From Ruditapes philippinarum (taxonomy: Eukaryota), in assembly GCF_026571515.1 (NCBI RefSeq), contig NW_026866518.1, forward strand, positions 434,001 to 498,000: a stretch of 64,000 nt of DNA, written 5' to 3'. Below, piece by piece: positions 1 to 64,000 of the stretch. The position numbers and the translations under genes were made by a program. The notes below the pieces were generated by a model. That model worked only from the letters and a program-made list of their open reading frames with translations, was not told the origin of the DNA and did not search any database. Within the stretch, counting starts at the first letter, position 1. Each line of letters starts with the position of its first letter.

Positions 1-991
1 GTAGTTTGTTGCTTGTTCCCCAGTCTGAATGGAAGTCAGTGTCCATAAAGAAATTCTTTTTGTCATTAAGCTCTTTTCACAAAAAGTTTCTTTGATTGGT
101 TTATTTCAATTATCTATTAAGTTATATACTGATGAAGAATGTGTTTCTGATGAAGAATGTGTTTCTGATATAATGGAATGTTAATAAAGAAGGGAAAGCT
201 GTATGCTTAAGATAATCTATGCACAGTATGCAGCCATTAACTAATGTTTACTGTGTATTCTTACTCATTAACAAAACTACTTCCTGTTGGTTCTATCAAT
301 GTGAGGAAGATTAGTAACTAAGTATCCAGCTTAGCTAAGGTCAGTTGTTTCACATTATGCACACCTGTGTGGCACCTGTGAATACCTTCATCAGTATAGT
401 TCTTACCTTTAACCAGCTGGATTTACCCAGCTTTGAATTTGGAACAGACTGTTTAAATGTTAAAAGTTTTCAATTTAAAAAAAAAAACAAAAATTGAGCT
501 ACAAACAGTATAGAACCTGTGTTTGCAGTGTGACCTAGCTATATCTTGGTGGCAGAGGCTAATCACTTTCTTTTTCCAGCAGTTTAAGGGTTAATAGAAC
601 AATTCTAATATTATATGAACAATTCAAATAACAACCAACTATACATAGCCTTGAAATTGATAAAAAGCTATAACTAACAAGAAATACATAGATTTTTTCA
701 TAAGAATATAATTATGTACTTCTAGATAATTGTTTCTTCGCAATACTGTATTTTCAATTTCACAGAAAATGTTGAACTTATTTTCTAAAATCAATACAAA
801 ACAATAGCCTTGTTGATAATTTATTCAAGATCACATAAAAGGCAGCTAAATTGATGCAGTACATAAAACACCAAGCTGATGGCTGATATAAAGTGGAGCT
901 ACTATAAGAAGCAGCAAAAAACTTACCGGTACCTACAAATTGAGCTTATATACTATGACCTTTGTAGACATGTCAATATAAAATAACTTAC

Positions 992-3900
992 AGATTTCCC
1001 CCTTTCCTCTGTCCTCACAGCTAGTATTACATTCCCACCCATCATTGCAATATTCTTGGCTGTTTCGTACCCAATACCTGAAATTCAATTAAAACCAAAA
1101 AATATCAAAACGCTGTCAAATGGACAGTGAATAAAACAAAGGTATATAATTCACAAAGGGGAATAACTCAGGGAAATCAATGCTAGAGTTATGTAACATG
1201 AGCACAGACATGTGTGATATACATGTATTTTAAACAAATTCGTTTAGCAATTTTGGAGATAAAACTTGCATGCAGAAATATTCTAAATTTATAAGGGGAG
1301 TACCTGTAATTAGGTAAAGATCATTGCTAGAGTTATGTGTCTTGCTTAGTGACTTACATGTATAATCATAACATTATTAATATACAATGTATGAAGATTT
1401 ATTTGAATACATGTATCTTCAGTACTTATTGTCAGCAACTAAACTACCCATGCAACCAGAGCAAACCAAGATTTGCACCATCTGATCATGGTCCGCACTG
1501 TTCTCTCTCCATCAATACCAGTACATATATTGAAATTTTCCCTTAGAAGTAATGAATGGTTATGTCCAGATTGAAAGACAGACAAGTCCATTTAAGATAT
1601 TTAGTGTGACAAGGATTAATGTGATATAAAGTCCTGGTACAAATAAAAAAACAAACTTTTAAGTGTTGACAAGTAGGAAGCCTTACTATTCTCCAAATAG
1701 ACAAACTAAAAAGCTACCAAAACATACTAAAATACATAGAACTAACCAAAAATCAGTTAATTTAAAGTGTAAAACTTAACAACTAAAAGGATTTTTCGCT
1801 AAGAAAACATTTCAGTCTCAGCATATCTTAATTTACTTCAACTTGATTGTGGACGAAATCCATACAACTTGAAGCACAAACTTCCAAGATCTAACTTGTA
1901 CCTGTCTGGTTTGCTAAAATATTGCTGTGATACAAATAGGACTCAAACATAATGATCCCTGGCTTGAGAGGTGGACAAATCTATGACAAGACCAATATAC
2001 CCCCTTATTAATATTCTCAATATGTTACATGATAAATCTCATAACCAAAGCTATTTACAATAACAAAATCATAACCAAAACCATTTACCAGAATAACACA
2101 ATAACAATTAATATGCAGTCAATTAAGAAATGTCAATTAGATACAACCTGGGAAAGATACAAGCACAAGATATATGAATTGCATGACTTATTCTTTTAAT
2201 GTATAATATTATAACACATGTTTACCCTATTTCAGTACTATAGTGGCAATATACTGAAAGGCCTATGATACAGAAAAAATATATATGAGAACTAGAAATG
2301 TGTCATCATGCCACGGATGCCCCCGCATGCAGCCAAAATTTCAGATGTTATAATATTTAGTTCCAAATTTGTTTGCACAAATTATTGTTTTCATTTTAAA
2401 TTCAAAGCCCTTAAAACTTTTCAATGTTAACACAAACCATTTTCATTCAATGTTCAAGGCACTGAAATTATTCAGTCTTAACCTTTTGAAAATAGCATAT
2501 TTCATATTTGTAGCCAAAATAATGGCTACATACATTTCCACAAAAGTATGAGTGCTGAAACTGAAAGTTCAAAATTTTTCCAATATTCAAGAAAGATAAG
2601 TTTGTCCAAAATCATTGAACCGTGACCAAATTCAAACTTAAACTGCCTATTCCTATAATGTATCTATATTTATATTTTCAAAGTGAAAGGGACATAACTC
2701 TGCCAAAAAATCATCGAACCATGACCAAATTCCAACTTGACTTGCCCATTCCTTTGACATATCCATATGTCAAATTTGAGTTGAATATGTAACACTGTTG
2801 GGTAGATAATGAACAGAAACTGTAAATTTCATATTATTTTCAAAGTGAAAAGGGCATAACTCTGCCAAAAATTATTGAACCATGACCAAATTCGAACTTG
2901 ACCTGGGCATTCCAAAAAAATATCCATATGTCAAATTTGAGTTGAATGTGTTGTACTGTAAACAGAAACTGAAAATTTCATATTATTTTCAAAGTAAAAG
3001 GAGCATAACTCTGCCAAAAATCATCGAACCATGACCAAATTCAAACTTGACCTGTATTTTCTCATGACATATCCATATGTCAAATTTGAGTTGAATGTGT
3101 TGTACCGTTGGGGAGATAATGAACGGAAACTGAAAATTTCATATTATTTTCAAAGTAAAAGGGGCATAACTCTGCCAAAAATCATCGAACCATGACCAAA
3201 TTTGAACTTGACCTGTATTTTCTCATGACATATCCATATTTTAAATTTGAGTTGAATGTGTTGTACCGTTGGGGAGATAATGAACGGAAACTGAAAATTT
3301 CATATTATTTTCAAAGTAAAAGGGGCATAACACTGCCAAAAATCGTTGAACCATGACCAAATTCGAACTTGACCTGTATTTTCTAATGACATATCCATAT
3401 GTCAAATTTGAGTTGAATGTGTTGTACCGTTGGGGAGATAATGAACGGAAACTGAAAATTTCATATTATTTTCAAAGTAAAAGGGACATAACTCTGCCAA
3501 AAATCATCGAACCATGACCAAATTCGAACTTGACCTGTATTTTCTAATGACATATCCATATGTCAAATTTGAGTTGAATGTGTTGTACCGTTGGGGAGAT
3601 AATGAACGGAAACTGAAAATTTCATATTATTTTCAAAGTAAAAGGGGCATAACTCTGCCAAAAATCATCGAACCATGACCAAATTCGAACTTGACCTGTA
3701 TTTTCTAATGACATATCCATATGTCAAATTTGAGTTGAATATGTGCAACCGTTACTAAGATAATGCACGGAAACTGATGATGACGGAATGACGGAAGGAC
3801 GGAATGACGGAAGGACGGAACAGGGTAACACTATATGCCCCGGCCATTACATGGCGGGGGCATAAAAAATTAATTCTACTTATATATTAAACAGAAGCCT

Positions 3901-6900
3901 TTAAAGGCAATTTTCTTGTCAAGACCAGCAGAGTATACATTATGTCCTTATTAAATTCTCACCTATTTACTGACACTAACACTTAAAAATTACTTTTAAA
4001 AATAAACCATTCTTGACTTTACAAAAATAATTTTTAACCTCTGTGTGTGTGTTTTTTTTATAATACTTTCAATAATATCAAAGTTCAGAATGTAAAAAGT
4101 GTAGATTTTCAAACAGAAATATTTTTCTTACATACAATTGTTCTCTATTTATATTTCAGTCAATGTCATATTAAGATTAAAGATTAAACCATTCCTGTTT
4201 ATGATCTATTGATCACATAATCCTAGTTGCATTTAATCAATGACCTGAAGGACTTAATGGTAAAGTTTTAACCGACATAATCAATTATCTAATTGTCTCA
4301 ATCATAATATTTTGCTTACTTTAGCACATCTGTTATAAAACCTCTTACAGATCTCAATATTTGAATACTTTACAGTTATACTTCTTCTTGTCAAATAATA
4401 AAACAAGTTCAAAATGTATTCTGAAAGGTCAATTCAATTAATTAGTAAACATATTGATGTACAATTGGGTTCAAGTCTCCAAGGAATTACCATCATCATT
4501 CTTAATTAATTGCTTAACAAAAATAAATTGAAGTTATTTTTCACCTTATATAACAGAGGCCTATGAAAGGCCTCTTCAAAATAGAAATTTACTTTAAAAT
4601 CATCCAGTTTTCCCAAAAACCTGAACTTAGCTCTGAACTTTTATTTTCCAAATTAGCAATTTTAGTGATAGTTTCCCCCCAAAAATCAAATTTCTTCCCA
4701 ATTTAGTGAGAGAAAAAAAAACCCATTGAATTGGTCATAACTATTTAATACATTAGCATCTCAAGTTTTACTATATATGTACTTCAAAACTTTTACTAGT
4801 ATTGTAATAATACTTATTGTTCTCTAATATCTTTTCCCCCACCTACCTCCATACCCTATATTACATCTACCCCTTAACTTATAAATATGGGACAGAATAT
4901 TCTTCAGAATTCATGCTTTAATAGCTTTGAATATGATAAAACTGAAAGTGAGAAAATAAATTATTCAGTTCTGGTTTTAACATTGGGAAAGGTCATTGAT
5001 TTACATGAGTTTTCGGAATTAATAATTCTATATAACAGACAAACCAATGACAAAACTTGTAGCTGCTACAGGTAAGTACGAACAAGAGATGCCAATTTGG
5101 CACTTGTCCCAGTAATATCATGCAGCCATTCTCCTAATGAACAACAAAAACTTGACCAGAGTTACAACAACAACAACAGAATGTCTGAAGCAATAACATT
5201 GTTGTGGCTACTGCTACATATTATATGTTAATACAAACCGTCAAACAAATTTGATTATCTTGATCAAATTCACAGCTGTCTTCCTGTCTGTGTTTTTTTT
5301 TTTTAAGAAAAAAAAGACAGTTCCATGAAGACATTGTTTATGCCTTTTTTTATTTCTTTCCACCTATTATCTGACATTGACTGAGAAAAAAATGTTTGAT
5401 ACTGTTGCATATACAATGAAGCATAAATTTTTGCCCTTTTTTTCTTTTCTTAAAATCCCCTCAATTTTCGAATTTAGTTAAGCTGCCAATAGCAGGGAAA
5501 CCCTTTAAACAATAAACAATAGAGACCTTTAACAATATATACTTTTAAAATTTGCTTCTTGCTAAATAAAATATATAGTACTTGACATCAAGAGTATTGT
5601 TATTCACCTTGTTCTTCTAAAGGACATGGATCTTCCCTACCCAAGGGTCCCTTCCCCTATTGTAATTCCCTAGAAGCTGAATTTATAGGGCCCTGGGTAT
5701 ATCAAGATTAAAATATACCAACAGAATTCAAACTAAAAATCCTGACATCCTTCAAAACAAACACATTGAAGATAAAATTCTTAATCTAATTAATATTAGA
5801 CCATGTGATTGATACAATGCATGGAAACAGAAAAGAATGTACATCAAACTGTTTTCATTATCAGACACTCTTGTAGCTGGTTTGAAGCATATTCTTACAT
5901 TTATATAGCACATTCATTACTCTCACATTTATCTATTAATTAATAATTAGTGCCAATGAGTCATATGTTACCTAAATTATATAATGTAAGTTCAAGGCTA
6001 AATTTTATTACTTTTTTAGCACTCACTTTGCAATAAATCAAATACACCACATTTTCCAAATACACCTCCTAAAAAAACATCTCTTTTATAGACTCTTTAA
6101 TATCATTTAAACAATATTGGATGGGGTTGGGGGAGGGGGCCTATTTACATGTATCTAAACAATTATTGTTATAACTGTTAGTGAATATCAAAATAAGGTA
6201 TGTTTAGCTTGTTTTTGTTTGATTTTTTTTTTGTCATGCAAGTTTTCAAATTAGTGTAAAACTAACTATTATAATATATTTATTTTTAAAAAGGGAATAA
6301 AAAATACTGTTGTAACATAAATTCTGGGACTTTGATATGGGAAAGTGGCCTATTATTATCACAATTCATAGATAACCATATTTTTGGTAAAACATGTATT
6401 TCATTTAGTCACTTCACCCAGCTACAAAAGGAAGTATTTACAAATAAATCACATCCAATTTGGCAAAAGCAGAGAGGTATTAATATATACATCTACCTTC
6501 CTGGCAAAACTTGGAAAGTATCCCTTTGAAAACTTGAACCCAATTAAAGAGGATTCACAAATTTTACTTAGCTGTGAAATGACATGATATAAATATGTTC
6601 TCTGTCTTAGGCCTAAACTGAAATATTGTTTGTTTCCCCCCCCCCCCACTGCATACTCACTGCTACCAAAAATATATATATATATTTTTACTTAACATTG
6701 AAGCAGAGATTGTCAATGAGAATCACATCTTTATAAAACTGAAATATGGTTGTATAATCTTTAAACAGATGCTAAACATTTAAAACTTGTTTTGAACTCC
6801 ATATAATTTTGATAGGTAAAAAAAAAATATTTTGGATAAAAAAAAATTTCATTGATCAACAAATGTACCATACCCAAACTGGCATAGGTCACAGGAGGCA

Positions 6901-7085
6901 AAATGATGAGTCATGGGATGCAAAACAAAGATAATTTTAAGGCTTGCCTTTTGGCAATACATATAATTATTACAAGATGATTATAGGACAACTTTATATA
7001 TATATTTACCTGTATTTCCCCCTGTGATAATAATATTCTTGCCAACTGGCAATGGGGAAATGGCATGACTGGCTGATCCTCCCAT
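992..7085 (-). CDS. Short-chain dehydrogenase/reductase, retinol dehydrogenase 11/12/14-DHRSX-like; 5' partial (first two coding exons, rest lies left of the window)
   Basis: Exons 7085-7010 (MGGSASHAISPLPVGKNIIITGGNT, donor G|GTAAAT) and 1077-992 (acceptor TTTCAG, GIGYETAKNIAMMGGNVILAVRTEERGKS, donor GTAAGT) join in phase 1 to give the Rossmann motif TGGNTGIG followed by the typical ETA...G.xVILAxR segment. Missed by the ORF track. Confidence 0.9.
2290..3866 (+). mobile_element. Non-autonomous Helentron/HINE (DINE-1/pearl-like) element with an internal ~161-bp tandem array
   Basis: Starts AACTAGAAATGTGTC...CACGGATGCCCCC; about 7 copies of a 161-bp unit (marker CATATTATTTT at 3140, 3301, 3462, 3623); GACGGAA(T/G) microsatellite at ~3780-3820; 3' GC-rich stem ending GGGGGCATAAAA. 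Same ends as the 35271-35552 copy. Confidence 0.8.
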
Positions 7086-8385
7086 TTTTTCACTGTTTTT
7101 TTATCTAGATTTTTTCTTAAATGTCAGTCTTTCTATATTTTTTATCAGCTGATAGCCAAGTCACACAGGTAGTTGTAACTTTTATGCATTAGACAGCCAT
7201 GCTGGACTTCTCTAGATAGCACCTGGAAGATATTGACAGTTTGTGACATTGTTTGAATATCAATGCTTGTCAGAAAGAAATCCAATTGCACAATAATACA
7301 TTTACATCACTCAACCTTGCATTTCTTTTTTATAATTTTATTATTGATAAAATATCACATAATGTCCCAAATTTAACATAATCATCCGCTGAATTCATAG
7401 TTCTTCCATGTTAGTTGCAATTAACATATTTTTCATATGTACAGAGTGGTCGGATCATCGCACAGCGTGACCAATGCTTGGAACAAACATTATGATTGAA
7501 AGAGTATCATACTAACTAAAATTCATTAAACAATGGTCATTAAATTTTTTATTTATTTTTTTCGTATTTGTTTAAAACGTTAATGAATTTTACAAACATT
7601 TTTTTATCTTCACAAAGTCCAATAATATGGCCTTAAGTTTATCATTTCATAAATACTCAATTTATTTACAGCACAAACTCTGTAAAATTTACCGTACTGT
7701 ATGCTTGTTTTTAATGAAACCATTTCCAGGATGGACAGAAGCAATTTTACTTTCATGAGATACATTATAAATTAGATTCTATTGTTTATTATTATTTTCA
7801 TAACATTCATTGCTACATTAATTTAGGATTTTGCTCAGCATTTATATACATGTAGATATAAATCCAAGTCAAATCCAACTTAAATCTTATTATACAAATG
7901 AGGATAACTATTTTATATAATAAATTGCTCAAGTATTGAAATAATTAGGACAATGTCAGTAAGAAAATCATGTTTTATGTATGAAAGGATATGAACATAC
8001 ACAATGTTAGAGTAGAAAAGTTAAAGAATATCAAAGAGCACATACATGAACTATTCACCTGTCTTTAAAATGGAGTAAAACTTCCAAATCAATGCACGAC
8101 GCCACGAGCTGGGGTACACAATATCCGATTTCTAGTACATATCCGAACACAAGCAAACACCTAATATTCTTAGCAACAAAGGCCGACCTAAATTATAACG
8201 CAATATTGAACTGTTATAATTAGAATATGACACTTATAAACACAACTATTGTAAACGATCTTTTTACGAATTAAAATCCTATAATTTTATTGAAATGTAA
8301 CGGTGTAAACAAACATACAGGTACCCTTGTTCGCTGACAAACGAGTATTACGTATTTAAATAATATATTTCAGCCGTTAGATATC

Positions 8386-8478
8386 GCCCGGCTAGCTCAG
8401 TCGGTAGAGCATCAGACTTTTAAGGCTGATTGAACTTCAGATATCTGAGGGTCGTGGGTTCGAGTCCCCCGTTGGGCG
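8386..8478 (+). tRNA. tRNA-Lys-TTT: tRNA-Lys, anticodon UUU, with a 20-nt intron (8423-8442)
   Basis: GCCCGGCTAGCTCAGTCGGTAGAGCATCAGACTTTTA[intron]ATCTGAGGGTCGTGGGTTCGAGTCCCCCGTTGGGCG folds to a 73-nt cloverleaf. Intact A and B boxes, intron at canonical position 37/38, T6 Pol III terminator at 8483-8488, TATTTAAA about 30 bp upstream. Confidence 0.93.
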
Positions 8479-8961
8479 TACATTTTTTCTTTCAAGAACA
8501 ATTTTTTACACATGTACATAATACAATTTTTATAAGACAAAAAGTTTAGATTACATTATAGAGAAGGTTTTTAATCACATACAACTCGCAATGAAAATGA
8601 AAATACTTATGTAGATCTCTTAATTACTTTTTATATTTTAGCAGTAATATATCATTAATTTTCAAGTAAACCCTTTGAAAGAGCAAAACAATTTTTTATT
8701 TTAAAAAAATCCAGGTTCAAGTTGTAATAATTCTGGAATTATTGGTGCTTTGAACAGTACTGTACAGTAGAGTTATGAATCACATGAAGACCATTATATT
8801 TGAAGCTTATTCCGTAAGAAATAAAGCAGGCATAGAAAGTAGTCCGGCAAGACACCAGTGAAAATACGGAAAATATGTTTCACTGTATTGATTTTTTTTT
8901 TCAGTGAAAATACGGAAAATGAAAATATGCATTTTATTTCATCAATTTTTCTCAATATTTT

Positions 8962-9095
8962 NNNNNNNNNNNNNNNNNNNNNNNNNNNNNNNNNNNNNNN
9001 NNNNNNNNNNNNNNNNNNNNNNNNNNNNNNNNNNNNNNNNNNNNNNNNNNNNNNNNNNNNNNNNNNNNNNNNNNNNNNNNNNNNNNNNNNNNNNN
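8962..9095. other. Assembly gap (134 N)
   Basis: Run of N. Confidence 1.
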
Positions 9096-10166
9096 TGTAT
9101 ACATAAAATATTTATATAACATGAAATACATGAAAAGCCGTTCTAATTGTTTGTAAGGGAGACAACTCCACAGAATCATATCACAACAGTTTACTGTTTT
9201 ATGCACTGTGGAATTGTCCCCCCTAGTCATGATCATTATCATTCATTAAAAGGTTATGTTTTTTATTTTAAAGACATAGCATCAATATATTCTAACTATT
9301 GGATGTTTTCCTTACAGAAGTTAACATAGTGGTGTAAAATCACAGTGAATAAAACTTTACTAAAATGTTTAAATGTGAACTTTATGAATGGTCACATTAC
9401 AACTTACTACACAAAAACTTAAACGCGGACACACTTGTCTGGCTAAAAATAAAAATATCACTTACCTGGTCATTTCTATATGAGAGTTTTGGGGCCGAAA
9501 TAGGGCCTCATTCACAAAGCCAAGACTTTTTTCACGTATAGCATGGAGCTAAATATATCTCTATGCGTATAGTTATTGACAAATCTTTAATTAGTTACAA
9601 GGAACCTTATTTATTAAGAAGATTACTATCACTAATAAAAGTAAATCCCAATATGTAGTTCTTTTAGTACCTAAAACTAATATGATTGTGATATAAACAC
9701 TATTTGCAAATAATTGTAAAGTTTCACAACTCAAATGGGCCGCAGACCCATTCGCAAAAGAATGGAGAAAAACACTGATATAAATGTGTTTATCTTTATG
9801 AAAAGCTGTATCTACAGAAACTTGAACCTTCAATGTAAGGGCCATTAGATAAGAATTCAGATGGCCAATTAGTGATGGCAATTAAATAAGACTCTCAACT
9901 CAGCGGACGTGTTAGTCATAGTGATTTACTGGCTGATAAGCCCTTAGTGAAATTCACCAGGTCTCTGGGATAAATGCGTGGGACTGTACATAAAATAATA
10001 TTAAAGAAGTATTAAAACTTAGTGCAATATTTAAATTCCGATGTGATTTTAAATTTAATACTGTAAGAAAAAATGACTTCAACGGTAAAAAACGGGTTTT
10101 GTTGCCTCCCTTGACAATCTGGAGTCGAATAGAAAACATGAGTTAAAAAATGCTTACCTCTACGAG

Positions 10167-10195
10167 CAGGGTCTTTCAAATTTTGAAAGACCCTG
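10167..10195. mobile_element. 29-bp TIR-only transposon remnant with a 7-bp target-site duplication
   Basis: CAGGGTCTTTCAAA-T-TTTGAAAGACCCTG, a perfect 14-bp inverted repeat, flanked by CTACGAG on both sides. Confidence 0.65.
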
Positions 10196-10225
10196 CTACG
10201 AGGAAGTAAACTACAACGAACAAAA

Positions 10226-10334
10226 AATGAGCCGCGTCATGACAAAACCAACATAATTGGTTTGCGACCAGCATGTATCCAGACCAGATGCTGTTCTCTA
10301 CTTGTAATAGAGTTGGTTGTGACGCGGCTCAAAT
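10226..10334. mobile_element. Internally deleted copy of the palindromic MITE at 11777-12023
   Basis: Same ends (ATGAGCCGCGTCA.GACAAAACCAACATAAT / GTGACGCGGCTCAAAT) and the same central TCTCTACTTGT loop sequence. Confidence 0.8.
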
Positions 10335-11085
10335 TATGAAAAGTATCGCCTATATGAAACTGGGAATTTATAAATGACAAAGTGGGCACCCCATCCCTTC
10401 CTTCCCTACCCCCAAAAAGGGCGAAAAGTATCAAAATAAAACATGAAAATTCTTGAGAATTAACATACTTGATATTTAGTTAAATGCTGCATATTGACCA
10501 AGGTTAAGGACGTGAAGTGGTTACACACTTGGTTCGAGCTAAATACAAAACGACAATAGTCATGAAAATTTATAACGCCCAGACGTAAGTGGGTTTTATG
10601 CTATTTTGAAAGTTTTTAATCTGTCCATTCTATAATACACCCTGACTGCTTATGTTGGTTTAAGCTTTATACGTGACGAAGTAAATGAAGAAATAAACTG
10701 GTCCTTTACCCGGCCAGTCTGACCATGTTCTATATATACCGTTAGCAAAATAACTCTCAATTGCGCAATTCTAAAACAAGTCCATTTAAAGCTGTAAGGT
10801 TAGACCATATTATGTTATTAGCAGGTTACATAAATGCCCCTGGTATTATTTAAGCATTTTATACATTATGAAAATGATGACAATAATGCATCAGCGTTTA
10901 AAATAAAGACAGGCGACTGCGGCAGCGGAAACGTTATTATTATGAAGTCATTACGTCAACAACACGTCGTAGCATAGAAACAACGTCATGATAGATTGGT
11001 AGGGTAAGACTCTTGCATGCAGGTTGAAAAAAATCGATTATCTGAGTGAAAATGTAGTTATTTTTAGTTTTTAAATCATAAAGAC

Positions 11086-12781
11086 ATGTCATATAGTGAC
11101 AGAATCAATTCTTCGGGTAATTACTATTTCCGGTATGATGAAGATATCGGAAAACATGGGCCTTACATAGAGTACCCTGACGCTCCGGCCGTAACACCTT
11201 CCGGTTATATTACAATTGAACTACCATCGGATAGCTCTTCAGATGATACGCCATCTCAAAGTCTTTCAGAAGCGAGTTCTCCGGAACCAGTAAAGGCTGA
11301 CCCAAATATTGGAATGGTTATTATACAAATGGATGACGGCGGTCCTAGACCTAAAAGAAGTAGAGCATCAGACATAGTTATACCAATTGATTCCGTGTCG
11401 TCGCCGGAAATTATTAAGGAGACGCCGGTTGAGGATGGTTCAAGTACAGATGACAATTCGCCCATTCTAGTAAGTTTTAAAACATTTTCCTACCGAATGA
11501 ATGAATTTTATTTACTATGAAAAACTTTGATGCCACATTAATTTGCCGAAATGCAGTATAGAGTAATGGAGCAATCATACCGATTGGGGAAAATGTGTAA
11601 ATAATTTTACAAAAAAGATGTCAATAATCTCTTTACCTGTAAACATTTATCCTTTCGGGTTGGCCCCAATTTTTCGTCACCCAAGCAATTTTATAAACAG
11701 CGCTACCTTTTTTCTATTTTATTTTCTATGGATCCAAGCAAGAAGAAATTGTTGAATAAATTTGGCAGAATTATTAAATGAGCCGCGTCACGACAAAACC
11801 AACATAATGGGTTTGCGACCAGCATGGATCCAGACCAGCCTGCGCATCCGCGCAGTCTGATCAGGATCCATGCTGTTCGCTATCAGTTTCTCTACTTGTT
11901 ATAGGGTTTGTAAGCGAACAGCATGGATCCTGATCAGACTGCGCGGATGCGCAGGCTGGTCTGGATCCATGCTGGTCGCAAACGCATTAATTTATATTGG
12001 TTTTGTCGTGACGCGGCTCAAATTTACTATGATGTTTAAAAATATCCAACTGTTTTCTCTCTTAACGAAAATTTGTTGAGACTTTCAGACATACACAGTA
12101 AGGGTGTTGACTCTAGGACAGGGACGAATTTAGGGCACCCGACGATATAACTACTGATGGGATAAATAATATAAAATGTACATGTATTATTATTTGTCAG
12201 CACACATTCATGGCCTCGTGTTCACTAAGAAAAGCTCAGGTTCAGGTTCAAATGACCCGGGTTTTATTTTCATTGGTTTATAAAAATTAAATTGATGGTA
12301 TTTGACTAGAATTAAATGGTACATCAACAAAATGTAAAAAAATAATAATGCCGATTTGCAATGAACAACCCTATTTCGAGATAACATCGGCGAATAACAA
12401 AACAAAAACAAAAATAATCAGATCAAAATTAGAATAAATCAATTTTTGGATGAACTATAAAATGCCCATATCTTATTAAATAACAATACATTAATTCCAA
12501 ATTTCATAATCATTCTATTTTAAGTCCAATTTTATGAAAATAATATTAGATAATTATCAAATATGTATTATATGGATAAAACAATAAAGACAATTTAAAA
12601 AAAATATATAAAAAGGGAGGACATTTTGATATATCAATCTTAAGTTAAAATTTGAATTGTTAAAAATTTTAAAATTCCTTTTGTTATGCTTGTTTGTCGG
12701 ATTTTTTTAACTTGCTGTTGTCATTTCCGTGTGTATGCGGATCGAGTACTGAGAAATGAAAAGATGACAAACGCTGCATAC

Positions 12782-12864
<83 letters not shown>

Positions 12865-15352
12865 AGACTGCCGAAGTAGATAGCGACGAATGTACATTTT
12901 TCAACGATATAGTCGACAACCAAACAACTTCCGGGCCAGATTATAGCAGTTCCTCATCTGAATGTAGTTCATCAGACGAAGAAGAACTCAATCGTGAGAG
13001 TATCTCGGCTTCTGAAAGTGATTACGAAGACAACAATGAGGCACTCTCTGACAAAGATAGCTACGTTTCTGAATCCAACGTTGAATACGATATCAACGAT
13101 GAAGACAACGACAATGTTGACGATGATGTAAGCGAGACAACCTCCAAAAGCATAAGATCGACATCCAATTGTAACAGGATTGGTATTTCTGAAACAAGCC
13201 TTTTAAATCTGTGTCAAAGATTTCAAAATGGAGCTGCTAGATATGAAGAAATACTTGAAGCGAGAAACCGTCTAGGTAGACAGATTAAACGCACATTTCC
13301 AAACCATCAACTGTCTTCTCACATCGCATTGAGAATGTTTTCTTCCTTGTCTACTAGCTATAAACTTAAAAACATCGGTTACGTTAACATGGATTCTCTG
13401 CCTGCTACATCAGATGCATGTCCCGTCTTGAACCACGAAGCATCTGGAGTTGGTGACATAGTTGAAATTTCCCGCGAAAACGAGACCTCCATCTCAGCCG
13501 ATGGGACTCCAACTGAAAATGACAGCACATCTCCAGTATGTAGCACACGGGTTGACTTCACGCCGGCTGCACGTAGTAAAGTCGAAGGGGCTAGGACAGC
13601 ATGTTCTGAAGCAGCTAACGAAGTATATAGTGTGCAGTCTGGCCGGGAGAATCCGCAAGCCAAGTATGACAGTGAAGTCAGGCCCAATCAGCCGGGTTTA
13701 AACATGCCAGCTGTCAACTTCCACCGGAAAAAGATTAAAGAAGTGCTACCACCTATTCCAAAATGTAAGTCATCTAGTTACTATTGAGTAATCATTGTCT
13801 ATCAGATCCAAATATTTTTTAAAACAAACAATGGGTTGAAACTATGTGCATGTTCACTAGCATCTACGTGTTATAGTGCTTATTTCGTAGTATATAAGTT
13901 AGATGGAAAGGTTTCATATATGTTCAAAATAAAAGTAGCGTTAATTAAACTAGTGGCTATAATTTGTTACAAGATGGCAACTTTGATAGAAAAAAATAAG
14001 TTACAGGCCAAATTAGTTAATTAGATATTTAATATTAAACAGTAAGTTTACTTCAGATATGTAACTGTCCGAGTCATAAATCAAACAGGCACTTGAACAG
14101 CTTTTATAGATACATAAGTATACTTACATATGTGTGTATTTTATAAAAAAAATTATAGAATGTTTGCTATGTACAAAGCGAAAAAAAAGTTTACAGTGTA
14201 AAAACTGATAATTTGTATTAACTTTACATGTTTTACAGCGGCAGGAAGATCCAAACCCCAGACAGCCGTTGACAAAAGTAATGAAAAGCCTTCAGCTGCC
14301 CTTAAATCAGCTAATAAACAACTGATTATTAAACCTGAATTTCATGTAAGTCACTGTTATTAGTTTTTATTAAGTTACTGTTATTCTCTGTGTAAAGTGA
14401 AAAATATAATAAACATTAAGCAAAATTTGGTCATTTAAGAAATATTTAAGAAACACACATTATCTACTTGGTTATGCCTACCTTTAATAAAAAAAAAATC
14501 AAAAAATTCTACAAAACAACAATTTTTCTTCAAAATTATATGTTAGGCCATGTTTAAACATACAAAAACGCGATTTGGGGTAATTTCAGGTATTTTCATC
14601 ATTTTCTGTTTATAATTATTCGTTTTTTGTTCTGAAATTTAGGTATTGATAATATTCAGTAAACTAATTTGGGCATTTACCATTTTTTTTAGAACCGCAA
14701 ACAATGCCAAGTTGCAAAACCTGGTATCCCTCACCAGCTGCGATCAGTGGCGTGTTACAGGGACGGCAAGGTGGACGTGTCCATTACAGGCGATAAGAGA
14801 CTTATACCCGAGTCAGAACCGCTCAACGTCAACATCACATTTATACATAAACCGTTCACGATGCCATACAAAGAGGCCAAGGTCACTGACGAAGATGATG
14901 ACAAACAGTCATCATCTATAAAAAGGAAACCGTTTCCATCACCAGTAAAATGCTTTAGTCCCAATATTCCACCTCAAAGCAAAATACAGCCTAATAAAAG
15001 ACCGTTGCCTCCGTTGAAGCATGTACAGAAGACCGAAAAAAGAGATTTTAAAAAATTAAACAATATTCCAAAATTGGCGATAGACTCAAGGCAAGTCGGT
15101 CATTTTCCAAGCCATAAAGCTCTTCCCCCATTGCGCAATGTTTCAGGAAAAGTTAGACAGTACATTCCGATCGTGGAGAGAAAATTAAAAGTGGTTACCA
15201 GCAAGAAACGTAATAAAAAGTCAACAACAAAACAAGAAAATTTAAACTGGGACATCGTAAATGACAGAGCCCAGCGGCCACCATTTAATACCCACATAAA
15301 TACAGAAGCTTCCGAGAGACACCAAAAAATATTTGCAGATATTCCTGTTTAA
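11086..15352 (+). CDS. Uncharacterised low-complexity, probably disordered protein, ~682 aa, 4 exons
   Basis: Exons 11086-11469, 12867-13764, 14239-14345 and 14693-15352. All three donors are GTAAGT, acceptors are AG, and phases 0/1/0 join into one 2049-nt open frame. Acidic/Ser-rich N-half, basic Pro/Lys-rich C-terminus, no domain recognised. Confidence 0.8.
11777..12023. mobile_element. Palindromic (foldback) MITE, ~247 bp, in intron 1 of the orphan gene
   Basis: About 105-bp arms (TGAGCCGCGTCACGACAAAACC...GGATCCATGCTGTTCGCT) that are near-perfect reverse complements around a ~30-bp loop. Confidence 0.9.
12782..12862. repeat. Compound microsatellite (TTTC)n(TTTA)n
   Basis: Read directly; ends just before the AG acceptor at 12865-12866. 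Confidence 0.95.
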
Positions 15353-15499
15353 ATCTGTACAAACTTAAAATCTATTAAAATAACGAACACAAAATTGTTA
15401 GATTTATTTATTGGTACATTCAAATAAGACGTCCAGCGACATATTGTTCCTACTTTCCTCTGACAGGTTATATGGGCCTATATAAATGGTTGTTTGCAT

Positions 15500-16188
15500 A
15501 TATAACCCGAGTCGCCAGAGGAGCGTTATAGATCTATTTAGTTTAGAGTTTATACTAATTTATTTTAGTTCGTTTGGAGCAATTTCATCCAACTTTACAG
15601 GAATGATCATTATCAAGTTATTTGCATTCATTGTTTTTATGGTTCAATTTATTTTTCGGATTAGGGCCCCTTTTAATCTTTTTTTTTTTAAAAGTTGTCC
15701 GAATTTACCCCTCTTTTCCCCCCTTATGAAATTTAAATAAACTTACAGGATTGATTTTTTGGCTGATTTATTGCCCTCGAATGAAAAGGTGATTTTTTTG
15801 TGTTGCCAGCTACATGTTTGGACTACTCTTCAGAAACTGCTGGTGCATTATCATCAAAAATTTAAAGGAATGACCAATACTATGTCTAGTTGTGCATCTC
15901 ATCAACCTTTTTTTCGATTTAATGATAATTGTCAGAGTAATGTCCCTTTAATGATTTTAATTTGGACTACTCCTCTTATACCACTAATGCAATGTTTATG
16001 AAGCTTTACAGGATTGATCGGTAGCTCAAGTACTTGCACATATTACACGGGTTTTCCGGTTGAAGGATTTTCAGCCGAGTTATGGCCTCGAATAAAAATG
16101 TGTTGATTTTTGGGTCTCCTGCTACATAGTAGCTGCAACATGCAATTGGCTATCATGAGGCGACATGTCATCACTGATGGCCCTTGTG
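15500..16188 (-). mobile_element. Degenerate Helentron/HINE-like element
   Basis: Recurrent (A)CTTTACAGGA(A/T)TGAT subunits at ~15590, ~15740 and ~16005; the right end reads ACAAGGGCCATCAGTGATGACATGTCGC on the minus strand, resembling the ACAAGAGGGCCATGATGG start of the 41251 element. Boundaries approximate. Confidence 0.45.
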
Positions 16189-17118
16189 TCATTATGTCTG
16201 ATAATAGGAAAATTGTCTCCAGCTTAGAAATTGGTGCGTAAGATAAGCTAAAGCTGGTTAAACAATTACAATGAATTAAATGTCACATATAAATGCTTGT
16301 TGAGTCCTTTAAACATTTAGAATAAATCCCCTTTGGCAATTAACCTTGTACTTGCATAACTTAGTGACAATATCTTCGCATAAAACCCATTGGCTTTGCA
16401 AATTTCTTGGTGCTTGGGAATTTTCGCAGCTGGCGTTGTTTAAAAAATACTTAGTAAGGGCACACTAGATAAATGACTAATGTATTTCTTCATCATATAA
16501 ACTTTCGATAAACCCAACCCCAAGGCTAGTTACCATATTTTTATGATACAGTTTGTTCATGTTTTATTTTGTCCCGTTTTATGTTTCAAACCGATATACC
16601 ATCACAGAGAGTACAATAGAAAATACCGTTTAGACAATTCAAGAGATACATACACTGTGTCGTTACATAGTAACAAGTACTTTAGAATGACTCCTGCGTC
16701 TTACTCTATAGAACAAAATAAAACTCAATTAACACATGGAGAAAAAAAATACAAACAAACAAAAACAAAAAAAAACGTGATTTCAAAGAGTCATATAAGA
16801 TGTACTGAACTTCTTTCTATGTGGGGAAATACGCAATTTTCACGAGTTACATGTCCGAAAGTGACACATTACTGAAGGTCCCATAATCACCGTCGTTTGA
16901 ACACATATATTTAATTATATATGCTTTATGCTACATAACATTTTCGTATTCTGTTTCAGCCAGTACAGGACATGAACCGTAGTTGTCCATGTACATGCCC
17001 AATCAAACCATGTTGGCATTACATTTAAGCAACCTTTGAGGTCTTCACTTATCATCGTTTAGATAAGAAACTATGCTAGTTGTAAGCAGATACAAGTTGT
17101 CTCATTTGTAGTGCAACA

Positions 17119-19762
17119 ATGAAGATCGTTCTGTTTTGTTTCCTTTTGGCAATTAGTCACCCATTTATTTTTTGTCAGGATGCAGATAAACTCCAATTGA
17201 TATTATCTCGGATTGATACCCTGGAAAATACAGGTATGCTAGATATGCAAAAAATCTGCGGTACATACCATTTATTCAAGTAAGAGAATTCTACATTTTT
17301 CTAAAACTTTCTTGAAATAAACATGAATATAATTCAGCCTAAGCTTATAGGGTTAAATTGATTTGCCGGTTTAACGTATTTAAGATAGTGTGTGTATTCA
17401 TGTGAAAGAACATTTTATTTCTAATACTATATAAAACTTTTTTTTAAATTTTCATTTTCTTTAACTCCATTACATATGTGAAGTGATAGTTCTTTGTAAT
17501 TAAACATTTAAAACATCCACGTTATTGGTAAATTTTGATGAGATGACAATAAGATGTCCACATACCTTTCTATATCTGTTTAGTAAAAGTCGGTCTTTAA
17601 TTCTCCACCGCGTGTTATCAATCGCTTATGTAGACAAACGCATTTTAACCTTACACTTTCACCAAATAACGCAATAAAGAGAACTGAGAGATAGATGGAA
17701 ATGACATTTTGAAGTCAGCTTTTGGCTTACCAATGGTTCTGTGTGGCTTGGTACTGTTTGGTATTGCGTTTAGTCACTGTCGCTCTCCCTTTATGATCTT
17801 TCCGTTCATATTTGATCTACAAAATGTTATTTATTTCAGTCGCATTGCAACACGAACGTATACAGGTTATTCAAAAAAGAGATGAGTCACAACAAAAGCG
17901 CATTGAAGAACTAGAGAACATTGTTAAAGCTCAACAGACATTTATCAACGGTGTTCTAGCTCATGCCAAGGAAGAAGACGTCATAGCTCGTGGCAGTGTT
18001 GAGGGCGTCATAACTGAAGCCGGAGTAAAGAAAAGCCAACATGATACGGCAGGTATCGTTTTGGACACAGACATCAATGGAAATAAAGAAACTCAGCCAT
18101 TGCTTGTTGGTGATCCGGGAAGGAACATATCAGATGTATTTACTAGTATGGACAGCATTGGAGAATATCGACATTGTAAGTGTGGTTTCATCACATCTAG
18201 CGATTCTGAATTTAATCACTTAACTGTGGAATATCATGTTTTACAAATGTCTGGACCGTAATGTGCACAATGGTCTAACTACGAACCAAATATAACCCCT
18301 TGTGCGTTTTTACAAGCACATGAAAGACAAATCATCAGAGATATCCAAAGCTATGATTTTAAATTAAAGCAGCTTGTGGTCCATATCCGTTTTTATTATA
18401 TCTATATGTATATATTTCACGGACTACATCACTGCCGCGCAGTCTTTACTTATTATGGTGGCTGATTTGATACGCTTTTGTGCGTCTAGATGGCGAAAGC
18501 GACAACACGACAAAGCGCCAAACGGCGAGTTGTCGGACTTTCGCCTTGTCGTCCTGTCGCTAGCGACAACACGACAAAGCTCCAAACGGCGCGTTGTCGC
18601 GCTGTCTCTAGCGCGGCACGCCAACCGGTGCGTTGTCGTGCGGCGCGTTGTCGCCCTGTTGCTTGGCTTATAAGCCAACCCTTCAAGTTGAACCGAGCGA
18701 CAATGTGACATCGCAACAACAATCGGCGTGCCGCGCTAGAGACAGGACGACAACGCGCCAACGCGACGCACAAAAGCGTACCAAATCAGCCACAATAACT
18801 TAATTATTAATCAAAGCATTTCGTGTTAGAGACGTACACAGCACTTTCTTTTACTTTTATGTTAAACTGAAACAATATCGGTTTAAAATTGAGTAAAACA
18901 AGAAAGTTGTGGCAGGGGTCTCATATCTGCTTCTCAACTCAAACATCGTTGGCTCGAGCCCAATTTGGGTCATTGTCATGTGTCCTCATATGACACAAGT
19001 GCTAATTATTTCTGGAAGCGAACTCGTAAATGTTTCACTAAGATACAAGCTTTCTTCGCAGTCGACCTTATTATAAATAATAACTTATACTTAAAGTATT
19101 GTGAAGAGAACAAAACATAATTCTACCAAGCTGAAAATTAATATATTCATGTATAACAAATAAAAATTTTAATATTTATTAAATGAGCTATTTTTTCAAC
19201 TCTCTTTTGCTATGAAAAAATTGATACACGAATGGTCATGACATTCGGAAGTTAGCGACTAAAGAGTTTGAAATTGTTTAAAAACAAACAAAATTACTCA
19301 ACACCACGTGTTATTTCGTGCATTTCAGTTAAAAGACGCGGGAAAACAATGGCACGTCAGTTACAAGAAACAGTTGCTTTTCATGCGACAATCGATGTGC
19401 AAACTCACGTCACGCAGCTTACAATTGGGCAGACAATCGTGTTTGATTCAGTCCATCTGAACATTGGAGGAGGGTACCACAGCTCGGGAGGACTATTCAT
19501 TGCACCTACAGCAGGAATCTATATGTTTTCATTATCTGTTATGTTAAATACGCCATCACACTGGATATCTCTGGAATTGCTAAAAAATGGCGCAATATTA
19601 GCTGAAACATATGCTAACGGATATGATCAAGGATCCGTATCGGTTGCTACGCAACTTAAGGTAGGGGATGAAGTGTTTGTAAAGGTACATGGCAGTGACA
19701 GCGGCATGGTTTATGGTGAAAAGTTGACCAGTTTCACGGGTGCCCTTATTATGCCTTATTAA
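17119..19762 (+). CDS. Secreted C1q-domain-containing protein (signal peptide, coiled coil, C-terminal gC1q), ~294 aa, 3 exons
   Basis: Exons 17119-17233 (MKIVLFCFLLAISHPFIFC signal peptide), 17840-18175 (coiled coil QQKRIEELENIVKAQQ) and 19329-19762 (VAFHA...IVFDSVHLNIGGGY...GLFIAPTAGIYMFS...LKVGDEVFV...TSFTGALI). Both introns phase 1; AATAAA near 19797. Confidence 0.93.
18453..18797. mobile_element. GC-rich MITE in intron 2 of the C1q gene
   Basis: About 30-bp TIRs (GTGGCTGATTTG.TACGCTTTTGTGCGTC); interior built of CGACAA/TTGTCG motifs in both orientations. Confidence 0.85.
18905..19090 (+). mobile_element. Degenerate tRNA-head SINE-like fragment
   Basis: Decayed A-box-like (GTGGCAGGGG) and B-box-like (GGCTCGAGCCC) motifs at tRNA spacing, followed by an A/T-rich tail. 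Confidence 0.35.
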
Positions 19763-20255
19763 CGTATATGTATTTGTATAGCTAATTCTAATCGGTAATA
19801 AAAAGAAAATTGCCTATTATTTATTTTTTTTATTTATTTTTTTATTTTATTTATTTATTTTTTTTTTTTTTGGGGGGGGGGTGTTCCTCTTAACCAAATG
19901 AACAATATCCCACTGGGGAAAAACGCACTACTGGATTTTACAGGGCCACTGTAATTTTGAAATGGTTCAAAAGTTAATTTAAATTACAAAGAAACATATA
20001 ATAATTATGTGAAAATGAACTTGCAAGCTACGGTCCACATGGAAATAGTGAAAATTTGAATTTAGAAACATCCGCAGATCTGTTTATAATGTGGTTATCA
20101 TGATACGGTTCCAAGTAAATGAATAAATGCAATAATTGCAAGAGAAAGTATTAAGACTATGAACCCCTTCACCCTTTTCATCTTAAACTCTGGCAAAGAA
20201 GCCTAACTTAGTACTATCCGAGAGTTTTAAAACCGAATATTAATCTTCGTCGTAC

Positions 20256-20522
20256 TGTTTTGGGTTTTACGTCACATCGACACAGTATAGGTCATATCGC
20301 GACGTTCCAGCTTTTACTGGCGGAGGAAGACCTCAGGTGCCCTTCTGTGCATTATTTCAGGCATGAACGGGCACATGAGTAGAACCACCGACGTTCCGTA
20401 AGCTAGCTGGATAGCTTCCTCACATGAAATAATCCAAAGTCCCTGTCGGGTTCGAACCCACAGCGGTACGGGGCAAGTGATTTGAAGTTAACGACCCTTA
20501 ACCCCACTCGGCAAAAGCCCCC
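20256..20522 (-). mobile_element. tRNA-derived SINE (core resembles the Meta domain)
   Basis: Minus strand has A box CCGAGTGG, B box GGTTCGAACC, core GGCACCTGAGGTCTTCCTCCGCCAGTAAAAGCTGG and an AAAC-type tail. Homologous copies at 32697, 36238 and 39083. Confidence 0.85.
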
Positions 20523-22644
20523 AACTTAAATAACTTAAAAATATATCTTTTTGGATGAAAAAAATTTTTTGCAGTTTGCTAAAGAATTTATTTTTGAAAA
20601 AAAAAGTGATTTAGAACGTATTTTATCAAAAAGGGAATCTAAATACTGGCTTCTCAAGGACAAGTTTTGTATGAAAGATTTTTTTGGAAATGGTCACTGA
20701 CACAGGTTTGACCACATTGTATCTTACAGTATAGTATCTGTAGTTATTTTCATAGAGTAGAACGACAGCATGGACACAGAATAAGTTATTTTTTGTTTTA
20801 AATGGAAACGCTTACGAAGCCAATACGAGATCTTTATTTTCAAAAACATAAATACATTAGGGATTGTCGTATTTACCTAACCTGCCAGAGTTTATATCAG
20901 AATACATTATCTTAAAGCATAGTAAATAATTAACAATATTGTAAAAGATTTTAAACCGTCCGTAAAAATAGAAAGATTCGTATCAGGCATTTAAAAATGT
21001 CGAATATATTATCATATACTGAAGATACCAATCGTAAGGTGTTTTTTAAACATGACAATAAAATTTATCATTTTATCACACAAACGTCTGCCAAGATTTA
21101 ACAAGTTAAAGGTACATTACCTGAATGAAAATATTCATTATTATTCATATAATCATTTTTTTTGCGAAAAGCGGCATATATTTAAACCTCACCATACCTA
21201 ATGATGTCTAATGTTGTTTTTTTTTGAGAAGCAGGATGACTGGCATACGAAAGACCGGTGGGGACAATTCAACTTCACGAATAACCGATTTCATCTTTAA
21301 CTCCACAAATTCACGAATTCAACTTCATGAATTCATGTTTTAAACTTCACGATTTAAACTTCACGTATTCAAGATTGCATCTTCACAAATTCATGATCTC
21401 ACTATATTATGCACATCACTACTAAAAACCACAAGTTCTTGAAAATATTGACGCAGCTGCCACTTCTATACCCGTAGTTCATAACAAAGAACATTTGAAA
21501 CAATTCGAGAATCTGCGCTTTAAAACTGATTTTTTTTTACTAAAAATCTTTGTATTTTTGTATCTTAAACTTAATGATATAAAGAATGTGAGTACTGTAT
21601 ACATTCGTCAACTAAGAGGCGTCTTTTCTCCCCCTTCCCTTAATTTATAACTATGACAAGATTTAATTTTTCAACCAAGGGTAGAAACATTTGAGTTCAT
21701 TTTCTTTGCCTTAAGCTTTGCATGTATGCTCCTAAAACCTAACCGTCTCCTAATAATAAAATTACCTGAAAAATAAGATAAAAAAGAGTGCAAAGGTGTA
21801 GTAACTATGCTTCATTATCATGTATGCTTTATTAATTATGTTACCTCTGACATTAATGGTGAAAAGAAAAGGCCTTTTACTGTATAAACAAGTAAATGTT
21901 TTTACACCCACCTATCATATTTTTACACCATTTAGGTTTATATTTATCTACATTTAAATGAATATGTGAAATAAAAACAAAACGTAACTTTGATGTTTTA
22001 TGGTTTAAGTGTATATTTGTTATGTTCAAGTACAATAACATGTTAATGTTACACCACGCTAACAACGTGGTAGCCCTTTAGGATATTCAGTCTTACATTA
22101 TTAAGTTATAATAACTTATATATGCTTAAGTTAATTCCGAAATCTGGACTCTAAACAATCATAAATACTGAAGAGATTTACGAATTATAAATAAATAATC
22201 GCTTGAAAATTGTGTACTGGCATAGGACCAGCGATATATCTGTGAAATTTTGTGTGAAAATATTTAAGGAATTAATTAAGGAATGTCAAATTGACCTAAT
22301 AACATATCAGTTAATGTGCGAAAACAAGAACGCCAGAGGAAGAAATGAAAGCATTGCGCGACTGGTCTACGGACAATACGTGCATGTTATCTTTAAGGAA
22401 TAATGCGTCATTAATGTGACTGGTGTTAAATGAAATACTATTTTTAAAATCGTGGATATGAGCAATGAATTGGAGAGAGATGACAAAAGATATTTTAGTT
22501 CATACTTAAGTAGCAAAATCAGCTTCAAGCAACGATTTGTTGATCGAGATACTGTATAAACAACAGAAATCAATTAAGACACGTTACTAGTTTATAATAA
22601 ATATCATTTTATTGTGTTCAGAGACTTTTCAACATTTTTTTAAA

Positions 22645-25600
22645 ATGGCGTTCCTTTGTCCAAGTAGGCTTGGTCGGAATAAGCATAAAAGAGGTATGTA
22701 ATATACTTATACTAGTAGTTTTAATATATTTATGTTTCTATGCTTGCATCTACTAACAGAACTATATCATGTATATAGTAAAAAAAGATTAAGAGTAAAT
22801 TGGTTTTATACTGCGTTCTTTCTAAAATACAATTAAATTGTGCAGCTTAATACTCAAAAGACCTGACGAGATGATTGTGTTCTGCAATACTTTTTACCAT
22901 GGAATTATTGAAAGGAATAATATTTTTTATTATTGATAAAAATAAACATTTTATTTTATGAATACAGTATTAAGAAATATATGTCTTATTTACAATATGG
23001 CCTTCAATCAAACAATGTAAATCACATTTTTCAGTAATGAACTATACAATGATGAAACAAAAAACTAGTCTTTGTCTTTTAGGATCATTGATTCCAGCAC
23101 TTTCAAATGTTTTAAATTGAGCACCGCTCAAGCCGGTATAAGGGGCGTGATGGATGTTGCACTTTTTCATTATCCCTCATATACAGTCTCAGTCAAATTG
23201 AGTCTGCAATATACATATTATATTGTCGTGATTTATGCTTCCGAGGTATCACCCTTTCTCCATATTTTATGGTAACAAAACGCAGTAACGCAGAAAAATG
23301 TTATTTGCGACCTGGTTTAAAATATGTACACGGTATTACATAATACATACTATCTCCTTTCGAAACTGACTTTCATTTTAAGAAAGATGATTATTATATT
23401 CACGACGTTAAAAAATACATATTACATAATATTTAATGTAATACAAAGTTAGGCGTAAATAGTAGTACAATTTATTCTATCTACGAATGCCTTTTCATAA
23501 TAATTTCATATACATGTACATTGAACGGATTTTATCAGTGAATAAGTGATAAAATGATAGATAAGCAAGCGAAGTCTCTGGATGTGTCCTACTGGCTAGT
23601 CCATCGGTTAGATGGAATATAACAAGTTTCATCTGCTCATATATATTTAACGTGTTCCTTTACGTCACCGAACTTTCAATGATATCAAACTGCGTTGACT
23701 ATATTAATTATGTTATAAGCCTTTCATAAATGTCGCAATTGTTTTAGGTTACCAAAGCATGATGAGGAGATTGACAGAGGGTGATAGATTAGACACTTTA
23801 ACGCTTGAAGATCTTGTAAAGTTAAGCTGGACAACTCCAGAATCTCGTCGAATTATTATGCAGAATTTTAATTCTTGTGAGTCACAAGAAATTAATGTCA
23901 AACAAGGTCAAAAGGTCAACTACATTTACAGAGAAGGGGATTGGGCATACATTGTTACAGACGACAAAAAGGAAGGATTCGTCCCTTTTATATTTCTGGC
24001 AAAGATTGGGGTGCCTCCTAACCCAACAAGAAATGCTATAGACACAGGAACTTATACAAAAAGATGTAGTGAGTTGAATCCTCGTAACTTTTCTGTTGAA
24101 AGTGAAGAAACTGATCATAGCGGAAGCGACCTAGCAGACGACACATTCACTTCCCCGGGATGGTCAACTGATTCGGGATCAGTTACTACAGTACAAGATT
24201 ATCCGTCAGTAAATTTTCTAAAGACAGAACCGTTCGAAAAAGTTCCAATGTTTTATGAAGTGTTTTTGGATGAAAGGACAAATATATTGCATAAAAATCC
24301 GTTACCGTCACCAGGAAGAAGTGACGACAATGAAATCCCTGATAATAACAACAACCAACGTCTTCTTCAATTCAAAGTGCTGTTTAACTTTGCAGGTAAA
24401 TTTCCTAATAAGAATTTGATGATGATCTTTGAGCTTGTTATAAGAAATAACCAGATAGGTATTTAACACTTATTAATTTTTTGATCATCTTTAAACAATT
24501 TTTAAAAAGGAATCACTGGGGATGCATAAAGAAATTAAAAAGAAAATGGAGAAAATGATTTTACGCTTCAGTATTTACATGTATAAAAGTAAGTAGAAAT
24601 GAAAAGATTCGTTGCGTTTGAGGAAAGCTGGTGAAAAACTCAAAAACGTTAACCATATAATATTGAAGACGTAATAATAAACCCCTACAGTAAAGTGGAT
24701 GGCTAAATATATATTTTACCAATGAATATTTTCTGGCAGCTTTATCAGGTTAATCTGAATAACATTTATATGCCATCACAAAGCGACGAAAATAAAGAAG
24801 AATACATTTATGATGTATATATGATTGACAAAATCTTTTATGTTTTGTCTAAATATTGATGTCAATATCAAAGTTTCATGACAGATGGAAATTTGCTGCA
24901 TCATATTTTATGTACGATACACATGTTCAAACGTAAATGCGTATCACAAAAGAAATATTGTTTAAATTTCTCAATTTCTATTATAGGTTTAGACTTGTAC
25001 GATGTGTCCGTAAAACCTGGTGAAATAGTGGATCTATTAGATGACAGTGATCCTGGTTGGTTTTTGGTACGAAGATCAGATGGTTATGAAGGCTACGTGC
25101 CAAGTAACTATATCACCCAACTAACTGAACAACACACACGAGACTTTGAAAATAGTGATAACGAAGCGTTAGAAAGCAGACGAGTCAATGGTCATGAGAA
25201 AAGTCCGGTTAATAAAACTAAAGCAGATCAAAATGAAATTCCGAAAAGTTGGAAAATCACAAATGACCTAAAGGGGAAAAGTCCCATCACAACAGCTAAC
25301 GACATAACTGATGAAGCAAATAAACAAAAGAAACAAAGACCGAAGAAACCACCTAGAAAAAAGAAAGCAAGTTTGGATGGTTTGTCTCCAAGGCTGGACG
25401 AATCGGTAGATTCAATAGACACTTTTCTATCAGAGAGCAGTGCAGAATATCTAGACAATGCTGCTAAATCACCCTTAGACGAATTATCTCCAAGATCAGA
25501 CGATTACAGCGATTCATCCATTTTTGAAAGCAGTTTTAACGGTATCTATGGTTACAGGCAATGTGCTCGTGGCTTGTCAGACATGGAGTTATCACCAAGA

Positions 25601-27583
25601 TCTTTGAATGTGCAATCCTACGACGGTAGTACGTCTGATGAAAAGTCTGTAAGGAAAGGGAATGAAAGACTAGAAGGCCAAACGTCTTTAGAAGAAAGAG
25701 GAGGTAACATTAAAAATGCAAGTAGAAATAGGAGAGAAACTCAAGAATCCAACTGCTATGGAAGAAACTTTTCTTGTGAAACGAGTGACTCTTTTGAAAG
25801 TAGATCTAGTTATGGACGAAGACAAAAACGCCCAGTGTCGATGCCGGCCTTTAGTTCATATCAGGAATGTAAGAAAGATTATTATGATGAATATTTCTAT
25901 GACGATGCTGATACAAAATTTGCTAACAAATCAAAACACGACGTTATCAATGTAGCTGAAATTCTACGGATGCGAAATGCTAATAAAAACAAGAAAACGG
26001 AGCATTCACATCTGAAACAGAGAAACATCGAAAAGAATTCTGAAAAATATCATCAGATAAGAAAATCATCGTCTGCAGCGGAGTCAAAAGATCGTAATAG
26101 ACAGTGTAGCAATAGAGCAAAAAACTCTCAAAACCAACCGAAATTAAAACAGTTCTTATTGGATTTGCCTTTAAATAAGATGGAAAAGCAAAATATAAAA
26201 ACGAATCGCCAATGTAGTGAGAAAAATGATGCTATAAATGTAAACTACAAGGTGGAAACGAGTGAACATAATCATTCTTCAAAGAATTTGCAGAAACATA
26301 ACAATGCAAGAAGCATGAATGAGTTCTTTGGAAAAGATGTGAAGTACAAAAGTCCTGAAACGACTGATTTTCATCAGAAACTTGTTAAAGGAAAACCAAA
26401 GGACAACCAGTCAAGAAAATATAATTCATCATCTGATTTACGACAAGTAGAAACAAAACATTCAGTAGCGAATACAGATTACGGATTAGATAATGAATTA
26501 GGCAATGTGTCTATAAAGAATAATAAAGAGAATAAAAAAACTCATATACGACCATACAATTCTTCAACTGACTTGCGAGAGATTGGTGGAAAGCCTGATT
26601 GGTCATTTGGGTATCCTAGGAGAACTAAACAAAGTATAGGCAGACAAGAAAATAGAGGACCATCTGGTGCATTAACAAATGATACCAGAAGAGGCACAAA
26701 AAGCAGTGAAAACAGCAATGGAGCAGACGATGGATTGGACCAAGGTATTGCATTAAAAAACAACAGAGATCTTTACAACTTAAGACAGAATCCTGAATCA
26801 AGAACGGTGGGTGGTATAGTTAAAACACAGCAAGACGATGACAATGAAGTATTTTATAATGAAAATGAAGATGTATGTTTTGATGACGGGGCAATGATGG
26901 CATTATTAAATCAAACAGATAACCTACTTAACAAGACAGACAGACTCCTGCATCGTGATAAAAACGATAGAACTCACAAACAAGAGGTTAACTGTTTGGC
27001 TAATCAAAATAATCCAAAGATAGACAAGCACCACAAAGAAATACATAGAAATGATAATAATGTAATAAAAGACACTAAAAGTTGCTCCACATTACACCAT
27101 TCAGAAGCTGAAACAGATGCTGTTAATAAATGTAATCTTTTTCTTAATAATAGTACAATTGGTATACATGGTATGACATACTCTATCACCGAAACTAATA
27201 GTGAAAATGTTTCCACGGACAATATAGATGGGAAGATAAATTCTGAAATCCAGCGTTGTTCTTTACAAAGTTGTCAAAGTGTGGACAGTGACTCTAGAAA
27301 AGAGAAAAGTAATGTTATGAAAGATAATTCAAGCAAAGTGGTGTCTGCTGAAATTAAATCCATGGATCTGCATGACATCAGGGGTATAACAGAGTTTGTG
27401 TGTCAGTGTGACTGTGATAATGACAATGACAATATGTTGCCAATAAAATATGGGGAAATTATCCATATTGGTCTTGATGGTCAAGGTGATGGAGACAAGT
27501 ACTGGGCCTATAGCCCTACACTTAAAAAGTATGGATTTGTACATAAACAAAATGTTAAAATACCTATGGTTACCATTATATAA
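22645..27583 (+). CDS. Dlish: Three-SH3-domain adaptor, Dlish/Vamana-like (Fat-Dachs-Hippo pathway), ~1097 aa, 3 exons
   Basis: Exons 22645-22693 (MAFLCPSRLGRNKHKR), 23748-24395 and 24987-27583, both introns phase 1. The N-terminus MAFLCPxR and SH3-1 (EINVKQGQKVNYIYREGDWAYIV...EGFVPF) match my recollection of Drosophila Dlish. SH3-2 is split by intron 2 (VLFNFAG|LDLYDVSVKPGE...WFLVRRSDGYEGYVPSNY); divergent SH3-3 at the C-terminus. Confidence 0.82.
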
Positions 27584-27913
27584 ATTCATAAAATATTCAC
27601 CTTTGCATCAAACCACTCATGTCATCAAATCATCATTATAAAAGTAAAACTCAGGAATTTGAACTGTTGTTTCTCATTTTATTAAAGATAATTTCGTATT
27701 TATACAAATTGTCAATTAGAATACTTTCTGAAATTGATTGACAATTGCTATACTCTCATCTTTTTTGTTTTTAAGATGGTTTTGTTCTTAAAGTCTCAAG
27801 TATTGAAATATAGATTATTAATAAACATTGGCGGAAAATAACAACCAATTGAAGGCCAACAAGCACATTCATTGACTATATCTACAAATGTCTTGAATGG
27901 TGCCCCATGGTAT

Positions 27914-28110
27914 TATTATGTACCTCAAAATTAAATAAAGAATTATGTACCTCAAAATTGGAGTGAAAATTATGTACCTCAAAATTTGAGTGAAAATTAT
28001 GTACCTCAGAATTGGAGTGAAAGTTATGTACATGTACCTCAGAACTGGAGTGAAAGTTATGTACATGTACCTCAGAATTGGAGTGAAAGTTATGTACATG
28101 TACCTCAGAA
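27914..28110. repeat. Minisatellite, 27/33-bp unit, ~6.5 copies
   Basis: TTATGTAC(ATGTAC)CTCAGAATTGGAGTGAAAG repeated. Confidence 0.9.
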
Positions 28111-28663
28111 TAAGGGTAAAAAAATAATTTTGTTTCTTTGCTAACAATGATAAAGTGCACATTTTGAGTCAAGCAAAACTGCTCTGGAAGTAAACAACAT
28201 CCTTTTTAGATATTTTTATCTTTAGATATTACAACTGGTTATTTTTACAATCAAAGGAATATCAAGTGTACTGAGGCATGTACATTTGTGCCACAAATGA
28301 TCAAATTCATTGAATTCAATCAGTCCAGGAATAACCATAATTTCAATATCAACCATTTTTTTTATTTGACAAAGCTACTTGGAGATACACATGAATATAA
28401 ATTAAAAATCTAATGAAATTACTTAGCCAAGATCAGAAAATATAGTAGTTACATGAAGGTATAAAAACATTTTGAAGGCAATCTGTTATACATCTGATTT
28501 TGTGTAAAAAAAATTGGTCATCTTATAATTTTATATGGGAGATAACTTTGCTGCATTAAATGCTCTGTGCAGCAATTTTACTTTACAAACCACTCACAAA
28601 AATTACACGACCGTAACTGATCCACACCTCTATATAATGATGGCATTTAAAATATAACAGTGT

Positions 28664-30128
28664 ATATTTATATCCTTTTTGTTAAAGCAGTTAAATATTA
28701 GGCAGATAATTTTCTTGAAAAATGGTTATTAGGGCCATTATTCAATTGTAACACACAAATGGAATTCAGTGTGAATCACTTTTCTTAATCAAGAGCTCTG
28801 CTGAGGCAGGGTAATATATATCCAATCTCAAATTTACAAGAAGGTATCATGGACAAAAATGTGCCAAAAGAAAAGGTGGCAAGTTTATTGTTGTACATGG
28901 CTCAGATAATGACTTTTCCATTAGATGTAAAAGAAAAATACAGTCCATTTTTTTTTCTTGGTGACAAATTAACTTATCAGTAATGGAAGATAAATGAAGA
29001 TTATGACTTGATTTCATTTTGATTAAAAGAAAATCAATTAAATAAAGGTTGCAATTAACTGATTGCAAATAAAAATCTGTGTGACTGTGTGTGTTATTAC
29101 AATACATTTACTTGCATGCCAGATATAAAGATATTTAAACCAATAATTCAACATAACATTTGCTGAAAAAGGGTCAGAAGTCTTCAAATTACATGATGAC
29201 TTAACACAGTCTCTAAAAATCCTTCAAAAGGTTTATAATACAGAAAGGCTGTGGAAATAATTGTAAATGGACAAACTAACATCTTGATGAAATAGAATAA
29301 GAGGACATTTCTTCACTTTCTTTTGTTTAACAGAGAGCCATTCGCCCCTCACTCTACAGAATAAAATATCACCCTCTCCTAACGGCTCGGGTGATATAAA
29401 ATCTTAACAGGTAATATATCCACATATATCACTTCAAAAACAAAATAACATATAATATTTATATCCTTTTTGTTAAAGCAGTTAAATATTAGGCAGATAA
29501 TTTTCTTGAAAAATGGTTATTAGGGCCATTATTCAATTGTAACACACAAATGGAAATCAGTGTGAATCACTTTTCTTAATCAAGAGCTCTGCTGAGGCAG
29601 GGTAATATATATCCAATCTCAAATTTACAAGAAGGTATCATGGACAAAAATGTGCCAAAAGAAAAGGTGGCAAGTTTATTGTTGTACATGGCTCAGATAA
29701 TGACTTTTCCATTAGATGTAAAAGAAAAATACAGTCCATTTTTTTTTTCTTGGTGACAAATTAACTTATCAGTAATGGAAGATAAATGAAGATTATGACT
29801 TGATTTCATTTTGATTAAAAGAAAATCAATTAAATAAAGGTTTCAATTAACTGATTGCAAATAAAAATCTGTGTGACTGTGTATGTTATTACAATACTTG
29901 CATGCCAGATATAAAGATATTTAAACCAGTAATTCAACATAACATTTGCTGAAAAAGGGTCAAAACTCTTCAAATTACATGCTGATTTAACACAGTCTCT
30001 AAAAATCCTTCAAAAGGTTTATAATACAGAAAGGCTGTGGAAATTCATCTTGATGAAATAGAATAAGAGGACATTTCTTCACTTTCTTTTGTTTAACAGA
30101 GAGGCATTCGCCCCTCACTCTACAGAAT
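28664..30128. repeat. Near-identical direct duplication of ~700 bp (28664-29362 and 29455-30128)
   Basis: Both copies run from ATATTTATATCCTTTTTGTTAAAGCAG to CGCCCCTCACTCTACAGAAT and differ by a few substitutions and small indels. Confidence 0.95.
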
Positions 30129-30383
30129 GAACTCGGTAGTTCTCTTGTTCTGCATCCAGTTAAATAGCCCCAACAGCATACATATAGCTAGGAAGTTGCA
30201 TTTATTGTGTTTTTACTTGATAAACTTTGACAAGTGTTGTTGTTTGCGGATGCATTATCAATGCAATATCACAATGCCACTGTGTATTTTATGTTTGATT
30301 ACTCACAGAAGTAGTGAGACACAATAAGTCTTGATTTTCTTGAAATATTTGTCTTATCTGGAGGCTTGCACCTCTAAAATTGG

Positions 30384-31880
30384 AAACAAGAGTCACCGCT
30401 AGGTCAGGACAATGCTCAACTTTTTTACTTTTTCTAAAAGCAAACAAATAAACGGTTGAGACAAATCTTTAAAAAAAAATAAAGCAAAAAATATGGTTTT
30501 CCTTTTTTTTTCTTTAAACTTTAATAGATCTGTCTAGTCATACTTGTTGTTTTGTCCAAGTATAAATCCTTTCCATACATAAAATCACAATGTTAAGAAA
30601 CTATAATCAAAAATCAATCATTTGACAGTTAAGGTCATTTAAAGGTCAAAGTCATATCTGAATTATTCCACATGTCTGTTTGGTCACAAGTGTTGTTTTG
30701 TCAACATATGAATCAAGTCCATACATTAATAACAAAATTATGACAAATTAACCAAAATTCAATACTTTGACCTTGGCAGTCAGTCATTTAGAACTTAACT
30801 TAAGATCAAGGTCAGTTAAACCATTAAAAATGTCTTGTCCAAAAGGTTGTTTTGTCAAAGTATGAAAAAAATCTATTAATTGATTACAATGTTATTATAT
30901 TATAGCAATAATTCATAAAAATAAAACAATTTGACCTGCAAAGTCAAGGTCATACATCATCCAAGGTCAATTTGACTTTAATATGCATGAAGGTGCTGAC
31001 CTTAAAGATGTTGTGTCTAAACATGAAGTTTATCCATTGATAAATTACAAAGATATAGCCAATAACAAAAAAGAAGAGAATTTCATTAATTTAACCTTGA
31101 CAGTAAAGGTCAAGGTCATTAATATGTTTGTTTCGTAGAAAGTCTTGTTTTGTCCAAGTTCAAATCAAATCCGTACATAAATAACAAATTATGACAATTT
31201 AACAAAAAATTAATAATTGGACCTTGACGGTAAAGGTAATTTAAAGCTCCAGGTCAAGGGCAGTTCAACTTATCTGAAGGTCTTGTCAAAAATTATGTTT
31301 TGTCAAAGTACAGTCAAAACTGTCTTAAGCAACCAGCCAAGGGATGCAGTCATTTTGGCTGCTTAAGACAGGTGTATATGGATAATCCATCCATTAATTA
31401 CCAAGTTACAGTCAATTAAAGCAAAAAATGAATGAAAGTTCAATGATTTAACCTTCAAGGTCAAGGTCATTAAAGAACCAAGGTCAATTTGAGTTTGATA
31501 TAAAATTTCAATATTTGACTTTCGAAGTCAAGGTCATTTATAAGTGAAGGTCAATGTCTGTCTAGTCAATTTGAAGGTCTATCCTAAAAGATTATTATGA
31601 AGTTTGAAGACAATCCATCTAAACATAACCAAGTTATAGCCACTAATAGCAAAAATCAGACAAAAACAAAGCAAAATTGACACATTTAACCTTAAAGGTC
31701 AAGGTCATTTATAGATGAAGGTCAAGATTTGTCTGGTCTACTAAAAGGTATTGTCCCAAGGGTTGTTGTGGCCAAGTATGAAGACAATATACCATGAACT
31801 TAAGTTATGATCAACATACAAGCTTGCGGACGGCAACGCCGACATGACATAACAATTATACTTCTACTCTTTTTTCAAGC
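30384..31880 (+). mobile_element. Older Helentron/HINE-like element with a degenerate internal repeat
   Basis: AAACAAGAG start, recurrent TGACCTT / AAGGTCAAGGTCA motifs, GCGGACGGCAACGCCGAC microsatellite-like 3' segment. Right boundary approximate. Confidence 0.6.
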
Positions 31881-32110
31881 TATATGTCCCGGCAGTCAAC
31901 TTCGCTACCAGGTAGTCCAATGAGCTACTTTATAAATTGGAAATAAGTTTTCGTGTGTAAAGAAGGAGGGGAGAGAGGGGTGATGAGAGCATCTTTGATT
32001 ATCTATCTTCTTGCTCCAGACATATTTTGACAAATATATCATTAGTATCAGAAATAACTATAAAATTTCATATTTTTATTTCAATATAATTTCAACATTT
32101 TTGGCTTTAC

Positions 32111-35100
32111 TCAAAATATTTTTCTGTCCCGTATTTTCTGTTCTTTCATCTCTTTTATTGTCCTTTCCAGTTTATTAAGTTTCCTTTGTGCTTCGTCTTC
32201 TTGCTTAACAATATCCTCTTTACGTCGCTTAAATTCTCGCAATATTTTTTCTTTATCTAAACCATACTGCTTAATTTCTTTATCAATTTCTTCTAACACT
32301 TTCTGTTTCATTTCATAAAACTTCTCTTTTTCCTGTTCAATATCAGCTTGAACTTTTTCAATTTTCTCCCTCTTTTCTTTCCTCATTTCCTGTCTCACAC
32401 CTTGCTTTATACGGCTCCTTCTACAGGGCTTCCAATATCTATATGGGTCTTCAGGAGTCCATGTTAACTTTAGCTCCTTCAGAAGCCACAGAAATCGGTC
32501 ATAATCAAGTGCGCGCAATTTTTTCAGTGTCTTCTTTCTTTTAGCAATTCTCTCAATTAGATGCGCTTTATGTTTTTTATTCTGCAAATAACACAAGATA
32601 CATGTATTCGTAAAATGTTTTCAATTCAAAATGAAAGGACAACAGATTTGAAAAGCAAGAGGGCAATGAAGACCCTTATTTCTTTCTTTTTCATTTGAAT
32701 GAGTTTTACGTCTCATCAACAATGTATAGGTAATATCATTATGGCGACTTTCCAGCTTTCCTGGTGGAGAATAACCTCAGTTGCCCTTCCGTGAATTATC
32801 TAAAGAGTAGAACCACAGGCTTTCCGTAACAAAGCAAAGTCTCTGTAGGGATGCTCCACATAATGACCGTTATATTACTCACTTAAATATTAAGACTCTA
32901 AATACGAAGGAACATTGCTAAGTGTTACTTTGCAAGTATACTGTTATATTTTGATACATTTAACATGCTTAATCAGAGATCTGGTATAAACCCCCTATAA
33001 ATGAATAAAGCTTTGTATTTGTTTTTATTTACTTTGGTTAAGGACCAAATATGGACATTATTTCATCAGTACCCAAGGTTCAGCACAAATTGTTGTCAAT
33101 GTGTCAGTCATTTTTAGCCCATGTTTCGCATTAGTGGTTGACAATATGCCAGTCATTTAGCCCATGTTTAGCATCAGTGGCTGACATTATGCCAGTCATT
33201 TAGCACATGTTTAGCATCAGTGGTTGCAATAAGTCAGTCATTTAGCCCACGTTTAGCATCAGTGGCTGACATTATGCCAGTCATTTAGCCCATGTTTAGC
33301 ATCAGTGGCTGACATTTTCCAGTCATTTAGCCCATGTTTAGCATCAGTGGCTGACATTATGCCAGTCATTTAGCCCATGTTTAGCATCAGTGGTTGACAT
33401 TATGCCAGTCATTTAGCCCATGTTTAGCATCAGTGGCTGACATTATGCCAGTCATTTAGCCCATGTTTAGCATCAGTGGTTGACATTATGCCAGTCATTT
33501 TAGCCCATGTTTAGCATCAGTGGCTGACATTATGCCAGTCATTTAGCACATGTTTAGCATCAGTGGTTGCAATAAGTCAGTCATTTAGCCCACGTTTAGC
33601 ATCAGTGGCTGACATTATGCCAGTCATTTAGCCAACGTTTAGCATCAGTGGTTGACAATATGCCGGTCATTTAGCCCATGTTTAGCATCAGTGGCTGACA
33701 TTATGCCAGTCATTTAGCCCATGTTTAGCATCAGTGGCTGACATTATGCCAGTCATTTAGCCCATGTTAAGCATCAGTTTTTGTTTGTTTGTTTGTGTCA
33801 TTTTACGCCTTTTTCCAACAGTATTTCAGTCATATAGGCGGGTAGTTTCCTAACCATCGTTCCTGGAGAGTTACACCAGTACTTGACTACCTTCCTCCGC
33901 GCTAAACTACCAAAGCATCTCCCGGGGATCGAACCCACGCCAGAGAGGTAACTGGATTAGAAGTCATCAACTCTAACCACTCGACCACGGAGGCGGTGTA
34001 TTTAGCATCAGTGGTTGACATTATGCCAGTCATTTAGCCCATGTTTAGCATCAGTGTTGACATTATGCCAGTCATTTAGCCCATGTTTAGCATCAGTGGT
34101 TGACATTATGCCAGTCATGTTAGCCCATGTTTAGCATCAGTGGCTGACATTATGCCAGTCATTTAGCCCATGTTTAGCATCAGTGGTTGACATTATGCCA
34201 GTCATTTAGCCCATGTTTAGCATCAGTGGTTGACATTATGCCAGTCATTTAGCCCATGTTTTAGCATCAGTGTTGACATTATGCCAGTCATTTAGCCCAT
34301 GTTTAGCATCAGTGGTTGACATTATGCCAGTCATTTAGCCCATGTTTAGCATCAGTGGCTGACATTATGCCAGTCATTTAGCCCATGTTAAGCATCAGTG
34401 GTGACAATATGCCAGTCATTTAGCCCATGTTTAGCATCAGTGGTTAAAATTATGTCAGTCATTTAGCCCATGTTTAGCATCAGTGGTGACAAATATGTCA
34501 GTCATTTAGCCATGTTTAGCATCAGTGGTGACAATATGTCAGTCATCTAGCCCATGTTTAGCATCAGTGGTGACAATATGTCAGTCATTTAGCCCATGTT
34601 TAGCATCAGTGGTTGACAATATGTCAGTCATTTAGCCCATGTTTAGCATCAGTGGTTGACAATATGTCAGTCATTTAGCACATGTTTAGCATCAGTGGTT
34701 GACAATATGTCAGTCATTTAGCCCATGTTTAGCATCAGTGGTTAAAATTATGTCAGTCATTTAGCCCATGTTTAGCATCAGTGGTGACAATATGTCAGTC
34801 ATTTAGCCCATGTTTAGCATCAGTGGTGACAATATGTCAGTCATCTAGCCCATGTTTAGCATCAGTGGTGACAATATGTCAGTCATTTAGCCCATGTTTA
34901 GCATCAGTGGTTGACAATATGTCAGTCATTTAGCCCATGTTTAGCATCAGTGGTTGACAATATAACAGTTATTTACCCCATGTTTAGCAGAAGTGGTTGA
35001 CAATATGTCAGTCATTTACTCCACGTTTAGCATCAGTGGTTGACAATATGTCAGTAATTAGGCCACATTTAGCATTAGTGGTTGACAGTACATGTATTTC

Positions 35101-38100
35101 AGTTATTAAGCCCATGTTTAGCATCAGGGGTCAACAACATTTCAGTAATTTACCCCAAGTTTAGCACCAACCATTGACAAGAATGGGTGACCATGTGACA
35201 TATGTTTACATAACATTTGGTCACACATATTTTTTACTACTTTTTTGTTATATCTTTAATATTTGAATGAAACTAGAACAGTGTCCAAAAGACACGGATG
35301 CCCCCACTGACAACATATATATGGTATATAGTGAAAAAATCAACAAAGGGCCATAATTCTGTTAAATTTGGTCGCAGCAAAAATTCCTTCCTTTACTTCC
35401 ATCTACACATTAAGGTTGTTCATCCCTGGAAGTTTAAGCAAAATCTGCCATCCGGTTTAAGAGGAGATGCGTTCATATATATTTCGGGACAGACGTACGG
35501 ACGGATAGACAAGTGCAACGCTATATGCTCCCCACTTTGTGGGGGCATAAAAATATACCATGTTCAAGGTACATAATGTAAATATTTGCCAATTGCAATG
35601 GTATATATTTTTCCAATGTAGCTTTTGTACTTTTCCAGACATGTTATCAGAAATTTGTGACACTTATTTTCATCAAAATATTGATGCATAGAAAAATTTC
35701 TAATTTACAATATCTTAATTATTCCCCCTGGTTAAGTGAAAATTGTTGATAATATTTCAGTAATTACACACGAAAGTTTCCCAAACTGTGTCTGTGAATT
35801 CTTTAGCAATTCAAACTATATTTCCCAAATCTTGCTTCTGGAGGTAAATGATTTGGAACAGCGCTTGACAATAACAAGTTTAATTGGATAATATTTTTGT
35901 TCACAAATATTAATTCTTCAACAGTGTCTGCACACTGCTTGCATAATAATGAACTAATAATAGAATGTATAACAATACAAAATAAAATATAAATGTCCTA
36001 CCCTTCTGTCACCAACAATATATGGAATCATATTACGAATCTTTATGGTCAAAAAACAAACTGAAAATAGAAAACAATTGTTAAAATAATTAATAACATT
36101 AATCTATATTGAACTTTTTTCTTATTGTTTGTAACCTAAACATTTTCTAATGTACTAAAAAAGCAAGAATCATTCTAGTATTAAACACATTCTCTGTAAA
36201 ATACAAAAATGCTGACCATGATCATCAATTATTCTTTTGGTTGGGTTTTTAAATTGCACCAACACTGTAAATGGCGGCTTACCTGCTTTATTGGTGGAGG
36301 AAGACCTCAGGTGCATTACATCTGGCTCAAATGAACACCTGGACAGCTCCCTCACATGAAAGAAATCAAAATCCCTGGGGGGATTCAAACCTACAGCAGT
36401 GTGTGGCAAATGGTTTTAAGTCAATGACACCATGTCCATTAAGGCACCGTTTACTAAAAGTTCTTTAAAGGGACCAATCTTCATTATTCAAAGTTTTCTG
36501 CTTTGTTTAATTGTAACTTTGTTTTATGGTCAGCAATTCCTATGATGTATGTTGTTTTATATAGCATCAGTATTTTCCAGTCTCACCTGTCTCAACATGC
36601 TAACAATTTCTAGACTTATTTTTCTTTTACCTTTCTACGAAAGATCCGACATGCACTCAGGGTTTTCATTAGGAAGCAGTGACAGACACAAGTGCATTTT
36701 GAGCCACCTCAAAACTTAGTAAAAACTCTTTGTTGAATATGATGAACCCAAAAATGACCACTTCTAATTTACACACAAAAAAAACAACAACCCTGGCACT
36801 TATTTCTCTAACAGGGCAGTATTCAGAGATACACAGATAGATAGACTATATAATCTCATATCTACTTTATGATTTTTGCAACTGCTTCTTATTGGAAATT
36901 GGACAAAAGGATTAAGCAAAACAAGAATTCATATTTCAGGAATTTACCGCCACTTTTTTCAATGGTTCAGACTAAATCATAATGGAGAGAGTGGACTCTT
37001 TCTTGCATATCAGACAGGATTAGCTTCTTTTTACATAAGTTGCCCATTTTAAATGACGTCATTCCCTCGCCCCATTTATGAATGAATTGCATTCTTAGGA
37101 TGATGTCATTGTACAGTTCTGAATGAAGTTATAAATTCATATGCTACTATAAGAAAAAAAACTTGGATGAAAATATTAGTTTGTTATTTCTATACAAAAT
37201 ATCATTAATTTGTTGTATGCAAGAAAAAGTATCAACATCGGCTGTGGTCACAGGCAGGAACATCTAGCTCTCATGAAGCTGTTTCGCAGAAACTCAGCTG
37301 AGCCTTGTTAAGGCCGTAAACAGTTACCCTCAAGATAGATAGATATTCAAATCTGTGCCGATATCCGGTGTAAGATTCTTATAATATGTACATAATTACA
37401 AGAAGTATGAAAATAACAGTTACTTATGTGAAAGTTAAGAATTCGAATTAATCACAATTAATCCAATTATCCTTATAATATGTACAGAAGTCAATGGGAC
37501 AGAACCAAATATACTGATATTTGGAGGGACGGTTCCTAGTAATCTGAAGGAGGTCTTACTTTCTTTTTCTAGGCATGGTCCTGGACCAATCAGCTTTGTG
37601 ACCTTGTCCAGCAGAACAGCATTTCTATGCTCTTGTTTCTCTCGCTGAAATAATAAAACAATAACAACAAATATGTAACAACTTGATTTAGGTAGGCTTA
37701 TAAATTTGATCTCACAATCTTGCCTGTGACCTCAGCATAAAAGTAATCATTAGCATAATTATATAGTCAACATTTAAACAACTTGCCATCTGATTATGAT
37801 CTGCACTATTCAAAATTAATATACTGGTTGGGGACCACCAAAACCGGACAACCACCAAACCCAGACAACCCCGAAAATGCTTAATTTAGTATTTTCTTTG
37901 TTCAGTGGTTGTCAGTCACTTTTTCATCAGCAATAAATGCATGTTTCTTCTAAAATTAAGTAAATAAACTTATTTCAACTCCGTAAATGGTAATATTTTA
38001 ATGTCTATTTCAAGAATGTTGACATTAAAATTTGGGGGGGGTCAAGAAAGCATGCCTGACCTCATATACCAGCTTTAATCATTTGCAGAATAAACAATAG

Positions 38101-41100
38101 AATATCCAAAACTTCAGCATGTGTTGCTGAAATATTGTATATCATGTTAAAAATAAAAAATAAAAACACCCAAGCTTTTATCTGAATTAAATCAAGTCAT
38201 GTACAGATCTGTCCGGACACATGGTACTGTAGTGTAGACAATTTAGGTAATTTTGATACCCTCCTTGTCGAACCTCAGATATAAGTGTCAATACAATCAG
38301 AAATAAACAAACAAGTTAGTTAGTTAGGAGAAGAACTTAGCTGAAACGTGTCGAATTTTTTTATCTCTAGGTTAAAAATTATGAAATCTGTACGGAAAAA
38401 TGTTCAAAAACTGTCCGGTTGATGGTCCAAAACCAGTAGTTGATAAAAAAATTCTGCAATGTCTCTAAATTTTTTGTGAAAAAAACAAACAAAACTTCTT
38501 TGTGTATAATAATTTCTGTCTTGTCCATTTAATTTTAATTAACCCTGACCACTCGAAATATCAGAAATGGAATTGCCCATTTTTGATCTGGACAAAACCA
38601 TTCACCATTTTAAGGGAACATTTCTTAGTACAGAAGAAACCTACAAAACCGGATCTCCATTTAACCGGAATCCTCAGTAAACTGGACATTTCTGTATATA
38701 CTGTTTCAATAAGGAATAGTGCAGATCATGATTAGATGGCACATCAGGCAGACTATAGTAAGAATGACAGAAACATTACACAGGTATAATATGCCTTGTT
38801 AACAATTTAATATAGTGAAAAATAAGTTCATAATGTAGGGAAAGGAGCCATTCCCTTAAATTTGGGACAAAAAACAACAACACAGTAGTTTAGCAAGGTG
38901 AAAAGACGTAACTTGATGTAAATGAATTTTAGGAAAAATGCACGATTTTACTGAATTCTTCTGAAGGGAAGTAGTTCTTGCACGTCCCCTGCTACAGAAG
39001 GGGAAAAACTAGATCAATCATTTCTATGGCCACATGAATTCAATAAAATCTCAAAGATTTATTCTACTCTGTACAATTTCTGGTTTGTTTGATTTGGTTT
39101 AATGTCAAACTGACACAGCATAGGTCATATGGCAACATTCTAGCTTTACTGGTGGAGGAAGACCTCAGGTGCCTTTCTTTTAGGTGTTTTTTATTTCAAG
39201 CACAAACAGGCACCTTAGAAGAACCAGTCCACCAACGCTCAGTTTGCCAGCTGGATAGCTTACTCAAATGAAAGAATCCAAAGTCCCTGTCGAGATACGA
39301 ACCCAAAGCAGCGAGGGGCAAGTGATTTGAAGTCAACGACCTTAACCACTCAGCCACGGACACCCAACAATTTCTGGTTAGAATATATCACAAGTGCATC
39401 CTATAAACCAGTTTATCATATTTTTTTTTTTTCTGGAGAACCATTTACATTCAACATACCTTGTAAAATAAAAGTATTCCAAAAATACTTAGGCCAAAAT
39501 TCACATGTAAATATCTCAGTCATGTTGTCACAAAGAAAAATGATGCCTAAAATTTATGCAAGAAAAATACCAGGTAATCTTGCTGTGTCTGTGTTAAAAA
39601 GAATATTTTTCTTTAAAATAATTTGTTTATTTTTTATCATAATAAAGCTATTTACTTCAATTGTCCAATTAATGTTGCAGGAATATATTAACAACTTTGT
39701 TAATAAAAACTTACCGAAGATGCAAATTCCAGAGTAAATTGCTTCTTTACATGCTCAGGTAATCTGGAAAATGTGAAGGATAAATGTATAATAGCTATAA
39801 CAACATTTAGTCATCTGTACATTAAAGGGGCTCTCCTGAAGTTTTGTGACAAGGAACTAGTACTGACTAGATATATTTTTTTCCAAGACATGTGTAACAC
39901 TTAATGCATGTCTGGACATATAACTTGTGTGCGAAATTTCAGAATAATTAGACTGAAGATTGATGTTACATAAAGAATTATTACATATAGATAGGCATCG
40001 GTCAAAATCCATGCTATAGACTATAGTTATGGGCTATGAAAAGCGACCTCCAATTGAAATGACAGTCACATAATACTCATTTTTCATTGTCACGTTCAGC
40101 TGAATTGACAATAGATTGCAAAAGATTGACTGTTATAATGGTGATTGACCAATAGTTGATAGTGGAAAATATTAAGGATAAAATATCAATCTGCCTAAAA
40201 TATAAAAATACTGCCCAACTCTTTATAAATTGAATGCTACAGGTAAATTCTGATGGATATTTACAAAAATTCCTTGGGCTACTGTATCTGAGTTATTTAT
40301 CGTTCATGCAAAGTAAATTATAAAATTACAAGGAATTATGGCAAAATGTAAACTTCTGTTGACTTCTACCTGTTTACTCACTATATACCCTTTGAAGGAC
40401 ATAATGTGTTACTTTAATATCTTGGTGACTAGGATAACATTATTATTCTATCAAGCTTGGACAGCCTGGTTCTTTTTTAACAATACAGATATTACGAAAA
40501 AACTTTCTCTACATTAAGGGTAGATAACTACATGTATCAACATACTACCATATATGCTTAGTAATTATAGTGTCAGTCATCAAATTCAGCACTGGCCTGG
40601 TGGCCCATGGCCAGTGAAAATTAGTTTGGGCCAATGAAAATTTTAAGAAAATTTAGTTAAATATATAGTAAAATAAATTCAGAACTGAATTCGGGCTAGT
40701 AAATTCAAAATCTTAAATTCATTGACTGTAGTGTGAGTAAACCGAAATGAACAATGGTGATTTTTTAGTAGATGCTCGCTCAAGGAACATTTCTGTAAAA
40801 TAATAAAAAGAATCTGGGTTTTTTTTTTAACATGGATAATTTAAACATTTAATTTGTTTCCTTTTTATAGGTTTTGTTTATTTTTCAAAATTGCAAAAAG
40901 TAACCAGACTAAAATTTTCCTAATTTCAAATTCTGAAAGGAATACTGAGATATTTTTTTTCTCCTGAATTGTATTAAATGCTGTCTTTGCTTTCTTATTT
41001 CAACAAAACTTACTCATTAATCTCAGGAATATGGCTGTACTTGAACTGAATTTCTGATAACTGAAGTGGCTCCTGTTTTACAAGATCCTCTGAAAATATA

Positions 41101-44100
41101 GAAATGAGACTATTATAATAGTGGATCCTTAATTTTCCATTGTTATTTACTTCAAATGGAATAATGTACGTCTTTCACAAATCAAAAAGGCATGGGCCTT
41201 TTGACAATACTAAATTTAAATTTGGATGAAAACAATACATCATAAATATTAAACAAGAGGGCCATGATGGCCCCGAGTCGCTCACCAGAAACAACTGCTT
41301 TTCAGTGTTGGAATGTCAATATATTCTCGCATAGAATATGTTTAAAAAATAATTTGAAGAAATGCCATGACCTGGGACATTTAAGCTTTAGCTTAGACAG
41401 GGCTAATCAAATTAATATGAGCAAACTTGATAAAAGACTACCTAAGACTGCTACAAAGTTTGGTGATCATCTATCAATTATTTCAGTAGGAAATGATGTT
41501 TTAAGGTTTTTTCTATTTTTAGCTTTAGTGGCCCCTAAAAGGGGCTAATCAAATTCATATAAGCAAAATTGATAAAAGAGTACCCAAGAATGCTACAGAC
41601 AGTTTGGTGATCATCCATCAATTGGTTCTGAAGTAGATGTTTAAAGGTTTTTCTATTTTTAGCTTTAGCTGCCCCTAAAAGGGACCAATCAAATAAATGT
41701 GAGCAAACTTGATAAAACACTACCCAAGAATGCTACAGACAAAGTTTGGTGATCATCCATCAATTAGTTCTGTAGGTGAAGATGTTTAAAGGTTTTTCTA
41801 TTTTTAGCCCTAGAGACCCTTAAAAGGGGCCAATTAAATTCATATGAGCAAACTTGATAAAAGACTACACAAGAATGCTACAGACAAAGTTTGGTGATCA
41901 TCCATCAATTAGTTCTGTAGAAATAGATGTTTAAAGGTTTTTCTATTTTTAGCTTAAGTGGCCCCTAAAAGGGGCCAATCAAATTCATATGAGCAAACTT
42001 GATAAAAGACTACCCAAGAATGCTACAGACAAAGTTTGGTGATCATCCATCAATTAGTTCTGTAGGAGAAGGTGTTCAAAGTTTTTTTCTATTTTTAGCC
42101 TTAGAGACCCCTAAAAGGGGCCAATCAAAATAATATTAGCAAACTGAATAAAAGACTACCAAAGAATGCTACAGACAAAGTTTGGTGATCATCCATCAAT
42201 TAGTTCTCTAGAAATAGACATTTAAAAGTATTTTTAGCTTTAGCGGCCCCTACCAGGGGACAATCAAGTTAATATGAGCAAACTTGATAAAACACTACCG
42301 AAGAATGCTACAGACAAAGTTTGGTGATCATCCATCAATTAGTTCTGTAGGAGAAGATGTTTAAAGGTTTTTCTATTTTTAGCCCTAGAGACCCCTAAAA
42401 GGGGCCAATCAAATTCATATGAGCAAACTTGATAAAACACTACCCAAGAATGCTACAGACAAAGTTTGGTGATCATCCATCAATTAGTTCTGTAGAAATA
42501 GATGTTTAAAGGTTTTTCTATTTTTAGCTTTAGTGGCCCCTAAAAGGGGCCAATCAAATTCATATGAGCAAACTTGATAAAAGACTACCCAAGAATGCTA
42601 CAGACAAAGTTTGGTGATCATCCATCCATTAGTTCTGTAGAAGAAGATGTTTAAAGGTTTTTCTATTTTTAGCCCTACTGACCCCTAAAAGGGGCCAATC
42701 AAATTAATATGAGCAAACTTGATAAAAGACTACCCAAGAATGCTACAGACAAAGTTTGGTGATCATCCATCAATTAGTTCTGTAGAAGAAGATGTTTAAA
42801 GGTTTTTCTATTTTTAGCTCTGCTGACCCCTAAAAGGGGCCAATTGGAATGACATGAGCAAATTCAAGTGTGACTGTCACAAGGATGCTACAGACCAAAT
42901 TTGAAGTAAATCTGCCCAGTAGTTTCAGAGAAGAAGACGATTGTTGACGCATGACGACGGACACCGGAGCATCCCCCTTTGATACTAATAGCTCACCCTG
43001 AGCCTTCGGCTCTGGTGAGCTAATAAATGGAAATTTAATCAGAATAACAGAACTATACTTTATCAAAGTTAAAGTTTACATGATAATAATGCTATAGCAC
43101 ATAAATATTTGGAAATATTAAATTAAAAATGTTATAAAATTTGAGAAATTCTTTTTCAAGATGAGCAATATTATCACAGATGTTATGATTTGATGAATGA
43201 GAGAACATGCAAAAATTTGTCAAAATTACTTATAACCACTCAAAAATTGTTAAATAAATACGAAAATTTATTTGTATTAACTCAAATAATATGTCATATA
43301 TGACCACCAGCTGCTATATTTTAACTCAAGACTACATACATGTACATTAGTCATGAAAATATTGCATCTGGTGTTCCCTCCATTTAATATATTTCAATCT
43401 TACATGCAAAACAAACAAACATCCCTTATGCTTTATTCCAGCTCTAGTGACTTGTAACATTTTTGCTTATAACTTAACACCCACAAACAATTCATTACGA
43501 ATAACTGCTTAAGTTTGGTTTTTAGTTGGTGTGAATTGAAGGAACTCCACTGAGGTTTCTTGACATGACAGGACTGAAAATAATTTTTCTAGATGATGTA
43601 GGTCAAGAACAATAATGTGTGAAAAATTTCAGATCATCTGACCACTCAGTTTTTCCAGAACAATTATTCTAAATGTGGGAAATGACTTGAACTTGAAAAG
43701 CGTTGCAACCCATTTCACTCAAACCAGGCTAGGAATAGCATAAAATTCGATCTTCAACTTGTCTCCGAGTATATTGCTTAATTATCTTTTTGTTCTAAGT
43801 GACCCATCTGATCTATATCATAATAGTTTCAAATATTTTTGACAGGTTATATGGCCATATAAATATATTGCAACCGTTTATATATGGTCATACAACCTGT
43901 CAGGAATATTTATAACAAATTTATCATACAGCAAACTTCCTTTTTTGAGAAAAAGTGAAATTGACAGCAGTATATCTAATGATGGTAAAATTATTTTGTT
44001 TTCAAACGCTTACGATCACGTTACTGTTGAAGTTACTCAATGCCACATGACCATGGAGCTAAATATAGATGGAGAAGTAACTGACCTCACACAGCTGTTC

Positions 44101-47100
44101 CTGGTTTTAACTGGTTTGCAATGATTGCATACATTATAATTCGCTCAAAAGGAAATATGCCAACATATTTCTTTTCCAAAATTCAAACAAAGTTTTGTAA
44201 ACTTCAGGCATTTATACACTTCAAATACAAACGATAAGTTTGACGTCACTATTATTCAATGAAAAGCGATGTCACAAATGTGCAGTATTATAAGGAATTC
44301 AAATCTTATATTTCTAGGCATTTTGGACTTCAGTGGAGTTCCTTTAAAATCCAACAGAATTGCAGATACATGTCACATATTTATTTATTAAAATACTACC
44401 TGAATAATCAAAATTGAGGGGCTTTAAATGTGACACATCTATTCTCTTCCTATATCCACGAGTCTGTAGTGGCTGTAGATGTTCCACTGCAAAAGAAATA
44501 ATAATTCAACAAAACAAGAACGATGACCCCAATTTTTTTTAGCTTAAAATTTTTCTGTTATCATATTTTAACAACATGCCAAGTTTAAAGAAATTTTATA
44601 GAACAGTTTTAATTTTGCCTGTATGTCTATATGAAAACTCCCGAAAATGTCCCTAATAAATTATTGCAGACTCCTAAACACATTTTAGTCCAACCAATAC
44701 AAGAAGAATTTCTGACTTTCTGTTTTTGCTGTTGTTACGCTTTTTTTAGCCAGGATGCACACCAAGCACCTTGTGTCACGGCTCGATAAACAAACTGTAA
44801 AATGCTGAAGCCTGAATCTAATTTCTTAATTAACTCGGAATCTTTTGAAAAAATTTAAAACTCTTTCCATTTTTGTAACGTAAACATCTAACTAATTTTT
44901 GTTAATTTAAATCAGATATCAATCTTGAGACTGCAGCACTCTCATTGGCGAACTGTGACTAAAACAACAAATCACATTACAACTTTCAAAATTTAACGTG
45001 TGATCCTATAAAAAAAAAACGCTTTGGAAATGATTTTCTTGTGTATTGTTTATAATGTGACGCAGAGCACAGGTAAATCTATCCTTATTTTATTAAATCT
45101 ATATATATAATATAAGCAAGGGATATAAGTTGTGACCTCGCAATACCAGCAGGGTTCGTTAAATGCATTCACATGTGTAAACTGTATAAAATATCCTCTA
45201 TTCCGTCGAAGTTTATTGTAGAAGTTAATATATGAACAAGTCATTACACAAGTTCTACTACAAACTCTTCATTAAAACCTGTTACATTGCAGGAAATAAC
45301 TAACATTTCAATATTTACATTGGCTGTCAAATTGTCGTACATTATGCAGGTGTGTTTATGTTTCTTAATTTTCATTGGCTGATGAAAAAACCTGCTATCT
45401 GTCCCGGCTATAACCCATCATTATCCGGATTATTACTATTTATTAGCCAATGAAATTGACGGTCACCAGTGTTTTTTTTCACCAAAATATTCGGCGAAAT
45501 TCGGTCCCATTCCCCCCCTCAAAATAGTGTTTTTTCCCCCCCTCTAAGCCTAAATTTCCCCCTATATGGCAGCCCAAATTTTCCTGCAATGACAGGGCTT
45601 TTTTTCACAGGTTGGGGAAGCAGCCCAGCCCCTAATTTTGGGGAAAAATCTCACGGTATATTTGCAAAAGGGGAAGAAAAAACTTGATGTAAATTCAATT
45701 TTTGGGGAAAACTGCATGATTTTAAAGAAATTTTCTTTGGGGAAGCAGCCCCATACCGGCCCCTGTTATAGAAGGAAAAATGGCCCTGAATGAATACAAA
45801 TGTATCACTTTTTTTGCAACTAACTGCTGAAAAATGTTTCATTTTATGCCTGTAAGAGTTACTGTTAAGCAAGGTTGTTTACAAATCGTTCTCTGGTAGG
45901 TAAGGGGAGCCGGCGACCATCAAGTTTAACATGCGACACATCGATATTTTAGACCCGTATATTAAGAAAAAGACATATTTTAAACTTGTGTAGCAAGAGT
46001 TGCTCCCCTTTTCCACCGCAAAGAAAACAATATAAAATAAGTAATCAAATAAAATTTCCCCTCCTATTGCATTTTTCCCTCTCCAAAGGGCACCGACCCC
46101 CTTCCCCCAAAAGTGAAAATAAACACTGGTCACTAATAGAAGTTGGGTTTACGCAAGGAACATACGGCCACATTCAAAATGGAAGCTGAGGACAGAAACT
46201 ATCAAAACAAACAAAAATTGTTACAATGATTTGTACCAGAAGTTAATGATTGCATCATTGGAGGTGGTATATGATTGATATTTAACCGATTACATGATTA
46301 AACTTTTTATATAAGCATATTTTTAATAATATCTTGTCCATGTATCAAAGTGAGTCATTTTTTTTTAAATTATTGATTCTTTCATGAATGTCTAGATTCT
46401 TTCATGAATGTCTAACAATCAAAAGAAGAAAAAAGCAGTTATTTACTGCATTCTTTTTACTTTTTCATGAATTGAGCAATTTTGAGTTGTATCCCTTGTT
46501 ATAATATTAATTATTATATATAGGGCCTAGTGGGAAAAAATGACAGAAGCACCTGTGATGCAAAGTAATTTTTAAGTTCCAAATTTCAGTGACTTTTTGT
46601 TTAATTTCCAGATTTTTTTCTATGGCAATTATTGACGTGAAAATCCGTGGAAAAGCTTGGAAAAACATCCCTGCATCTGAATTTTTTTTTTCAATATTAT
46701 GACAACAAATTCTTACATTAAAACCATAGTTAGTGATATTAACTTTTTTGTAATAGCTTTTATCATGTCATTACATTGATTTCTGTTGATAAAGTGCATG
46801 CCTGATAAACCTAGCTTTATCAGTCACCCCAAGCTTTATCAGACACCTCATCAATACACATTTTGACCTTGACGGAACTACTTTTTTCGGGTCATTTCCG
46901 GTCTACTGTTTACATTGGATACTACAAATACTACATATTTTGAAACGATAAAAATAAAACATTTTAAAAACACAAAACAAATTGTTACTGTTTTATTTTT
47001 ATTTTGTTGTATTGCTTCACACTTTTAATAAATTATCAGTCCGCAATCCATCCACTGGACCATCAGCTACAGTTACACCGTCAGATTCTCCATCGCCTTT

Positions 47101-48360
47101 TACAGATCAAACTGGCACTGTTACAAATAAGTCATTAGAGTCCATTTCCATATCTCATTCTGCAGTTTCAACGGAGTCACATGGCCAAATGAATCCTGGC
47201 CAAATCAGTTACCCCACCCACTCATCACAGCAGATTGCTTTATCCAGCAACAGCTTAAATTCCATATTTTATGGCGCAGTATTGCATGTCAACAACCTGA
47301 ATGTTTATTCAAGTCGGTAAATTCACTTTAAAAAATATAAACACTTGACGATGAACTGGCAAACTTAAAATTTCCATTTTCCGTGAAATCAGCTGTTCAA
47401 CACTGTTCAACGACATTTTCAAATCTTGTTTACTTTGTGTTTTCTCATATCCTGTTCATTAATGTAACACTGATATGTCTCATGAAACGCTTGATATTGA
47501 ATAAAAACACGTAATCTTATTTTGTGAATTGATAAATCCATTTAACCCAGACATTTTATCCAATTTTCATCTATCGATTTCGCTCGTTCAACGTTCGTAG
47601 TCCATACGTCGGTAAATTCAAGATGGCGACATGAAACCAAAATATCAAAAATATGCGAAATTTGCGAAATGAAATAAAAAGAATGGAATATTTTTTCCTG
47701 CTACTGGGTTGGAAATATTTAACTGATAAACTTTGAATCGAATAGAAATTTTGAATATGAACGCGTCACTTACAATTAACTAAAACATTCGGGACTATTT
47801 CTTTTTGATTTGACATTTCACATATTATTGCGTGCCGTCTGAACACCAGAGGTTCTGGATAGGGTTTTGCTTCAATTAAAATATAAAAAAATCAAACAAC
47901 AATTGAAATTGACAACATGATAAATAGAATACCAAACAAGTGTCTGATATTATAAAATTTATCAGGCTCGGCACGAAAAAAAATGAAGAGCTCGGCAGAG
48001 CCTCGCCCTTCATTTTTTTTCTTAGCCTTGCCTGATAAATTTTATAATATCAGACACTAGCATGGTATTCTCTATTTATCGATACCAATGATAGCTGTTT
48101 ACATTTTAGAGTCTGCAATCTTTTATTGAGATCATTTGATTGAAAATGTTATTTTCTTAAATTCATTTATGGGCGAATCGTCTGAAGGGCGAATCGTTAT
48201 CAATTCGTAACGGAGTGTTAGTGTTATCATTGAATTCTTTACCTTTAAAATTAATTACTGTGTAGTTAATTGGTACATATAAACGATGAAGTATTGCAGG
48301 TGAGTTTACTAATGTCAAAAACTGACATAGTTTAGGTCTTAAAATATTCGAAAAGGCCAT
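32111..48360 (-). CDS. MRPS15: Mitochondrial small-subunit ribosomal protein uS15m, ~314 aa, 7 exons
   Basis: Exons 48360-48243, 44486-44400, 41089-41014, 39763-39715, 37644-37560, 36060-36002 and 32581-32111, all GT-AG with matching phases (945 nt). Acid-free presequence MAFSNILRPKLCQFL; S15 core LPEHVKKQFTLEFAS...LEKEICFLTIKIRNM...NKKHKAHLIERIAKRKKTLKKLRALDYDRFLWLLKELKL. Confidence 0.93.
32697..32830 (-). mobile_element. SINE 3' fragment (family of the 20256 copy)
   Basis: ATGGCGACTTTCCAGCTTTCCTGGTGGAGAATAACCTCAGTTGCCC matches the family core. Confidence 0.65.
33100..35170. repeat. 43-bp minisatellite, roughly 43 copies, in the last intron of MRPS15
   Basis: Unit TTGACATTATGCCAGTCATTTAGCCCATGTTTAGCATCAGTGG; period measured 33361 to 33404. 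Confidence 0.97.
33779..34000 (-). mobile_element. tRNA-derived SINE (second family) inserted in the 43-bp array
   Basis: Minus strand has A box GTGGTCGAGTGG, B box GGTTCGATCCCC and an (AAAC)n tail; flanked by duplicated TT(A/T)AGCATCAGT. Confidence 0.88.
35271..35552 (+). mobile_element. Short Helentron/HINE-like element with a single internal unit
   Basis: AACTAGAACAGTGTC...CACGGATGCCCCC start, GACAGACGTACGGACGGA microsatellite, CCCCAC-TTT-GTGGGG hairpin then GCATAAAA. Confidence 0.8.
36238..36450 (-). mobile_element. tRNA-derived SINE, degenerate copy
   Basis: GGTGGAGGAAGACCTCAGGTGC core, CTCACATGAAAGAA and a decayed B box. Confidence 0.75.
37824..38436. mobile_element. Non-autonomous TIR DNA transposon with TA flanks
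   Basis: Left TA-CTGGTTGGGGACCACCAAAACCGGACA; right end reverse complement TA-CTGGTTTTGGACCATCAACCGGACA. Confidence 0.75.
39083..39365 (-). mobile_element. tRNA-derived SINE, near full length
   Basis: Minus-strand head GGGTGTCCGTGGCTGAGTGGTTAAGGTCGTTGACTTCAAATCACTTGCCCC...GGGTTCGTATC, shared core, AAAC tail. Confidence 0.88.
41251..43023 (+). mobile_element. Non-autonomous Helentron/HINE element with an internal 145-bp tandem array (~10 copies)
   Basis: AACAAGAGGGCCATGATGGCCC start with subterminal GCTCACC; period 145 (GAGCAAACTT at 42421, 42566, 42711); GACGACGGAC microsatellite; 3' hairpin AGCTCACCCTGAGCCTTCGGCTCTGGTGAGCT. Confidence 0.85.
43540..44343. mobile_element. Non-autonomous Kolobok-like DNA transposon
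   Basis: 14-bp TIR AGGAACTCCACTGA / TCAGTGGAGTTCCT with TTGA and TTAA flanks. AG termini plus a TTAA target fit Kolobok. A related right end is at ~54188-54212. Confidence 0.7.
45467..46128. mobile_element. Non-autonomous TIR element with a 5-bp TSD (GTCAC)
   Basis: TIR CAGTGTTT(T/A)TTTTCAC, 15 of 16 identical; GTCAC at 45462-45466 and 46129-46133. Confidence 0.85.
45593..45788. mobile_element. Nested 196-bp MITE with a 5-bp TSD (AATGA)
   Basis: CAGGGC...GCCCTG ends followed by T-rich TIR; AATGA at 45588-45592 and 45789-45793; internal GGGGAA(G/A) repeats. Confidence 0.8.
46752..48080. mobile_element. Putative non-autonomous element with a long terminal hairpin (possibly Crypton-derived)
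   Basis: About 160-bp foldback at 47919-48080 around GAGCTCGGCAGAGCCTCG; left TTTATCATGT is complementary to ACATGATAAA before the hairpin; internal Ser/Thr-rich ORF fragment. A similar architecture lies at ~36995-37382. Confidence 0.45.
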
Positions 48361-48603
48361 CAATGTTTTACTGTTTTCATCAAGGTTAAAAAGCGCTTGA
48401 AATGAAATGCATTGTGGGATTACATTATGTTGACCCGGAAGTGAAACCCCTAGCAACATACGGCGTACTCGATCATCCGGGCTATTCTCATTTGGTTGCT
48501 TGACTACACCAAACAGTTGTAACTTCCATGTTGTTTACAATTCCGATATAACTTAGTTTTAGTGGAAAATCTCTTTAAATAAATTAAAGATAAGTAAGTA
48601 AAG
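48361..48603. promoter_or_regulatory. Bidirectional promoter shared by MRPS15 and PACRG
   Basis: 243 bp between divergent ATGs. Contains the ETS/GABP motif CCGGAAGTG (48435-48443) and RFX X-box-like motifs CCCCTAGCAAC (48447-48457) and GTTGCTTGACTAC (48495-48507). Confidence 0.8.
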
Positions 48604-51600
48604 ATGTCGACGGCAGTGCAACAATGCAAAGGCAAAAAAGATTTCGGTTATTCTAAAGTGAAATCACCAGAACAAGTATTGAAAGGATTCACAATTCAAT
48701 CAGTTCAAAAACATGCACAGGGAAAGGTATAATTGTTTTTGATTTTTAGTTTGTTTAACAATGGCGTTTATACTTACATATACTTATTATTCATGCAGAA
48801 ATACTTGTCAGTTTTGTAGAAATATACATATTTCAATAACTACTGAAATTCTGTCCTTAATAATTAAGGTATTGGACAGATCTTTACATTGCTGTGGCAG
48901 TAACTTGTGAAGGTTCAACATATTCAACCAGATCTATTTCATTTATTCTTACCATCAACAATTTTTCATATCTGAAAACCTACATTTGTAGATATTAATG
49001 GATATCATATCCTATTAGAGAATACATCGGGTTTCGTGGACATTTTGTTCTTCATTTTCATTAAAAGTTGACCGTTGTCCATACTTTCATTATTTTTTTT
49101 CACAAGCTGTTTAAAGTTTATGATGTCTCAGTATTTATTAGCTGGGTTTATGATAATTTTATCGTTATTTAGGATTTTATTTTAATTTGGTGTAAAAGAT
49201 AGATTCTTACATGTTTCATAATATTCCCCTATCACACAGATAGGGCACTGCCACAGTCAAATGCATTATTATATGATCATATATGCACAACATACGTATA
49301 TATACATCATTATGATGTCAGATACATGTATGACATCAATAAACCAGATGGTGTCAGGAAAATTGCTTGTACGCTCAATGTAGTTCAACATATTTTCATC
49401 CAGTCTCTTTATATGAACATGTTAGAATGGCAATAGATAATAATTTTTCCTACATTATAGTATAATAATGCACAGTTTTTTATCTTTCAAAAGCTTTGTG
49501 ATTAATCACTCAAGCCTATCGACCTTTATGATAATATTTCTATGCATTTGAACTTAAACAGTGCATATTTCTACAACAATGCACTGGAATTGATATTTAT
49601 TTCCTAAGCTTATCATTAATATGTATACTGTTCGAATGATTTTACACTGAACTTGTTAAAAATGGTTATTAACGTTCCCATCCTTGAATTTTTGTAAAAT
49701 TGCTCCCATGATTAGTTATAGATGTTGAAATGGCTTGTGAGATTCTCTTTTGACTTCCACAATCCACAAAATTTTAATTTAAATCCTGTCAAATAAACTA
49801 ATTAAAAATCCTTTGGTACATATTAAAATGATTTTTGTTAATATTTATTACTTAAAATTCATTGATTTACTAAAAAGACAATGATAACTTAATAATTATG
49901 GTCAATTTCAAAGTAAAATGTAGAATTTAATGTAAATTCTTACTAATTAAAAGAAAGATTCCTTGCATTAAATCTGTTAAAAGTGCTGTTGTGACAGTTA
50001 AATGAATTGATAATCTGCCCTTTGAGACAGATAATTTGATTGAATGGTATTCGATCTCAAGTTTTAAAAATAATTAAAAAGAAGTTAATTTCATTAGTTA
50101 ATTTAAAAAGTTTGTAGTGTTTAGATAGAAGAAAAATGAGTTTCTTATTTAAAATCCATTATATTTATATTATAGATTGAGAATCCACCAAAAGCTGGAG
50201 CTTTCTCAGAAAGAGAGACGACTAAAACTGCCTTCAGAAAGTTTTATGAAAGAGGAGATTTCCCAATAGCACTTGAACACGATACAAAGGGAAACAAAAT
50301 TGCATGGAAGGTTTGTCATCAAGACATTTATTATTTCACGTATATGTCCATAGAAATGTTAGTCATTATTCAATGGACATTAGTTAAAGACTTATTATTG
50401 CAACTGAATTTGAATCTGCAAGTTTTAGCACATAAATCATGATTGTATCTCTTTTTTTCTATTTCTTTTTTTGGTCATTGATATCACTTAGAAATATCAC
50501 AGATATACAGTCTTCTTCTTTTTTTATTCTTGGTGACTAGTTTACCATTACTGACTTGTTTAAAAACTGGTTTAGAACTTTAGATAATTGCAATTGAAAA
50601 TATTTCTTATACAGGTTGAAATTGAAAAGTTAGATTATCATCATTATCTGCCCCTGTTCTTTGATGGACTCTGTGAAACGGTACACCCTTATGAGTTCTT
50701 TGCCAGACAAGGAGTTCACGATATGTTGGAGCACGGAGGTTCAAAAATCCTGCCAGTCATTCCACAGCTTATCATTCCTATCAAAAGTAAGTCAAAATAT
50801 GTTGTTATTTTGTTGTTGTTGCTGTTAACCTCAATCAATACTAAATATATTTAAGATCTTCTGTGAAATTGGCACAACTTAGTGACCAAACCTTTTTTTA
50901 TGAATTTTTAAAAAGAAACTGTAGCTGTAATATGTGAAGAATACTTTCAATGGGTTTCATTCATGCTTTAGATTAAATAAAAGACAAAAGATGTACTAAT
51001 GATTTCTATTACAAAGGGAGATAATTATAAAGAATTTCTTACCTTTGTTAAAGGTATATCAGTAATATTTATGGGTATATTCTATTGCTACCATCAGGCT
51101 AAGGGTTTAATTTTACCTGAAATTTGTTGTAATTCATTTACTCATCGAGATGCATGAACATTTAGACCATTCTCTAGTCTGCAAGTGCGCATATTTATTT
51201 TCAATTTGCTTTACTGTAGTGTAAAAATGACTGTTTACACCCACATAACATATTTCCCTTTCCTTATTACAGATGCTCTGAACAGTAGAAAAGAGAATGT
51301 TATATGCACAACACTAAAAGTGTTGCAACATTTGGTAATATCAGCAGATATGGTTGGAGAGGCCCTGGTTCCATATTACAGACAAATCCTGCCCATCCTC
51401 AATATCTTCAAAAATAAGAACTGTAAGTGTCATAAAGCATATTTTAATACCATATCCTCCACAGCTTCAATTGTCTTTTTGATTTTATTGTAATTACAGG
51501 ATTATGTTTGTTTTTCTCGCTCAAATTTTAGTGTTAAGCAGTGTATTTTATGTTTTCATTAGTAGTGATATGAAACTGAGAAAAAGATAAACAACATGTA

Positions 51601-51978
51601 CGTTTGTATAATCATGCACAACCAATTTTATATAGCTAATCTTTCTTGGTATGAGTTATCCACTCATGAAGAATGAAAATAAATTTGAAGAAACAAAAGG
51701 TCATATCCTTTTGAATAAGTAATTGAAATCACAAATTTGGCTAATATTGTCTGTTGATGTATTAGCTAAGTGTACTAGTGCATGGACTGAAAAAAAATGT
51801 TATTTTCTTTCTTACAGTGAATTCAGGTGATGGAATCGATTACAGCCAACAAAAAAGACAAAATATTGGTGACCTTATTCAGGAAACGCTAGAAGCCTTT
51901 GAGAAACATGGCGGTGAAGATGCTTTCATAAACATTAAATACATGGTTCCTACATATGAATCTTGTATGTTAAATTGA
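48604..51978 (+). CDS. PACRG: Parkin co-regulated gene protein (axonemal inner-junction protein), ~246 aa, 5 exons
   Basis: Exons 48604-48726, 50176-50310, 50615-50786, 51273-51422 and 51818-51978 (741 nt, phases 0/0/1/1). Hallmark segments [57 protein letters not shown] and [25 protein letters not shown] at 52051. Confidence 0.98.
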
Positions 51979-54297
51979 GAATGACAACAATCTTATAGAC
52001 AATAATTTCCTTTGAAGAAACATTTTTTTCCTCTCCATTTTTTTGGCCTGAATAAAGAATTAATATGTTATTACTAAAGTAATTTTTTTTCCCCGAAGAA
52101 AAGAGAACAACTAAAATTCAATCATGCGTTTGTTATTTGTTAGTAACATCCGGTTCTACAGGTGGTATTTTATCTTTAAATGAGTGAAGCATTATTTTTA
52201 AACTGGCCAAAAAAAACAAACAAACCCAAAGTATTGTTATGTGTAATAACTATTTAGAATAAGAATATTTTTATTTATCTTTTAAGATTATTTTTTATAT
52301 ATATTTCTGCTCATTTGAACAAATCGCAGCCATGAAGTGTTTTATATACAAGATGTATGTTTATCAGCCAAATTCAAAGTGAATGGATTACTAAATTACT
52401 GGAGTTTTGAATGCTTTTTGAAATAGATTTACGGTGAAATAATACACAGTTACATTTCCAGTGTGTGATTATTTTGAAATGTGTTGACTGTATTCTTTAC
52501 ATAGGCTGGTAAACTGAAACGGCTATTTATTTTTATTGTTTCTAAACACATGTTTTTTGTACTGATCACTATTGTTTAATGTATAGTGTTTTCATCTTCT
52601 TCATGTATATATGTTGGATGCAGTTGATAGAGAATGGACTGCTTGAATGAGTGCATTTATTCTATTTTTATCATATAAAATAATTGACTTGTTACTATGC
52701 GCACCGGAAAAAGAGTACGGGAAATGCACAAAATCAGATGATATCCTAAAAAATCTTTCTTTCATGTGATGGGCAGATTAGCGTGAATTGTAGTTAGCAC
52801 TACATGTATGGAAGTTAGTAAGACATCATAAAAAGAGATTTGTACATAAAAATTAAGTGTGTAAAGATCTACAAACTTATCTGTGATAACTGTGTAAATG
52901 TGAATTTTATGTTACACATTTGTTAATTGACTATGTTTTTGCTGCATATTGTTTTTTTTTACATTTTAAAAATTGGGATTACCACTTTTGATATGAAACA
53001 ATTTAAAAAATTTAATTTTCAATAACGGTCTTAATTATGGGGGTTAAAATAAAAAAATACCATCTTATTTTTTTGAGTTTTTCTTTTTAATTTTTAATGT
53101 TTAAAAAAGTTTTTTTTAAAAAAAGGGGAAAAAATTTTACACATGTTTGTTTTGGTAAAACCAAAGTTCTCAGAGGGTTTTTTACTTTAAGATTTGGATT
53201 ATTTTAAAAACTGCGCAAAAAACCCTTGTTTGGAAAAATTTTAGATTAACCATTTTTTTTCCAGATATTTATTAATTTTTCAAAAAATGACCAAATTAAA
53301 AATACAATGTTTTTCACCAAATAAAAAATGAAATAAATTTAATTAAATGTTTTTAAATTTAAAACGGGGTATTTTCTTTTGATTTTTAAAATTTTCCATT
53401 TTAAATGCTCACTTGATTTAAGGTTTAAATTTTTTTGTCTGATCACAAGTTGTAAGGCATCCCGTATTTTTTCTTTTAAAACGCTTATTTTTATTCTTTT
53501 TTTCAAAAATATTTCAATCAAGAAAATACATAAACGAGACAAAATTTTCAGTTTGGGAGATAAATTTTATTTTTTAACATTTTCACCTGGTGGTGTCAAA
53601 AGGATTTGTTTTTTGGGTCCTCCTTCGGTGGGGGAAAAAATATTACATAAGGGTTTGTTAAATTTTCAAAAATAATTTTTAAAAAAAAAAAATTGATTAT
53701 TGTTAATTTTTATCAATTTGACCCAAATTACTAAATAATAATTTTATCTTTATCGAAAAAATTTCATGTAAAAATGTATTTGTGTTTGGGAGGGGCGGGT
53801 AAATTGACCCCCCCCGGGTTTTTAAATTAGCTTTCAAAAATTTTTTTTCCCCCCTAATTTTTCCCCAAATCTTTTTTCTCTTAGATAAGGCCCTTTCAAA
53901 ATTGTAAATGAAAAAAATAGGAAACGATATATAAATTGAAAATTTAATTAAATGGGTTAAAACTTTATGTCAAACTTTTTCTAAAAAAAATGGATAATTT
54001 CGGTAAACCCATAGAGGCCTCTTTTTAAGAGGGTTTATATATGTTTTGACTGTGGGATTTTAAATTTCCTATTTTTTTTTGGAGCTAATTTGACTTAAAA
54101 TTAAAATTTTTTGGGATGGGAAAATAAAAAATAATTTAAAAAAAAAATTGATTTTTTAGGGGACTGCTTGTTTTGCCGTATAGGTCTTTGGACCTCAGTG
54201 GAGCTCCTTTAATAAGAAATAAATATATAATATTATAGTCACGAAGATCATAGGCATAAGCGATTTTAACAAAGCATCCTCAAAGCTTTGTGGAGAA

Positions 54298-54430
54298 AGA
54301 GTGGTGCAGGGGTAGAGCATTGGACTCCTAATCCTTAGGTTGTAGGTTGAAATCCCACTTGTAGTGAGATTCTCCTTTAACTTCAGCAACCCACAATGTT
54401 GGCTCAAATATGGCACCCGAAGCAGTAATT
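54298..54430 (+). mobile_element. Degenerate tRNA-like SINE head
   Basis: GTGGTGCAGGGGTAGAGC (A-box-like) and GGTTGAAATCCC (B-box-like) at tRNA spacing, no intact cloverleaf, in low-quality sequence. Confidence 0.4.
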
Positions 54431-57400
54431 TTTTGTGATTTTAACCCCATGTTGATACCAAAAAAAGGGGATTTTTGCCTTTAATAGGAAATAAGAAAAA
54501 AAACCGGGGTTTGCACTATCATATGATAGTGCAAGAAAAATGAATATGCAGTTAAACAATGAATAGAAAAAATGTTTAGCGGTGAAGTAATTTTCTAGAG
54601 ATGTGATTTTATGTGACAGTCAACCTTTACTAAGTTTTTGTGTATATATATGTCATGACTGCTTGAAAGCTAAGTCTTTGTTGAAGAAGAAAAACTGGGA
54701 CAGTATTTGACATTGAAATCGAACTCTGGTAACAGCCTACTGTATTATATAACTGCATATCTGAATAATTCATAATTTCAAGATATACAATCATGTATAA
54801 ATGGAAATATAACATTTATGAAATTATAAGTTCATTTTCTGAAATAGTTTTGCTTTTAAGCTTGATAAGCTATTGTAAATTTGCAAATAGTTTTGGTTGT
54901 CATATTGTGGTGATTTATCATGTATCAGAGGTCTATGTTACTCAGGAATTTAATTACAAGGACATCAATTTGTATACCTGAAAATTTGAAACTATAATGA
55001 TATATACTAGTATAGTGCTATGTAAACTTACTGGCCTTATATTTATAATATCTAATCAGACAGGTCTTTTGAAAAGAACAGTTCATGTCAGCGCAATACA
55101 ATAACATTTTGCTGAATGTTTAATGGAATATAAATTGTATGTCTGTCTGTCTGTCTGTGTTCAATCAACCTGTTGAAATGAAAAGTGATATGTAAAACGA
55201 ATACATTCAAAGGTTTGAAATGTGCATGCTCAGCAACTTTATATATTCTGTCAAGGACTAAAATTGTTCATATAAAATGATTTTAACTTTATAATATTTC
55301 CTCTATTGGTCCATATCTGTCTGAAAATTAACTAATTGTCTTGTGATCATTAGAATCATTGTGTAGACACTTGGTTAAGACACACAAAAAAGATACTTTG
55401 CTCAAACAACAAAACTTACCAGTCATAAATCATTGAAGATCTATGTCTAAACGTTTTTGCAGCAAAAATTTATTTGCCACTTTCTCCCTAAGATCATTTA
55501 AGCTGATTAGGAATATATTATATCTAAAATTTCTTTTAAAAAGTTCAGGGATATATTGCTTTAACATTATAAGTCCATGGAACTACTCTTAAATAGATAA
55601 TTCAATGACTTTAATGGAAAATATGATTGTACTATGTAATTGTGAATATTTGCCACATTGATTAAGGAAGCTAGGAAAAGTTTAAGTTGCTGTTAATATC
55701 CCTTATAATCCCAAAATGCAATTATGTTTGCCACCACCATATATTTAGGCTAGCCAGTTTGTCCATGCAGTATGACCAGGTTCTATATTGCTAGCTGATT
55801 AATTTCAGTATTTGAAATTACCTGCAACAAATATTATAGGGTGTTGTGTTTAAATGAACTAAGATTTTAAGAAAGGTAAAATATTCACAATTTGATAAAT
55901 AATTTGCATGTTATATGCAATTAATGACTGTTTTTGCAGTATTTATCACCATATTTCTACCGAGTATAAACACAGTAAGGGCTATTTTTTAAATATTCTG
56001 ACCTATTTTGGGAAATTCTCGTAGATTAAAGTGCAGTTTTTCAGTATGTAAATAATACTTTCTTTGTTCACTTGACAATATTTTATTTACTTTTTAATAC
56101 ATTTTTAAAAAATTCATGAAAATTACCATGAACCTGGAGGCATGCTGCTTTAAGTGACAGTGAGTAGAAGTGCAGGTTGACCTGTCACTAAACACATGTT
56201 TAATAATTATTTTTGTCACACCAACTAAGAGTTAAAAAGACTTATGCCCAGAGTTGTTCAACAATGAAAAAAGTTAATAAAAACATACACCGATACAATA
56301 TTCTTATCTGCAAACCTTAAGCCTTCTCTTAGGGTTAACAAAGTGGATTATTCCTTGCCACCATGACAGTATAAACAAATTATTATTTTTAATAGCTTCA
56401 TTTATTGCTGGAAAGAAAGCATGCCAACTTTTTCTTTTTACTATTTTTCAGGACGTTGTATTTGTAAATATTGAATAATGAAAATAAAAAGTATAACAAT
56501 AAAAATGTTTTTTTTTCTTCATTAAAGTACTGCATAACTGATTTAAATAAACTAACCATATACATGTAATATTCATTTTTGGAATTAAATATTTAATGTC
56601 AATATTTTTTTTTAAGTTTTTTTTTCTTTCTCGTGAATAGGCACTTAAGAGAAGTCTATAAAAGTTGATAGCTTGTAAATATATCGGTTTCACAGTTAAC
56701 AGTTCTCAATCACAGAGTTATAACAGTTTATGTCATATGTATTATTATCTTTACCTTGACAGCATTGACCGCATTTCAGTCGTAATATCTATACTGTAAT
56801 AAACATACTAATTTAACTACTTTCACAGTTTTAGTTTTTTAACAATGCATACATTTTTTTTGTATGATTAACTGATATTATTGATTCAATGTTATTTTTG
56901 ATAACAAATTAAAGCGTAAATTTTTTACTTTTAATATAATTGATTGGGTTTGAAGTCAGGATTACTTTCCTGCTGCCCAGGCTAATTTACTATATGTTTC
57001 TTCTTATACACTATTCTAAGATTCAAACCCACAGCAGCTATGGATGAGTGATTAAAATGGATATGTTTACTCTTTTAGCAACAGGATTCAGAGGTTGAAT
57101 CACATTTTAATAGTAGAAAGATTTAAACCTCTAATGTTCCAGTAAAATATTAACAAATATTGGCAGACTAAAATTAATATTCATATTATTGAAAAACTAA
57201 TTTCCTATTACAGAAGTACACCCCCAGACTTATGCTTATCTTTTTTATAAAAAAATTATAAAGTGCTTAAAATAGTAACTAAAATGCCATCAAGTGAACA
57301 AATATATTTAACAGAACTAGTACTTTAAGCCAGCATAAAATTACAGCATTTACAGTTCACATGAATTACACAAAATAATTAACCCTTTTCCCCATCAGTT

Positions 57401-57977
57401 ACAGGGTAGATTTTTTGTGATAAAATTGTAAATTCAGTCATTTTTAATAATTACATAAAATGCTATACCAATTGTTGACATTTACACCTTTTTTTATATT
57501 TCTGAATTCATTTTCCTAAAAGTTGATTTTCTATAATTTTGGTTTTAGATGCATTTACTAGTATAATGCGCGAGTTTTAACATACTGTCCATGAGTTTTA
57601 ACAGTCTGTCCACTATACAACTCTCATTGTAGCTAATAAAAGGGAAATGGCTATTAAGCTACGTGTTTATTTTTGGAAAGATTTTGGAAGATTTCAATAA
57701 CCACCTTTCATTAACCTTTCTTATCATGGTTTATTATACCAGGTAGAAAGATTGATCAGTAACTGCTGGTTTATTAAATAGCAATAGCTGTCAAATAAAT
57801 CAACATCATTTATATATTACAGACTTAAGTAAGACCGGATAACTTTATAAATTTCACATCCAGCCATTTAAAAAATCATTGAAGTCAATATTATTTTAAA
57901 CAAACTTATGTACATTGATTATGATCAAAAAACATTAATCTGATTCCAGTCCATTCCTGGTGTGATATTCTGCAACA

Positions 57978-60900
57978 GGGTAATGATCCCAGTCCGGGGT
58001 AAGATCCTAAACACTGGTAAGATCCCAGTCAGGGGTAAGATCCTTAACACTGGTAAGATCCCAGTCAGGGGCAAGATCCCAAACACTGTTAAGATCCCAG
58101 TCAGGGGTAAGATCCTTAACACTAGTAAGATCCCAGTCAGGGGCAAGATCCTAAACACTGGTAAGATCCCAGTCAGGGGTAAGATCCTGAACACTGGTAA
58201 GATCTCAGTCAGGGGTAAGATCCTTAACACTGTTAAGATCCCAGTCAGGGGTAAGATCCTTAACACTGGTAAGATCCCAGTCAGGGGCAAGATCCTAAAC
58301 ACTGGTAAGATCCCAGTCAGGGGTAAGATCCTTAACACTGTTAAGATCTCAGTCAGGGGTAAGATCCAAAACCTCTGGTCACTGGTAAGATCCCAGTCAG
58401 TGGTAAGATCCCAGTCAGGAGTAAGATCCTAAACACTGTTAAGATCCCAGTCAGGGGTAAGATCCAAAACTCTAGTCAGTGGTAAGATCCCAGTCAGTGG
58501 TAAGATCCCAGTCAGGGGTAAGATCCTAAACACTGTTAAGATCCCAGTCAGGGGTAAGATCCTAAACACTGTTAAGATCCCAGTCAGGGGTAAGATCCTA
58601 AACACTGGTAAGATCCCAGTCAGGGGTAAGATCCTTAACACTGTTAAGACCTAGTCAGGGGTAAGATCCAAAACTCTGGTCACTGGTAAGATCCCAGTCA
58701 GGGGTAAGATCCTAAACACTGTTAAGATCCCAGTCAGGGGTAAGATCCTTAACACTGTTAAGATCCCAGTCAGGGGTAAGATCCTAAACACTGGTAAGAT
58801 CCCAGTCAGGGGTAAGATCCTTAACACTGTTAAGATCTCAGTCAGGGGTAAGATCCTTAACACTGGTAAGATCTCAGTCAGGGGTAAGATCCTTAACACT
58901 GTTAAGATCCCAGTCAGGGGTAAGATCCTAAACACTGTTAAGATCCCAGTCAGGGGTAAGATCCTTAACACTGGTAAGATCTCAGTCATGGGTAAGATCC
59001 TTAACACTGTTAAGATCCCAGTCAGGGGTAAGATCCAAAACTCTGGTCACTGGTAAGATCCCAGTCACTGGTAAGATCCTAAACACTGGTAAGATCTCAG
59101 TCAGGGGTAAGATCCTTATAACAGTGTTTATATCCTAAACACTGTTAAGATCCCAGTCAGGGGTAAGATCCTTAACACTGTTAAGATCCCAGTCAGGGGT
59201 AAGATCCTAAACACTGTTAAGATCAAAGTCAGGGGTAAGATCATTAACACTAGTAAGATCCCAGTCAGGGGTAAGATCCTAAACACTGGTAAGATCTCAG
59301 TCAGGGGTAAGATCCTTAACACTGTTAAGATCCCAGTCAGGGGTAAGATCCTAAACAATGTTAAGATCTCAGTCAGGGGTAAGATCCTTAACACTGTTAA
59401 GATCTCAGTCAGGGGTAAGATCCTAAACAATGTTAAGATCCCAGTCAGGGGTAAGATCCTTAACACTAGTAAGATCCCAGTCAGGGGTAAGATCCTAAAC
59501 ACTGTTAAGATCTCAGTCAGGGGTAAGATCCTTAACACTGTTAAGATCCCAGTCAGGGGCAAGATCCTAAACACTGTTAAGATCTCAGTCAGGGGTAAGA
59601 TCCTGAACACTGGTAAGATCTCAGTCAGGGGTAAGATCCTTAACACTGTTAAGATCCCAGTCAGGGGTAAGATCCTTAACACTAGTAAGATCCCAGTCAG
59701 GGGCAAGATCCTAAACCACTGGTAAGATCCCAGTCAGGGGTAAGATCCTTAACACTGTTAAGATCTCAGTCAGGGGTAAGATCCAAAACTCTGGTCACTG
59801 GTAAGATCCCAGTCAGTGGTAAGACCCCAGTCAGGGGTAAGATCCTAAATACTGTTAAGATCCTAGTCAGGGGTAAGATCCAAAACTCTGGTCAGTGGTA
59901 AGATCCCAGTCAGGGGTAAGATCCTAAACACTGTTAAGATCCCAGTCAGGGGTAAGATCCTAAACACTGGTAAGATCCCAGTCAGGGGTAAGATCCTTAA
60001 CACTGTTAAGATCCCAGTCAGGGGTAAGATCCAAAACTCTGGTAACTGGTAAGATCCCAGTCAGGGGTAAGATCCTAAACACTGTTAAGATCCCAGTCAG
60101 GGTAAGATCCTTAACACTGTTAAGATCCCAGTCAGGGTAAGATCCTAAACACTGGTAAGATCCCAATCAGGGGTAAGATCCTTAACACTGTTAAGATCTC
60201 AGTCAGGGGTAAAATCCTTAACACTGTTAAGATCCCAGTCAGGGGTAAGATCCTAAACACTGTTAAGATCCCAGTCAGGGGTAAGATCCTTAACACTGGT
60301 AAGATCTCAGTCAGGGGTAAGATCCTTAACACTGTTAAGATCCCAGTCAGGGGTAAGATACAAAACTCTGGTCACTGGTAAGATCCTAAACACTGGTAAG
60401 ATCTCAGTCAGGGGTAAGATCCTTATAACAGTGTTTATATCCTAAACACTGTTAAGATCCCAGTCAGGGGTAAGATCCTTAACACTGTTAAGATCCCAGT
60501 CAGGGTAAGATCCTAAACACTGGTAAGATCCCAATCAGGGGTAAGATCGTTAACACTGTTAAGATCTCAGTCAGGGGTACAATCCTTAACACTGTTAAGA
60601 TCCCAGTCAGGGGTAAGATCCTAAACACTGTTAAGATCCCAGTCAGGGGTAAGATCCTAACACTAGTAAGATCCCAGTCAGGGGTAAGATCCTTAACACT
60701 GTTAAGATCCCAGTCAGGGGTAAGATCCTTAACATTAGTAAGATCCCAGTCAGGGGTAAGACCCTAAACACTGTTAAGATCTCAGTCAGGGGTAAGATCC
60801 TTAACACTTAAGATCCCAGTCAGGGGCAAGATCCTAAACACTGTTAAGATCTCAGTCAGGGGTAAGATCCTTAACACTGTTAAGATCCCAGTCAGGGGTA

Positions 60901-62803
60901 AGATCCTTAACACTGATAAGATCCCAGTCAGGGGCAAGATCCTAAACACTGGTAAGATCCCAGTCAGGGGTAAGATCCTTAACACTGTTAAGATCTCAGT
61001 CAGGGGTAAGATCCAAAACTCTGGTCACTGGTAAGATCCCAGTCAGTGGTAAGATCCCAGTCAGGGGTAAGATCCTAAATACTGTTAAGATCCCAGTCAG
61101 GGGTAAGATCCAAAACTCTGGTCAGTGGTAAGATCCCAGTCAGGGGTAAGATCCTAAACACTGTTAAGATCCCAGTCAGGGGTAAGATCCTAAACACTGT
61201 TAAGATCCCAGTCAGGGTAAGATCCTAAACACTGGTAAGATCCCAGTCAGGGGTAAGATCCTTTAACACTGTTAAGATCCCAGTCAGGGGTAAGATCCAA
61301 AACTCTGGTCACTGGTAAGATCCCAGTCAGCGGGTAAGATCCTAAACACTGTTAAGATCCCAGTCAGGGGTAAGATCCTTAACACTGTTAAAATCCCAGT
61401 CAGGGTAAGATCCTAAACACTGGTAAGATCCCAATCAGGGGTAAGATCCTTAACACTGTTAAGATCTCAGTCAGGGGTAAAATCCTTAACACTGTTAAGA
61501 TCCCAGTCAGGGGTAAGATCCTAAACACTGTTAAGATCCCAGTCAGGGGTAAGATCCTTAACAATGGTAAGATCTCAGTCAGGGGTAAGATCCTTAACAC
61601 TGTTAAGATCCCAGTCAGGGGTAAGATCCAAAACTCTGGTCACTGGTAAGATCCCAGTCACTGGTAAGATCCTAAACACTGGTAAGATCTCAGTCAGGGG
61701 TAAGATCCTTATAACAGTGTTTATATCCTAAACACTGTTAAGATCCCAGTCAGGGGTAAGATCCTTAACACTGTTAAGATCCCAGTCAGGGGTAAGATCC
61801 TAAACACTGTTAAGATCAAAGTCAGGGGTAAGATCCTTAACACTAGTAAGATCCCAGTCAGGGTAAGATCCTAAACACTGGTAAGATCTCAGTCAGGGGT
61901 AAGATCCTTAACACTGTTAAGATCCCAGTCAGGGGTAAGATCCTAAACAATGTTAAGATCTCAGTCAGGGGTAAGATCCTTAACACTGTTAAGATCTCAG
62001 TCAGGGGTAAGATCCTAAACAATGTTAAGATCCCAGTCAGGGGTAAGATCCTTAACACTAGTAAGATCCCAGTCAGGGGTAAGATCCTAAACACTGTTAA
62101 GATCCCAGTCAGGGGTAAGATCCTTAACACTGTTAAAATCCCAGTCAGGGGTAAGATCCTAAACACTGTTAAGATCTCAGTCAGGGGTAAGATCCTTAAC
62201 ACTAGTTAGATCCCAGTCAGGGGTAAGATCCTTAACACTGTTAAGGTAAGATCTTAACACTAGTAAGATCCCAGTCAGGGGTAAGATCCTTAACACTGTT
62301 AAGATCCCAGTCAGGGGCAAGATCCCAAACAATGTTAAGATCCCAGTCAGGGGTAAGATACTAACACTAGTAAGATCCCAGTCAGGGGTAAGATCCTAAA
62401 CACTGTTAAGATCCCAGTCAGGGGTAAGATCCTAACACTAGTTAGATCCCATTCAGGGGTAAAATCCTTAACACTGTTAAGATCCCAGTCAGGGGTAAGA
62501 TCCTAAACACTGTTAAGATCCCAGTCAGGGGTAAAATCCTTAACACTAGTAAGATCCCAGTCAGGGGTAAGATCCTTAACACTGTTAAGATCCCAGTCAG
62601 GGGTAAGATCCTAAACACTGGTAAGATCCCAGTCAGGGGCAAGATCCCAAACAATGTGAAGATCCCAGTCAGGGGTAAGATCCTAAACACTGGTTAGATC
62701 CCAGTTAGGGGGTAAGATCCCAAACACTGGTAAGATTGCAAACAATGGTAAGATCCCGGTCAGAGGTAAGATCCCAAACACTGGTAGGATCACAGTCAGG
62801 GGT
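57978..62803. repeat. Satellite array of ~4.8 kb, 36-bp unit made of two related 18-mers
   Basis: GTAAGATCCCAGTCAGGG + GTAAGATCCT(A/T)AACACTG, roughly 130 copies. Confidence 0.98.
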
Positions 62804-64000
62804 CCTGGGATTGAGAAGCTGACACTGTATGGCTAAGTCACTGTTCCCTACCTTTAGAGACCCTTATCAGTCGAGCAAGCAGGTCCATTTGAATAGACAT
62901 AAAAATTTTGTCCTGTTTCTTATTTGTTACTATGAAGGCTGATAAAGAAGTTGCAAGTCTTTTGAGGAAAGATTTGAATTTTGCAAAACTTTAACCAAGT
63001 TCACAAAGGGCCATAATTATGTCAACATCTATACTAGAGATATGGACCTTGGATAGTAACCCAGAAGACATGTGTTAAGTCTTAAGTGAAATCATTAGGT
63101 AGTTTTGAAGATTGATGATACATGCTTATTTTTTTACAAGGAATTTTCTAAAGGTCACAAAGGGCCATTATTCTGTCAAAAGAGTTATGGGCCTTGGATA
63201 GTGACCTCCTTTGTGATCTCATATTGTAAAGTTACAAGCAAATAGTTGCATGTAAAACTTTAACCAAAGTGTTACACTGATGTAACAGGTCAGTAAAATA
63301 GTCAGTTGTGCTAGAAAACTGTGAGAAGATTCTAAACAAACTCCCTGAAAATTTTGGACCATCAATAATAAAACAATTTACTTAGTTCATTTTAATTTAT
63401 TGAACAGTAAATTTCAACAAATATGAAAAATCAATTGCACAAATATAGCATATCTAAGTAATGAATAAAAAAAACCTTTTTACTTGTACATATGTATATT
63501 CAAATACATGTATTAAACAAATAAAATCCCCAACAATATATCATTCTTTGTACAATTAGTCTTAGCACACATAATCTTAATTCCAGCAAGACTGTGCCTA
63601 TTTAAAGCGTTAAATTTCTAAAACTGCATGTACAATTGAAATATATGTAAATTACAAAAACATATTTCAAGCATTCCAAAAGATAGATAAATATAAACTG
63701 TACATGTAAATTTATCATGTAATAGTATTCTGTATAATAAGATATTAATTAAAACACCGACAAAGACTTCCTATTAAAGAGGATAGTTAGAATTGAACTG
63801 TTATACAGTATATACTATTAAATGACATGTAACACTTTTTTACCTATATTCTGTACCTATATTCTGTTGAATATAGGTAAAGGAAAAATCTTGTTTTACA
63901 ATGATTTTGGAAATGTCCATTAATGACTGGAAAAATTTCAATGTAAAAACAAAAACAGCCTTATCACACTTTATTTATAGTAAATAGCACACCAAGTTAC

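Follow-up and report, generated by a model that had tools for sequence, protein, structure and literature searches.

Introns in animal tRNA genes are prevalent in tRNA-Tyr(GUA), tRNA-Ile(UAU), tRNA-Leu(CAA) and tRNA-Arg(UCU) and, as judged from GtRNAdb, essentially absent otherwise (10.1101/2025.06.17.660180). The steps by which TSEN and RtcB remove such introns and join the exons are set out in PMC10275265 (section 11), PMC10485636 and PMC6614914. In budding yeast, removal of the intron from tRNA-Lys(UUU) causes a growth defect on respiratory media and leaves the tRNA level unchanged (PMC6582322). The lysine tRNAs of mammals and insects differ in their bodies as well as in their anticodons, as tRNA-Lys(CUU) has a C7:G66 acceptor stem and a GUGGG T stem and tRNA-Lys(UUU) has A7 and CAGGG (PMC9023262).

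We analyzed a 64-kb stretch of clam DNA, referred to here as the window, in which a preliminary description had placed an intron-containing tRNA-Lys(UUU) with a tRNA-Lys(CUU)-type body at 8386-8488, proposing that it is a lineage-specific hybrid isodecoder that requires splicing. We compared this gene with its relatives in the same genome and in metagenome assemblies, and with the retroelements whose primer-binding sites (PBSs) are copies of lysine tRNA ends.

Results

Organization of the intron-bearing gene

All parts of the gene lie on the forward strand. The 5' exon (8386..8422), assigned from the sequence and its alignment to RF00005, corresponds to nt 1-37 and contains the acceptor stem's 5' strand, the D arm and also the anticodon stem's 5' strand, with the Pol III A box at approximately 8393-8404; C32 is at 8417, the TTT anticodon at 8419-8421 and A37 at 8422. 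The 20-nt intron (8423..8442), defined by sequence and fold, lies between A37 and A38, so that its earlier placement exactly after nt 37 of a tRNA-Lys(UUU) is borne out by the sequence. Pairing with C32 is possible for its third-last base, G(-3) at 8440, as had also been proposed, and pairing with U33 for A(-4). The 3' exon (8443..8478, nt 38-73) provides the 3' strand of the anticodon stem, the variable loop, the T arm and the discriminator base G73, and includes the B box at 8458-8466. The T6 RNA polymerase III terminator is present as described, at 8483..8488.

RF00005 matches 8386-8478 with 52.4 bits (E 2.2e-08, gathering threshold 29) and a 21-nt insert in the anticodon loop, and this is the only match to an Rfam family in the window. 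ARAGORN detects the gene and misfolds it, reporting either no isotype or, with its intron option, a false Leu. When 8423-8442 is taken out, the remaining 73 nt are in exactly the register of intronless paralogues from the same genome, with three position differences (49, 64 and 65). The cloverleaf, both promoter boxes, the terminator and the UUU anticodon with A37 are all present; the one exception is the T-stem mismatch noted in the preliminary description, U50 (8455) opposite C64 (8469). For the T stem, PMC9023262 found no conserved non-standard pairs.

The rest of the window contains, also on the forward strand, exons of two proteins, one with a C1q domain (19256-19762) and one that combines an SH3 domain with an extended low-complexity stretch (23708-27583). 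These genes, like the Helenus-type elements described below, are in keeping with a bivalve. More than 100 tandem copies of a 36-bp unit, with long open frames on both strands, fill 57979-62736, and further satellites lie at 2673-3777 (161 bp), 33092-35166 (43 bp) and 41400-42844 (145 bp).

Intron-bearing and intronless lysine tRNA genes in one genome

The clam's own genome (1.41 Gb in 15,874 contigs) was searched with BLAST, for which the best 40 of 115 candidate matches were scored, and with exact patterns, which matched exon 1 at its end in 62 places and exon 2, at its C64-bearing end, in 53. The loci collected include at least 56 copies, spread over 20 contigs, in which the two exons flank an intron of 18-21 nt, a collection that favors conserved exons because it was made by exact exon patterns or best 40 BLAST matches, and whose counts, like all copy counts here, may be inflated by uncollapsed haplotypes. 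Not included among the 56 are five places that were located later or break off: three in which the exon 1 pattern is followed by a decayed 3' part, one truncated copy, and degenerate copies. Exons identical to those of the window copy are found in 37 of the 56, on 17 contigs, combined with nine intron alleles of 18-21 nt. By their unrelated flanks these 37 fall into 11 groups, two of which are clusters or 650-bp tandem arrays, and the window copy is alone in its group; its intron allele is found in two of the 37 and the commonest allele in 27. G(-3) is retained in every one of the 37 and in 54 of the 56 overall, C64 is present in 55 of the 56, and a run of at least four T follows all 37 intact copies. 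The exons of the other 19 are damaged.

The preliminary description had reasoned that conserved exons with variable introns would support function, and that a single non-conserved copy with no spliced reads would point to a pseudogene. The first pattern is the one observed, in the 37 identical-exon copies with their nine alleles and likewise in the metagenome copies described below, and the gene is not a single copy. The intron-bearing gene is repeated in tandem every ~650 bp at C14685:23449-31730 and C14267:403308-407209, where terminators are shorter (T4) and the end copies have decayed. In the copies at L079 (C10635:43865), L074 (C1731:173367) and L180 (C4146:2694), internal deletions have taken away some of exon 1 or some of the intron; they probably arose by slippage between repeated stem-like words.

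For intronless Lys-UUU genes the patterns matched at 11 places; one match is degenerate, and the other ten lie on two contigs with blocks in common that are 92-93% identical. Their 5' exon is identical to that of the intron-bearing family, their T stem is fully paired, and they score 70 bits on RF00005. Lys-CUU patterns matched 16 times, with no intron-bearing gene among those read. Intron-bearing genes are thus the majority Lys-UUU form in this assembly, with the caveat of haplotype duplication and of exact patterns.

These paralogues also bear on the proposed hybrid. The Lys-CUU-type body was correctly recognized relative to the mammals and insects tabulated in PMC9023262. However, the intronless UUU genes of this genome share the acceptor stem and differ from the spliced product at the three positions only, and because they are nearly identical to it the CUU-like body is the lineage's own Lys-UUU body. 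The acceptor stem is in fact common to all three lysine tRNA types of the genome, and seven positions separate the spliced product from local Lys-CUU. G49:C65 is common to the intron-bearing family and local Lys-CUU and is not found in the intronless UUU genes.

The genome also encodes tRNA intron endonuclease domains (PF01974), with three exons, at the two loci C10464 and C5767, scoring above the cut-off. Two sequence patterns for the genome's own intron-bearing Tyr-GUA genes gave no matches.

Conservation of the intron in metagenome assemblies

Metagenome assemblies were scanned with the 3' exon made degenerate at 49, 64 and 65, which allowed intronless genes to match as well. The scan returned 19 loci in four assemblies, and all 19 carry an intron-type insert before A38, complete in 18 (19-21 nt) and running to the contig edge in one. 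Exon 1 is identical to that of the window in 15 of the 18 complete copies and the anticodon loop is invariant across them. The introns have 13-16 identities with the 20 nt of the window intron and are, by their sequence, homologous to it. No flank matches were found between the metagenome loci and the own-genome loci collected, and prokaryote genome contigs yielded no match. The presence of the same exons and intron in four metagenome assemblies leaves little of the original suggestion that the gene is lineage-specific.

The metagenome copies add eight alleles, for a total of 17 distinct alleles over five assemblies. G(-3) and C(-5) are invariant in all 17, G(-3) being retained even where its hairpin partner is U. 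With the alignment offset chosen to maximize pairing, the second and last bases of the intron can form a standard pair in 17/17 alleles, and by this comparison the intron hairpin is kept in most alleles, some pairs having changed to wobbles and the pair that involves base -2 having once been swapped on both sides. In the commonest own-genome allele neither U33:A(-4) nor the intron hairpin is intact. Two of the metagenome assemblies have C at position 64; the other two have A, which pairs with U50, with the same intron.

Folding of the intron and its precursor

The intron alone can fold into a 4-bp hairpin (8426-8429 with 8437-8440, -3.1 kcal/mol), so the internal hairpin of the preliminary description is present and weak. 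Its stability is modest, being equaled in 14 of 200 shuffles, and since no allele clearly beats its shuffles (best 32/500) the support for the hairpin lies in kept or swapped pairs and not in its energy. G(-3) also closes this hairpin, so that two pairings compete for it.

Precursors were folded in ViennaRNA with the acceptor, D and T stems enforced. For the unspliced RNA of the nine own-genome alleles the probability of the native anticodon stem is at most 0.09, and the fold preferred in most cases is branched, with the intron halves paired to both strands of the anticodon stem. For the window allele, the native fold lies 6.7 kcal/mol above the preferred one (17 of 200 shuffled introns are as extreme); the gap of the majority allele is ordinary (88 of 200). 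As a control, the native stem of the spliced tRNA is also missed (0.02), and precursors with shuffled introns give 0.07-0.16, which weakens the result as evidence against the native fold. We rejected the branched, class II-like fold as a functional form, as it is not conserved and the model fails this control.

The resemblance of the intron arms to the anticodon-stem strands suggests that the intron may have originated as a local duplication of the anticodon arm. The window intron also resembles a vertebrate Arg-UCU intron, and vertebrate Arg-UCU genes are mostly intron-bearing. Arg-UCU as the intron donor is nevertheless rejected, because the Arg-UCU genes examined here (30 of 33 places; L120-L179 on C24, C9003, C15811 and others) are intronless in 29/30 loci, the remaining one breaking off. 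Many of these Arg-UCU genes are in arrays of ~162 bp.

Retroelement primer-binding sites and probable 3' maturation of the tRNA

Retroelements primed by a tRNA carry a copy of its 3' end. The tRNA-Lys 3' end followed by CCA occurs genome-wide 497 times as a 16-mer and 458 times as an 18-mer, with none for the controls, and because these sites start 1-3 nt after LTR ends they are PBSs. Among the first 100 listed sites, sorted by eye, 50 have the T60/C64/C65 signature of the intron family, 31 that of Lys-CUU (C60/A64/C65) and six that of the intronless UUU genes (T60/A64/T65), with 13 mixed. Positions 60 and 64 covary in the listed sites, as C64 occurs with T60 54 times and with C60 twice.

A single TRIM family, whose LTR is tRNA-like, accounts for 28 of the 34 sites first examined. 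Its units of ~250 bp consist of an LTR plus an internal region and have A- and B-box-like sequences in the LTR, a tRNA-Lys PBS, a purine tract and no ORF; ARAGORN reads one such LTR as a Thr-like tRNA. The family fits Helenus, by comparison with the elements described in PMC10886601. biv-TRIM, which PMC6934838 describes as without a canonical PBS, was rejected as the identity of these elements. One PBS-bearing element is a full Gypsy, with a gag zinc knuckle, RT, RNase H, integrase and two LTRs 95.8% alike, and the family signature with CCA is present in several LTR families.

We then compared 76 TRIM units from 71 loci, picked from the listed places and so not a random sample, of which 32 have an intron-family PBS, 29 a CUU PBS, five an intronless UUU PBS and 10 another type. 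PBS type differs in 34 of 53 pairs of units at least 97% identical, compared with 1173 of 2033 pairs overall, and changes between copies 99% alike and between neighbors in tandem arrays. On the TRIM tree the three types need 22 changes, compared with 25.3 when labels are shuffled (82 of 1000 as low). Because PBS type switches among near-identical copies and the changes on the tree are near the shuffled number, the TRIM PBS is evidently re-copied from the tRNA primer and not inherited. Examples of Helenus-type units with perfect 18-nt PBSs that switch type are L110 (C762), L205 (C2419) and L206 (C3802); such PBSs form a DNA record of germ-line tRNA use.

CCA follows the gene in none of the 56 intron-bearing copies and is therefore not encoded. 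We infer that RNA of the intron-bearing family is transcribed, trimmed and CCA-added, and that it is abundant in the germ line; the PBS evidence concerns the family and not the window copy in particular.

Read-through copies and the 3' splice site

Five elements carry CCA-bearing copies that extend past A58, and none of them enters the intron. Three, from one Gypsy family, hold exactly nt 38-76; the copied part stops at position 38 (or 37), and each of the three has another junction and resumes elsewhere in the element. Only position 58 sets two of them apart from the tRNA, with a change to G in one and to T in the other, as is expected to mark reverse transcription through m1A58. The read-through copies are few, their junctions carry 2-5 nt of microhomology, and two of the three Gypsy copies are in one element. 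In the Gypsy elements L088 (C7246, 681-9010) and L184 (C10551) the PBS is extended to the 39-nt 3' exon + CCA and then jumps into gag or pol, and one element has a second insert inside pol. A TRIM read-through (L053/L089, C8751:32558-32614) passes from the intron-family 3' exon to a Lys-CUU 5' half across the splice site, without the intron, and would reflect either a template switch, possible anywhere in positions 35-41, or ligation of unlike halves. One of the five ends near position 45.

Retroviral plus-strand synthesis is reported to halt at m1A58 with a minor product at ms2t6A37 (PMC13191261; stops also in PMC8599865), and an unmodified tRNA is copied through to its end (PMC13191261, PMC8599865). 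In tRNA-Lys(UUU), ms2t6A37 is a lasting block to reverse transcriptase, giving short cDNAs from 39 nt (PMC8062790). An end at 38 would thus fit a spliced tRNA with modified A37, and equally a cleaved 3' exon that was not ligated. Because both readings require it, a cut at the canonical 3' splice site is indicated, and splicing of the intron is likely. A search of sequencing runs with 22 sampled words returned 24 rows, of which 20 contained a part of the words and none half of them or more (best share 0.27), and none of these runs counts as evidence here.

Discussion

Several lines of evidence suggest that the locus is, with high probability, one copy of a majority tRNA-Lys(UUU) family whose intron, at the canonical position, would be removed by TSEN and RtcB to yield a working AAA-decoding tRNA. 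The proposal that this is an intron-bearing gene that needs splicing is supported by the fixed exons and variable introns of the family, by the PF01974 genes and by the retroelement copies, which point to 3' maturation and to a cut at the 3' splice site. In the pathway that we envisage, Pol III would be directed by the A and B boxes and transcribe the gene as far as the T6 run, the ends would be trimmed and CCA then added. TSEN would locate its sites by a ruler from the tRNA body together with the C32:G(-3) pair, for which the intron's own hairpin would have to open, and RtcB would ligate the exons. With m1A58 and (ms2)t6A37 in place, the product would serve in AAA decoding and would prime Gypsy and Helenus-type elements. 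By analogy with Drosophila, the intron might plausibly be set free as a small circle. Since there are also intact intronless Lys-UUU genes, the decoding of AAA could do without the intron-bearing family.

It is improbable, in our estimation, that the RNA is end-matured and then left mostly unjoined, as a branched unspliced fold or as halves, to serve as a retroelement primer or source of fragments while the intronless genes decode AAA. Although the branched fold, with an 8-nt loop and a long hairpin resembling a variable arm, is the minimum-energy structure for most alleles, and the intron halves resemble both strands of the anticodon stem, this fold has not been kept: the length of its linker varies, two intact-exon alleles bulge its first stem, the energy gap of the majority allele is that of shuffled introns and the model fails the spliced tRNA. 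The U50:C64 mismatch, fixed in this family and absent from the fully paired T stem of the intronless genes, might be taken to mark such an RNA, yet two assemblies pair U50:A64 with the same intron. Read-throughs that end at 38 would suit a free 3' exon; on the other hand, the anticodon loop does not vary among species and G(-3) persists even opposite a hairpin partner U, which argues against this reading.

We regard as very unlikely a recent private chimera, in which a Lys-CUU body acquired a Lys-UUU anticodon arm and the intron was gained in one species only. The G49:C65 pair shared with local Lys-CUU, and acceptor and T stems that are of the CUU type in the mammal and insect table of PMC9023262, speak for such an event, but the seven differences from local Lys-CUU exceed the three from local intronless Lys-UUU, and the same exons with a homologous intron are present in four metagenome assemblies with unrelated flanks. 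Least probable of all is a dead or SINE-like tRNA-Lys-derived repeat with a chance insertion, a reading that the ~650 bp arrays of C14685 and C14267 and the damaged exons of 19/56 copies might invite and that is largely refuted by the contrast between unchanging exons and diverging introns and flanks, both within and between species, by copies bounded exactly at nt 1 and nt 73 and followed by a terminator, by an insertion exactly at 37/38 and by CCA-bearing copies of a matured RNA.

For the spliced Lys-UUU family, the metagenome counterparts suggest that the intron is most likely an old gain common to an invertebrate clade (molluscs or wider) and not a private event, and that it is likely to be an overlooked, clade-wide fifth animal tRNA intron. 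A broader scheme is speculative and, taken as a whole, rather unlikely: in molluscs or a wider clade a fifth conserved tRNA intron would make most AAA decoding TSEN-dependent, competition between the hairpin and the anticodon-intron pair would act as a switch in splicing or modification (at U34 or A37) relative to the intronless paralogues, and the freed intron would persist as a 20-nt circle. Mammals offer an analogy for such a switch in a brain-specific intronless Arg-UCU gene that exists beside intron-bearing ones.

The intron-bearing tRNAs of animals are treated as a short fixed list of Tyr, Ile, Leu and Arg, and a conserved Lys-UUU intron, if true, would clearly exemplify the gain of an intron within animals. 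One genome contains paralogues with and without the intron that are distinguished by three exon positions, so that their expression, modification and splicing can be compared and the purpose of the intron becomes directly testable. Because gene finders misread these genes, as when ARAGORN assigns no isotype, Lys-UUU counts in such genomes may be wrong. Retroelement primer sites may also allow germ-line tRNA maturation and isodecoder use to be read from DNA alone.

Comparison with known systems

Among the lysine tRNAs of mammals and insects, the acceptor stem and the 5' strand of the T stem at this locus are like those of Lys-CUU and the anticodon stem is like that of Lys-UUU; unlike in any of those tRNAs as tabulated, UUU is combined here with a C7:G66 stem, and U50:C64 is fixed both here and in two metagenome assemblies (PMC9023262). 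The Aplysia tRNA-Lys-CTT end, with U at 64 in Figure S2C of PMC10886601, hints at a loose T-stem position in other mollusc lysine tRNAs.

The retroelements resemble the Helenus TRIMs and Lys-primed Gypsy elements of bivalves in their tRNA-like LTR, tRNA-Lys PBS and purine tract (PMC10886601). In this genome 18 nt are copied perfectly in the PBS, which switches among three isodecoders, whereas the bivalve Lys PBSs in Figure S2 of PMC10886601 match over only ~10-14 nt, and none of those in that figure carries the intron-family signature.

Similarities to the tricRNAs of Drosophila and human include a possible C-G proximal pair, the main cis element reported for them (PMC6614914), and intron ends that are able to pair in all 17 alleles under the best-offset rule. 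Unlike tricRNAs (PMC6614914), the intron is only 18-21 nt long.

The tRNA-Lys(UUU) of Saccharomyces cerevisiae has the same anticodon and an intron (PMC6582322). All genes of that yeast family are intron-bearing (PMC6582322), whereas the clam genome has intronless paralogues. Because recent tRNA intron gains have been reported in yeasts (PMC4090602), independent gain of the yeast and animal Lys-UUU introns would, by analogy, be likelier.

Our literature search found no report of an animal Lys-UUU intron, and database annotations of mollusc genomes may already show one. In its 37/38 position, its short length and the ability of C32 to pair with its third-last base, the intron is like the canonical TSEN-spliced introns of animals (PMC10275265, PMC6614914, PMC10485636), and as in those the intron is variable and the exons are fixed. 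A mixture of intron-bearing and intronless genes in one family is likewise found for human Arg-UCU and Leu-CAA. It differs from the canonical animal introns in that the isoacceptor is Lys-UUU and in that G(-3) also takes part in the intron's own hairpin. The machinery and the type of intron are standard; the novelty lies in the isoacceptor, in the clade and in the presence of intronless paralogues beside the intron-bearing genes.
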